From NCBI GenBank assembly GCA_020635905.1, contig JACJYV010000006.1, forward strand, positions 24,060 through 88,059: a DNA stretch of 64,000 nucleotides, given 5' to 3'. Positions 1 to 64,000 of this stretch are shown here, in pieces (the first letter of the stretch is position 1; the number at the start of each line of letters is the position of its first letter). The position numbers were made by a program, and so were the translations under genes. The notes under the pieces are model-generated. The model was given only the letters and a program-made list of their open reading frames with translations. It was not told where the DNA came from and did not search any database. This DNA is from Bacteroidia bacterium (lineage in GTDB: Bacteria; Bacteroidota; Bacteroidia; J057; JADKCL01).

Positions 1-53
1 TCCATCAAAATATTTTTTAAATTGGAGGCAGAAATCCATTCAAACCCGAATCC

Positions 54-869
54 GTGAAAAAAATCAGTAAAAATCTCCTCCTTCTGCTGTTGCTTTCCAG
101 CATTTTTATGGGCTGCAACGGCCAGGCCACCCCTGATCAGGGAAATATTCCACAAAAAGATGAGGCCTTAACTACAAGGAAGGCTGTTTCTGAAATTCCC
201 ATCATTTACAGCGATGCCTATAATTATCTGCCCGAGGATTGGAAAAAGCCGCCCATCAACGCCGCAGTAAATCCTCTTGACACGGCCGAAATCGGCCGTT
301 GTGAGAAGGCCTCCCTGGTCGCCATGGCCAAATACCATCCTGACGTGCTCAAGTGGAACCTGGATTATCTGGTTTGGGTGAAGTCGCTGGAGTTTTATGG
401 CGCACCTTACGGGGGTACGAATTCTACCAAAAACCTTTACCTGGCCAATGACGGGGAGGCCGAGGGCTACTCAGAACACTATCTGGAGGGCTCATTTCAC
501 CACGAGTTTTCCAGCATTTTGCTGCGCAATTATACGACCTACTTCGACCAGGGCGCATGGGACAGGCTGCTGCCTGTGGGATTTTCTTACGGCGAAGGCG
601 GGACCCAGGCCATTCTGGATGGCAAAGCCAGCCAGGGTCTGGACGAAAGTCTGAACGAATTGGGCTTTGTGGATCAGTACGCCACTTCTGATGCAGAAAA
701 TGATCTGAATGAGATTGCCCAGAATCTGTTTGCCCCTGAAGAAGTATTTTGGGAACGGGTGGACAAATATCCCGCCCTGAAAAAGAAGGTCGCCTTTGTG
801 ATCGATTTTTACCACCAGATCTGGGAAGTTTGGAACGAACAGCTTTTCCGGACTTACGATGTGAAGTAG
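54..869 (+). CDS. Lipoprotein, putative zinc-binding metallopeptidase-like (degenerate HExxH)
   Basis: Basic N-terminus, Leu-rich stretch and lipobox-like FMGC; FHHEFSSILL resembles the HHEFxHIL motif of Bacteroidota putative Zn-metallopeptidases. Confidence 0.55.
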   Translation: MKKISKNLLLLLLLSSIFMGCNGQATPDQGNIPQKDEALTTRKAVSEIPIIYSDAYNYLPEDWKKPPINAAVNPLDTAEIGRCEKASLVAMAKYHPDVLKWNLDYLVWVKSLEFYGAPYGGTNSTKNLYLANDGEAEGYSEHYLEGSFHHEFSSILLRNYTTYFDQGAWDRLLPVGFSYGEGGTQAILDGKASQGLDESLNELGFVDQYATSDAENDLNEIAQNLFAPEEVFWERVDKYPALKKKVAFVIDFYHQIWEVWNEQLFRTYDVK

Positions 870-875
870 ATTTTG

Positions 876-1820
876 ATGGAAAAAATTCCCCTGGTTTTTT
901 CACCCGGCTATGATATGTCGCTGCTGGGGATCGAAAAATTGCATCCCTTCGACAGCACGAAGTACGGGAAAGTGTATCGTTTTTTGCTGGAGCACAAATT
1001 ATTCCAACCCGGCGAAACCCATGAACCAGAGGAAGTTACCCATGAATTTCTGCTTCAGATTCACGGAGAAATGTATCTGGAGAGTTTGAAAAAATCCGCC
1101 AAAATCGCTCAGATCGCAGAGGTGGATTTCCTGAAAAATGTGCCTGCTTTCCTCTTGGACAGATTTTTCCTGAAACCCATGCGGCTGGCCACAGGCGGCA
1201 CCGTGCTTGGAGCAGAGCTGGCCCTGAAACATGGCTGGGCCGTCAATCTGGGAGGCGGCTTTCACCATGCCAAAGCCACCCTCAGTTCGGGATTCTGCTT
1301 TTACGCTGACATTCCCCTGGCGGCTTACGAACTGCTGAAACACCATCCTGAGGTAAAAAAGATCATGGTGGTGGACCTGGATGCGCACCAGGGCAACGGA
1401 TTTGAGGACATTTTTGGTGAAGATCCCCGCATAGTGACCTTTGACGTTTACAATGGCCAGATTTATCCCCTGGATTACGAAGCCCGCAGGTTTATAAAGT
1501 ATAATTATCCCGTTAAACCCAAAATGGCCGACCCGGAATATCTGGATTTGCTGGCGCAGGAACTTCCCAAAGCCATAGACCGCGAGAAGCCAGAGTTGGT
1601 CATTTATAATGCAGGCAGCGATATTTATAAAGGTGACCCTCTGGGCGGATTTGATATTTCGGCTGTGGGGATTCTGCGGCGGGATCAGTTTGTGTTTGGG
1701 GAGGCAGTGAAGCGAAAAATCCCCTTGCTGATGTTGCTGAGCGGGGGATATCATCCTGCAAGCTGGGAAATCATTGGCTCGGCCATTCTGGCCAGCCTGA
1801 AAAAATGGAAACTGGCCTGA
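876..1820 (+). CDS. Histone deacetylase family protein (class IV / HDAC11-like)
   Basis: GGGFHHA, SGFCFYADI, DLDAHQGNG, YNAGSD and LSGGY HDAC motifs. Confidence 0.9.
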   Translation: MEKIPLVFSPGYDMSLLGIEKLHPFDSTKYGKVYRFLLEHKLFQPGETHEPEEVTHEFLLQIHGEMYLESLKKSAKIAQIAEVDFLKNVPAFLLDRFFLKPMRLATGGTVLGAELALKHGWAVNLGGGFHHAKATLSSGFCFYADIPLAAYELLKHHPEVKKIMVVDLDAHQGNGFEDIFGEDPRIVTFDVYNGQIYPLDYEARRFIKYNYPVKPKMADPEYLDLLAQELPKAIDREKPELVIYNAGSDIYKGDPLGGFDISAVGILRRDQFVFGEAVKRKIPLLMLLSGGYHPASWEIIGSAILASLKKWKLA

Positions 1821-2030
1821 GCGGCCTGCTTTGAAAAAAGGGCGAAGAATTCGCCCGCCAAACCCTTTGGTTTGGACCTGTTGCGAAAAAACAGTTGAAG
1901 GATTTTTCGAAAAAACGAAGTAAATTGCGCCGGTTTCGGAAAAAGGCCTCTCATTTATCAAAAAATGCCCGGCAACTTTCCCGAAAAAGGTTTTTGAGAT
2001 TAAATTAGTTGTATTCTATAAAAATTGAAT

Positions 2031-3278
2031 ATGGATATTTTGGACAACCTCCATGTGAGTAAGGGTGCTTTTGGCGACGTCGCCGCCATTGGGCATGGTT
2101 ACATTACCTTCCCCAAATTAAAGGGCCCTCTCTCCACCCGTATGATGTTCAACGGAAAAGAAAAAATCGTGTGGAGCATCAACGATTACCTTGGCCTGGC
2201 CACCCATCCTGAGGTAGTAAAAGCTGACGCAGAAGCAGGTCAGAAATATTCCATGGCCTTCCCCATGGGTTCACGGATCATGTCTGGTCACCAGGACGAG
2301 CACGAGCAACTTGAGCAGCAACTGGCTGATTTTGTTGGCAAGGAAAGTGCAATCCTTTTCAACTTTGGATATCCCGGCGTATTCTCCTCCATCGACGCCA
2401 TCCTGGGCCGCCGGGATGTGGTGATTTACGACGAGGAATGTCATGCCTGCATCATTGACGGGGTGCGACTGCACCTGGGCAAGCGCATGGCTTTCAAACA
2501 TAATGACATTGACCACCTGGAAAAACAATTGCAGAAAGCTGAAAAAATCGCTGCTGAGACTGGCGGCGGTATTTTGGTGATCAGCGAAGGTGTGTTTTCC
2601 ATGCGTGGCGACCAGGGTCGCCTGAAAGAAATCGTGGATCTCAAATCCAAGTACAGTTTCCGCCTGTTTGTGGACGACGCCCACGGCTTTGGCGTACTTG
2701 GCAAAACCGGCGCTGGTTGCGGCGAGGAGCAGGGTTGTCAGGACGGAATTGACTTTTACTTCGCCACTTTCGCCAAATCCATGGCTTCCATTGGTGCCTT
2801 CCTGGCTGCCAAAGATCATGTGGTGAAATTCCTCTACTATAACGCCCGTTCTCAGGTATTTGCCAAATCTCTGCCTATGGTGCTGACCCTGGGTGCAATG
2901 AAAAGGCTGGAAATCCTGAAAAAGCATCCCGAACTGAAGGATAAAATGTGGGAAAATGCCAAAAAACTCCGCGATGGTCTGGCCGCCCGTGGACTGAGCG
3001 TGGCAGGTGGTGAATCCCCCATTACCCCCATTTACCTGCATGGTTCGCTGGAAGAGGCTAAAAACGTATTGCTCGACATCCGTGAAACCCATAATATCTT
3101 CTGCTCTGGTGTAATTTACCCTGTGGTTCCCAAGGACGTGATCCTCTTCCGTCTCGTGCCGACCGCCCGTCACACGGAAGCCGACATCAACGAAACCCTG
3201 GATGCCTTCGAACAGGTTTCCAATAAACTCAAAGCAGGTTACTACAAAAGCGTTAATCTGATGCCCCAGGGCGTCTGA
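2031..3278 (+). CDS. PLP-dependent alpha-oxoamine synthase (AONS/SPT family), resembling cysteate acyltransferases of sulfonolipid synthesis
   Basis: WSINDYLGLA, HACIIDG, DDAHGFG and TFAKS (PLP lysine); from memory the sequence resembles Flavobacterium/Alistipes cysteate acyl-transferases. Confidence 0.75.
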   Translation: MDILDNLHVSKGAFGDVAAIGHGYITFPKLKGPLSTRMMFNGKEKIVWSINDYLGLATHPEVVKADAEAGQKYSMAFPMGSRIMSGHQDEHEQLEQQLADFVGKESAILFNFGYPGVFSSIDAILGRRDVVIYDEECHACIIDGVRLHLGKRMAFKHNDIDHLEKQLQKAEKIAAETGGGILVISEGVFSMRGDQGRLKEIVDLKSKYSFRLFVDDAHGFGVLGKTGAGCGEEQGCQDGIDFYFATFAKSMASIGAFLAAKDHVVKFLYYNARSQVFAKSLPMVLTLGAMKRLEILKKHPELKDKMWENAKKLRDGLAARGLSVAGGESPITPIYLHGSLEEAKNVLLDIRETHNIFCSGVIYPVVPKDVILFRLVPTARHTEADINETLDAFEQVSNKLKAGYYKSVNLMPQGV

Positions 3279-3304
3279 TCAGGCGGGTTTTAAGTTCAAA
3301 AAAC

Positions 3305-3338
3305 ACCCCTTCCGGGACTCGGGAGGGGTATTTTTTTT
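3305..3338 (+). terminator. Intrinsic terminator, probably bidirectional
   Basis: 10-bp stem ACCCCTTCCG/CGGGAGGGGT (one G-U pair), 5-nt loop, T8 tract downstream and A-run upstream; lies between convergent genes. Confidence 0.8.
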
Positions 3339-3512
3339 GAGAAAAACCATATCCATTACCCCATGAATCCAGTCCAGGCAAATTATAATGCATTATCAGT
3401 AAACAAATACTGCATTGAGTGATTGTGAAGACGATTTAAAAAATATCTACCTTGGTGAAAACAATCCCCCACACGCCTCTGACGCAAGCGCAATTTGTGG
3501 GGCTTTTTTTAC

Positions 3513-4328
3513 TCACTTCACCGTCAATACTCCCTGCATCACGGTCACGGCTTTGCCCTGCAACAGAGTTCGTTCGCCGTTGACCTTTACCTTCACCATG
3601 CCGCCGCGGGGAGAAGCCTGGTAGCCAATCATTTCCTTTTTGCCCAGTTTTTCCATCCAGTAGGTGCCCAGGCAGCAATGTGCGCTCCCGGTCACAGGAT
3701 CCTCGTCTATACCAGACTGAGGGGCAAAAAACCGCGAAACGAAATCCTTCTGGCCGTTGGCGCCCCGGGCCGTGATCATCAGGCCGCGCGCATCCAACTC
3801 GCGGATCAGGCGAAAATCAGGACGATACTCCCGCACCTCCTGCTCAGAAGCCAGCTCAATCAACAGATCAAACTTACTTTTCCCCACAAAAACAGGCTCC
3901 AAACCCAGTTTTTCCAGCCAGTCAGCGGAAACTTCCGTTCCTTTCACGGGAATAGAAGGAAAGTCCAGGCTGATCCAGTCGCCTGCCTTACTGGCCCGTA
4001 AAATCCCACTCCGTGTATCAAAAACCAGTTCGCGCTCCTCAGACCTGAGCTCTGTTTCCCAGATAATATGAGCCGTGGCCAGGGTCGCGTGACCGCACAA
4101 ATCCACCTCAATGGTTGGGGTAAACCAACGCAGATCAATGGTGCCATCCCGCAAAATAAAAAAAGCCGTCTCAGCCAGGTTCATTTCGGCCGCCACCTGC
4201 TGCATCCAGTGGCTGGATTTGGATTGCATGAGGTAGCACACGGCCGCAGGATTACCCTGAAAAGGTACGTCCGTGAATGCATCCACCTGAAAAATGGGAA
4301 TTATGGGTGTTTTTGTGTGATCAGACAT
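3513..4328 (-). CDS. PhzF family isomerase/epimerase
   Basis: QVDAFT..GNPAAV, AETAF, EVDLCGHATLATA and EDPVTGSAH motifs. Confidence 0.92.
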   Translation of the reverse strand: MSDHTKTPIIPIFQVDAFTDVPFQGNPAAVCYLMQSKSSHWMQQVAAEMNLAETAFFILRDGTIDLRWFTPTIEVDLCGHATLATAHIIWETELRSEERELVFDTRSGILRASKAGDWISLDFPSIPVKGTEVSADWLEKLGLEPVFVGKSKFDLLIELASEQEVREYRPDFRLIRELDARGLMITARGANGQKDFVSRFFAPQSGIDEDPVTGSAHCCLGTYWMEKLGKKEMIGYQASPRGGMVKVKVNGERTLLQGKAVTVMQGVLTVK

Positions 4329-4386
4329 AGTGCACAATTATTCATATTTTTAAGCCATTCTCATAGGACAAAAATTTGACACGAAA

Positions 4387-5091
4387 ATGAATTTGAAAGA
4401 CAAAACTGTACTCCTGACGGGCGGAAGCCTGGGAATTGGCAAAGCAACTGCTGCCTTATTGATTGAAAAAGGCGCCAAAGTCGCCATTACAGGCCGCGAC
4501 GCGGCCCGGGTTCAGGCTGCTGCCGACGAAATCGGGGCTCTCGCCATTTGCGCTGACGTGGGCAACCCTGACGACATTGACCGCACGTATGCTGAATTTC
4601 TGCAGGCTTTTGGCCACCTGGATGTCTTGATCAATAATGCGGGCATTGGAGGTTCATTTGCCCGGCTTGAAGCTGTGGAATGGGATGATTTTGAGCAGGT
4701 TTTCCGGGTGAATGTATTTGGCGCCGCCCTCATGGGCAAGCATGCTGCCCACTTGTTCATGGCCCAAAACCATGGCAACATTATCAACATTGGATCCACG
4801 GCCTCCCTCAAAGGCTTTGCCCGGGGCAGTGTTTACTCAGCCAGCAAATTTGCCCTTCGCTCTCTGAGCCAAAGCTGGGCAGATGAACTTCGGAAGCACA
4901 ACGTGCGGGTCATGCAGATCAATCCCAGCGAAGTAAAAACTGCCTTCGCCAATGCAGATCGGGTTGAACGCCCGGAGGAGGACAATAAATTACGCTCTCA
5001 GGAAATCGCACATGCCATAATAACAGCCCTGGAAATGGATGACCGGGGATTTATCCCTGAATTAAGTGTCTGGGCCACGAATCCATTCTAA
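4387..5091 (+). CDS. Short-chain dehydrogenase/reductase
   Basis: TGGSLGIG, NNAGIG and YSASK motifs. Confidence 0.92.
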   Translation: MNLKDKTVLLTGGSLGIGKATAALLIEKGAKVAITGRDAARVQAAADEIGALAICADVGNPDDIDRTYAEFLQAFGHLDVLINNAGIGGSFARLEAVEWDDFEQVFRVNVFGAALMGKHAAHLFMAQNHGNIINIGSTASLKGFARGSVYSASKFALRSLSQSWADELRKHNVRVMQINPSEVKTAFANADRVERPEEDNKLRSQEIAHAIITALEMDDRGFIPELSVWATNPF

Positions 5092-5106
5092 CTCAGATTT
5101 TCCTGA

Positions 5107-5597
5107 ATTCCGTCAATCTATTGACTGAATTAACATTAATTGCGTCAATATAGTGACGGAATTAGCTATTTTTTAATTGATTGTCCTCATTCTCCTCCCC
5201 TGTTTTGGCTCCCGCTGTTGCTCAGAGAGGAAATGGATGCTCCAAAAGCCCAAGCAAAGGCCTCAATCCCTGCAATTGGGCTTTTGGAGTTGGCAAGTGC
5301 ATTTTCTGCGGCAAGCTATCAGAGGCTGATGCCCAAAAAACAGGAAAAATCCACATCGCATTTTGATCAATTCCGTCAATTTATTGACGGAATTAACATT
5401 AATTCAGTCATTATAGTGACGGAATTAACGAAATTTTCATAAAAATCTGAAGTACCCAACCTGAGATCCGGGACACACTCTCCTGATTTACAGACAAATA
5501 CATGCTAAAACAGAGCATTTTTTAGGAAAATCATTAATTACGTCAATTAATTGACTAAATTAACGTTAATTGCGTCAACAAGATGACTGAAATGAGC
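5107..5597. repeat. Three ~60-bp copies of a double-palindrome repeat (5107-5166, 5369-5430, 5537-5597)
   Basis: Each copy is two tandem imperfect palindromes of type AATTCCGTCAAT-NN-ATTGACGGAATT joined by AACATT/AACGTT; 5369-5394 is a perfect 12-bp inverted repeat with a 2-nt spacer. Confidence 0.9.
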
Positions 5598-6728
5598 ATA
5601 ATTCAGAGGGCAATAAAGAAAACCATTATCCAAAGCCTGATCCCCAACAAAGTGATCATATTGGTTGGACCACGCCGGGTAGGAAAAACAATTTTAATCA
5701 AACAAGTCATCACGGAATTAAATGAACCCTTTTTGCTGCTAAATGGGGAAGATTTTGCAGTTCAGGAGCTTCTGGCCAGAAGAAGCGTACAGAACTACGT
5801 CAATATCATGGGAGACAAGAAGCTTTTGGTGATCGACGAGGCCCAAAAAATCCCTGAAATAGGATATATCCTGAAATTGATGGTAGATGAAATCGAGGGC
5901 ATCAGGATTTTAGTAACCGGGTCTTCGGCCTTCGACATTGACAATATGACGGGAGAGCCGCTTACTGGCCGAAAAAAGACCTTCAACCTGTACTCACTTT
6001 CAGAGCAGGAGCTGGACCAGATAGAGAGCCCCATTGAAAAAAAAGACAACCTGAGATCCAGGTTGGTGTACGGAAATTATCCTGAGCTCCTCACCTTGAA
6101 TGATCCCCGCGACAAAGCAGATTATTTGAAAGAAGTCGTTAATTCCTATCTCCTCAAGGACATTCTGACTTTCGAAAATATTCGCAATTCAGATAAATTA
6201 CTCAATCTCCTTCGCTTGATTGCCTTTCAGATTGGGGGTGAAATTTCGCTTCAGGAATTGGGACAACAACTTTCCATGAGCAAAAACACGGTGGAAAAAT
6301 ACCTCGATCTGCTCTCCAAAGTATTTGTGATTCACCAGGTTAGCGGCTTCAGCAGGAACCTAAGGAAAGAAATAACCAAGAGCAGTAAATGGTATTTTCT
6401 CGACAACGGGTTGCGGAATATTTTGATCGCCAATGTGAACCCTATCGAACTCAGAAATGACCTGGGGCAGCTTTGGGAAAATTATATCATCAGTGAAAGG
6501 ATCAAGCACCAGACTTATAACAGGGTTTTGGTCAACAATTACTTTTGGCGAACCTACGATCAGCAGGAAATTGATTGGGTGGAGGAAAGGGAAGGAAAAT
6601 TATTTGGCTATGAATTCAAATGGAGTCCTAAAAAAAGGCCCAAAGCACCCCTGGCCTGGACAAAAAATTATGATGAATCTGAATTCGGGGTGATCAGTCA
6701 GGAAAATTACCTCGAATGGATCAGATAA
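5583..6728 (+). CDS. AAA_14 ATPase with C-terminal DUF4143 (HTH + PD-(D/E)xK-like) domain
   Basis: Walker A GPRRVGKT, Walker B IDEAQ, TGSS, YFLDNGLRN and C-terminal WRT..QQEID...YEFK. Confidence 0.9.
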   Translation: MTEMSIIQRAIKKTIIQSLIPNKVIILVGPRRVGKTILIKQVITELNEPFLLLNGEDFAVQELLARRSVQNYVNIMGDKKLLVIDEAQKIPEIGYILKLMVDEIEGIRILVTGSSAFDIDNMTGEPLTGRKKTFNLYSLSEQELDQIESPIEKKDNLRSRLVYGNYPELLTLNDPRDKADYLKEVVNSYLLKDILTFENIRNSDKLLNLLRLIAFQIGGEISLQELGQQLSMSKNTVEKYLDLLSKVFVIHQVSGFSRNLRKEITKSSKWYFLDNGLRNILIANVNPIELRNDLGQLWENYIISERIKHQTYNRVLVNNYFWRTYDQQEIDWVEEREGKLFGYEFKWSPKKRPKAPLAWTKNYDESEFGVISQENYLEWIR

Positions 6729-6808
6729 ACTGAAGCAAATTTGTGGGTGAAAATCAGGCCCGCTTTTTGAAGGTTAATTTCAGATTCCAATGAAATTCAG
6801 AAGGACAA

Positions 6809-7957
6809 ATGAGGAAAATCTCCCTGGCAAAATTAATTCTCTTGTGGCTGTTGCTGTTGCTTCAATTTCCCACCAAAATCACTGCCCAACCAAAAGGGCA
6901 AAATCCCAACACAGTTTTCGAACAATTCTGGACCATCATGGACCAGAATTATGCCTTTTTTGAGCTCAAAAAGATTGACTGGGAAGCTGTTCACGAGGAA
7001 TATAGCCACAAAATAACCGCCCATACAAGCGAGGACGAACTATTCAATCTTTTGGTGGAAATTCTGCGCCCTTTCAATGATGCGCACATCAAACTGAAAA
7101 CAACGGGAGCAAACAGACGGAGCTTCAACGGCACCCGCTTGTCGGGCTTCAGTGAGGAATTTCCAACAGACAGCCTGAAAACCCAATATTTCGAAACGGT
7201 GAAAAATAGCCTCAGTTCCATGGGATTTGATTCGCTAAAATTTCTGGGGCCAGTGCTGAGCGGGAAAAATGCCATTTACAACCACCACACCTTTGAATAT
7301 GCTGAATCAGGTGAATTTGCCTACGTGAAGATTTCCTGGTTTTTCTACGATTGGCTGGAAATTCAAAAAACAGGAGCCCGCAAAGACGGACAGAAATTTC
7401 TGGATGGATTTCGTTTGATTTTGGATAAAATGGCTTCTCAAAAGGGTTTGATCCTGGATCTGCGCAATAATATTGGTGGGGTAAGTGGCTTGCCACAGCG
7501 CCTTGCGGCTAATTTTGCAACTGAAAAATTCATTGGAGAATACACTTGTGAGCGCAAAAAAGCAGGGCATGAGTCCTTCACCAAAGTCAAATCTGTGTGG
7601 GTAAAACCCAAAAAGGAAAATCCCTGGCTCAAGCCAGTGGTTTTGCTCGTTAACGACGAAACGGTCAGTGCTTCAGAAGAATTTGTCCTGATGATGAAAA
7701 ACCTGCCTCAGGTAAAAGTGGTGGGAGTTCCCTCCCAGGGCGCCCTTTCTGATATTTACGAGCAAAAATTGTCCAATGGCTGGAGCCTTTCGCTCTCCAA
7801 TATGCGTTTCTATTCAAGCGAAAAGGTATGTTATGAAAATGTGGGCATTCCCGTGGATGTTGAAAGCAAAAACACCCGGAGGGACCTGAATAGCCAGGTT
7901 GACGCTGTGTTGAAAAAGGGGTTGGAAACCCTCAGAGAAATGCTTGCTTCCCCTTGA
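6809..7957 (+). CDS. S41 family peptidase (tricorn-core-like), secreted
   Basis: Signal peptide; LILDLRNNIGG, TVSASEEF and GIPVD motifs. Confidence 0.88.
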   Translation: MRKISLAKLILLWLLLLLQFPTKITAQPKGQNPNTVFEQFWTIMDQNYAFFELKKIDWEAVHEEYSHKITAHTSEDELFNLLVEILRPFNDAHIKLKTTGANRRSFNGTRLSGFSEEFPTDSLKTQYFETVKNSLSSMGFDSLKFLGPVLSGKNAIYNHHTFEYAESGEFAYVKISWFFYDWLEIQKTGARKDGQKFLDGFRLILDKMASQKGLILDLRNNIGGVSGLPQRLAANFATEKFIGEYTCERKKAGHESFTKVKSVWVKPKKENPWLKPVVLLVNDETVSASEEFVLMMKNLPQVKVVGVPSQGALSDIYEQKLSNGWSLSLSNMRFYSSEKVCYENVGIPVDVESKNTRRDLNSQVDAVLKKGLETLREMLASP

Positions 7958-8088
7958 ATTCCAGCTGATTGAAAAATAATGGATTGAATCAAATGGAAGT
8001 TGTATCCAAATTCAACCCCAAAAAGGGTTCTTTCCCAAACGGAATTTCAGCTATGAAATTTCCACGGTAAAATGGGTAACTTTATCGT

Positions 8089-8637
8089 ATGAAAAACGAC
8101 CTCAGCAACCCCTGGCACAAGGTTTCCATCGGGGACAAAGTGCCCCAAATTGTCAATGGAATCATTGAAATCCCCAAGCATACCCGGGCCAAATACGAGC
8201 TCGACAAAGATTCGGGCCTGCTGAAAATGGACCGCGTGCTTTATTCGTCCATGTATTACCCGGCCAATTACGGCTTTATTCCCCAAACCTATTGCGACGA
8301 CGGCGACCCGCTTGACATTCTGATTCTTTCCCAGATTGATGTGGTGCCCTTATGCATCGTTTCGGCCAAGGTAATTGGGGTGATGCGCATGCTCGACGGG
8401 GGCGAAATGGATGACAAAATCATTGCCGTGGCCGAAAATGACATGAGCGTGAACCACATCCAGGATATTTCCGCCCTGCCTGAGTACTTTTTCAAGGAAT
8501 TGAAAAACTTTTTTGAGGATTATAAAAAGCTGGAAAATAAATCCGTGGCGGTCGATGAATTTCAAAACCGGGAAATTGCCATGAAAATCATTGAGCAAAG
8601 CATGAAAGACTATGCTGCTCTTATGCAATCAGTCTGA
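8089..8637 (+). CDS. ppa: Family I inorganic pyrophosphatase
   Basis: [23 protein letters not shown] and DDKIIAV motifs. Confidence 0.97.
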
Positions 8638-10392
8638 GGATTGGAGAATTGAAACCAAAGGCAAAAACACAACAAATTCGCTTCCTTCACCCGTTTTACT
8701 GGTCACCTGAATTTTACCCCCGTTCTTTTCCAGAAATTCCTTCACCAACAATAAACCCAAGCCTGAGCCCTGCTCATTGGCCGTTCCGTAGCTCGAAACA
8801 TGCTCATTCCCAAATAATTTTGCCAGAATTTGTTCTGACATCCCAACTCCCGAATCCCTGACCCAGACTTTCGCTTCGCCGCCATCAACCAGACCAGTAA
8901 TCTCAATTTTACCACCTTTTGGGGTAAATTTGATGGCATTTGAAATAAGATTCCTGAACACCAGTTTCATCATTTCGGGGTCGGCAAAAGCGGGTAAATT
9001 TCCCTGTAAACGGTTTTCAAGCACAATCCCTTTCGCTTCAGCCTGCGGCTTCAGCAATTGCACTACCCCCGCCACCAATTCGGCCAGATTCACCTCCCCC
9101 GCCTGCACCTGAAACCCCTCCAACTGGCTCCTCGACCAGTTCAACAAATTGTCCACCAGCATGGTGGTGTGATCCACCCGGTCGATCAGACTCGAAGTCA
9201 GGCCCCTGATTTCAGATTCAGACAGCGCTCCTGATTTGATCAAAGTCAGGATGCCGTGCAGGGAATTCAACGGACTACGCAAATCGTGGGAAATGATGGA
9301 AAAGATGCGGTCTTTGATCTGGTTCAATTCGCCCAAACGCTGATTCTGAGCCTGGATTTGCAGGTTTTTCTCCTCAATTTCTCCATTTTTGGCTTGTAGA
9401 ATTTCATTGGCGGCCATTTTTCGTTTGCGGCTTCTGTTCACCTGAAAAATTCCCAATAAGGCCCCCAGCAAGATCAGGCTAACCAGCAAAGTGGTCACAA
9501 ACAAAATGGTATTCTGCCGCTCGGTCAGCACATTGTCCTTGCGTAAAAGTTCGTATTCCCGTTCTGACCGCTCCTTTTCGTAACGGGCATTCATTTCTGC
9601 CATTTGCCGGGCACGACCTTCGTTATAGAGCGAATCCTGATAGATGTTGACCAGAGTCTGGTAGGTAAATGCATGCTCAAAATCGCCCTTTGCCAGGTAG
9701 GCCTTGGTCAGCACACTTGCCGCCCAGTGGACATAAGGCTTCACTTTTTCCTTTTTAGCCAGCTCAAAGCTCTCCAATCCGTACCTGATCGCTTCGTCGT
9801 AATTTTGCTGTTGCAAATAGGTGGTGGCGATATTATTGAGGACATTAGGAACGTCTGTCTGATTTTTTCGAAATCGTTGAATTTCAAGTGATTGGAAAAA
9901 GTACAACAGTGATTGGTCAGGACTGTGCCAACGGGCTATGGCGCCCAGCAAATTCAGGTTATTGGCGGTAAAATCTGTATCTGCCAGTGATTCAGTGAGT
10001 TCGAGAGACTTTTGGGTGTAAATCAGAGCCGAATCTTCCTCCTTGGCTTCGTAAAAAACTGCTCCAAAACGGTTCAGGATGCGGGCCAGCAACAGACTGT
10101 CTCCCAGGGGTTTAGCCAGGCGACTGGCTTCACGCAAATGAACCAATGCTGGTTCAAATTCCCTTCCCGCGCGGTAAGCATCCCCAATCAGACGGTGACT
10201 GTTGGCCTCACAGGCAGCATCGCCTGCGGTGCGGCAGGCTTCCAGCAATTGGGAATAGTATTTCAAAGCCAAATCCGTATTTCCCTGATTATACTCTTCC
10301 AGTCCCTTTTCACGCAGGGAATCGAATCCTGACTGGGCAAAAATCCACCCGCCAGGCAAGAAAAGCATAACCAGGATAACCGACAATTTCAT
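8629..10392 (-). CDS. TPR-repeat membrane sensor histidine kinase
   Basis: Signal peptide, TPR-like helices, one TM segment, HDLRSPL H-box, [14 protein letters not shown] and GSGLGL. Confidence 0.93.
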
Positions 10393-10686
10393 TCCCCAAT
10401 CATAACGAAATAAAATTTACTTTTTTGGGAATATTTTTGAAAATGGAATTTATTTTGATTCATTTCTGATCTGAATTTTCTCTGGATTTCAAACCTCGTA
10501 CTTCACTGCAAACTTTTCCAATTCTGCCCTGAATCGTCAAAAAAACCACAATTTGACCGATTTACTCTACGAATTCCCCGGAAAAGTCGATAAACGACAT
10601 GCCTTTGCACTGAAATAATACCTAAATTTACGAGTCGCACTTTTTTTGGAATGTCCGCAGCAATGCGGGAATAAAATATCGGGATA

Positions 10687-28621: not shown

Positions 28622-29930
28622 AAAGAGTTTCTATCAATTCCTTTTCATGTCCAAAATATGGAATTGCCCCAAATTTGCCCTCCAGATAATTTTTATCAAA
28701 AGCAGACTTATTTCTTACTGTATCTGTTTTAAATCCACCAAGCGAATAAAGCTCTGAGGCCCCAAACTGGTTCTTCTCAACAAACCAAATCTGATCTCTT
28801 CTGAAGGTTTCTTTATTGAGAAGGGCCACGTCATGTGCCGCGAAAACCAACTGAGCGTTACTAAAATTAAACTGATGGAAAAAATCTATCAACCTCAAAG
28901 TCAATTGAGAATGTAATCTTGAGTCCAGTTCATCAATGACCAAGATTTTTCCATTTTGAAGAGTATCAAACCAGGGACCAAGAAGATATAACAGTTTTTT
29001 CGTTCCCTCCGATTCCTGCGTGTCAAAATTGAAGGGAATGGTATCCACAAGAATATTGTTTTCATCATAAATTCTGTGAAATGTTACGATCTGGTCTCTT
29101 TTCCTCTGCCTTGATTGAATTTTGTTAATACTGGTCAGTAAATTGAGGATTTCCTCGTCTTTCTCTTTCTCCTTCAGATTCTCTATGTTAATTTCACTAA
29201 AATCCTCCTCTATCGTGGATATGTTGGAAATTTCCAGTTCCCTGAGGAATCTTAGCACCCAGCCCAGAAAGGTTTTATCTGACTTTAACCTCTCAATTGT
29301 ATAAAGCTTGTGCCCAAGGTCATGATTTCCGTTAATAAAATTTACCTTCTTAAACCACTCCACTATTTGGGTTGAAAGTGGTTTTCCAAGGGTGGCCAAA
29401 AGTGAAAGAAACAAGACATTTTCCTTTATGTCTTCCTCCTTACCCAAAGCTTCATTAAAAGCTGATTTGTTTATTTCGATTTCCTGGCGATTTCTTTTGA
29501 AAAGGTAAACTTCCTTCGTAGTTGAATGAAAAAGCCATTCCGCAACTACCAGATTATAATCAATTTCAAAACCATACCTGTATTTAACTTTATTTTGAAT
29601 AAATGAAACCTCAAAAAAGCTTGAGTCCTTGAGTGATTGGGTATTCAAAGCAAATTTTTCCAGAGGAAATCTTTTTTCATTTTCTTCAAGCAATGCATCC
29701 CTGAACGAATTTAGAACCATTGCTTTCATAAAACCCAATGCCTCCAGCAGGTTACTTTTTCCACTTGCATTATTTCCATAAATAACCGCAGATTTCAATA
29801 AGTCAATGCTGGTGCCCAGGGAAATAACATGGCTTTCCATATGCTCCTTAAAGGGTTTGGACGCAACCATGGAAAGGGTGGTAAAATCCTTAAATGAAAG
29901 GAAATTTTCGATATTAAATTCTATTAGCAT
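28608..29930 (-). CDS. ABC-type AAA_21 ATPase (RloA/AbiEii-like)
   Basis: MLIEFNIENFLSFK, Walker A GNNASGKSN, signature ESEGT, Walker B IDELDSRLH, H-loop AHD and LYSL...YLEGKFGAIP. Confidence 0.9.
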   Translation of the reverse strand: MLIEFNIENFLSFKDFTTLSMVASKPFKEHMESHVISLGTSIDLLKSAVIYGNNASGKSNLLEALGFMKAMVLNSFRDALLEENEKRFPLEKFALNTQSLKDSSFFEVSFIQNKVKYRYGFEIDYNLVVAEWLFHSTTKEVYLFKRNRQEIEINKSAFNEALGKEEDIKENVLFLSLLATLGKPLSTQIVEWFKKVNFINGNHDLGHKLYTIERLKSDKTFLGWVLRFLRELEISNISTIEEDFSEINIENLKEKEKDEEILNLLTSINKIQSRQRKRDQIVTFHRIYDENNILVDTIPFNFDTQESEGTKKLLYLLGPWFDTLQNGKILVIDELDSRLHSQLTLRLIDFFHQFNFSNAQLVFAAHDVALLNKETFRRDQIWFVEKNQFGASELYSLGGFKTDTVRNKSAFDKNYLEGKFGAIPYFGHEKELIETLYGKR

Positions 29931-30025
29931 GGTTGAATGGGATTGTTTTTCCAATCAAATATATATCATAAACGAATTTATGCAAAAAAATTGCAAAAAA
30001 TTAATTTGTAAGAAAAATATCCCCC

Positions 30026-30919
30026 CTACCCCAAAAACCCTTCCTGCTTAAACTCGGCCTGGGGATATTTATAAAACCCCTCCCCTGACTTCAAACCCAG
30101 TTTGCCTTGGTCGAGCATGGAACGAAGCAGGGCGGCAAAGCGCACACTTTTTTCGTCTTTGCGGTTTTTCAAAACGTGCCAGGCCGTATCCAATCCAATT
30201 TCATCTATGATGCCAAAAGGACCGCTGGGGGTATTGAAATTGCCCATCCAGGAACGATCCACCTCCTGCACGCTGGCGATGTCGTAGGTGACCAAGGCGC
30301 CTGCCGCACCCAAAACGGCCATCAGAATAGAGTTGAAAATATAGCCGGGCGACTCGCGCTTCATCACCACGGGAATCTGATTCAGGCGTTTGCCCATGTC
30401 CACCAAGAGGGGAATCATCCAGTCTGCGGTGCCGGGATGGGGCATGATATCCACTACCCGGGCAGTAAATACGTCGTGGAAATGGAAGGCGCAAAAGCGC
30501 GCGGGTCGCCCAGTGGCTTCCGCCATTTGGGAAGGCAATAAATACGAAGTATTGGTGGTAAAAACGGTCCTGGGTGGGCAAAATTCACCCAGCTGGGCCC
30601 AGACTTTCTGCTTCAGAGCCAGTTCCTCAGTCACAGATTCGTTGACAAAATCAGCATCCCTGGCCGCAGTTTTCAGATCTGTGCTCCAGGTAATTCGATT
30701 TCGCACTTCATCCAGTTCAGCAGCCTGCACGCGCCCATGTTTGACCAAATGCCGCAGAATTTTCTCGTGCACCACTTTGGCTTTTTCATTGGAGGCTTCG
30801 CTCACATCCACAATCGTGGTCTCAAATCCACTGACTGCGGCCTGCAAACCTACGCGCAAGCCGAGGGTGCCGCTGCCCAGAATCAGTACCTTACGGATAT
30901 CTTCGATTTTCATTTCCAT
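30026..30919 (-). CDS. 3-hydroxyacyl-CoA dehydrogenase
   Basis: ILGSGTLG Rossmann motif, ESVTEELALK, TNTS and GPFGIIDEIGLD. Confidence 0.92.
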   Translation of the reverse strand: MEMKIEDIRKVLILGSGTLGLRVGLQAAVSGFETTIVDVSEASNEKAKVVHEKILRHLVKHGRVQAAELDEVRNRITWSTDLKTAARDADFVNESVTEELALKQKVWAQLGEFCPPRTVFTTNTSYLLPSQMAEATGRPARFCAFHFHDVFTARVVDIMPHPGTADWMIPLLVDMGKRLNQIPVVMKRESPGYIFNSILMAVLGAAGALVTYDIASVQEVDRSWMGNFNTPSGPFGIIDEIGLDTAWHVLKNRKDEKSVRFAALLRSMLDQGKLGLKSGEGFYKYPQAEFKQEGFLG

Positions 30920-30921
30920 GC

Positions 30922-31998
30922 TTAATACAAATTGCTGATGCGATTGAATTGAATGGCCAATTGCGCATTCTGACCACAAGCCCGCACGGAATGAATCAAC
31001 ATCCCAAAACGGGGATCTTTGGTGAAACCCTGCTTGAAGCGGGCGTAAATCTGCTGGGCAATAACTCCCACTTTGAATGAGCCAAACACATAATAAAACA
31101 GCATATTTCGGTCTTTCAGACCCATTTTATCCGCATAGCGTTCCACGGCTTCCTCACGGGTGAGGTTGCCCGGCAGCCAGGTCAGACTGAAGGGTTTGAG
31201 CGCGTCGCTGTCTTTGGCTTCAATCCAGTAGGCCAGGCTGGTGCCCAAATCCATGAGCGGATCGCCCACGGTGGCCATTTCCCAATCCAAAACGGCAATA
31301 ATCCGGGACAGATCAATGGGATCAAGCACCAGATTGTCGTATTTGAAGTCGTTGTGGATGAAGGCAGCCTGGCTTGCTGAAGGAATATTGGCTTGCAACC
31401 ATTCCGCGGCAGCATTCATTCCACCAACCTCATCTGTCTCAGCATTAAAATAGCGTTTCACCCAACCTTCCACCTGCCGCTGCACATAGCCTTCAGGCTT
31501 GCCAAAATCAGCCAAACCACTTTTCTCCAGGTCAAGGGAGTGCAAGGAAGCCAGGTGATCAATGGTCGCACGGGAGATTTTACCCATCAATTCAGGTTGC
31601 AAATCAATGCCTTTGGGAGGGCGATTTCGCAGAATAATTCCTTTCACCCGTTCCATCACATAAAAAGGAGCGCCCAGTAGTTCTGAACTTTCCTCATACA
31701 ATACGGGGCTGGGAACAAAAGGATAAACGGGTTTGAGCAGGGAAAGCACCTTAAATTCTCGCCCCATGTCGTGGGCAGATTTGATATTGGCACCACGGGG
31801 CGGTTTGCGCAACACAAATTCCTGTTCGTCCAGACGGATCAGGTAAGTGAGATTGGAATAGCCTCCCGGGAACTGCTGGATTTCAATTTCCCTGAATTTT
31901 TGTCCCAATTGATGCTCCAAACAGGCCTTAATTTCCTGTTCAGCCAGATTTTCACCTTCGCGTACCTGGGTTGCTTTATCCAATGCTTCCTGATTCAT
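30922..31998 (-). CDS. APH-family phosphotransferase (ACAD10/11 kinase-like, LvaA-like)
   Basis: GGYSNLTY, AHDMGREF, HNDFKYDN and LDWEMATVGDPLMDL motifs. Confidence 0.9.
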   Translation of the reverse strand: MNQEALDKATQVREGENLAEQEIKACLEHQLGQKFREIEIQQFPGGYSNLTYLIRLDEQEFVLRKPPRGANIKSAHDMGREFKVLSLLKPVYPFVPSPVLYEESSELLGAPFYVMERVKGIILRNRPPKGIDLQPELMGKISRATIDHLASLHSLDLEKSGLADFGKPEGYVQRQVEGWVKRYFNAETDEVGGMNAAAEWLQANIPSASQAAFIHNDFKYDNLVLDPIDLSRIIAVLDWEMATVGDPLMDLGTSLAYWIEAKDSDALKPFSLTWLPGNLTREEAVERYADKMGLKDRNMLFYYVFGSFKVGVIAQQIYARFKQGFTKDPRFGMLIHSVRACGQNAQLAIQFNRISNLY

Positions 31999-33203
31999 GA
32001 TCCCTGATTAAGTCCGTAATTTTTGAGGATGGATTTGGCCAACGAGGCCTTGTGGACTTCGTCAGGACCGTCGTAAATGCGGGCGCCCCGTTCGTGGCGA
32101 TACCACCACGAAAGCACCAGATCGTCCGTAATGCCGAGTGCGCCGTGGGTCTGAATGGCACGATCGAGCACGGTCATCATCACATCAGCCACGAAAAATT
32201 TAATGGTGGAAATTTCCAGGCGAGCCGCCTTGGTACCTTCCTGATCCATTTTGTGGGCGGCATGCAACACCATGTAACGGGCGGCATTGATAGAAGCCCG
32301 GCTCTCGGCAATCCAGTTTTGGATGGTTTGCTTGTGGCCCAGTTTGGTGCCGTCGCCCATGTCACGTGAGGCAGCCCGTTGGCACATGAGGTCGAGGGCC
32401 CGTTCTGAAATGCCAATCCAGCGCATACAATGATGGATGCGACCGGGTCCGAGGCGCTCCTGCGCCAGCAAAAAGCCCATTCCAGGTTTTCCAATGATAT
32501 TTTCGCCAGGCACCCGGCAGTTCTCATATTTGATTTCTGCGTGACTGACGTAGCCAAATCCCGCCTCGCCCATGATGGGAATGTTGCGCACCAGATTGAA
32601 ACCCGGGGTGTCCGTGGGTACCAAAATCATGCTGGCCCGCTGGTACGGGGAGGCGGCCGGGTCTGTGACCGCCATCACAATGGCAAAGGCAGCTCCGTCG
32701 GCAGAACTGGTAAACCATTTATGCCCGTTGATGACCCATTCGTTGCCTTGCAAAACTGCGGTGGTGCCCATTTGCACTGGATTTGATCCTGCAAAATCGG
32801 GCTCGGTCATTGAGAAGCAACTGCGAATTTTTCCCTGGATCAGGGGTTCGAGAAAGGCATGCTTCAGGTTATCAGCTGCGTATTTTTCCAGCAATTCAAT
32901 GTTTCCAATGTCGGGAGCCTGGCAATTGAGGGCATAATGACCCAGGGGAGTCATAGCCAGCAGTTCGCTGAGCTGAGCAAATTCGACCAGAGAAAGGCCC
33001 AATCCACCTTCATTTTCAGGCAGATAAGGGGCCCAAAATCCAAGGGATTTGGCTTTGATCCGCAGCCTCTCCAGCCCATCTTCCACTTCGTTCCGGGTTC
33101 CGTGAAGTAAGGACATCTCCATGGGAATCAATTCCTCCTGCACAAACCGCTGTACCCTGGGGTAGAGTTCTTTTAATTTATCTGTGGCAAATAATTCAAT
33201 CAT
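31995..33203 (-). CDS. Acyl-CoA dehydrogenase (ACAD10/11, LvaC-like)
   Basis: NCQAPDIGN, FSMTEP, NGHKWFTS, QERLGPGRIHHCMR and RIYDGPDEVH motifs. Confidence 0.93.
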   Translation of the reverse strand: MIELFATDKLKELYPRVQRFVQEELIPMEMSLLHGTRNEVEDGLERLRIKAKSLGFWAPYLPENEGGLGLSLVEFAQLSELLAMTPLGHYALNCQAPDIGNIELLEKYAADNLKHAFLEPLIQGKIRSCFSMTEPDFAGSNPVQMGTTAVLQGNEWVINGHKWFTSSADGAAFAIVMAVTDPAASPYQRASMILVPTDTPGFNLVRNIPIMGEAGFGYVSHAEIKYENCRVPGENIIGKPGMGFLLAQERLGPGRIHHCMRWIGISERALDLMCQRAASRDMGDGTKLGHKQTIQNWIAESRASINAARYMVLHAAHKMDQEGTKAARLEISTIKFFVADVMMTVLDRAIQTHGALGITDDLVLSWWYRHERGARIYDGPDEVHKASLAKSILKNYGLNQGS

Positions 33204-33876
33204 TTTGAGACTTGATTTCCCTAATCATTACGAAACTTATCAACCTTTCTGCCTCATCAAAATCAGTTATGATCGAATCCAGATTTAAGAGCCCAATAAG
33301 CCTGGGACCATCTTTTGATTTTGAATAGCTTTTAGCTTTTGGCTTGGGTTTTCCTCCCCTGATTTTTAATTCACTGAAATACTTTCTGAAAAGAGTATTC
33401 AATTTTTCAGAAGGGTTCGAAATTTCTTCCGGGTGAATATTCTTGATTAAGGAGTCATCAGACAAATTTTCATCAGGTTTTTTAAAATTCAACCCCTCAA
33501 ATTTGGCATAGGTGCTCAAAATTTCTGGTTGAGACAATATCCAGGACTCCATTTCCTGAACCATAAAAAACAATCTGGAAGTATCCAACGGCTTATAATG
33601 TTCGAGTCTTAACCCCTTTTCACTTTTTGGCCCGTCAAGATCAATCAGAATAATTCCAGCGTTTTTTCTGAGGGATAGTTTTTGCAGGTAGTTTCTGGTT
33701 TGGGTTACTGAACCAATGGGCTGAATGATCAAATTAAAATGGTCTTCAGACAATTTTTGGGAAAAGAGTTTATGAAATCCCTCTCTGAAAACCTGGCTGT
33801 TATCTATGGTCAAAGCAGCATCTCCACCTGCACTAATCCATGCGCCCCCCTCCACATAAATCGTTAAATCTACCAT
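33196..33876 (-). CDS. DUF4276-like (TOPRIM-like) partner of an ABC ATPase
   Basis: IYVEGG, LIDLDGP and FMVQEMESW motifs; ATGGTAG overlap with the upstream ATPase; AT-rich. Confidence 0.75.
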   Translation of the reverse strand: MVDLTIYVEGGAWISAGGDAALTIDNSQVFREGFHKLFSQKLSEDHFNLIIQPIGSVTQTRNYLQKLSLRKNAGIILIDLDGPKSEKGLRLEHYKPLDTSRLFFMVQEMESWILSQPEILSTYAKFEGLNFKKPDENLSDDSLIKNIHPEEISNPSEKLNTLFRKYFSELKIRGGKPKPKAKSYSKSKDGPRLIGLLNLDSIITDFDEAERLISFVMIREIKSQND

Positions 33877-35102
33877 CTTTTCCCTCCCAATTGCCCCCTT
33901 AACCAAAGTTGACCTGGGAGTAAATTATCATTCCAATCCTCAAAATCCTCCTCAGACTTGGTCCTTACCAAAGTTTGATTTAATTCGTCCTTTTCGAAAA
34001 TAAGGATTTCCTCCAGATCAAATGAATTTAGCAGTAATGGAGAGTGAGTAGCAATTATTATTTGTGAATTATCTAAGGAAGCCATTTTTATTGCCTCTCC
34101 AATTGAATTGATCATGTCTGGATGCAAGCCAATTTCTGGCTCCTCAATACATAAAAGACCTCCCCTTCCTGGATTAAAAAAAATTGCCAGGAGTAATATA
34201 TACCTCAATGTCCCGTCTGAAATATGCTCAATGGGAACCGCTTTTGCCAAATTATTTTCCCTAAGCACCAAATATTGCTTTGACCCGATTAATGAAAAAC
34301 CTATTTCTTTAAACTTAGGATTGACTTTATTGATATACCTCTCGATGTTCTCGTAGTCAGTGGAATAATTATTTTGGATCTTGCTCAAGATGGAAGTAAG
34401 ATTCTGACCGTTAAATTTCAGCCTTTCTGCGATATCAAATGAAGCTGGCTGCCTGATCGTGCTTTTGAGAGAAGTGTCAAAATATTCATACAGGGCTAGT
34501 TTTTCAATTGACCTTTTGAGGGTGAACAAAGGGATATATCTGCCTGGATCAGAAATTTGCCTTAGAATCAACTCCGTTGATTTGAAAGAAACCTGGCCTT
34601 TCTCCCTTGAATATCTTTGGATTCCAACTTTTCCATCTTCTCTTGCAGATATTTCCCCTTCAGAATTCTCCATTTCCATGTAAATGAATGGAGATTTCCC
34701 GGATTCAGGTTTACCAGACGCATATATTTTTTCCTTCAGGTAATAGCCAGTTCCACCAGACGGAAAAATAGTAACCTCATAAATAAGATTTCTGTCGAAA
34801 TTAAATCCATATCCCTCCAATGAATCGCTAATAGCCTGAAAATCAAACTCGAATAAAAGTCTAACAAATCTATTTTGTCCTTTTATTGAGTTTGAAACCG
34901 TATCGAATCCTCCCCAATCCTGTAAAAAAATCTTCTCAAACCCATCCCCTGCCACCCCTTCATACAGCAATTTTATGGCTTTCAGAAAGTTCGATTTTCC
35001 ACTTCCGTTTATTCCTACCAGAACATTAATGCCCGGATTAAGCTCAATCACTGTGGGCTGACCAAAGCTGAAAAAATTCTCTAAAGTAATCCGCGCTATC
35101 AT
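33870..35102 (-). CDS. ABC-type AAA_21 ATPase
   Basis: LENFFSF, GINGSGKSN, SDGTLRY, IEEPEIGLHP, ATHS and GQLWLRGQLGG; AT-rich. Confidence 0.9.
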   Translation of the reverse strand: MIARITLENFFSFGQPTVIELNPGINVLVGINGSGKSNFLKAIKLLYEGVAGDGFEKIFLQDWGGFDTVSNSIKGQNRFVRLLFEFDFQAISDSLEGYGFNFDRNLIYEVTIFPSGGTGYYLKEKIYASGKPESGKSPFIYMEMENSEGEISAREDGKVGIQRYSREKGQVSFKSTELILRQISDPGRYIPLFTLKRSIEKLALYEYFDTSLKSTIRQPASFDIAERLKFNGQNLTSILSKIQNNYSTDYENIERYINKVNPKFKEIGFSLIGSKQYLVLRENNLAKAVPIEHISDGTLRYILLLAIFFNPGRGGLLCIEEPEIGLHPDMINSIGEAIKMASLDNSQIIIATHSPLLLNSFDLEEILIFEKDELNQTLVRTKSEEDFEDWNDNLLPGQLWLRGQLGGKRW

Positions 35103-35157
35103 ACTTTTCCCCGAATTTACTGAATGTATTTGTCCTCCCCAACTATCTCCTCTCCAT

Positions 35158-35922
35158 TCAAATCACATATCCACCATCCGCCACATACACCCCGCCCGTG
35201 CAAAAAGACGAGGCATTTGAAGCCAGAAAAAGGGCCAGGCCGGCCATGTCAATGGGTTCGGCAACCTGAGGAAGGGCCTGTTTACCAAGCACATGCTGCA
35301 AAATCTGATCGTTGGAAGTAAGGGCTTCGCTGAATTTGGTGCGAACCAGTCCCGGGCAAATTACATTCACCCGGATATTGCTCTTGCCCCATTCACGGGC
35401 CGAAGCCTTGGTCAGAGAGATCAAAGCTGATTTGCTGACAGAATACAGCCCCAGGCCCTGCCCGGGGGTGATACCTTCAATGCTGCTGATGTTGATGATG
35501 GAGCCGCCGTTTACTTTCAGCAAGGGATAAGCCAGGTTGTTCAACAACCAGGGGCCCTTAACGTTGACCTCCATGATTTTATCAAATGCTTCGCCGGGTG
35601 CTTTGTGCAGGGGGCCAAAGACGGGATTGGTGGCGGCATTATTGACCACAATGTCGAGTTGGCCATATTTTTCCTGAATTTTCTGCACCATTTGAGCGAT
35701 CTGTTCTTCTGAACCCATGTGACAAGCCACAGGAAAGGCCTCCAATCCCTGAGCGGCGAATTCGGCCGCCACCTCGTCGCAAGCCTCCTGCTTGCGACTG
35801 GAAATCACCACCTTAGCGCCCTGCTGGCCAAAGGCCAGAGCGATAGCCTGGCCAATTCCTTTGCTGGCTCCCGTTACCAGGGCCACTTTTCCAGTCAGGT
35901 CAAATTTTTCAGAAATTTTCAT
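35158..35922 (-). CDS. SDR oxidoreductase (DHRS4-like / LvaD-like)
   Basis: TGASKGIG, NNAATNP and YSVSK motifs. Confidence 0.92.
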   Translation of the reverse strand: MKISEKFDLTGKVALVTGASKGIGQAIALAFGQQGAKVVISSRKQEACDEVAAEFAAQGLEAFPVACHMGSEEQIAQMVQKIQEKYGQLDIVVNNAATNPVFGPLHKAPGEAFDKIMEVNVKGPWLLNNLAYPLLKVNGGSIINISSIEGITPGQGLGLYSVSKSALISLTKASAREWGKSNIRVNVICPGLVRTKFSEALTSNDQILQHVLGKQALPQVAEPIDMAGLALFLASNASSFCTGGVYVADGGYVI

Positions 35923-35994
35923 TATTCAGGGGATTAAAATTTTTCCGGAATCCGAATTTATTAAAATTGCGGTCCCCTTCATAAAATTAAACAG

Positions 35995-36999
35995 ATGAAC
36001 AAGCGATTACTCCTCGTCCAGCGCCCCACGGGCCTTCCTGATGCCTCAACCTGGCAGCTTGAAAGCCAGCCAATCCCCGTTCCAGGTGAGGGCGAAATGC
36101 TGATCCAGCACCATTATATTTCACTGGACCCGGCCATGCGCGGCTGGATGAATGACACCCGTTCGTACATTCCACCTGTGCGACTGGGTGAGGTAATGCG
36201 GGCAGGGTCACTTGGCAAAGTGATTCAGACCCGGGGAGATACCCGCTTCAAAGTGGGTGACTTCGTAACTGGCTGGGGTGGGGTGCAACAATACACAATT
36301 TCTGATGGCAAAGGCTGGCATCAGGTTGATCCGCGGTTGGCACCCCTGACGGCCTATCTGGGTACTCTGGGTATGCCGGGCATGACCGCCTATTTTGGTT
36401 TGCTGGAAGTGGGGCAGTTGAAGGAAGGTGATACAGTGCTGGTTTCGGGTGCAGCTGGCGCAGTGGGCAGTGTGGTCGGACAAATCGCCCGCATCAAGGG
36501 TTGTAAAGTGGTGGGAATTGCAGGAGGTGCGGAAAAATGCCGTTATCTGATCGAAGAACTGGGTTTCCATGGGGCAATTGATTACAAAAACGAAGATCTG
36601 AAAGCTGGGCTCAAACGGGAATTGCCCGAAGGAATTGATGTATATTTTGATAATGTGGGGGGTGAAACCCTCGATCTGGCCCTGTCCCGCATCCGCATGC
36701 ATGCGCGGATTGTAATTTGTGGGGCCATTTCGCAGTATAATAACACCACCGCGGTCAAAGGTCCGTCCAATTATCTGGCTCTGCTGGTTAATCGGGCCCG
36801 CATGGAAGGCATGGTAGTGATGGATTACGCCAAAGATTATGGAAAAGCGGCCCGCGAAATGGGTGCCTGGATGGCCGCAGGCCAGCTGAAAAGCCGGGAG
36901 GATGTGTATGAAGGGATCGAAAATTTCCGGGAAACTTTTTTGCGTCTGTTCAGCGGGGAAAAACTGGGGAAATTGATTTTGAAGGTGTTGGAGGAGTGA
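35995..36999 (+). CDS. NADP-dependent oxidoreductase (MDR, prostaglandin-reductase/CurA-like)
   Basis: SLDPAMRGWM, GMPGMTAYFGL, SGAAGAVGS and YFDNVGG motifs. Confidence 0.93.
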   Translation: MNKRLLLVQRPTGLPDASTWQLESQPIPVPGEGEMLIQHHYISLDPAMRGWMNDTRSYIPPVRLGEVMRAGSLGKVIQTRGDTRFKVGDFVTGWGGVQQYTISDGKGWHQVDPRLAPLTAYLGTLGMPGMTAYFGLLEVGQLKEGDTVLVSGAAGAVGSVVGQIARIKGCKVVGIAGGAEKCRYLIEELGFHGAIDYKNEDLKAGLKRELPEGIDVYFDNVGGETLDLALSRIRMHARIVICGAISQYNNTTAVKGPSNYLALLVNRARMEGMVVMDYAKDYGKAAREMGAWMAAGQLKSREDVYEGIENFRETFLRLFSGEKLGKLILKVLEE

Positions 37000-37112
37000 C
37001 TTTGTCGAATTTTTCCCACAACCCAAGCATTAGATTTATTTCAGCCGAAAATGCACTTGTAATAAACTCTGTCAAACAAATACTTCAATTTTTTCGTACC
37101 TTTAAGATCATT

Positions 37113-37277
37113 ATGGCATTAGATATTAAAAGATCACCAGAATTATCGGGAGAAAGTGCCGAGCGCTTTCTGAAGCGTATTGAAAACCCAGTCATTTCGG
37201 GTATGAGTAAGAAGCGGATTCTGGCAGCGATGGCCATGGCAAAAATCATGAAAGAGTCCGACAGGTCAGGCAAATGA
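37113..37277 (+). CDS. Small protein, putative antitoxin of a GNAT toxin
   Basis: 54 aa MALDIKRSPELSGESAERFL...; its stop overlaps the GNAT start (ATGA). Confidence 0.6.
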   Translation: MALDIKRSPELSGESAERFLKRIENPVISGMSKKRILAAMAMAKIMKESDRSGK

Positions 37278-37869
37278 TCTCCCTTCAAAAGGACTGCGAA
37301 TTTAACATTATCAGGCAGGACAAAGGAATTTTTGATTTTGATTGTGGAAATCAGGATTTGAACGAATTCTTTGCCCTCGAATCCTTTGAATATCAGGATA
37401 ATCTCCTCGCCGAAACTTCATTTTCAACCTAAAAACTGACCCCAAAAAGGTAGTTTGTGCTTTTTCTATTTCTAATGATAGCGTCAGGGTATTTGATTTG
37501 CCCAACTCAAGAAAAAAGAAAGTGGAAAAAAGCATAGGAAGACACAAAAGATCAAAATCGTTCCCAGCTTTACTAATTGGTAGGTTAGGTGTTTCAGGTG
37601 ATTTTGCAGGCAAAGGCCTGGGAACCCAGTTGATGGATGTAATAAAACTTTTCTCCCTCAATGATTCCCGGGCAAGGTTTCTTCTGGTTGACGCTTATAA
37701 CACAGAAGCTACTCTTTCCTTTTATTTGAAGAACGAATTTTCCCTTCTTTTCTCCTCAGAAGACCAAGAGGCTGAGTATTTCAGGCGAGATACCACAGAA
37801 CCACTGAAAACCAGGATGATGTATTTTGATTTACTGGGGCTAAAAAGAAAATTAGAGTCACTTTCCTAA
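37274..37869 (+). pseudogene. GNAT acetyltransferase toxin-like gene with a 1-nt frameshift at ~37416
   Basis: 5' frame MISLQ...FDCGNQDLNEFF...LLAET stops at 37430; the shifted frame continues FNLKTDPKKVVCAFSISND...FPALLIGRLGV...GKGLGTQL...VDAYN...FY.KNEF; adding one T at ACTTC gives a 198-aa ORF. Confidence 0.85.
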
Positions 37870-37945
37870 CTTCTCATTTCTCAACCAATTTTTCCACTCC
37901 CCCATTTCTTGACTTTCGTCAAGGTCCATTGCCATTCCTGCACTT

Positions 37946-37953
37946 TAGCTTTG
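37946..37953 (+). promoter_or_regulatory. Bacteroidota -7 box
   Basis: TAGCTTTG just upstream of the ATG at 37957. Confidence 0.5.
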
Positions 37954-37956
37954 TGC

Positions 37957-38667
37957 ATGGAAACAACAATACTGAAATCTACCCCCCAAAAAGCCGATCT
38001 GAGAAAGGTAGCATTACTCACTGGCAGCGCCATTGTGATCATGGCCGTAGTCGCAGGCTTGACCATGGGCCTGGTCTTTACCCCCATTTTTGAACTGAAT
38101 TCTGATTCATTTTCCACCCAATTTTCAGGGATGAAATCCGCCTTCCAACTGGGCATCCTGGGTTGGCTGGTGATTCTGATCTGTGATCTGGTCGCAAGTT
38201 GGGGACTGTTTCGGGTCTGGGAAGGTAAAAACAGGAAAAAATCTATGGCCATGGCCGCCTTTCGCCTCATTTACTCCCTCATTCTGCTGGTGGCTATTGG
38301 GCATTTGGTACTGGCTCTGGTAAATTTCACCCAGACTACGCCAGACTATGGCCAGATCTGGGAGCAAATCCTTGATTTTCAATCTATCTGGCAATTTGGC
38401 CTGATCCTTTTTGGGGTGCATTTGCTGTTGCTGGCTCCCCTGGTTTTTGAAAAAGGGTTTGTTCTGAAAGCTATCAGCATTCTGTTGTTCATTGCCGGGA
38501 TTGGATATGTGGCAAGCAATACGGCCGACCTGTTTATCGCTGATTACGAAGAAATTCGCTTCAAAGTGGAAGCAGTTTTCATGGCACCCATGGTGCTCGG
38601 GGAACTGGGGCTGGCCATTTGGCTGCTGGTGAAAGGGGGCAAAAAGTCAGATTTGACTACGAAATAA
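37957..38667 (+). CDS. DUF4386-like multi-pass membrane protein
   Basis: Several hydrophobic helices; C-terminal GELGLAIWLLVKG. Confidence 0.75.
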   Translation: METTILKSTPQKADLRKVALLTGSAIVIMAVVAGLTMGLVFTPIFELNSDSFSTQFSGMKSAFQLGILGWLVILICDLVASWGLFRVWEGKNRKKSMAMAAFRLIYSLILLVAIGHLVLALVNFTQTTPDYGQIWEQILDFQSIWQFGLILFGVHLLLLAPLVFEKGFVLKAISILLFIAGIGYVASNTADLFIADYEEIRFKVEAVFMAPMVLGELGLAIWLLVKGGKKSDLTTK

Positions 38668-39247
38668 TCCGTTTCCTGATTCTGCTCAGGGACTCGGCTG
38701 TCATACCCAGATAACTGGCAATCTGATGCAGGGGAACACGGTTGGAAAGGTCCTTGCGGGTCTCCATGAAATGCACATAGCGGTCGGCGGGGGAGGAAAG
38801 AATAAATCTTGCGTGATCCTCTTTGGAGCGATTCAAATCTTGCTCCAGCATGTGGCGGGTAATTTCTCTCAGTTCGGGAAACTCACGGTAATTGGCCTCA
38901 TCAATTTCCATATTTCCCGCGATCAAAAGGCAATCCTCCATGCACTCCAGGAAAAAAGGTGAAAGCGTTTGTTCGGTATAATGACGGGACGAAACGATCC
39001 CGTGAGTTTCCGTGTAAAACTCGGTTGTGCGTTCATTTCCGTCGATGAATTGATACTGACGCACCAGGCCCTTCAGGACAAAATAGCAATCCGCAGGCAC
39101 CTCCCCTTCCCGCACCAGAATGGTTCCGCGGGCTGGCGCAATCACGGGAATCATCTCCACCAACTTTGAAATCAGCACCTCATTCAGGGCTGGGAATCCA
39201 CATAGGAATTCGATCAATTGTTTTCTGGGAGAGGGATTCTGAGTCAT
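38657..39247 (-). CDS. Crp/Fnr family transcriptional regulator
   Basis: cNMP-binding region (FVLKGLVRQY); C-terminal HTH IASYLGMTAESLSRIR. Confidence 0.93.
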   Translation of the reverse strand: MTQNPSPRKQLIEFLCGFPALNEVLISKLVEMIPVIAPARGTILVREGEVPADCYFVLKGLVRQYQFIDGNERTTEFYTETHGIVSSRHYTEQTLSPFFLECMEDCLLIAGNMEIDEANYREFPELREITRHMLEQDLNRSKEDHARFILSSPADRYVHFMETRKDLSNRVPLHQIASYLGMTAESLSRIRKRIIS

Positions 39248-39507
39248 TTACGGGTGTTTTTTCTAAGGATAAGATTCGACCACTTTTATCAGACCTGCAA
39301 TTTGGACATTAAATTCTTCTTTCCTTTCACGAATTTTAAAAAAACCGCTCCACTGATATGTCAATAATTTTGCGAAGTCCGTTGAGAGGAATTTCTTTAT
39401 CCTGATTCAAGTTTTTCCTTCTCTCCTTATTATGCAATTACCTCCTTCAGGACACCATTCTATGGCTATCTTTCGTTGATTTTGGAAAAGAACCCAGTAA
39501 ACATTTG

Positions 39508-42222
39508 ATGAGACAGTTATTCTTACTCATTGCCCTGACTTTCAGCATTCTGCACGGCCAGGCGCAGTCCCTGCGCGTGGTGAAAGACAATATCGCCTGT
39601 GCCTACGGCCTCAAAAATGAGGCCGGCAAATGGGTGGTCCCCGCCTCCTATCCCCTGATTTCGACCACAATGGAAGGATATTTCTTGCCCAAAACAGAGC
39701 AGTTCATGGGCCTGCTGGCCCCCGACGGAAAGCAAATCCTTCCCCCTGAATATCTCTCCATCAGCCCGGCAGGCGGCAGATTTAATATCCTTTATCCCGA
39801 CCAAACTGGGGCCACAACCCCCAAAAAAATCAACATTCTGATGGTCAAAAAAGGGGAAAGGTATGGTCTTTACCACATTCAAAAGGCCCGTTGGATCGCA
39901 CCCATTGAGTATTACAGCATTCAAATGGATGGGAACGCAACCTTTATCCTCCAGGGCGCGCTGCCTGAAGAACAGTATGGGGTAATCACAACTTTTGTGG
40001 ACACCACAGGCAAGATCGTTTTTCCTCCCACCCGCGGCACCATCCTTCCCTTTGGAGACCGCCCACGCACCCTGATTGGCAATTACCGTGATTCTGAGGG
40101 AGTCAGGGGACATGCTGGCATCATCGACCGAAAAGGGAACCTCATTTGTGAGCGGAAATATGATCAGTTGCGCATTTGCGGGATGTATGGCATCGCAGCG
40201 AAGCTGGAGGAAAAAACGGGCAAAATCGACTGGGATGGCAAGGAATTGATTCCTCCCAGATATTTTATACCCCCCCTGCAATACTCGACCGAATCTATCT
40301 CCTGTCTCTATGGCGATGACCTGATAAAGATCAGTGAAAATAACCTTTGGGGCCTCATGCGCAATGATGGTACAGTGGTGATTGAACCCCAGTACGAATT
40401 TCTGGATAAAGTAAACGGATGGTACGCCAACCTTGAAAATTATGGTTGGAAAGTGAAGAAAAATGGCAAACACGGAACCGTTTCCCAGAAGGGAGCCTCC
40501 GTACTGGAAGCCAGGTACGACACCCTGGTGCGGTTGGTAACCCCGAAAAAAAGAGAATACTGGCAAGGTTATGAGGCCGCCCACGACCATTTTCTGGGTA
40601 AAAAAGATGGCAAATATGCCCTGATTGCAGGTACGGGAGGAGAAATCACCCCTTTCCAATATACTGCCTGGGGAGCCGCCACCTGGGGCCTGCCCAACCA
40701 TTATTTCCTGATGGACGGTTTGAAAGTTGATGCCTACGACCTCACCAGCCTGCCAGCACGACCTGTCAGGTCGGAATTGGTGGCTGATCAGGGAAAAATT
40801 GTCCTTTACCGAATTGAAAACCAGCTGATTCCCTTCCTATCCAAAGGGTCCGGACCCGATCGACGACTTTGTCACCATCCTGATTCCATTCAGTACCAGG
40901 GCTTTGGCAACACCCTGATCGTGCATTTATGGCCCAGATCGTATGTATTCAATGCCCTGGGCAAACCCACATTTCCCTTCGAAGTCATTTCATTCCAAAA
41001 AAATTTCGCCTCCATCATTCCCCTGGAAACCAGATCCCGCAACCAGGCTTTTATGAATTTGGCTTCAGGAAAAGTCTTCACGGATACAATTTATTGCGGG
41101 TTTGAACTTACCAAAGCACAGCTTCCCCACCTTTGGGTCTTGAAATCGGCCAAACTGAAGGAGCCCGAGGCGGGAAAATGGGTCATGATTGATACCACAG
41201 GAAAACAGGTTCTGCCTGGCGCGTATGATCAGCCTTTCTTACCCGGTGACACCATAAATTCTTATCAAAACGGACTGATTGGCAGGATGAGCACCCGGGA
41301 CATGAAATGGTTGATTCCGCCCCGCTTTCTAAAAATGGAATGGATTGGGGCCCATACCCTGCGGGTTACGGGCAAGGACAATCTGGAAGGCCTTTACACC
41401 TCAGACGGCAAAGAACTTGCACCTCCCATTTACGAATCCATTCTCCCCCTTTGCCATTTTTATCCCTTCTACCTGAACCAGAACAACAAATTCGACAGGA
41501 AGGGATGGTGGCAATTGAAAAAGGGAAATACAATCCAACTGATTTCAGGTACGGGTACCCTGATCAGCCAACCCGAAACGGTGACAAAAAAACTGATGGA
41601 CCTTACCTTTGAAGATGTGCCTGGAACTGAGCCCTACGACTGCAGGTTTTGTATAATGGTGGAAATGGCCGACAGTCTGAAACCCAACCTGAGAAAATCG
41701 CCTCAAAGGACCGCACTTTGGAAATTGATTATGGAACAAGGCAATTGCCTGCCGGTCGAAAAGAGCAATAATGCCCACGGACGGCCCAACCAACAAACAG
41801 CAAGGTTGGATTTTATTTCTGACCGCGCCTTTTCTGTCGCCTTTTACACACCATACAATGGTTTCGACATGGAAATGCCCGTTCCCGGGGCGGGAGTGAC
41901 CGTTTGGCACAACTATCTTTTGACTGACAAGGGATTGGTTCAGGTTTCTGCCCGGGATTTTTTTCCCGACCAGGCTGCTTTTCTGCGGGAATTTACCCGC
42001 ATTTTGCAATCCAGAGAAGACATTGACATGGGCTATTGCGCTGCGCCTGAGGTGTATCTGGAACAGGTGACCCGTGATTTTATCTTTTCAAGGGATGGCC
42101 TGATGCTCAAACTGGCACCTTCTGAAAGGACGTTTGGTTTTTATGACCTGCTGATCCCCTGGAGTAAATTGAGAGAATCAGAAGCTGGCAGACGAATGGC
42201 GGATTTTTTTCAGGGAAAGTAA
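39508..42222 (+). CDS. Secreted WG-repeat protein with a possible RsiV/DUF3298-like C-terminal domain
   Basis: Signal peptide; repeated (Y/W)G++...G..++P..Y motifs; C-terminus DFIFSRDGLML...LLIPWSKL. Confidence 0.7.
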   Translation: MRQLFLLIALTFSILHGQAQSLRVVKDNIACAYGLKNEAGKWVVPASYPLISTTMEGYFLPKTEQFMGLLAPDGKQILPPEYLSISPAGGRFNILYPDQTGATTPKKINILMVKKGERYGLYHIQKARWIAPIEYYSIQMDGNATFILQGALPEEQYGVITTFVDTTGKIVFPPTRGTILPFGDRPRTLIGNYRDSEGVRGHAGIIDRKGNLICERKYDQLRICGMYGIAAKLEEKTGKIDWDGKELIPPRYFIPPLQYSTESISCLYGDDLIKISENNLWGLMRNDGTVVIEPQYEFLDKVNGWYANLENYGWKVKKNGKHGTVSQKGASVLEARYDTLVRLVTPKKREYWQGYEAAHDHFLGKKDGKYALIAGTGGEITPFQYTAWGAATWGLPNHYFLMDGLKVDAYDLTSLPARPVRSELVADQGKIVLYRIENQLIPFLSKGSGPDRRLCHHPDSIQYQGFGNTLIVHLWPRSYVFNALGKPTFPFEVISFQKNFASIIPLETRSRNQAFMNLASGKVFTDTIYCGFELTKAQLPHLWVLKSAKLKEPEAGKWVMIDTTGKQVLPGAYDQPFLPGDTINSYQNGLIGRMSTRDMKWLIPPRFLKMEWIGAHTLRVTGKDNLEGLYTSDGKELAPPIYESILPLCHFYPFYLNQNNKFDRKGWWQLKKGNTIQLISGTGTLISQPETVTKKLMDLTFEDVPGTEPYDCRFCIMVEMADSLKPNLRKSPQRTALWKLIMEQGNCLPVEKSNNAHGRPNQQTARLDFISDRAFSVAFYTPYNGFDMEMPVPGAGVTVWHNYLLTDKGLVQVSARDFFPDQAAFLREFTRILQSREDIDMGYCAAPEVYLEQVTRDFIFSRDGLMLKLAPSERTFGFYDLLIPWSKLRESEAGRRMADFFQGK

Positions 42223-42282
42223 CGAAATATCTCCCCCCTGTGCATAAACGGATCATTTAGGGATCAGGATAGTTTCAGAATC

Positions 42283-43476
42283 TTAATCCCACTTCTTCTT
42301 CCTGTTTTTCAATGCTTTGACTGCGTCGTCCAACCCAGCAAGCGTAAGGGGAAACATTTTATTTTGAAATTCCTTTTTGAGCAGACCAATGCTGGGGGTA
42401 AAATCCCAATATTCGGGCGGAATGGGGTTAAGCCAGACCATGTCTTTGAAATGGTCTTTCATGCGGCGCAGCCAGACCAGGCCGGGTTCGTCGTTCCAGT
42501 GTTCCACGCTGCCTCCTGCATGGGTAATTTCATAAGTACCCATGGAAGCATCTCCCACAAAAATCACTTTATAATCGCTGTTGTAGGTATGCAAAACCTC
42601 CAAAGTGGGCGTACTTTCCGACCAACGGCGCACATTATCTTTCCAGACTGATTCATACAGGCAGTTGTGAAAGTAGAAGGATTCAATGTGTTTGAATTCG
42701 TATTTCGCCGCAGAAAACAGCCTGGCGCATATCTCAATGTGGTCGTCCATGGAGCCGCCAATGTCGAGCAGGAGCAGCACCTTGATGTTATTGCGCTTCT
42801 GCGGCACCATTTGCAAATCCAGATAACCTGCATTCTCCGAGGTTTTGCGAATGGTTTTATCCAGATCCAATTCGTCGGGGAGTCCCTCGCGGGTGAGGGC
42901 CCGCAGGCGTCTGAGGGCCATTTTCATGTTGCGGGTATCCAGCTCGACGGCATCGTCGAGGTTTTTGTACTGCCGTTTTTCCCACACTTTCATGGCCGAG
43001 CGATTGCCCCCTTCTCCCCCAATGCGAATCCCTTCGGGATTATAGCCGCTGTTGCCAAAGGGCGAAGTGCCACCCGTTCCAATCCAGCGATTGCCGCCTT
43101 CGTGCCGTTCTTTTTGCTCCTTCATCAACTGCTTCAGGCGTTCCATCAGCTTATCCAATCCCCCCATTTTCTTAATCAGGGCCTTCTCCTCTTCGGTCAG
43201 CATTTTCATTTTTTCCCGCCTGAGCCATTCCTCGGGAATCTTCATGAATTCTTCCGTGTTGATGGTCTCCAATCCCTCAAAATATTTCCCAAAAAGCACA
43301 TCAAAACGGTCCAGATGCTGCTCATGCTTGACCATTGAGGCCTTGCAGAGGAAGTAAAAATCTTCCACATTATATTCCACCACACCTTTTTCCAGCCCTT
43401 CGAGCAGGTCAAGGTATTCTTTGAGCGAGACGGGAATGCCGTCGTTTTTGAGGAGCAAAAAGAAATCAAGAAACAT
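42283..43476 (-). CDS. VWA-domain protein (CoxE-like) partner of a MoxR ATPase
   Basis: MIDAS LLDIGGSMD, YFHNC, FVGDASM and WLNP motifs. Confidence 0.9.
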   Translation of the reverse strand: MFLDFFLLLKNDGIPVSLKEYLDLLEGLEKGVVEYNVEDFYFLCKASMVKHEQHLDRFDVLFGKYFEGLETINTEEFMKIPEEWLRREKMKMLTEEEKALIKKMGGLDKLMERLKQLMKEQKERHEGGNRWIGTGGTSPFGNSGYNPEGIRIGGEGGNRSAMKVWEKRQYKNLDDAVELDTRNMKMALRRLRALTREGLPDELDLDKTIRKTSENAGYLDLQMVPQKRNNIKVLLLLDIGGSMDDHIEICARLFSAAKYEFKHIESFYFHNCLYESVWKDNVRRWSESTPTLEVLHTYNSDYKVIFVGDASMGTYEITHAGGSVEHWNDEPGLVWLRRMKDHFKDMVWLNPIPPEYWDFTPSIGLLKKEFQNKMFPLTLAGLDDAVKALKNRKKKWD

Positions 43477-43589
43477 AGCGAAGCTATTTTAGCACATAAT
43501 CAACTTGAGCACTCTTGGTTGAGAACGTGTCTCGCGATCTCTTTACCAACCATGCGGGCTCTCTGTGATCTCTGTGGTTCATTCATTAC

Positions 43590-44432
43590 CTATCTGAAAC
43601 GCTTTTGCGCGGCTGAAAGCCGCTGCAGGAGGCCGAAATCCTGCTCATTTTTGATCAGGGCGCCGGCATAAGGAGGCAATTCCTCCTTGAGATTAAAACC
43701 CGCGAGTTCCTCAGCAGCAATCTGGCCAATGACCAGCAATTTGATCCAATCCACCAATTCGCTGGTGGAAGGGCGCTTTTTGAGGCCGGGCATTTTGCGA
43801 ATTTCGTAGAAGATATCCATGGAAGATTCCATCAGCCTGGTTTCGAGGTCGGGATAATGAACCTCCACAATCTGGCGCAGAATTTCGCGGTCTGGAAAGG
43901 CGATGAAGTGGAAAAAACAACGGCGCAGAAAGGCGTCGGGCAGTTCCTTTTCATTATTTGAGGTAATAATCACAATGGGGCGTTGTTTGGCCTGCACAGT
44001 TTTCTGCAATTCATAGCAGTAAAATTCCATCTTATCCAGTTCCAGCAGGAGGTCATTGGGAAACTCAATGTCGGCCTTGTCAATCTCGTCGATCAGCAGC
44101 ACGACCTGTTCGTCTGAGTCAAATGCTTCCCATAATTTACCTTTCACAATGTAATTGGCGATGTCGTGGACCTTCTCTGAACCCAGTTGGGAGTCGCGCA
44201 GACGCGAAACTGCGTCATATTCATACAGGCCCTGCTGGGCCGTGGTGGTGGATTTGATGTGCCAGGTGATGATTTTCTTGCCCAGGGCTTTCGCCACTTC
44301 GAACGCGAGCATGGTTTTGCCCGTGCCTGGCTCGCCCTTTACCAGCAAGGGCCGTTGCAGCCGAACGGATGCATTGACGGCCACAGCCAAATCGCGGGAG
44401 GCTACATAATCCTGTGTTCCTTTAAATTCCAT
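43590..44432 (-). CDS. MoxR family AAA+ ATPase (CoxD-like)
   Basis: GEPGTGKT, LIDEIDKAD, TSNNEKELPDAFLRRC motifs. Confidence 0.93.
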   Translation of the reverse strand: MEFKGTQDYVASRDLAVAVNASVRLQRPLLVKGEPGTGKTMLAFEVAKALGKKIITWHIKSTTTAQQGLYEYDAVSRLRDSQLGSEKVHDIANYIVKGKLWEAFDSDEQVVLLIDEIDKADIEFPNDLLLELDKMEFYCYELQKTVQAKQRPIVIITSNNEKELPDAFLRRCFFHFIAFPDREILRQIVEVHYPDLETRLMESSMDIFYEIRKMPGLKKRPSTSELVDWIKLLVIGQIAAEELAGFNLKEELPPYAGALIKNEQDFGLLQRLSAAQKRFR

Positions 44433-44526
44433 GTGTTATTAATTGAAATTCTGCTTGTCTGATGTAATATGGTTAAAGTTAAGAAATTCAAATTTGTTCT
44501 GACCTGTCTAAAATTTTCCAAAACAC

Positions 44527-44565
44527 AAAAAAACCGGGCTCCGTTCAAACTGAACGAAAACCCGG
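44527..44565 (-). terminator. Probable intrinsic terminator of 44606-46576
   Basis: Interrupted stem CCGGG...CGTTCA/TGAACG...CCCGG followed on the minus strand by a U7 tract. Confidence 0.6.
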
Positions 44566-44605
44566 GAAAAGTGGTTGTGTTGGGTAAAAAAACGGTTAAA
44601 CCAGA

Positions 44606-46576
44606 TCAGAATTTTTGGATTCTTACCACCCTTTCACCCTGATGGATCAAAAAGCAACCCTGTGTAAGACCAGAAATATCCAATTGAACGCTATTTTCCA
44701 GCAGCGAAATGGGCTTTACCAGCCCTTTCACATCCCGGCCATGGAGGTCGGTAATTTTTATTTTATCCCAGTTCAATGATTCGCCTGCCAGGGTAAGCAA
44801 CCTCAGACTGGGGTTGGGAAAAGCCAGCAAAGCTGGCTCCAGACTGGTCTGAATGGAAATGGTTTCCACTTCTGAATAAACCATTTCTCCCGTAGACAGG
44901 ATCGCTTTCAGGCGGTAAAAATTCAATCCCTGAATTTCCCTTTCATCCGCGAAAGACCTGACTCCGTGGCCCAAATCCATCCAATTTTCCCCATCAGCCG
45001 ACCATTGCACCCCAAATCCGGGTTCTGTAGTGGGGAAAGGATTTTTCCATTGCAAATCCACCCTTCGGGTGGAAGGATCATACTCTGCCTCCAGGTCAAA
45101 ATGGCCCGAGGCCAGCGAGACATCAGGATTGAACTTGAGCACAAAGGCATCCAGCCCCCCTGCCGAAGTCATATACACCCCTCCGGGTCCGGGATCAAAA
45201 TCACCCGTCGAGGTAAAGCGACCCGAAGCGTAAATATTTCCATTTGCATTTACTGCGATGGCCCGGCCCACGGTTTCAAAAGAAGTGCCCATCATGCCTG
45301 CCCACAAAAGATTTCCCAAGGGATCGTAGCGTGCGATGAACATATTGTGAACTCCGTACCCATTCAAAAAGAAATTGCCCGGGCCGGGATCAAAATCCAC
45401 ACTGTCATTGAAATAGCCAGTAATGTAGGCATTGCCCAGAATATCCGTAGCCACACCTTCGGCCACGTCCACGTAGTTTGCACCAAAACCCAGCCCCCAG
45501 ACAAAATTGCCCCCATTGTCCAGTTTGACCAGAAAAACATCGTCACTTCCCTGCGAAAGGTGGGGAAACACGCCCGGTCCCGGGTCAAGGTCGGTCGTTC
45601 CGCGGAAAATTCCGGTCACCAAAATATTGCCGGCAGGATCAAGAGAAAGGCCGTTGGCCTCCTCCTTCATGGTCCCCCCAAAACTTACGGCAGCGACAAA
45701 ATTGCCTCCTGCATCCAGGTGGGTGACAAATACATCGTTTGAGCCTGCAGACGTGAGGGTAAAAGTGCCCGGACCCGGATCAAAATCGGCCGAAACGAAA
45801 TAGTGGCCTGTGATATATACATGACCCGCAGCATCTGCTTCAATACCGTAACCTTCGTTCCAGTTGGCCCCGGCGAAATTGCGGGCCCAGATAAAATTAC
45901 CGTTGGAACTGAGTTTCAACACAAAGGTATTATGGCCTCCCACGGAGGCAATGGAATTATTTCCCGGTCCCGGATCAAAATCCACCGTGCCCTCAAACCA
46001 GCCCGTAACCAGCACATTGCCAGACGGATCCAGACAAATCCTGTGCCCCTCGCAACGGTTGGTCCCGATCAGCGCTCTCGCCCAGATCAGGTTCCCATTT
46101 GGGTCAAGTTTGACCACCAATCCGTCCTTATAAGCAGTAGGACCAAAATTCAAAACTCCCGGACCGGGATCCATATCCCCTGTACCCTGAAAAACACCTG
46201 CAATGTAGCTGTTGCCACCCCCATCGGTCACAATATCGTATGCAGAGCAGATTGAAGGGCCATATCCCAGTTGTTTGGCCCATACAAAGGCACCTGATGC
46301 GTCCAGTTTGGACACATAAATATCAGAGGAAGTGGCGGCAGTCATGTTGAAAGTGCCCGGGCCCGGATCAAAATCTGCAGTAGCACGAAAACTACCCGTG
46401 GAAAACACGTTTCCCGCTCCATCCACGGCCACGCCAAAAGCCTCCTGGGTATCGCCCCCGCCCATGCGTCTCGCCCAGTCCAGAGTTTGGCCCTGGAGGC
46501 CCGAATTACAAAAAAACACAGCCAGCAGCAGCCATTGAACTAAAAATTTCCCACTATCAGGAACGATTCGCTTCAT
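44606..46576 (-). CDS. SBBP beta-propeller repeat protein with T9SS C-terminal domain
   Basis: Signal peptide; seven D(F/M/L)DPGPG repeats; C-terminal AFPNPS...RIQKF. Confidence 0.88.
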   Translation of the reverse strand: MKRIVPDSGKFLVQWLLLAVFFCNSGLQGQTLDWARRMGGGDTQEAFGVAVDGAGNVFSTGSFRATADFDPGPGTFNMTAATSSDIYVSKLDASGAFVWAKQLGYGPSICSAYDIVTDGGGNSYIAGVFQGTGDMDPGPGVLNFGPTAYKDGLVVKLDPNGNLIWARALIGTNRCEGHRICLDPSGNVLVTGWFEGTVDFDPGPGNNSIASVGGHNTFVLKLSSNGNFIWARNFAGANWNEGYGIEADAAGHVYITGHYFVSADFDPGPGTFTLTSAGSNDVFVTHLDAGGNFVAAVSFGGTMKEEANGLSLDPAGNILVTGIFRGTTDLDPGPGVFPHLSQGSDDVFLVKLDNGGNFVWGLGFGANYVDVAEGVATDILGNAYITGYFNDSVDFDPGPGNFFLNGYGVHNMFIARYDPLGNLLWAGMMGTSFETVGRAIAVNANGNIYASGRFTSTGDFDPGPGGVYMTSAGGLDAFVLKFNPDVSLASGHFDLEAEYDPSTRRVDLQWKNPFPTTEPGFGVQWSADGENWMDLGHGVRSFADEREIQGLNFYRLKAILSTGEMVYSEVETISIQTSLEPALLAFPNPSLRLLTLAGESLNWDKIKITDLHGRDVKGLVKPISLLENSVQLDISGLTQGCFLIHQGERVVRIQKF

Positions 46577-46921
46577 CTTGCCTCAGTTTTACCCCGCACA
46601 GGGACTTAAAAATTCCTTTGGATTGAACAAAAATGATTCCCTGCAAAAGAAAAAGTACGGGTGAATGAACCAACAGCAGGTTTGGCCCTATGAAAGACAG
46701 GTACGGCTTAACGACCGGCAAGTGACCGTTTCCCTGAAATCCCACAAGACCCGTTTTTCACATATTTGAGCAGAGAATTATGAAAAAAACTTCCCGTTTA
46801 TGGTTTCTCTCCCCGTTTTATTGAAACTTAGCAACCTTTTAAAAATTTAAAGGGTTCTATTACGTTGTAAATTTGTTTAACTTTAATCGCAGGCCTAAAA
46901 CGGCAAACTATTGATAAGAAA

Positions 46922-49015
46922 ATGATGAGATCCAGATACACCGCCGCAATTCTCGCCATCCTGTTTTTCACTTTGGTTTCCTGGAATTTTGTAACCGGGG
47001 AAAAGGGCGAATTACTAATTAATCTGATTCTGCAAGGCCTTGACAGCAACCATTATACCGCCCTGCAAATTGACGATAAGTTCTCTGAAGACGTCTATGA
47101 CATGTACGTGGATCGTCTGGATGTGAGCAAACGTTTCCTGTTGAAAGAGGACGTGAAAAAAATGGAATTTTACCGCAAGCAGATTGACGACGAGATCAAA
47201 GTGGCCAGCTATGACTTTTTTGAACTGTCTGAGAAATTGCTGGTCATGCGCACCAAAGCCGCGGAAAAATACTGGCAGGATATTCTGGCCAAGCCGTTTG
47301 ACTTCACGATCAAAGAAGATTATGAAACGGATGCCGAGAAAATGGGCTATGCCAAAGACGAAAAAGAGTTGAAAGACCGCTGGCGCAAAGCTCTCAAATG
47401 GCAAACCATGCAGCGCCTGATCGACATCATGGAAGTGCAGGAAAAAGCGATTGAGGACAATGACACCAGCGTGACCCGGCTTTCTGCAGTGGAAATGGAA
47501 GAAAAAGCCCGCGAAAAAGTGCGCAAATCCCACGAAGACTGGTTCCGTCGCCTCAATAAACTCGACACAGACGATCACCGCGCCACTTACCTCAATTGTG
47601 TGGCCAACGTTTACGACCCGCATACGGGCTATTTTCCGCCTGAAGACAAAGCCAATTTTGACATCAACCTTTCAGGGCGTTTGGAAGGAATTGGAGCAAC
47701 TCTTCAGGAAAAAGCTGGCTACGTCACGGTCAATCGAATTGTGCCAGGCTCGGCCTGCTACCGCCAGGGACAACTGGAAGTGGAGGATGTGATCCTCAAG
47801 GTGGCTCAGGGAGCAGCTGAACCCGTGGACGTGGTGGACATGCAACTGGATGATGTGGTGAAGTTGATTCGCGGCAAAAAGGGCTCAGAAGTACGGCTGA
47901 CGGTCAAAAAAGAGGATGGAACCATCATGGTGATTCCCATTATCCGTGATGTTGTGATTTTGGAAGAAACTTATGCAAAATCCGCGACCCTCAAATCTGA
48001 TAATTACGAAGGCAAAATTGGCTATATCAATTTGCCCAAATTTTACGCGGATTTCCAGAACAAGGATGGCCGCCAGTGTGCCATTGACGTGGCCACTGAG
48101 ATCGAAAAACTGAAGGGAGAAGGCATTCAGTCCCTGATTTTTGACCTGCGTAATAACGGAGGTGGCTCCCTCAACGACGTGGTGACAATGTCGGGACTGT
48201 TTATTGAAACGGGACCCATCGTGCAGGTGAACAACCGCAATGGCAAGCCCCAGATCATGCGTGACCGCGACCCATCTGTGCAGTACGATGGTCCTATGGT
48301 GATTCTGGTTAATGAATTCAGCGCTTCTGCTTCTGAAATCATGGCCGCAGCTATGCAGGATTATCACCGCGCGGTGATCGTGGGATCGCCTCAAACGTAC
48401 GGCAAAGGAACTGTACAGCGCTTTTTTGACCTGGATCGCATGGTTGCATCTGGCGCAGACGAACTCAAACCTTTGGGTTCGGTCAAACTGACCACCCAGA
48501 AGTTTTACCGGATCAACGGGGGCAGCACCCAACTCAAGGGCGTAGCTTCTGACATTGTGATCCCGGACATTTTCTCAAAGCTGGAAGTCGGCGAAAAGGA
48601 ACTGGAACACGTGATGCCCTGGGATGAAATCGCACCCGTTAGCTTCAATAAATGGAATGCGAAGTGGGATGCCAAAGAGCTGGCCCGCAGGAGCGCAGAA
48701 AGGATTAAAAATAATCCCCTTTTCGCCACCGTGGAAGAGCAATCAGACATTCGCAAAGCGAATTCTGATCAATCTGTCTATTCCCTGCATCTTGAAACTT
48801 ATCGCAAGGAAATGGAGATTCGAAATAAGCAGGCCGAAGAGTTGAAAGAGGCTTCCAAGCCCATTGACGGACTCGATCCCGCTTCTCTGCTGGTGGATAT
48901 TGAAGCCATGGGTACGGATACGGTCAAGACCAAGCTGGCTGAGAAATGGCGCGCCAACCTGAAAAAGGATGCGTACATCTACGAAGCCTGCGCCATCCTG
49001 CAGGACATGAAGTAA
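46922..49015 (+). CDS. prc: Carboxy-terminal processing protease (Prc/Tsp, S41A)
   Basis: YDPHTGYF, PDZ GIGATL, DLRNNGGGSL, SASASEI, TYGKGTVQ and TQKFYRINGGSTQ motifs. Confidence 0.93.
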   Translation: MMRSRYTAAILAILFFTLVSWNFVTGEKGELLINLILQGLDSNHYTALQIDDKFSEDVYDMYVDRLDVSKRFLLKEDVKKMEFYRKQIDDEIKVASYDFFELSEKLLVMRTKAAEKYWQDILAKPFDFTIKEDYETDAEKMGYAKDEKELKDRWRKALKWQTMQRLIDIMEVQEKAIEDNDTSVTRLSAVEMEEKAREKVRKSHEDWFRRLNKLDTDDHRATYLNCVANVYDPHTGYFPPEDKANFDINLSGRLEGIGATLQEKAGYVTVNRIVPGSACYRQGQLEVEDVILKVAQGAAEPVDVVDMQLDDVVKLIRGKKGSEVRLTVKKEDGTIMVIPIIRDVVILEETYAKSATLKSDNYEGKIGYINLPKFYADFQNKDGRQCAIDVATEIEKLKGEGIQSLIFDLRNNGGGSLNDVVTMSGLFIETGPIVQVNNRNGKPQIMRDRDPSVQYDGPMVILVNEFSASASEIMAAAMQDYHRAVIVGSPQTYGKGTVQRFFDLDRMVASGADELKPLGSVKLTTQKFYRINGGSTQLKGVASDIVIPDIFSKLEVGEKELEHVMPWDEIAPVSFNKWNAKWDAKELARRSAERIKNNPLFATVEEQSDIRKANSDQSVYSLHLETYRKEMEIRNKQAEELKEASKPIDGLDPASLLVDIEAMGTDTVKTKLAEKWRANLKKDAYIYEACAILQDMK

Positions 49016-49027
49016 GCGGGAAAGGGC

Positions 49028-50080
49028 TTATTTTTCCTTGTGAAAAAACACTTTATAATAGTGCATGCCCTTTTCCTCATCAAATCCCCGTTCCACAAAA
49101 CGGTTGATGCCCATATTCTGATCGTCTGATTTGAGGCGAATCTCAATATTGGTATCCAACTGGATCAGGTTTTTGAATTTGCGCTTCATTTTGGCCACTT
49201 CAGGAGCTGAAATATCAAAATTATCCTGAGGCTCAATGGCCCGTTCCTCTTCGTAGCTCTGTTTGAAGGATTTGAAGGTCTCTTTGTATTCTTCCTTTTC
49301 AATCACCTGCTCTGTAAATTCCTCCACATCAAACTTCTCGTTGGCGCTGAAATACTCAATGGATTTGTTCAGAATTTCGATTTGTTCCTTCTTATCTTCC
49401 TGAGGAGCAACCACTTTCTTCACAAACTGACGGCACAGGTCGAGATAGGAGTTGGTATAAAATCCCCCATCCTGGATGCGCTCCACCTTGAGAAAATCAT
49501 CCAGCCAGAAACGGGCCGCTTCGCCACTGGCGCGGTCCACGCTCAGAACGCGGTAGCCATCGCCCTCCTCCGTGTTGAAAATCAGGCAGCCTTTGTCAAG
49601 TTTACGGGTGGGAACACCTTCAACAGCGTCAACTTTGAAACTGTCGTCGTCGAAATGCAGAAAAACGTCCTTATTTTCTGACTTGAAAATCCCGACCGCT
49701 TCCACCATTTCGTCGTTGATGATGATATTGTCGAAAAAAGCCACACAAACCTCTCCCCGCTTGATATTGGGGTGATTGGAGGACTCATACAAGTGGTTCA
49801 CGATATGCACAGACTGGGTCAGAAAGGAGGAAGGGTCTTCAAAAATATTCCCACAAAAGGAAAACATCTCGTTCAGACTGAGGTCGGCCGAGTGGAAAAA
49901 ACGGTGAAATTCATTGGGTTGAAAGGGATCGAGAAACCAATTCCTCAAGATGAGCACCAAATCCTCGTCTTCGAGGGGAAATAGCTCGCGTGAAATGCGC
50001 ACGCCTTCTTCTTCAGTTTTGGACCCAACTTTGTGAATGGCCAGACCTGAAATTATTGTGGGGGAAAATTCTATCAGCAT
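49028..50080 (-). CDS. Nucleoid-associated protein (YejK/NdpA, Bacteroidota type)
   Basis: IHKVG, GIFKSENKD, LDKGCLIFN, FWLDDFL and IQLDTN motifs; acidic. Confidence 0.88.
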   Translation of the reverse strand: MLIEFSPTIISGLAIHKVGSKTEEEGVRISRELFPLEDEDLVLILRNWFLDPFQPNEFHRFFHSADLSLNEMFSFCGNIFEDPSSFLTQSVHIVNHLYESSNHPNIKRGEVCVAFFDNIIINDEMVEAVGIFKSENKDVFLHFDDDSFKVDAVEGVPTRKLDKGCLIFNTEEGDGYRVLSVDRASGEAARFWLDDFLKVERIQDGGFYTNSYLDLCRQFVKKVVAPQEDKKEQIEILNKSIEYFSANEKFDVEEFTEQVIEKEEYKETFKSFKQSYEEERAIEPQDNFDISAPEVAKMKRKFKNLIQLDTNIEIRLKSDDQNMGINRFVERGFDEEKGMHYYKVFFHKEK

Positions 50081-50122
50081 GGCGCGAAGTTAGTAAAAAC
50101 AAGATTTAGCAGCAGGCGAAAG

Positions 50123-51598
50123 CTAATTTATCTTATACAAAAACACCTTCCAGCCTCCATCTTTCAAATCAAATTCCTCCCGGGAAAACTGACTCAAATA
50201 ATCCCCCAATGCCCCTCCAGGAGCTTCAGGGCGCACCACAGCCAGATAATTTGCCCCCAAACCACGCAAATCCTCCGTCACCTGTGCATTGAGAAATTTT
50301 TCCATCACAGACCAGCCATAGCGCCTCGCACGATACAGGATATGAGGTGCCCGAATATCCAGTCCGCCGTAAGAAACGGCCACCAGGGCATCCTTGGGGG
50401 TATTTTGCTGAATCATATACCCTGCCCCCACAGGAATAAATCCCACCTGATAGTAATTTTGCTCTGCAAACCTGAAACCATAAAAGGCAAAGCCCAAAAG
50501 CATGACCAGCCCCGCCATTCGTCCAAAAGCGTAAAGACGGCCTCCCAAAAGTGAGGAAATCCTTTCCATACCCAGTCCTACAGCCAGCGCCAAAGGCGCC
50601 ATCAGGGGAATCTGATAATAATTGTGGACGGCATTCAGGTTGAAAAATACAAACAAGGACAAAAAAGTAGCCAGGAACCAAATCCACAGAGTTTTTCGCT
50701 CCTTTCTACCTGCAAAAATCAATCCCACAGGAGCAAGCAAAAGCCCGGGCGTGCCCAGGATTTCGTACCTGATCCGTTGCAAAATCAGTTCCCAGTTTTC
50801 CCAGTCAACGCGCTGAAACCAACTGCCCAGATACCAGTAAGCCATTTTATCAAAACGATGATACTCAGGCAAAAAACTCCAATCAGGCGCCTGTCCATTG
50901 ACCCGAACCACATGCCTTTCCCAAAGTATAAACAGGATTACGGGAACAATCAGGAGGGGAATTCCCTTTAACAAAAGAGTCCACTTTCTTTGAGAAATCA
51001 GGTAAATCCCGAGGGGCAAAGCAAAATACCAGGCATAAGGCACCTTTACCAGAAAAGCCAGCGACATAAAAAGGGCTCCCAAAATTAACTGAAGGGGATT
51101 TTCATGCCTCAGCCATTGCCACAAATGGTAAAACATGGCGTGGGCGAAAAAGACCGCACAAAAGTCAATGTGGATGGCACGGCTGAAATAAATGCCCAAA
51201 GGCATACTCAGATAAACCAGGGTGGACAGCTTCGCGGCGAACGTATTGGGCAGGATCAAGGTAAGAATACGGTAGAAATAGAAGGCAGCTCCACAGAAAA
51301 ATAGCAGGGTTACCAGCCTGGACCAGAAATGGGCGGGCCCAAACAGGCGGTAAAGTATCGCTGAAAGGGCTTCGGGCAGGGGAAATTCCAGAATGGTGGT
51401 TTTATAACCTCCCATCCAGCAAACGGAAGGATGAAGAATATCAATGCCCTCTTCGTAAAAAGACCAGGCATATTGCGCGGTGTCGCACTGGCGCCAGGTG
51501 TGGGGCCCGTCGATCAATTCCCCAAAATGCAAAAAGCGCATTCCCACCAGAATCACAACCAGAAAAAGGAACCACCAGGGTTGAAAGATTTTGCGCAA
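50123..51598 (-). CDS. GT-C membrane glycosyltransferase (ArnT/PMT, GT39-like)
   Basis: HTWRQCDT and LEFPL in the first periplasmic loop; many TM helices. Confidence 0.8.
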   Translation of the reverse strand: MRKIFQPWWFLFLVVILVGMRFLHFGELIDGPHTWRQCDTAQYAWSFYEEGIDILHPSVCWMGGYKTTILEFPLPEALSAILYRLFGPAHFWSRLVTLLFFCGAAFYFYRILTLILPNTFAAKLSTLVYLSMPLGIYFSRAIHIDFCAVFFAHAMFYHLWQWLRHENPLQLILGALFMSLAFLVKVPYAWYFALPLGIYLISQRKWTLLLKGIPLLIVPVILFILWERHVVRVNGQAPDWSFLPEYHRFDKMAYWYLGSWFQRVDWENWELILQRIRYEILGTPGLLLAPVGLIFAGRKERKTLWIWFLATFLSLFVFFNLNAVHNYYQIPLMAPLALAVGLGMERISSLLGGRLYAFGRMAGLVMLLGFAFYGFRFAEQNYYQVGFIPVGAGYMIQQNTPKDALVAVSYGGLDIRAPHILYRARRYGWSVMEKFLNAQVTEDLRGLGANYLAVVRPEAPGGALGDYLSQFSREEFDLKDGGWKVFLYKIN

Positions 51599-51686
51599 AA
51601 CTCATTCAAATTGAGGCAGGTAAGTTAAGGGAAATCTCCCTGAATATCCCTATTTTTATATCAGACAGTACACAATACTTAGCCAC

Positions 51687-52289
51687 ATGTCCAAGAGAAC
51701 AATCCGGGAGATCCTCGCCGAAACGAAGATCTTGTACAAATTTCACGTGCCTGATATGCTGGAGCAAAAGCTCCCCGTCACCCCCCTCAGCGAGGCCGAA
51801 TTGAGCCTTTGGGAAGCAGAAGCCAACGCCCCTTTCCCCCCTGATTTCAGGTCATATCTGGGACTTTGCAATTTTTTCATCCAGTTTGAATCCCACTTTT
51901 CCACCCTTTCAGGCAAAGAAGCACATCAGATCTGGAAAAAGCTCAACGAGGATCTGAAAATGGGAAAATTTGCAGGTTTGGCTGATCTCAATGAAATTGA
52001 ATTCAATAATTACGGCATTCAGGAAAAGAAAATCAGGAATACCTGGTGGCATCCCAAATGGATTCCCTTCGCCCGCGACACCCACGGCAACCTCAAATGT
52101 GTGGACCTTGATCCCCAGCGCCAGGGGGTGAAAGGACAGATTCTGGAAATGAATTTCAAAGATGGAATCGGGCCCTACATCACGGATTTCGAGTCATTTT
52201 CCGACTACCTTGAATTTCAACTGGATTGTCTGATTGATCACCGTTACCAGGTGATCAACGGGGAAGTTTCCATCGAAGAGGGCATTTAA
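51687..52289 (+). CDS. SMI1/KNR4 family protein
   Basis: WWHPKWIPFARDTHGNLKCVDLDP..GVKGQI; ELSLWEAEANAPFPPDF. Confidence 0.9.
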   Translation: MSKRTIREILAETKILYKFHVPDMLEQKLPVTPLSEAELSLWEAEANAPFPPDFRSYLGLCNFFIQFESHFSTLSGKEAHQIWKKLNEDLKMGKFAGLADLNEIEFNNYGIQEKKIRNTWWHPKWIPFARDTHGNLKCVDLDPQRQGVKGQILEMNFKDGIGPYITDFESFSDYLEFQLDCLIDHRYQVINGEVSIEEGI

Positions 52290-52346
52290 AAGGCAGTTTT
52301 CTCAGAATTTTCCTACCTTGGCAGGCAGATGGATCAAGATTTGCCC

Positions 52347-53081
52347 ATGCCCAAATACGCACTTATTCTTGGCGCGACTTCTGACATTGCCCGTGCAGTT
52401 TCTCAGCAATTTGCAACCCATGGGTATCATTTGTACCTGGCAGGACGAAATTGGGAAGCCATTCACGCAGAAGCCAGCGATCTGAAGATCCGTTTTCAAG
52501 TTGAAGCTGTTCCCGTGCGTTTTGATGTGCTCGATTTTGATTCCCATGCCGCCATTTGGAATGGATTGAATCCCAAACCCGAAGTGGTGGTTTGCGTGGT
52601 GGGTTATATGCCAGAACAGGAAGATTCTCAAAAGGATCTGGCCCTGGCCCGCAAAGTGATGGATTCCAATTTTACGGGATGCGCCAATTTTCTGAACCTG
52701 GTAGCCAATGATTTTGAAGCTCAGAAAACCGGAAGCATCATTGGAGTTTCCTCCGTGGCAGGTGATCGGGGAAGGGCGAAAAACTACCTCTACGGGGCCG
52801 CCAAAGCAGGATTTACGGCTTATCTCAGCGGGCTCAGAAACCGCCTTTCCAAATCGGGTATCCAGGTTTTGACGGTCAAACCTGGCTTTGTGCAAACCCG
52901 CATGACAGAGCACCTGGAACTCAAAGGTGCACTGGTCGCCACGGCTGATCAGGTGGGAAAAGATATTTGGAATGGATTTCGCAAAAAAAAGAACGTAATT
53001 TATACCAAGGGGATTTGGAAATATGTCATGTTGGTCATTCGCCACATTCCTGAGAGGCTATTTAAAAAAATGAACTTATAA
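52347..53081 (+). CDS. SDR oxidoreductase, DprE2-like
   Basis: LGATSDIA, SSVAGDRGR, YLYGAAK, GLRNRL, TVKPGFVQTRMT and HIPERLF motifs. Confidence 0.8.
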   Translation: MPKYALILGATSDIARAVSQQFATHGYHLYLAGRNWEAIHAEASDLKIRFQVEAVPVRFDVLDFDSHAAIWNGLNPKPEVVVCVVGYMPEQEDSQKDLALARKVMDSNFTGCANFLNLVANDFEAQKTGSIIGVSSVAGDRGRAKNYLYGAAKAGFTAYLSGLRNRLSKSGIQVLTVKPGFVQTRMTEHLELKGALVATADQVGKDIWNGFRKKKNVIYTKGIWKYVMLVIRHIPERLFKKMNL

Positions 53082-53084
53082 TCC

Positions 53085-54527
53085 ATGGAGCCCGGGGGGC
53101 ACAAATACAAAATCACCTCTGAAGATGGCTACAGGCTGGCCGGGATGCTCCTTTTTTACCTTGGCTGGGTGCTTTACCATTGGGAAAAACCCTTTTTCTG
53201 GGATACCATTCTCCATGCCAAAGCAGCTTCCTGGTATGTGGAAACTCATTTTGAATCTTTGGTTTTGCCTCAGGGGCTGGATGCCGGGCATACGCCCGGG
53301 TTCAACCTGTATCTTGCAGCAATCTGGTCCCTTTTGGGACGAAATCTGCTGGTCAGTCACCTGGCCATGCTGCCATTTGTACTTGGGGCGGCTGCCTCCT
53401 ATTTTCTGCTGGTGAATCGGGTTTTGCCTGAAAAAGCCCGTCCATTTGCCCTGATTCTGTTCCTGCTGGAACCTGCCTGGCTTACCCAAACCACCCTGAT
53501 CAGTGCAGACCTGGGATTGGTTTGTTTTTTTCTGTTATGCCTGCATTTACAGGTTTCCGGCCAGCGAAAATGGCTGGCTTTGGCCCTGATTGGGCTGGCA
53601 TTTGTCACATTCAGGGGAATTTTTGCCGTTGGGGCGTTGGTTTTGTTGGATATTTTTGAAAACGGAGCCAAAATTCAGGTCAAAGAAATCCTCAAAAAAG
53701 CTCCCTCCTACCTCCCCGTGGCCGTTCTGATCAGCCTTTGGCTGATCTGGCACCACCAAAAAGCGGGCTGGTGGCTGGCCCCTCCCGCCGAAACTTATGG
53801 CGAACATCGCCAGTTGCTGGGGTTGGGCGGCATGCTCAAAAATGTAGCCGTGATTGGCTGGCGCTTCCTCGACACAGGACGGGCCTGGCTTTGGCTCTTT
53901 TTGCTCACCATGCTTACCCTGGGCATCTGGCGCAAATGGAATCCAGACCCTGAATTCAAAAGGCTGGTACGCCTTTTTATCCTGCCCAGCCTGCTGCTCG
54001 GGCTAATATTCGTTCCCTTTTCCAATCCCATTGGCACCCGCTACTTCATGGGCAGTTTTCTGCTGTTTGGGTTGTTGGTAGCCTGGATTTTCACCCGCAT
54101 CCAATCCTCCAAAATTCGCCTCGTCCTGATGATTGGGCTGGGTCTGGGCCTTTTGAGCGGACATTTCTGGATTTATCCTGATTCCATTTCCAAAAACTGG
54201 GATTCCACCCTGGCCCACACGCCCTACTTCAATCAAAGGCAGAATATGGCCGATTTTCTGGCAGAAAACAAAGTGGATCCCAGCCAGATTTGTACGGACT
54301 TCCCCAATATCAACGGCTTTCAGTACACGGATTTGCAAGGACCTGACGCACCCTTTGGCTCTAAATATGAAACAGGCTGGACCAATTGCCAGTTTGTCTG
54401 GTATTCTAATATTTTCAATGGATTTTCTGATCAGGAATTGGAGGATTTGAAAAATCCCAACCAATGGAAACTGATTAGAAAAATGGGAAGCTGGCCTGTC
54501 AGAACTGAATTGTACCAGAAAAAATAG
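53085..54527 (+). CDS. GT-C membrane glycosyltransferase
   Basis: FFWDT acidic loop motif, DAGHTP, many TM helices and a periplasmic C-terminus. Confidence 0.7.
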   Translation: MEPGGHKYKITSEDGYRLAGMLLFYLGWVLYHWEKPFFWDTILHAKAASWYVETHFESLVLPQGLDAGHTPGFNLYLAAIWSLLGRNLLVSHLAMLPFVLGAAASYFLLVNRVLPEKARPFALILFLLEPAWLTQTTLISADLGLVCFFLLCLHLQVSGQRKWLALALIGLAFVTFRGIFAVGALVLLDIFENGAKIQVKEILKKAPSYLPVAVLISLWLIWHHQKAGWWLAPPAETYGEHRQLLGLGGMLKNVAVIGWRFLDTGRAWLWLFLLTMLTLGIWRKWNPDPEFKRLVRLFILPSLLLGLIFVPFSNPIGTRYFMGSFLLFGLLVAWIFTRIQSSKIRLVLMIGLGLGLLSGHFWIYPDSISKNWDSTLAHTPYFNQRQNMADFLAENKVDPSQICTDFPNINGFQYTDLQGPDAPFGSKYETGWTNCQFVWYSNIFNGFSDQELEDLKNPNQWKLIRKMGSWPVRTELYQKK

Positions 54528-54534
54528 GTTCGCT

Positions 54535-56490
54535 TTAAGGTAAAGTATCCTGAGGAAGATTTTCCAGTGGAATCAAATGCCCCACACTGTACCAGCTATC
54601 CCCCTGACGGCCTTCCAACAGTAATTCATCATATCCCCCTTCAACCAGATCAGGAGGCAGGGAAATATCAAACACATTCAGGCCTCCCAGAGGGGAAATT
54701 TCAGGCAGAATTTCCATTTTAAACAATTTCTCACCCTCTTTCAGAAACTTGAGGGTGTAAATGTCATTATTGTCGAGGGCGATGGAAAAGAAGGCAAAAT
54801 GCACCACCCCGGGCATCTGAATATGCAGGGGACGATAGCGCCAGATTCTCACGGACCCGGGCGAAAGAAAGGCGTCGCCTTTCTTTTTGGGAACCTGAAG
54901 GTCTTCCAGTTTCACAAACATGGGCCCGGGATTGCGGTAATATTCCTGGTTGATGAGGTGGTTATACCTGCCCAAATTCATTTTCACTATTTCCTTCAAC
55001 CGCACCCCAGACCAGATGGGCCCACGGGTAATGACCTTCAAATGTTCGTAAAATTCGGCCAGATTCTGGTCAGAAAGCTTGTTTTCGTCTGTGGCCAGCG
55101 TTTCCAGAAAGCCGTCAGGCATGATGCGGGTAAAATGGCCGATGCGCCAGTCGGGGTCTTCCATCATGGGCAGGCGGGAAATGAGGGCGCTGCTCAGCGC
55201 CCAAAGATCGGCCACATGGGCCTGCGGGCCCTTGCTGTAACTGGAAAAGCCCATGGTATCGTAATATTTCACCTCGCGAATGGTCTTGCCCATGGGCGCC
55301 TCATCCAGCTGCCGCTCAGATTTCAGCGCCAGCATTTCATCGTTCAGGTAAAGCAAAGCAGCCTCTTTCAGATACCAGCCCCTTTCGTCCGCCACCCCGT
55401 GGGGGTCGATCAGGCCCTTGCGGGGAGGATCGGGCACTGCCCGCACATACAAGGGGCTGCGCGGATTGAGCAGCCCGGCCAGCGCAAGTATCCCAAAGGG
55501 AATCCATTTGACCTTTCCAACTGGAAAATGCAGCCCCAGCAGGATCATTCCCAGCATAAAAGGAGCAGAAAAAAAGCGGCCAGACATGAAATCTCCTCCT
55601 ATTTTCAGCACATAAAGCAGATACAACAGCAAGCCCAGGGCCAGAGCCAGGCTTTTTCTGCCCGATTTCAAGCCCAGAATCAGGCCTAAAAAAATCACCA
55701 GCAGGGTGACCGGGTCCCAGCGCAGGGAATTGGCATAATACCAAAAGCCTTGTCTGGCCAGATCAAGGGCAGAAATATCTGTATTGAGCTTGGCATAGGC
55801 CGTATTGGGAAAGGGAAATCCGTAATAAATGAGGGCGAAGCCCTCCCAAAAAATAAAGGGCAGAAAGCCCGCCAAACCAGCCAAAAGGCTTTTCCACGAA
55901 CGGACCTGCCACCAGGCAAAGAGCAGGGCAGGCAGATACAGCAAAAGCGTATCCATGCGATTGAAAACCCCTAAACCCGCGATCAGGGCCAGCAGAAAAA
56001 CTGATTTTTCATCTGCACGATCCCCCAGAAAAACCGCGGCAAAAAGCACCAGCAACAGGTGATTGAGGGAATTTTCCAATCCTGAGGTAGAATATTCCAC
56101 AAAGGATTTGGATAGGAAAAAGAGGATCAGAATTCCCAAAAAGCCACTTCCAGTCAGAATTTTCCGGCCAAAAATCCAGAAAGCGATCAAACTGATGCCT
56201 GTGCCCAGCAAAATTGAGGTGAAATAAGCTTCCCCCGTGAAGGCATAAAAAAAGCTCATTACCAGCATCCAAAGGGGATTGGTAAAAGTTTGCACCCGCT
56301 CATCAATATTGAAAACGGGGCCGTAGCCATGCAGAAGGTGAAAACTGGAACGAAAGGTAATGTAGGCGTCGTCGCCTGCCCAGGCATTGCGCAGCACCAC
56401 CACCACAAAAACCAAACCCAGGCCAGATATCCAAAACCAGGGATTGTCCCAGGGCCTGGATCGGACGGAAAGAGTTTCTGTGACTGGCAT
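54535..56490 (-). CDS. AftB-like GT-C glycosyltransferase (arabinofuranosyltransferase-like)
   Basis: DDAYITFR...GYGPVFNIDERVQTFTNPLW, SGLEN, RMD, YYGFPFPNTAYAK, GGDFMSGRF, DERGWY and RIGHF motifs. Confidence 0.8.
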   Translation of the reverse strand: MPVTETLSVRSRPWDNPWFWISGLGLVFVVVVLRNAWAGDDAYITFRSSFHLLHGYGPVFNIDERVQTFTNPLWMLVMSFFYAFTGEAYFTSILLGTGISLIAFWIFGRKILTGSGFLGILILFFLSKSFVEYSTSGLENSLNHLLLVLFAAVFLGDRADEKSVFLLALIAGLGVFNRMDTLLLYLPALLFAWWQVRSWKSLLAGLAGFLPFIFWEGFALIYYGFPFPNTAYAKLNTDISALDLARQGFWYYANSLRWDPVTLLVIFLGLILGLKSGRKSLALALGLLLYLLYVLKIGGDFMSGRFFSAPFMLGMILLGLHFPVGKVKWIPFGILALAGLLNPRSPLYVRAVPDPPRKGLIDPHGVADERGWYLKEAALLYLNDEMLALKSERQLDEAPMGKTIREVKYYDTMGFSSYSKGPQAHVADLWALSSALISRLPMMEDPDWRIGHFTRIMPDGFLETLATDENKLSDQNLAEFYEHLKVITRGPIWSGVRLKEIVKMNLGRYNHLINQEYYRNPGPMFVKLEDLQVPKKKGDAFLSPGSVRIWRYRPLHIQMPGVVHFAFFSIALDNNDIYTLKFLKEGEKLFKMEILPEISPLGGLNVFDISLPPDLVEGGYDELLLEGRQGDSWYSVGHLIPLENLPQDTLP

Positions 56491-56599
56491 TTTCAGGGTT
56501 GACTGGTGTTTCTTGGAATCTGGAAATATCTGGGCGTAAATTTAAGGAAACTCCCCATCCAAACCCTCCCAACATGGATATTTTGGCTAAATTGGTCTG

Positions 56600-58240
56600 A
56601 TGAAGTCTGAAAAAGGGAAAAATGGCTTGTACTGGGCCCTCTTTGCGTGTCTGCCCCTGCTGTATTTTTTTCTTTTTGGACGGTCAGGTTGGTCAGACAC
56701 CGATCAGGGCTTCATTCAGGGTCTCAGCTGGAGAGTTATTTGCGGACAAATTTCCTACCGCGACTTTTTCTACGTCAGACCCCCTCTCAGCCTGTATTTG
56801 CATAGCCTGGAACTGAGATTATTGCCCGAAAACCACGCCATTCTGCTCAGCAGACTCAATTGTTACCTGATGATGGCGGCCAGCGTGCTTTTTTTCAGCC
56901 TTTCGCTCAAAAAAGTCCTGTCCAAAGAGGAAAATATGTGGAACTGGCCCCTGTTTGCCAGCCTTGGCTTTGTGATTTCCGTGCACAACTATCCTCCCAT
57001 GCCCTGGCACACGGTTGACGGCATTTTTTTTGCCTCACTGGGCTTCTTTCTACTCATTTCATTTCCAAACTGGAAAGGAATGGTGCCCGGCATGGCAGCC
57101 CTGTTTCTGGCCGCCCTCTGCAAGCAACCCTTTTATCTGGCTCCCGTTCTGGGATGCGTCTTGATGGCCCTGCAACCTGATTTTAGGGTGATTCGCCTGG
57201 TGCCCCCCTTGGTGACATTATTACTTTGTGTGGGAATTTTTCTGGGCTCACTTTACTCTCTGGATTCTCGCCTGCCCGGCCTGTTTCTGGCCCAAACCTC
57301 TGGTTCCACCTCCCTTCAGGATCTGTTTGCCGCAGGCATTTCACCTTATTTTGTGCCATTTCTTTTGATTTGCGCCCTTCTTTTTACCCGTTGGATTCTG
57401 TTGCGCTGGTTTCCCAGGCAAAAATGGATGGGCCAACTTTTGCAATGGAGTCCTGGATTTTATTTTGCGCTGGCACTTACCATTCTCATGTACCGTGCTT
57501 ACAAAACGGAGGCATTTCAGGCCCCTGGACTGGGTTACAGTCAGCTTTTGCTGTTGGCTTCTGTCTTTTGGGGAACCCATTTTTTCCGTGAAAAACGCGA
57601 AGCAGCCACCCTGATTCTGGCGCTGACGGGCATTTCCTGGGCCGCAGGCATCAGTTGGGGCTACCCTTTTCCCATCATGGCGGCCACGCCTTTGCTGGCG
57701 GGTTCCCTCATGTTTGCCAGAGTGCTTTATCCAGAAAATTTACCCCGTTTCACCCTCCATCTGGCACTGGGATTTTGCATTCTGGTCTCCTTCTATTTGT
57801 ACCAGTTTCCCTATCGCGATTATCCCCGGGCTGAATGTGTGTACAATCTGGGAGATCATTTTCCAAAATTGTCTGGCATCAAAACGGGACCTTTCTTTTA
57901 CGCCAAATATGGGAATCTTGCAGAGGAACTGAGCAAACTGGGTCAGAAAACCTGGATGGTGATGCCCGCCATGCCCCTGGCCCACTATCTTCACGGCCAA
58001 TCTCCCCCTCCCATTGCAGACTGGGTGCACAACGCGGAAATCAACTGGGACAAAAATAGGGCTGAAATCACCCGACGCCTGGATCAGGAGGTGGAAACGG
58101 TGTTTCTGGAGTTGGATAAGCTGGATGAAGCAGAAAAAGGCGGGAAATATGGCGCGAAACTTGCAAGGTATGTGAAGGAAAATTGGAAATCTGCCTATAA
58201 AACTCCCTATTTTGAGGTTTACCAAAACCCGTTTCGTTAA
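56600..58240 (+). CDS. GT-C membrane glycosyltransferase
   Basis: DTDQG...GQISYRDFFYVRPP loop motif; many TM helices. Confidence 0.7.
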   Translation: MKSEKGKNGLYWALFACLPLLYFFLFGRSGWSDTDQGFIQGLSWRVICGQISYRDFFYVRPPLSLYLHSLELRLLPENHAILLSRLNCYLMMAASVLFFSLSLKKVLSKEENMWNWPLFASLGFVISVHNYPPMPWHTVDGIFFASLGFFLLISFPNWKGMVPGMAALFLAALCKQPFYLAPVLGCVLMALQPDFRVIRLVPPLVTLLLCVGIFLGSLYSLDSRLPGLFLAQTSGSTSLQDLFAAGISPYFVPFLLICALLFTRWILLRWFPRQKWMGQLLQWSPGFYFALALTILMYRAYKTEAFQAPGLGYSQLLLLASVFWGTHFFREKREAATLILALTGISWAAGISWGYPFPIMAATPLLAGSLMFARVLYPENLPRFTLHLALGFCILVSFYLYQFPYRDYPRAECVYNLGDHFPKLSGIKTGPFFYAKYGNLAEELSKLGQKTWMVMPAMPLAHYLHGQSPPPIADWVHNAEINWDKNRAEITRRLDQEVETVFLELDKLDEAEKGGKYGAKLARYVKENWKSAYKTPYFEVYQNPFR

Positions 58241-58255
58241 ATTAAACCAAACCTA

Positions 58256-60403
58256 ATGTCTTCATTCCCTTTCAAAATCATGTTTTTCATCGCCTGTTTT
58301 CTGGTGGTCCGTCCCGTGATACAGGCCCAGAATGAGGAGGTGGATGCGCGAAATGGCTGGGGAATGGCGCCCTACGGGCATTTTCACGTACTGGTCATCT
58401 TTGCCGAAATTGATTTTGATTCCTCCTACGGCCACCTCAATCCTACCCCTAAAGGGGGCTCCAAAGACTGGAAAGAGGGCCAATTGCCCTGGTGGCGCAA
58501 TTCCCTGTTCGACAAAGACACGGACCGCGACGCCTTCAACGGATACATGACCCAGTATTTCATGGAGGCTTCTTTTGGCAAATTTCACGTTACAGGCGAT
58601 TACATAGATTCCCTGATCAGCATTCCCATCAGTTCCATTCGCAATCAGGCTGGGAAAGTAGTGACCCAGGAACCGTTTGGGAATAATTTTTACCGCAAAG
58701 CCGTGATCGAGCGGGTGAATCAGATTGGGTTGAAAACGGCCTATGGAAGCACAGAAGCAGATTTTGATCGCTGGACTCTTTCTGGCGCTGGCCTACCCAA
58801 AAAGGAAACTCCCAACGAAAACTGGGACATGGTAATGATCATCTGGCGCAATATTCACGTCAAAAATCTGGGCGACCAAAGTGGATTTGTGACCCCTGGA
58901 AATTTCGGCAAGATTCTGGGCCGCGATACGGACAGTTACAGCATGTTCAGAATGAGCTTTTTTGTACCCAAAACCATCATGCGCCACGAATTTTCGCACA
59001 TGTTGTATGGAGGAAACAACTTTCACACCGCGGCCGCAGGCGTGGGTGCACGCACCTTTCTGGCCCCTGCGGGAGGTTGGAGCAATATGAGCAACGCGGG
59101 CCGCTGTTCGCCCACCTGGAATGCCTGGGACCGGGAACGCATGGGTTGGAAAAACCCGGAAAAAGCCTATCTACTGAGTGCCATGTGCGAACTGGGCCGC
59201 GAGGAAGTGCCCACTTCCCTTGAGTACGGACAGGAATTTCCCTGTGGTCAGGGCAAATTTATCCTGCGGGATTTTGTGACCACGGGAGATGCAATCAAAA
59301 TCAAATTGCCTGTTTCAGAAGGCCAGAAACAGCAATATCTCTGGCTGGAAAATCACCAGCTTTTGCCCGGCAGAATCGACCATAATAAGGCGATGTCCAA
59401 AGGCATTTATGCCTTTATTTCTGTGGGCAAGGACGATCTGACGGGTTCTCAGGCCTATGGCGAAGCCAATAATTACACCTGGCCTTTGGTCGCAGAGGGA
59501 AATTTCGACTTTGGCTACCGCCCCTCAGACAAAACCCTGCTCATGGATGACGCAAACGCCAATAAATTCACGGGCATCAATTACCTGATCACCCACGCCG
59601 CCGACCTCAATAATGACGGGATTATTCAAACGGCTTCCATTGGTGAAAATGTTGAAAATTTTCGTCCTGAACGCCTGGAAATCAACGGAGTGGCACCACC
59701 TGAAGAATATTTTTCCTACCGTACCCTGCCCGAATTTGGCACCAGTAAAATGGCCTGGGGTTTGGGGAAATACAATAAGATTGGTCTGGACGAAAACCCC
59801 ACTGCCGTACCCGTGCTGACGCATTTTACCCCGGGAGATCAGCCCCAAAACACGGATATGCGCAGGATTTTGCTCAACGGCATTTCCGTCACGGTGACGC
59901 AGGAAGATTTCAACGGGGATGTACATGTGAAAATTCGCTGGGATGATTTTGATCTGAGCCATGATGCGCGGTGGTGCGGAAATATCCTGGCCCGCGAAGG
60001 GTTCAATCTGCGCAACGGGGCCAAAATCAGTCTGGAACAGGGCCTGACCCCGCAAAATCCACGGGCTGTGCAGGAAATTGAAGGAAAGAAAATCTTTGCT
60101 GAACCCACCGTGCTGGAAATCGGGTCGGGCGCCACAGTAGAAATGGCCTCCAACACGGAAATTTTGGTAAAAAAGGGCTCCACTCTGCTGATCAGGGCGG
60201 GTTCCAGTCTCAATATGGAGCGAAATGCAAAAATCACGGTGGAGGAAGGGGGATTTCTGTACGTTGAAAAGGGAGCATCCATTTCCCGCAAGGGTCCGCG
60301 TACAGGATTTATTTATGAAGATGCAAACGTGGGCCTTAACACGCTGATGGAAGCCAAATTAGGGCCAGTGCTGCCCATTGATGCTCCACCTTCGGGGCGA
60401 TAG
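58256..60403 (+). CDS. Secreted metalloprotease, M6/immune inhibitor A-like
   Basis: Signal peptide; VLVIFAEIDF; HEFSHMLYG; WDRERMGW; WLENHQ; beta-helix-like C-terminus. Confidence 0.7.
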   Translation: MSSFPFKIMFFIACFLVVRPVIQAQNEEVDARNGWGMAPYGHFHVLVIFAEIDFDSSYGHLNPTPKGGSKDWKEGQLPWWRNSLFDKDTDRDAFNGYMTQYFMEASFGKFHVTGDYIDSLISIPISSIRNQAGKVVTQEPFGNNFYRKAVIERVNQIGLKTAYGSTEADFDRWTLSGAGLPKKETPNENWDMVMIIWRNIHVKNLGDQSGFVTPGNFGKILGRDTDSYSMFRMSFFVPKTIMRHEFSHMLYGGNNFHTAAAGVGARTFLAPAGGWSNMSNAGRCSPTWNAWDRERMGWKNPEKAYLLSAMCELGREEVPTSLEYGQEFPCGQGKFILRDFVTTGDAIKIKLPVSEGQKQQYLWLENHQLLPGRIDHNKAMSKGIYAFISVGKDDLTGSQAYGEANNYTWPLVAEGNFDFGYRPSDKTLLMDDANANKFTGINYLITHAADLNNDGIIQTASIGENVENFRPERLEINGVAPPEEYFSYRTLPEFGTSKMAWGLGKYNKIGLDENPTAVPVLTHFTPGDQPQNTDMRRILLNGISVTVTQEDFNGDVHVKIRWDDFDLSHDARWCGNILAREGFNLRNGAKISLEQGLTPQNPRAVQEIEGKKIFAEPTVLEIGSGATVEMASNTEILVKKGSTLLIRAGSSLNMERNAKITVEEGGFLYVEKGASISRKGPRTGFIYEDANVGLNTLMEAKLGPVLPIDAPPSGR

Positions 60404-60484
60404 CAGATCACCCGTGGATTTCTCGTCCGTCAAAAGAAAAACTTTTTAGTATCTTGGCATCCAAATTCAACTTTTTACCCGCAA

Positions 60485-61099
60485 ATGCTGCATACGGATT
60501 CCCAAAAACCGAAAAATTGTTTAGCTGCCTTCGATTTTGACGGGACCATCACGACCAAGGATTCAGGGATTGAATTTATCCGTTTTACCCGGGGTACCTG
60601 GCGTCTTTTCTGGAGCGGAATTTTCCTCTCTCCCACCCTTCTCTTTTGGAAAATGGGCCTTTACCCACGGGAAATGGCCAAAGAGCGTTTTCTGAAATGG
60701 CATTTTGGGGGTAAGACGATCACGGAAATGAAGCAAAAAGGGCAAGCCTTTGCGAAGGAGGTCATTCCCAACATCCTGCGACCTCAAGCCATTGAACGCA
60801 TTGAATGGCACAAGGAGCAGGGCCACAAAATTGTGATTATCACCGCTTCCCTCGATTTTTGGGTCCGTCCCTGGGCCGAATCGCAGGGATTTTCCTGCAT
60901 AGCCACCGTGCCCAAAGTGGAGCAGGGCCGTTTTACCGGGCAATTGGGCTCGCCCAATTGCTATGGGCAGGAAAAGGTGGACCGCCTCAAAAATTCAGGC
61001 CTGCCCAAATGGGACTTCCTTTTTGCCTACGGCGATACCGCAGGCGACAAGGAATTGCTGGCCTTTGCAGATCAGTCTGAATTTAAGCCGTTTAGGTAG
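60485..61099 (+). CDS. HAD-IB family phosphatase
   Basis: AFDFDGTIT, ITASL, NCYGQEK and YGDTAGD motifs. Confidence 0.92.
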   Translation: MLHTDSQKPKNCLAAFDFDGTITTKDSGIEFIRFTRGTWRLFWSGIFLSPTLLFWKMGLYPREMAKERFLKWHFGGKTITEMKQKGQAFAKEVIPNILRPQAIERIEWHKEQGHKIVIITASLDFWVRPWAESQGFSCIATVPKVEQGRFTGQLGSPNCYGQEKVDRLKNSGLPKWDFLFAYGDTAGDKELLAFADQSEFKPFR

Positions 61100-61320
61100 G
61101 ACACCCTTCGTCCTTCTGATTTGAGGAATAAGAATTCTTCTCAGTATTGCCGGATAATTTATTTAAAACTCTTTCGTACTTTGGGAAATGAGTGCACCTG
61201 AAAAAAGATTAATTAAGGCCTGCTGAAAATTACATAAACATTTGACTGTTAGTTGCTTGTATTGATATTCCGGATCTTGAGTGCAAACTTTCCGTTGAAA
61301 TTAGGCCAAAATTCCTGCAC

Positions 61321-61536
61321 ATGATTCGGTACAATAGCCCCAGGTAACTGAAATTCGAGTTTTTCAAAACGCCATTTGACCGGGAGTTGGATATGAACAA
61401 CCGTTGGGTTCGGTTGGCAGCGGTCCAGCCCTGGGATGAGGTGGCCAGCATTTACTATCATTGCCTGATTAGTGGTCATTGAGCCCCGACCAAAGATGCA
61501 CGGCTGGTGATCATCAAGCATAAAATGAAGCTTAAA
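61321..61536 (+). pseudogene. IS5-family transposase 5' relic
   Basis: MIRYNSPR*LKFEFFKTPFDRELDMNNRWVRLAAVQPWDEVASIYYHCLISGH*APTKDARLVIIKHKMKL matches the N-terminus of Bacteroidota IS5 transposases; two in-frame stops; truncated. Confidence 0.85.
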
Positions 61537-61808
61537 TACTAAATTTGAAATTTATTTCTGTATGTAGAAAAGATATGACAAGAGTTTCGAGTGTTTGAGC
61601 GAGGCAATGAAGTCCAGCAGATCAAATACCTGGCTCAGAAATGTGCTGACGACGCTTTTCGCCTCCTCCCCTAAAGCCCGGCATTACGAAACGAAAGGAG
61701 TAGATTATTTCCCCCTGAAGTCTTCAACTATCCTTTAACCGCATTTTCACCCCGAAAATGGTTTTTTTGATTCAATAAAATTGAAGCTATAAAACCCTTT
61801 CAAAAGGA

Positions 61809-62795
61809 TCATTTGCAATCCCCATTTCGAATTATTGAAAGATTATTTGGAATTGGGAGATTATATTCTGGTTTTGGTCGCCCTTGTATGGATAAAGGGA
61901 GTTGCGAATTATAATTTTGAATTACTGATTGTAGCAATTCGTAAGTGATAAAAGATTTATTACGAATTAGGTGAGTTATGTGGCCAACCTCGGGATTTGA
62001 TTTGAATGCTTCAAAATCTGTTAAAATTTCCGGAAATTGGTGTTGTTTCCCATTAATTCGGTCAATCGTTTCTTTTGAATTAGTTGATGTGAGATGGCGA
62101 GAAACTGGGTCAAAATATTCAATATCATCTGGATTTCCATCTTCACCTAAATGGTCAATTTCTATTGGGAAAAGTGGAAATTCTGGTATTATCCACCATC
62201 CACTTACTGATTGTTTTAGGCTTTCTATAGTGAATGGTTTTTTTGAATAAAGAATTGCTCCTTGAATTAGCTTATATTCAGTTCCAAATTGGGAAATTCC
62301 ACATTGACGAAGGCCTATAAGATTTAGAATGGGGGAATCTTTCTGTCTGGAATAAAAAAACTGCCACTCGGGAGAATACTGGTTAACCTTTACATTTTGG
62401 CTATAAGCTTTGGTCTTCTCGTCAACAACATTAACTAATTCTTCCTCTTTAAGACAAGCATTCCATTCTCCCAATACGAGACTGGGCGATTTCCCTTGAT
62501 TTGTTGGCGGTAGGATGCCATTTGGAACAAATAAGAACTCAGAGCCAAAGGCTAATTCCTTGTTGAGATTAATTGGACGCCATGTAATTTCATATCCAAA
62601 TCGGTCCTGTGTTGGAAGGCTTATCTTTTGAGTTGAAGTTAAAAAGGACTTCTTAGCATTTAACCCCAAGTCGGGCAAGGGGCTAGCAGGTTGAAAATTG
62701 AGTCCCTGGTTGGCATCCAATGCCTTTGACAGGGATTCGTCCTCTCCTGCACCAACCCCAAGAGCCTTCGAGATATTTGATAAAAAATCAAACAT
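61809..62795 (-). CDS. Hypothetical protein, translationally coupled to the upstream Ser/Thr-rich gene
   Basis: 328-aa AT-rich ORF; start overlaps the upstream stop by 8 nt. Confidence 0.7.
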   Translation of the reverse strand: MFDFLSNISKALGVGAGEDESLSKALDANQGLNFQPASPLPDLGLNAKKSFLTSTQKISLPTQDRFGYEITWRPINLNKELAFGSEFLFVPNGILPPTNQGKSPSLVLGEWNACLKEEELVNVVDEKTKAYSQNVKVNQYSPEWQFFYSRQKDSPILNLIGLRQCGISQFGTEYKLIQGAILYSKKPFTIESLKQSVSGWWIIPEFPLFPIEIDHLGEDGNPDDIEYFDPVSRHLTSTNSKETIDRINGKQHQFPEILTDFEAFKSNPEVGHITHLIRNKSFITYELLQSVIQNYNSQLPLSIQGRPKPEYNLPIPNNLSIIRNGDCK

Positions 62796-64000
62796 TATTT
62801 GTTTCTGATTGCGCCTCTGTAGTTTGAGAAATTGCCGAATTTCCAGTCACAATAGGGGCCGCAGGAGGCCAAAATGCCTTCGCTGCAATCTTTGCCTTTG
62901 TTAGTTCAACTTCCTGCCGATTTTTTTCCGTTTCAATATTTCTCCGATCCTCCAGGTATTTTTCGGTCGCAGGCTGCCTTCCCACTTCAGATTCCATATA
63001 GTAAGCCCCGGCATTTACGGCCACCTCGTCTTCCTGCAAAAGCATCGTATCCTGAAATAAGAATGGGATTTTTTTGAGCTCATCCAAAGCAATTTTAAGC
63101 TTATCAATTTCCGATACCTTTGGCTGAAGGATGGTTTCAAAGGTCTCCCTCGATAGGTTTGTACCTTGCAAAACGCCTAATGCACCATTACCCGAAAGCA
63201 GTCCCGGCAGAAAGTTCCCATAATGCATCATTGCTTTTCTTGCTACGATCGCCGAAAGAATGGCCCAACGCGGAGATTGGTCTGAGTTTGGAAATATCTT
63301 TCCAATTTCTTCCAATTCAAATACCCGCATATCGGAAATACCAGTGCCAGCAACCATTTCAACCCCGGTGTCAACCACAATCTTTACATCTGCCAGATGC
63401 ATTTTAATCCCGTACAAATTTTGGATCTGAAAAAAATGGTAATTAACGCTGCGACCCATATTGGGGTTTTCAATGTGAATTGTCTCTTTATTGGAGGAGG
63501 TTTCCGAAAACTCCATATTACTCACGGTCGAAAACTCCAGTTTATTATTAGAAGATGTTTCACTGGCAACCTTTTTGATAGAATTCCGACTGTTTTTGAT
63601 GAGGGAATCCGAACTTTGGTTGCTAAGTTGGCGCCCTTCTTCTGAAAGGCTCAGCCCAAGGGCATTTTCCCCCGACTGGGTCCAGGTCGAAGTATCCGTC
63701 CCGCCCCGCTTATAGCCTCCATCCATGCCGGTTTTAAATATCCCAATGTCAAATTTGGTATCTGCATTGATATCATATTCGAAGGTCCGGGTGGTGGTAT
63801 TTGTGGTTGATGCAGAAGATTTTGACGAGGAATCCAATTGTGATTTAGATTTATTTTCCTGTTCACTGCTTTGCTTTGCCCCAAACGAAAACTCATTGGC
63901 CAGGTTTTCCTCAAAAGAGGAGGATTGCTTTGAACCTACCTCCTGGGAGCCGCTTTGAGACTGGGTCAATTTGCGTGAAATAGTGGTTTGTTTTTCAATC
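62788..64000 (-). CDS. Ser/Thr-rich uncharacterised protein, 5' end outside the window
   Basis: Frame is open to the window edge (IEKQTTISRK precedes the called TTG); long S/T/Q/E-rich segment, then IENPNMGRSVNYHFFQ and a C-terminal coiled coil. Confidence 0.75.
   Translation of the reverse strand, partial: IEKQTTISRKLTQSQSGSQEVGSKQSSSFEENLANEFSFGAKQSSEQENKSKSQLDSSSKSSASTTNTTTRTFEYDINADTKFDIGIFKTGMDGGYKRGGTDTSTWTQSGENALGLSLSEEGRQLSNQSSDSLIKNSRNSIKKVASETSSNNKLEFSTVSNMEFSETSSNKETIHIENPNMGRSVNYHFFQIQNLYGIKMHLADVKIVVDTGVEMVAGTGISDMRVFELEEIGKIFPNSDQSPRWAILSAIVARKAMMHYGNFLPGLLSGNGALGVLQGTNLSRETFETILQPKVSEIDKLKIALDELKKIPFLFQDTMLLQEDEVAVNAGAYYMESEVGRQPATEKYLEDRRNIETEKNRQEVELTKAKIAAKAFWPPAAPIVTGNSAISQTTEAQSETNNV

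Follow-up and report, generated by a model that had tools for sequence, protein, structure and literature searches.

A private lattice of palindromic boxes before an AAA_14–DUF4143 ATPase gene of the PDC-S01 family, a probable operator of the gene itself

Genes and domains at the locus

The window analysed here is a stretch of 64,000 nucleotides from a Bacteroidia bacterium (assembly GCA_020635905.1, contig JACJYV010000006.1, positions 24,060 to 88,059), in which three pairs of palindromic boxes precede a gene for an ATPase-nuclease. This gene (5583..6728, plus strand), assigned by Pfam, PADLOC and an AlphaFold2 (AF2) model, combines the domains AAA_14 and DUF4143. It is flanked by a short-chain dehydrogenase gene (4387-5091) and an S41 peptidase gene (6809-7957). 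Two ORFs upstream of the dehydrogenase gene, 3495-4001 (168 aa) and 4068-4379 (103 aa), have no Pfam match. The AAA_14 domain scores 92.0 bits against a gathering cut-off of 27 (residues 22-143), and the DUF4143 domain 143.2 bits against a cut-off of 28.1 (residues 192-348). The PADLOC model PDLC04789 is matched with E = 1.3e-157, residues 7-380 aligning to model positions 2-373 of 375, and the encoded protein is a full-length member of PDC-S01, a phage-defence candidate of PADLOC with the Pfam make-up AAA_14 (PF13173) plus DUF4143 (PF13635) and corresponding to COG1373.

The initial annotation placed the start of the gene at the ATG at 5583. This codon does lie inside the sixth box, as had been described, but as a start it is less likely than the ATG at 5592 (MSIIQR...), at the 3' edge of the same box. 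The latter is probably the true start, because 52 of 81 orthologous loci have a single in-frame ATG, which aligns with it.

The AF2 model, built on 78 orthologues with a mean pLDDT of 89.6, consists of an AAA+ module, a winged helix-turn-helix (HTH) and an alpha/beta core at residues 294-381. Across these orthologues the Walker A (G29-T36) and Walker B (D85-E86) motifs are invariant or nearly so. The predicted winged HTH (6189..6398, plus strand; residues 203-272, with a weak HTH_11 match at 219-247) comprises helices at 203-215, 223-230 and 234-246 and a two-strand wing at 250-272. Its third helix is the predicted recognition helix, and the first residue of this helix is K234 (codon 6282..6284, plus strand). 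The C-terminal part (6462..6725, plus strand) is recognised from conserved residues and the model as a restriction-endonuclease-like PD-(D/E)xK domain, in which E305 and D331 are invariant and E344 and K346 at least 90% conserved among the 78 orthologues. The winged HTH and nuclease-like C-terminus attributed to this protein type in the initial annotation are thus supported by both the model and these four residues. A PDB search with the protein sequence returned P-loop matches only. In Foldseek, the top matches are the archaeal AAA+ protein 2fna, followed by Apaf-1, RuvB, and ORC or Cdc6/Orc1 on DNA.

Layout of the six boxes

Direct reading of 4700-5900 and a repeat finder both recover the six palindromic boxes in three pairs that had been noticed before. 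Each pair forms a unit of 58 bp, close to the earlier estimate of about 60 bp, and contains two 26-bp palindromes whose starts are 32 bp apart; the joint, previously given as AAC(A/G)TT, reads AACATT or AACGTT. The general form of a unit is H-2-H'-6-H-2-H', where H is AATTCCGTCAAT and H' its reverse complement. Five of the six boxes fit AATTCCGTCAAT-NN-ATTGACGGAATT with 0-3 mismatches, a pattern not matched once when the window was shuffled 100 times. The sixth departs further from the consensus, with 28.5 bits in a position-weight scan versus 34-40 bits for the other five.

No strand is assigned to the units or to the spacers between them. Distal unit 1 (5106..5163) consists of palindromes at 5106-5131 and 5138-5163 joined by an AACATT linker, and its four half-sites agree with AATTCCGTCAAT at 12, 11, 11 and 11 of 12 positions. 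It is followed by spacer 1 (5164..5368; 205 bp, 46% GC). Distal unit 2 (5369..5426), also with an AACATT linker, contains a perfect consensus palindrome at 5369-5394 and a second one at 5401-5426, and is separated by spacer 2 (5427..5535; 109 bp, 35% GC) from proximal unit 3 (5536..5593). This last unit, composed of two more degenerate palindromes (5536-5561 and 5568-5593) with an AACGTT linker, spans a promoter-like linker and both candidate start codons (5583 and 5592). Units 1 and 2 are identical at 53 of 58 positions, and unit 3 matches them at 47 and 44 of 58, respectively. The distance between unit starts is 263 bp from the first to the second and 167 bp from the second to the third, corresponding to 25.0 and 15.9 helical turns of 10.5 bp. 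The distal units therefore lie 167 and 430 bp upstream of the proximal one, or 15.9 and 41.0 turns. Both distances between successive unit starts are congruent to 7 modulo 32 as well as being near whole helical turns; this congruence and the near-whole-turn spacing may be due to chance.

The two spacers show no similarity to other sequence in the genome or to any of 110 related loci. No remnant of an AAA_14 gene was detected in them by tblastn. A 100-aa ORF over units 1 and 2 (5140-5442) was treated as spurious because it has no Pfam match and its frame passes through the palindromes. Within spacer 1, at 5240-5289, lies a perfect 14-bp inverted repeat, CTCCAAAAGCCCAA ... TTGGGCTTTTGGAG; this hairpin is located about 150 nt past the stop codon of the dehydrogenase gene and has no T-run. 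The fold of spacer 1 as a whole is insignificant (z = -0.97).

Restriction of the box to one locus

To look for occurrences of the box unrelated to the ATPase gene, the complete assembly was searched with the box pattern and scanned with position weights. Only the six dyads of this locus were found in 8,476,869 bp, with scores of 28-40 bits, and the next best site reaches 22 bits. A dispersed repeat of the REP or MITE type was rejected, since the genome holds no further copies.

Conservation of the lattice in orthologues

About 100 orthologues from several phyla, at 58-76% identity overall, carry the same lattice of alternating half-sites directly upstream of the gene, with 12-nt arms, 2- and 6-nt spacers and a 32-bp period. 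A scan of one genome per species yielded 80 loci at 62-76% identity, distributed over Saprospiraceae, Lewinellaceae, Cytophagales, Flavobacteriales, Bacteroidales, Rhodothermales, Calditrichia, a deltaproteobacterial MAG and others. In nearly all 80 the array stands just 5' of the start codon. Its common layout is ATTGACnnAATT, a 6-nt linker (TAGCTA, AACGTT or AATGTA) and AATTnnGTCAAT, repeated 1-4 times with the 32-bp period. The closest orthologue in the set of relatives (L007/L040) has boxes at -47 and -15, exactly as in the window. The arms vary from locus to locus, yet jointly, and include TTGACGG, TTGACTA, TTGACCC, TTGAGCT, TTGAACG and TTGCGCT. A lack of the box in orthologues would have separated it from the gene; when this was tested, the orthologues were found to carry the box or a co-varying version of it.

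Array size ranges from 2 to 9 phased half-sites. Many orthologues have a single dyad abutting the ATG (for example L074, L090 and L037), and in most the array is contiguous and free of spacers. Distal clusters occur in a minority (L057, L089, L094, L083 and L068), and the window unit at -477 is the farthest seen. In all 49 orthologous loci with a clear seed the dyads stay within the 300 bp upstream, none being found farther out than -300 or past the gene, which argues against terminal repeats. Transposon ends were rejected on the same count of 0/49 loci with a downstream dyad, the metagenome locus L121 being an exception.

The distribution of the gene is patchy. It is absent from 10 of 11 genomes of the same family, the eleventh (G003) having just a match of 29% identity, and it reaches up to 72% identity in another family of the same order. 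No neighbouring gene is conserved, the largest neighbour cluster covering 4 of the 80 loci. In close pairs of loci from different contexts, DNA similarity begins 50-160 bp before the start codon, at the edge of the array, and stops within about 0-70 bp of the stop codon. Because these edges coincide with the array and the end of the gene, the two form one unit of inheritance, and the pattern suggests a discrete transferable cassette without a visible mobility gene. Pairs with similarity confined to array and gene include L084/L088, L085/L105, L046/L062, L078/L083 and L052/L058, among others. The short-chain dehydrogenase gene upstream has homologues at 53-57% identity in four genomes of the same family; none of these shares neighbours within 1.5 kb, and no empty site can be defined.

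A reverse search with the exact 22-nt box core found it in five metagenome contigs and in no viral contig. Three of the five (L121-L123) carry a homologue of the gene and boxes with CCGTCA. On L121 there are arrays before and after the gene (3770-3830 and 4990-5045), and on L122 an array follows the gene (1500-1580). The homologue on L123 has its own array, and an orphan two-box array lies 2.5 kb downstream (4335-4400) in AT-rich non-coding DNA; this orphan array is followed by 1.4 kb of 28%-GC DNA without an ORF of 80 aa or more. The remaining two contigs hold a single palindrome, TTCCGTCAAT-TT-ATTGACGGAA (L124:8522-8543 and L125:7154-7175), which lies in GC-rich DNA, has no AATT flanks and is not accompanied by an AAA_14 homologue on the contig. 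They are identical over the approximately 260 bp read around the palindrome, and its resemblance to the box is probably a chance one, unrelated to the arrays.

These observations bear on the possibility that the boxes mark the end of a mobile cassette, serving as recombination or cleavage sites through which the DUF4143 nuclease would move or exchange the gene, with units 1 and 2 as scars of past turnover. Such a role would account for a gene that is missing from 10 of 11 genomes of its own family yet present at 62-76% identity in other families and phyla, for similarity in close pairs that begins precisely at the array and does not extend past the gene, for the arrays on both sides of the L121 gene, and for the unrelated 205-bp sequence enclosed by units 1 and 2. 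A two-ended element is nevertheless not the rule, given the 0/49 orthologous loci with a downstream dyad, and neither a recombinase nor a target-site duplication was seen. The fixed position of the boxes relative to the ATG and the promoter-like box embedded in them point instead to a role in expression, so that recombination or cleavage as the function of the boxes is considered very unlikely.

A promoter-like element within the array

The promoters of Bacteroidetes have the -7 consensus TAnnTTTG. In the window, a weak -7-like box, TAATTGCG, is proposed at 5567..5574 on the plus strand, at the junction of linker and half-site in unit 3, with two mismatches to this consensus. At the same position, formed by the linker and the next AATT, orthologues often read TAAATTTG, which matches TAnnTTTG. 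Of 79 loci, 16 have a perfect TAnnTTTG no more than 45 nt from the ATG, compared with 2.5% of random 45-mers, and 30 others have it with one mismatch. As the element usually stands 3-20 nt from the ATG, leaders would be very short. Given the weakness of the window's own -7 box, coverage of the core promoter by unit 3 is inferred rather than read directly. A sigma-70 promoter and terminator scan, whose model is unsuited to Bacteroidia, yielded no excess of sites over shuffled sequence and was set aside.

Co-variation of the half-site core with residue 234

The initial annotation proposed that the boxes might co-vary with the HTH of the neighbouring protein. Such co-variation was found, and it centres on residue 234 of the predicted recognition helix, which tracks the core of the half-site. 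K234 occurs together with a GTCA core in 54 of 55 loci, G234 or S234 with a GC(T/G)CA core in 14 of 14, and R234 with a TTCA core in 6 of 6, the latter in two separate clades. The sole exception with K234, L077, also has the substitution N235R and a unique core. Further loci agree with this pattern: R234 with TGAA in L010-L012, and S234 with TGAGC in L008. The proteins on L121 and L123, which were found through the box and not through the gene, have K234 with GTCA cores.

The association was also examined with a branch-coincidence scan of all variable columns, on a tree built without columns 217-262 and containing 8 operator-switch branches among 154. The column that coincides best with the switches is position 234: of its 7 changes, 5 fall on operator-switch branches (hypergeometric p = 1.7e-6); after correction for some 330 columns this becomes p of about 6e-4, in a test that ignores branch lengths and draws on about 8 switches. 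The next columns, positions 220 (p = 0.0017) and 238 (p = 0.009), both belong to the HTH region. An independent-pairs sign test of residue 234 against operator class has 2-4 pairs, with which p < 0.05 is unreachable. In L072 and L078 the operator has switched from AGCT to AGCG while position 234 has stayed the same, and a search of these two for a convergent residue found no shared substitution. As judged from these alignments, the half-site core co-evolves with residue 234 of the predicted recognition helix, through few independent switches.

Recognition by a different host transcription factor, or formation of an RNA or DNA hairpin acting as attenuator or terminator, would place the function of the boxes outside the ATPase. 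The palindromes are able to fold in principle, and compensation between the arms alone would be expected of an RNA stem too. However, 166 of 267 arm mismatches (62%) are not wobble pairs on either strand, Rfam gives just two sub-threshold chance matches (a plant miRNA family and RAGATH-22), and the arrays are situated at the promoter-like element or upstream of it. A foreign factor is opposed by the co-variation of the boxes with the ATPase's own recognition helix and by the fact that no gene besides the ATPase is co-inherited; with no other copy in the genome, the boxes also define no regulon. This pair of explanations is accordingly rated as highly improbable, even more so than the use of the boxes as cassette ends.

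Autoregulation as the best explanation

The reading favoured here, with a probability of roughly 0.7, is that the winged helix of the ATPase binds the boxes and thereby autoregulates its own gene. The boxes are taken as the protein's own sites because its relatives share their layout and because the box changes together with the recognition-helix residue. The privacy of an autoregulatory operator is seen at two levels, with six dyads in 8.48 Mb at this locus and, in 49 orthologous loci, dyads confined to at most 300 bp upstream of the gene. The comparative evidence, namely the layout in orthologues and the co-variation at residue 234, thus lends weight to the original suggestion of operator sites for the ATPase itself. 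The other original suggestion, recognition sites of a solo-gene defence or mobile system, is compatible with an array and gene that behave as a single transferable cassette. Physical binding, the sign of regulation (repression, not activation), looping and the position of the transcription start are the inferred elements of the autoregulatory scheme.

Under autoregulation, the winged HTH, with its recognition helix beginning at K234, would read the GTCA/TGAC core of every 12-nt half-site. These cores are 10 and 22 bp apart and the 32-bp repeat corresponds to about three helical turns, so that bound subunits would lie on one face of the DNA. Lying over the promoter-like linker and the start codon, the proximal unit (5536-5593) should, when occupied, block RNA polymerase. 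Through this autorepression, levels of a potentially dangerous ATPase-nuclease would stay low and self-limited. The near-consensus distal units could be auxiliary operators of high affinity, supplying the weak proximal site by cooperative binding or by looping, possibly through AAA+ oligomerisation. The near-integral helical spacing of the units is consistent with such a role. On the other side, units 214 and 477 bp upstream, with unrelated spacers, go beyond what simple repression needs, none of the 49 orthologous loci has a dyad beyond -300, and orphan arrays without a following gene exist in contigs L121-L123.

Comparison with known DNA-binding ATPases and operators

PDC-S01, described as an ATPase joined to a PD-(D/E)xK domain, is reported to rank fourth in abundance among the defence candidates of prokaryotes, with about 39,000 detected copies and validation pending (PMC12988326). 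It has been classed as an untested candidate for defence (bioRxiv 10.1101/2024.01.29.577857), and one member gave no protection to E. coli B against T4, T5 and T7 (bioRxiv 10.1101/2024.09.26.614923). DUF4143 itself appears in PMC3424549 as a PD-(D/E)XK family without known function. The papers on the family found by full-text search are classification and census papers, in which no DNA target, operator or autoregulation is described. The regulatory logic proposed here is a familiar one, in a family without a described DNA target, and it comes with a specific and testable recognition rule. A cognate site beside each gene and a candidate specificity residue make this family of unknown function approachable by experiment, and would also supply orthogonal repressor-operator pairs of natural origin. 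If the sites have no role beyond autoregulation, they represent a tidy new case of self-limited expression of a risky nuclease.

One such familiar example is DnaA, an AAA+ ATPase with a C-terminal HTH that binds repeated boxes before its own gene and autoregulates it, the multiple sites permitting ATP-dependent oligomerisation. DnaA boxes are asymmetric 9-mers that are present at oriC and across a regulon too. The window protein resembles DnaA as an AAA+ protein with an HTH and with repeated boxes before its own gene. In contrast to those of DnaA, its sites are dyads that follow a 32-bp lattice and belong to a single gene; the protein also adds a nuclease-like domain and has no replicon context.

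The C proteins of restriction-modification systems provide another parallel. They are small stand-alone HTH dimers that bind two adjacent dyads, the C-boxes, which are private palindromic operators over the promoter of a mobile nuclease module; expression is thereby delayed and self-limited, and operator and HTH specificity co-evolve. The locus shares with them private palindromic sites, the putative operators, at a seemingly mobile, nuclease-encoding module, as well as site sequences that co-evolve with the HTH. In contrast to the C proteins, the HTH is here a domain of the ATPase-nuclease itself, and the arrays comprise up to 9 half-sites with a 32-bp period.

The likeness to archaeal Orc1/Cdc6 is structural as well as positional. 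As in those proteins, an AAA+ module is followed by a winged helix (Foldseek match to 2qby, E = 2.9e-6), and repeated boxes adjoin the gene, as do the partly inverted origin recognition boxes of Orc1/Cdc6. The combination typical of initiators, an AAA+ protein with a winged HTH next to repeated boxes, is therefore present at this locus. Unlike the Orc1/Cdc6 case, there is no evidence of an origin, the chromosomal contexts are unrelated, the units are mostly spacer-free in orthologues, and a PD-(D/E)xK domain that Orc1/Cdc6 lacks is present. In a check for an AT-rich unwinding element, the spacers were found to have 46% and 35% GC against 49.7% for the genome, and most orthologues have no spacers.

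This likeness raises an alternative in which the arrays are an assembly platform or working substrate, on whose phased sites the AAA+ protein would oligomerise with ATP much as Orc1/Cdc6 and DnaA do on their own boxes. The loaded complex would be the functional form, for instance a sentinel that sets the nuclease active once released or remodelled, and autoregulation a by-product. It draws on the AAA+ plus winged-HTH fold, for which Foldseek finds 2fna, ORC subunits and Cdc6/Orc1 on origin DNA (2qby), and on the 2-9 phased half-sites, which go beyond the needs of a simple repressor. The distal near-consensus units of the window, the orphan arrays without a following gene on L121-L123 and the conserved nuclease residues point in the same direction. 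The single dyad abutting the ATG in many orthologues (L074, L090, L037), however, better fits a promoter operator, and the cassette has no replicon context, as it stands in unrelated chromosomal neighbourhoods. An assembly platform as the primary function is thus judged unlikely, although it and autoregulation are not mutually exclusive.

A broader and still doubtful proposal, held to be slightly more plausible than the platform as such, is that PDC-S01 proteins are ATP-driven nucleases that bind DNA at specific sequences, that the promoter of each gene reveals the site its product recognises, and that the array loads an oligomer of the Orc1/Cdc6 type. Residue 234 would then set the sixth base of the half-site, with K, G and R reading ...TGAC, TGAG and TGAA, respectively. 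Displacement or remodelling of the oligomer, whether by infection or by transfer of the cassette into a naive cell, might unleash the nuclease or lead to exchange of the cassette, and the distal units of the window and the orphan arrays of L121-L123 would be functional parts or footprints of this activity.

Arrays before paralogous genes

Two paralogues are encoded in the same genome, a good one on contig C27 (40% identity) and a distant one on contig C28 (22%), each with its own, different palindromes upstream. Beyond the orthologues, paralogues at 40-50% identity keep the AATT-N6-AATT frame with quite different arms; in those at 43-48% identity the arms are unrelated, as in ACCATAAAAATT-CGCGCG-AATTTTTATGGT. 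The C27 paralogue (577963-579060) is preceded on the minus strand by an array at about 579085-579230, with approximately 3.5 units of ATTCACCAAATATTATnTTTTTTnGTGAAT and a 32-bp period, whose sequence is unrelated to the window boxes. The C28 AAA+ paralogue (362530-363720) has two long upstream palindromes, TGCAAATT...AATTTGCA, at about 362190-362400.

Follow-up and report, generated by a model that had tools for sequence, protein, structure and literature searches.

Known pentofuranose glycosylation systems

Glycans that contain D-arabinofuranose (Araf) and are made from lipid-linked donors are best known from the mycobacterial cell-wall arabinan, which is an important target for drugs; they are also known from a few Gram-negative systems for side chains and pilin. 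In mycobacteria and corynebacteria, the decaprenyl-phospho-arabinose (DPA) pathway comprises the UbiA-type enzyme Rv3806c, the phosphatase Rv3807c, DprE1 and DprE2, with AftA-D and EmbA-C as arabinofuranosyltransferases. Three-component pentofuranose systems consist of a polyprenyl-phosphoribose synthase, a MATE flippase and a GT136 GT-C glycosyltransferase, with DprE1/E2 homologues where Araf is the product (Kelly, Whitfield et al., PNAS 2024, PMC11127046). Neither the paper nor its supplement lists an example from Bacteroidota. The D-Araf of Pseudomonas aeruginosa group IV pilin involves TfpW and the DPA-like genes PsPA7_6245-6249 (bioRxiv 10.1101/2020.04.19.049825; PMC11127046). Literature searches on D-Araf and on DprE genes returned no case that has been characterised in Bacteroidota. 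The principle of the locus described below is already known from mycobacteria, the Pseudomonas pilin and the 2024 three-component systems; what is new is a variant in a phylum where it is uncharacterised.

The locus and its relation to known systems

The DNA analysed (the window) is a stretch of 64,000 nucleotides from a member of the Bacteroidota. The genes concerned lie within 11 kb:

50123..51598, minus strand: GT-C glycosyltransferase of 491 aa, PMT_2/ArnT-like type (Pfam PMT_2)
51687-52289: SUKH/SMI1-KNR4 gene, outside the system
52329..53081, plus strand: DprE2-like SDR (PRK07102, DprE2 match), predicted polyprenyl-phospho-2-keto-erythro-pentofuranose reductase
53085..54527, plus strand: GT-C of 480 aa, from a family without a Pfam model (AlphaFold model and Foldseek)
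54535..56490, minus strand: AftB homologue (GT-C) of 651 aa, predicted retaining beta-D-arabinofuranosyltransferase
56600..58240, plus strand: GT-C of 546 aa, from a second family without a Pfam model (predicted fold)
58256..60403, plus strand: secreted M6-like zinc metallopeptidase-like protein of 715 aa (TIGR03296, below cut-off)
60485..61099, plus strand: HAD-IB phosphatase (TIGR01490), predicted polyprenyl-phospho-5-phosphoribose 5'-phosphatase

The earlier note had named a DprE2-like SDR, a HAD-IB phosphatase and four GT-Cs in the span 50123-61099, and all six are located there. Its list was incomplete, in that the SUKH gene and the M6-like gene are also present in the span. The SUKH gene was weighed as a possible part of the cluster, but it is missing from every syntenic locus and was rejected. 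At least seven GT-C genes are recognised in the 8.5-Mb genome and four of these fall within 8 kb, which is far above chance placement. A scan for promoters and terminators was uninformative: sigma-70-like sites were at background and terminator-like sites modestly above it, and Bacteroidota promoters are outside the scope of the scan.

The window probably contains most of a polyprenyl-phospho-D-arabinofuranose glycosylation system, split over two contigs, which feeds several periplasmic arabinofuranosyltransferases acting on an envelope glycan. The observations behind it are homology, catalytic residues that are kept, GT-C folds, co-occurrence and synteny; all the chemistry, including which lipid is used, is inferred, as are the flippase and the acceptor.

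Homologues of the mycobacterial UbiA, DprE1, DprE2 and AftB are found here too, and, as in mycobacterial arabinan assembly, several different GT-Cs are involved. In contrast to mycobacteria, this host is a diderm member of the Bacteroidota, the genes are divided between two contigs, and they have a conserved partner in a secreted M6-like peptidase. Homologues of AftA, AftC, AftD and Emb were not detected by sequence; two GT-C families without a Pfam model are present instead. The mycobacterial Rv3807c is unrelated to HAD-family phosphatases (Kelly et al., PMC11127046), whereas the phosphatase here is of the HAD-IB family.

The logic of the three-component systems is shared: a polyprenyl-phospho-ribofuranose (Ribf) derived from PRPP, a HAD-type phosphatase, optional epimerisation by DprE1/E2 and periplasmic transfer by a GT-C. 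The pairing of synthase and associated HAD-type phosphatase that marks those systems is found here as separate UbiA and HAD-IB genes, which form one operon in the relative G014; in the three-component systems the HAD domain is instead fused to UbiA. Unlike those systems, the cluster contains no MATE gene, is located outside any O-antigen locus, and has four GT-Cs, one of them an AftB homologue. The Pseudomonas pilin system is likewise Gram-negative and uses DprE1, DprE2 and UbiA homologues to provide a lipid-linked D-Araf donor to a periplasmic GT-C. It differs in having one multifunctional GT-C (TfpW) with the protein acceptor encoded alongside, whereas several GT-C families are found here.

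Candidate genes for donor synthesis

UbiA and DprE1 are absent from the window, as the earlier note correctly stated. A search of the genome finds both on a second contig, C25, as an overlapping pair. The UbiA phosphoribosyltransferase gene (G000:C25:103917-104789) encodes a protein that scores 239.9 bits on NCBIfam NF008977 (decaprenyl-phosphate phosphoribosyltransferase; cut-off 234). The product of the overlapping gene, a DprE1-like oxidase, matches the solved Mtb DprE1 with E = 2e-92; 403 residues align, and 40% of them are identical. Among residues of importance in DprE1, it keeps Y60, H132, K134, Q336 and K418, and Cys387 of the Mtb enzyme is replaced by Ala, a further difference from mycobacteria.

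The best solved-structure match of the SDR is DprE2 (E = 1.3e-30, full length; the runner-up is at 7e-15), and the alignment takes in the C-terminal YVM.V.RHIP helix. The SDR and the PDB DprE2 are reciprocal best hits with 30% identity. NCBIfam PRK07102 is the best curated family for the SDR (337 bits, over cut-off). Phylogeny bears out the DprE2-like label that the SDR had been given: DprE2, the SDR and its orthologues group with 100/100 support, and 18 other SDRs of the genome are placed apart. The SDR gene adjoins DprE1 in eight relatives, and its product is the predicted second half of a 2'-epimerase. The DprE1-like protein scores 444.8 bits on NF053785 (equivalog cut-off 500) and the SDR scores 184.9 bits on the DprE2 equivalog NF053786 (cut-off 250). 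Both fall under the NCBI equivalog cut-offs; they are homologues and not certified equivalents.

The HAD-IB protein scores 122.6 bits on TIGR01490 (cut-off 98.3). HAD-IB is a family distinct from Rv3807c, and the HAD-UbiA fusion model NF006088 gave no match. An orthologue closes the UbiA-DprE1-SDR-HAD operon of relative G014 (locus L029), and the HAD gene is also the last of a module of GT-C, M6-like and HAD genes in loci L033, L034 and L035.

GT-C glycosyltransferases

A GT-C fold was found for all four proteins, by Pfam, by the AftB profile or by a predicted model. The earlier note had seen AftB-like motifs in one of them, and the 651-aa protein is indeed a true, if distant, AftB homologue. 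It matches AftB (PDB 9dlf) in three stretches, with E = 7e-12 when searched by itself, and the profile of its family brings this to 2.6e-41; the C-terminal domain aligns weakly. AftB residues D61, D62, T91, E172, R221, T274 and R372 correspond to D40, D41, T70, E139, R178, T230 and R305; all seven are identical, and within the family of the 651-aa protein they vary little or not at all. In McAftB, juxtamembrane helix 1 carries at its tip the DD motif of D61 and D62, which includes the catalytic Asp; of the aligned pair, D41 does not vary among 44 members of the family. The other five residues bind the phosphate and arabinose of the donor in AftB. On the NCBIfam equivalog NF041481 it reaches 43.9 bits where the cut-off is 1050, so orthology to mycobacterial AftB is not supported; the protein is a distant homologue and is not classed as AftB itself. 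The Araf that it adds is probably beta-linked (retaining).

The 480-aa and 546-aa families have no sequence match in Pfam, and a PDB sequence search with their family profiles gave none either; fold prediction was therefore needed. Profile-profile comparison of the three GT-C families without a strong Pfam match was insignificant, with probabilities of 5-26%. The AlphaFold model of the 480-aa protein (pLDDT 93.6, pTM 0.93) has only GT-C enzymes among its top 18 Foldseek matches, including ALG12, ALG9, ArnT, AftB, AftD, EmbB and AftA. An invariant FFWD motif (D40) is located directly before juxtamembrane helix 1. The gene is separated from that of the SDR by a 3-nt gap and is translationally coupled to it. 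The model of the 546-aa protein (pLDDT 94.9, pTM 0.94) matches ArnT (the top match), AglB, STT3, PglB, Pmt4 and ALG9 with a Foldseek probability of 1.00; a DTDxGF motif that follows TM1 contains the invariant D35. This gene heads the conserved module of GT-C, M6-like and HAD genes.

Among the four, the 491-aa protein has the weakest membership of the system. It matches Pfam PMT_2 with 32.3 bits (cut-off 26.1). Its orthologues are confined to DprE1-positive relatives (12 of 12) and are never found beside pathway genes; phylogeny confounds the association.

Secreted M6-like protein

The 715-aa protein is a conserved member of the cluster, in which it accompanies the 546-aa GT-C as a partner, and it shares 49-53% identity with the products of the genes at the same position in L033, L034 and L035. 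It has an N-terminal signal-like hydrophobic segment and an M6 domain (TIGR03296) with E = 3.3e-12, below cut-off. It is an HExxH protein: in 40 members of the M6-like family, E245, H248 and H257 do not vary and H244 hardly does. A Pfam search up to E = 1 gave no match, and a PDB profile search gave a weak beta-helix match alone (E = 0.024). Scanning genome contigs with narrow peptide patterns from the M6-like alignment found one locus. A T9SS sorting domain is present in 12 of 40 members of the wider family, which are therefore surface proteins; the member in the window does not have one.

Conservation in related genomes

Among 41 related genomes, DprE1 and the SDR occur together in 29, the SDR occurs alone in one, and 11 have neither; DprE1 is thus found in 29 of the 30 genomes with the SDR. 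UbiA is common to 28 of the 29 DprE1-positive genomes. The association of UbiA, DprE1 and SDR persists outside the window's own family (p about 1e-6). The GT-Cs do not co-occur significantly with DprE1 once that family is left out, and for this reason their co-occurrence was downgraded as independent evidence.

Synteny in relatives joins the SDR, the HAD phosphatase, the 480-, 651- and 546-aa GT-Cs, UbiA and DprE1. UbiA, DprE1, SDR and HAD form a single operon in G014, and the first three are contiguous in G025 and G028. The 480-aa GT-C adjoins the SDR in ten other genomes of the family. Loci L033, L034 and L035 and at least eight genomes of the family share the order 546-aa GT-C, M6-like, HAD. 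L033, a 40-kb metagenome contig, has all parts except the 491-aa GT-C inside 14 kb, with divergent modules beside UbiA-DprE1; in L034, all genes are on one strand. The modules are dispersed in most relatives, and tight 11-kb clustering is seen only here and on contig L033. The polyprenyl-phospho-pentose system proposed in the earlier note is supported by this synteny, by UbiA and DprE1 in the genome and by the position of the SDR in the DprE2 clade.

Proposed pathway and alternatives

At the cytoplasmic face, the UbiA-type enzyme would move 5-phosphoribose from PRPP to polyprenyl phosphate, and the HAD-IB phosphatase would take off the 5'-phosphate. The DprE1-like FAD oxidase would then oxidise the 2'-OH, and the DprE2-like SDR would reduce the keto intermediate to polyprenyl-P-beta-D-Araf. 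A flippase would carry this donor across the membrane. In mycobacteria, a GtrA-family protein is the type of flippase proposed; in contrast, this genome has no GtrA/Rv3789-type protein, and no flippase or transporter gene was found in the window cluster, L029, L033, L034 or L035. In the periplasm, up to four GT-C enzymes may spend the donor, with the AftB homologue as the probable source of beta-linked Araf. The 480-aa and 546-aa enzymes probably add other linkages to give an Araf oligomer or decoration on an envelope acceptor. The secreted M6-like protein may act together with the 546-aa GT-C.

The acceptor could be a secreted or surface protein, O-arabinosylated from the lipid-linked donor in the manner of the Pseudomonas group IV pilin, with the M6-like protein as substrate or processing enzyme. 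The conserved pairing of that protein with the 546-aa GT-C is consistent with this, as are the T9SS domains in the wider M6-like family and the fold matches of the GT-C to oligosaccharyltransferases (AglB, STT3, PglB) and to the protein O-mannosyltransferase Pmt4. However, the top fold match is ArnT, a lipid A glycosyltransferase, the window's own M6-like protein does not carry the T9SS domain, and nothing at the locus indicates an acceptor sequence. Such protein modification is unlikely; it is a sub-case of the main explanation and not a contradiction of it. It is rather less likely that some or all of the GT-Cs of this pentofuranose system use polyprenyl-phospho-ribofuranose or another epimer, the epimerase serving a subset such as the AftB homologue. 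In the relative G018, genes of the 480-aa-like and M6-like families are accompanied by a weak UbiA-like gene (33% identity) but not by DprE1 or the SDR, so the 480-aa-like and M6-like families have no strict need of the epimerase. Ribf and Xylf donors are both accepted by the GT-C of a similar system (Kelly et al., PMC11127046). The genome also has a second SDR paralogue (C12:739188-739922), and in G038 a paralogue of this kind adjoins a second DprE1 paralogue. Against use of another donor stand the position of the 480-aa GT-C beside the DprE2-like SDR, in the window and in the ten other genomes, and the occurrence of the 546-aa GT-C in SDR-positive genomes only (20 of 20 carriers).

A largely coincidental juxtaposition, in which the GT-Cs are ordinary envelope enzymes with hexose or aminoarabinose donors (ArnT, PMT or RgtA-like) and are unrelated to the DprE pathway, is improbable. 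The 491-aa protein, with its generic PMT_2 match and lack of synteny, would fit it, as would the insignificant profile comparisons of the other three GT-C families; the synteny of L033 is also partly shared ancestry, because the neighbouring housekeeping genes for TatD and a GT2 are conserved as well. Linkage nevertheless survives rearrangement, as in the single strand of L034, the divergent modules of L033 and the inclusion of HAD in the UbiA-DprE1-SDR operon of G014, and the AftB donor-binding residues that contact arabinose and phosphate are all conserved.

Distribution and significance

The locus and its wide conservation predict an unrecognised class of D-Araf envelope glycans in a major phylum of environmental and host-associated bacteria. 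The retaining AftB homologue and the two new GT-C families are candidate enzymes for glycoengineering. The locus also suggests natural non-mycobacterial substrates for D-arabinanases and offers non-pathogenic models for the biochemistry of DprE1, DprE2 and AftB.

AftB-like homologues number more than 4000 and include proteins of Chloroflexota, Zixibacteria, Desulfobacterota and some Bacillota. Tentatively, and with more doubt than belief, Bacteroidota and the other phyla with AftB-like proteins might be suggested to build a D-arabinofuranan-like envelope glycan with beta-Araf caps, using a non-mycobacterial set of GT-Cs and a dedicated M6-like partner. If true, D-arabinan would not be a speciality of Mycobacteriales, and D-arabinan-degrading enzymes in gut and environmental bacteria could be explained. 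Of 401 genomes sampled from the phylum, 72 have a DprE1-like gene. The cultured relative Chondrinema litorale carries UbiA-DprE1-SDR on a plasmid, where the flanking genes comprise one that is AftB-like, one with DUF2723 and two with the annotation GT39, which is a GT-C family.

Gene content and predicted function

The cluster at 50123-61099 of the window consists of eight genes:

50123-51598, -, 491-aa membrane protein, GT-C glycosyltransferase, over the Pfam PMT_2 cut-off
51687-52289, +, SUKH/SMI1-KNR4 gene, immunity-type
52329-53081, SDR, 250 aa
53085-54527, 480-aa polytopic membrane protein, starting 3 nt past the SDR stop
54535-56490, -, 651-aa membrane protein, convergent
56600-58240, 546-aa membrane protein, first of a divergently transcribed run
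58256-60403, 715-aa secreted protein with an HEFSH motif, same run
60485-61099, HAD-IB hydrolase, 204 aa, same run

An earlier inventory of an SDR, a HAD-IB phosphatase and four GT-Cs was right in the genes it listed but incomplete, as neither the SUKH gene nor the 715-aa protein was on it. The former lies 40 nt upstream of the SDR, has no counterpart at any syntenic locus, and is probably a stray from the immunity-gene population found elsewhere in the window.

The earlier note read the cluster as a candidate polyprenyl-phospho-pentose (arabinose) glycosylation system. This reading is supported by homology of UbiA, DprE1 and the SDR, by AftB residues, GT-C folds, co-occurrence and gene order; a polyprenyl-P-D-Araf mechanism is predicted, and we consider it likely.

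Predicted donor synthesis

The genome (8.48 Mb, 29 contigs) encodes T9SS cargo proteins, which mark it as Bacteroidota. A search of it for UbiA and DprE1 found both, as overlapping genes on contig C25. With 239.9 bits the UbiA-family protein passes the 234-bit cut-off of NF008977 (decaprenyl-phosphate phosphoribosyltransferase). Its partner, a 456-aa FAD oxidase, matches solved DprE1 at 2e-92 and scores 444.8 bits against the DprE1 equivalog, for which the cut-off is 500. It is 40% identical to Mtb DprE1 in the printed alignment and keeps Y60, H132, K134, Q336 and K418, which, together with Cys387, we take to be functionally important positions. The position of Cys387, the covalent benzothiazinone-binding site, is Ala in the DprE1-like protein (L006:8590-9960, -, residue 382); by analogy, benzothiazinones would therefore not inhibit it.

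Among curated families PRK07102 ranks first for the SDR, with 337 bits, which is over its cut-off. Second comes the DprE2 equivalog, below its cut-off (185 vs 250 bits), and the third-ranked family reaches only 108 bits. Among all solved structures DprE2 is the top match, at full length (1.3e-30; runner-up 7e-15), and the alignment takes in the distinctive C-terminal helix (YVMLVIRHIPERLFKKM in the SDR vs YVMMVLRHIPRSIFRKL in DprE2). In the reverse search, of the aligned DprE2 sequence against all genome ORFs, the window SDR ranks first (4e-32), a paralogue on contig C12 second (8e-23), and the remaining ORFs score 4e-10 or worse. In a maximum-likelihood tree DprE2 and the window SDR share a 100/100 clade with 12 orthologues and the C12 paralogue, and 18 other SDRs of the genome fall outside it. 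The tree has long branches and limited outgroup sampling, so it establishes likeness to DprE2 rather than identical function. The C12 paralogue (G000:C12:739188-739922) is a second DprE2-like SDR, of ~31% identity. In a related genome (G038:C76:315356-317475) a DprE2-like SDR paralogue adjoins a second DprE1-like paralogue, which suggests a second, distinct epimerase pair within this order.

Glycosyltransferases

The 651-aa protein matches AftB (PDB 9dlf) at 7e-12 as a single sequence; a profile of 44 homologues matches it at 2.6e-41, in three stretches covering most of the transmembrane and juxtamembrane core. In AftB, D62 of the DD motif is the catalytic nucleophile, R221 and R372 are essential phosphate ligands, and T91, E172 and T274 contact the donor (PMC12041299). 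At these positions and at D61 the 651-aa protein is identical (D40, D41, T70, E139, R178, T230, R305), and all seven residues are invariant or nearly so across the family alignment. The score against the AftB equivalog is 44 bits, far under the cut-off of 1050. The protein is therefore a distant AftB homologue with the donor site kept, and no orthologue.

The 480-aa and 546-aa proteins have no sequence match in Pfam, NCBIfam or PDB. Their predicted models (pLDDT 93.6 with 62 homologues aligned, and 94.9 with 75) have Foldseek matches of probability 1.00 exclusively to GT-C enzymes, including ALG12, ALG9, ArnT, AftB, AftD, EmbB, AftA, AglB, STT3, PglB and Pmt4. In the GT-C A subclass the catalytic Asp sits just past TM1 (PMC12041299); both proteins have an invariant Asp directly after TM1 (D40 in FFWD and D35 in DTDxGF, respectively). 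The 491-aa protein is a generic PMT_2 GT-C.

Two AftB-like paralogues are found elsewhere in the genome:

G000:C12:485992-487941, second paralogue, 7e-123 to the 651-aa window copy; its gene overlaps that of a GT4 glycosyltransferase
G000:C24:680827-682410, third paralogue, distant (5e-12), PMT_2

Secreted protein and flippase

The 715-aa protein has a signal-like N-terminal segment and matches the M6 metallopeptidase domain weakly (3.3e-12). The family has ~290 representatives at E <= 1e-30; across 40 aligned members E245, H248 and H257 are invariant and H244 nearly so. A T9SS sorting domain is carried by 12 of the 40 members; the window copy has none. The M6-like protein could be an acceptor, a processing enzyme or an accessory subunit.

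No flippase gene was found in any of the clusters, nor a GtrA-family protein in the genome. On metagenome contig L034 the M6-like and HAD genes are separated by a gene (L034:11931-12863, +) for a 310-aa protein that matches no Pfam family and has about six hydrophobic segments; it is a candidate flippase or acyltransferase. A further locus, L035, has a similar-sized gap at this position; the window has no such gene.

Distribution and gene order

Of 41 related genomes, 30 carry the SDR, 29 DprE1 and 30 UbiA; SDR and DprE1 occur together in 29 and are both absent from 11. Outside the window's own family this association remains significant (p ~1e-6 to 1e-7); with that family removed, the GT-Cs do not co-occur significantly with DprE1. 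UbiA, DprE1, SDR and HAD-IB form a single overlapping operon in G014 (locus L029), UbiA-DprE1-SDR are contiguous in G025 and G028, and the SDR lies within ~2 kb of DprE1 in eight relatives. Ten further genomes of the family have the SDR next to the 480-aa GT-C, and the 546-aa GT-C adjoins the M6-like gene in at least eight genomes. Synteny of the 491-aa GT-C with other pathway genes was never found in relatives.

L034 carries, on one strand, SDR, 480-aa, 546-aa, M6-like, 310-aa membrane protein and HAD genes; L035 carries 546-aa, M6-like and HAD. Contig L033, of a Bacteroidia MAG, brings together HAD, M6-like, 546-aa, AftB-like, 480-aa, SDR, DprE1 and UbiA within 14 kb. This synteny is partly ancestral, because the adjacent TatD and GT2 genes are likewise conserved.

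A UbiA-DprE1-SDR operon is found on a plasmid of Chondrinema litorale (Cytophagales; NZ_CP111066.1, 7378-26679), where UbiA is annotated as decaprenyl-phosphate phosphoribosyltransferase; it is flanked by an AftB-like GT-C, two GT39-annotated genes, a DUF2723 gene and two acyltransferases. Its plasmid location suggests that the pathway may be horizontally mobile in Cytophagales.

The related genome G018 has a 480-aa-like gene (C42:172720-174042), an M6-like gene (C36:10661-12613) and a weak, divergent UbiA (C57:46461-47312); DprE1 and SDR were not found in it. As no epimerase accompanies them there, the 480-aa and M6-like families may accept a non-epimerised donor, and G018 may carry a variant of the system that uses ribofuranose.

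Comparison with known systems

The window system shares its logic with the mycobacterial DPA/arabinan pathway, Pseudomonas group IV pilin arabinosylation and the 'three-component' pentofuranose systems (Kelly et al. 2024, PMC11127046). Araf-adding systems are accompanied by DprE1/E2 homologues, and there are more elaborate multi-GT-C systems still to be studied; no Bacteroidota example is given in that paper or in its supplement (Kelly et al. 2024, PMC11127046). The window system differs from the known ones in its host phylum, its stand-alone HAD-IB phosphatase, its AftB homologue and two GT-C families without a Pfam model, and its conserved secreted M6-like partner. For Bacteroidota, searches of the literature turned up neither a D-Araf glycan nor a DprE pathway that has been characterised. 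A DprE1-like gene is present in 72 of 401 sampled Bacteroidota genomes (38 of 180 genera). AftB-like proteins number in the thousands, mostly annotated as hypothetical, in Bacteroidota, Chloroflexota, Zixibacteria, Desulfobacterota and some Bacillota.

Neighbourhood of the cluster

The HAD gene is separated from a block of TatD, 187-aa and GT2 genes by genes for proteins of 328 and 1239 aa, a DUF772 transposase fragment and a Uma2 gene (window 61809-64000 and G000:C26:85868-92300, L036:1869-8235). In L033 the TatD block directly abuts the HAD gene, so the extra genes look like a ~7-kb insertion into the ancestral neighbourhood. Three genomes keep a GT2 glycosyltransferase (Glycos_transf_2/Glyco_transf_21, C-terminal TM segments) close to the cluster:

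G000:C26:93731-94831, -, outside the window
L033:2990-4051
L034:575-1666

It may be an extra component, or reflect mere ancestral synteny. One M6-like family member is a fusion with a GT2 domain.
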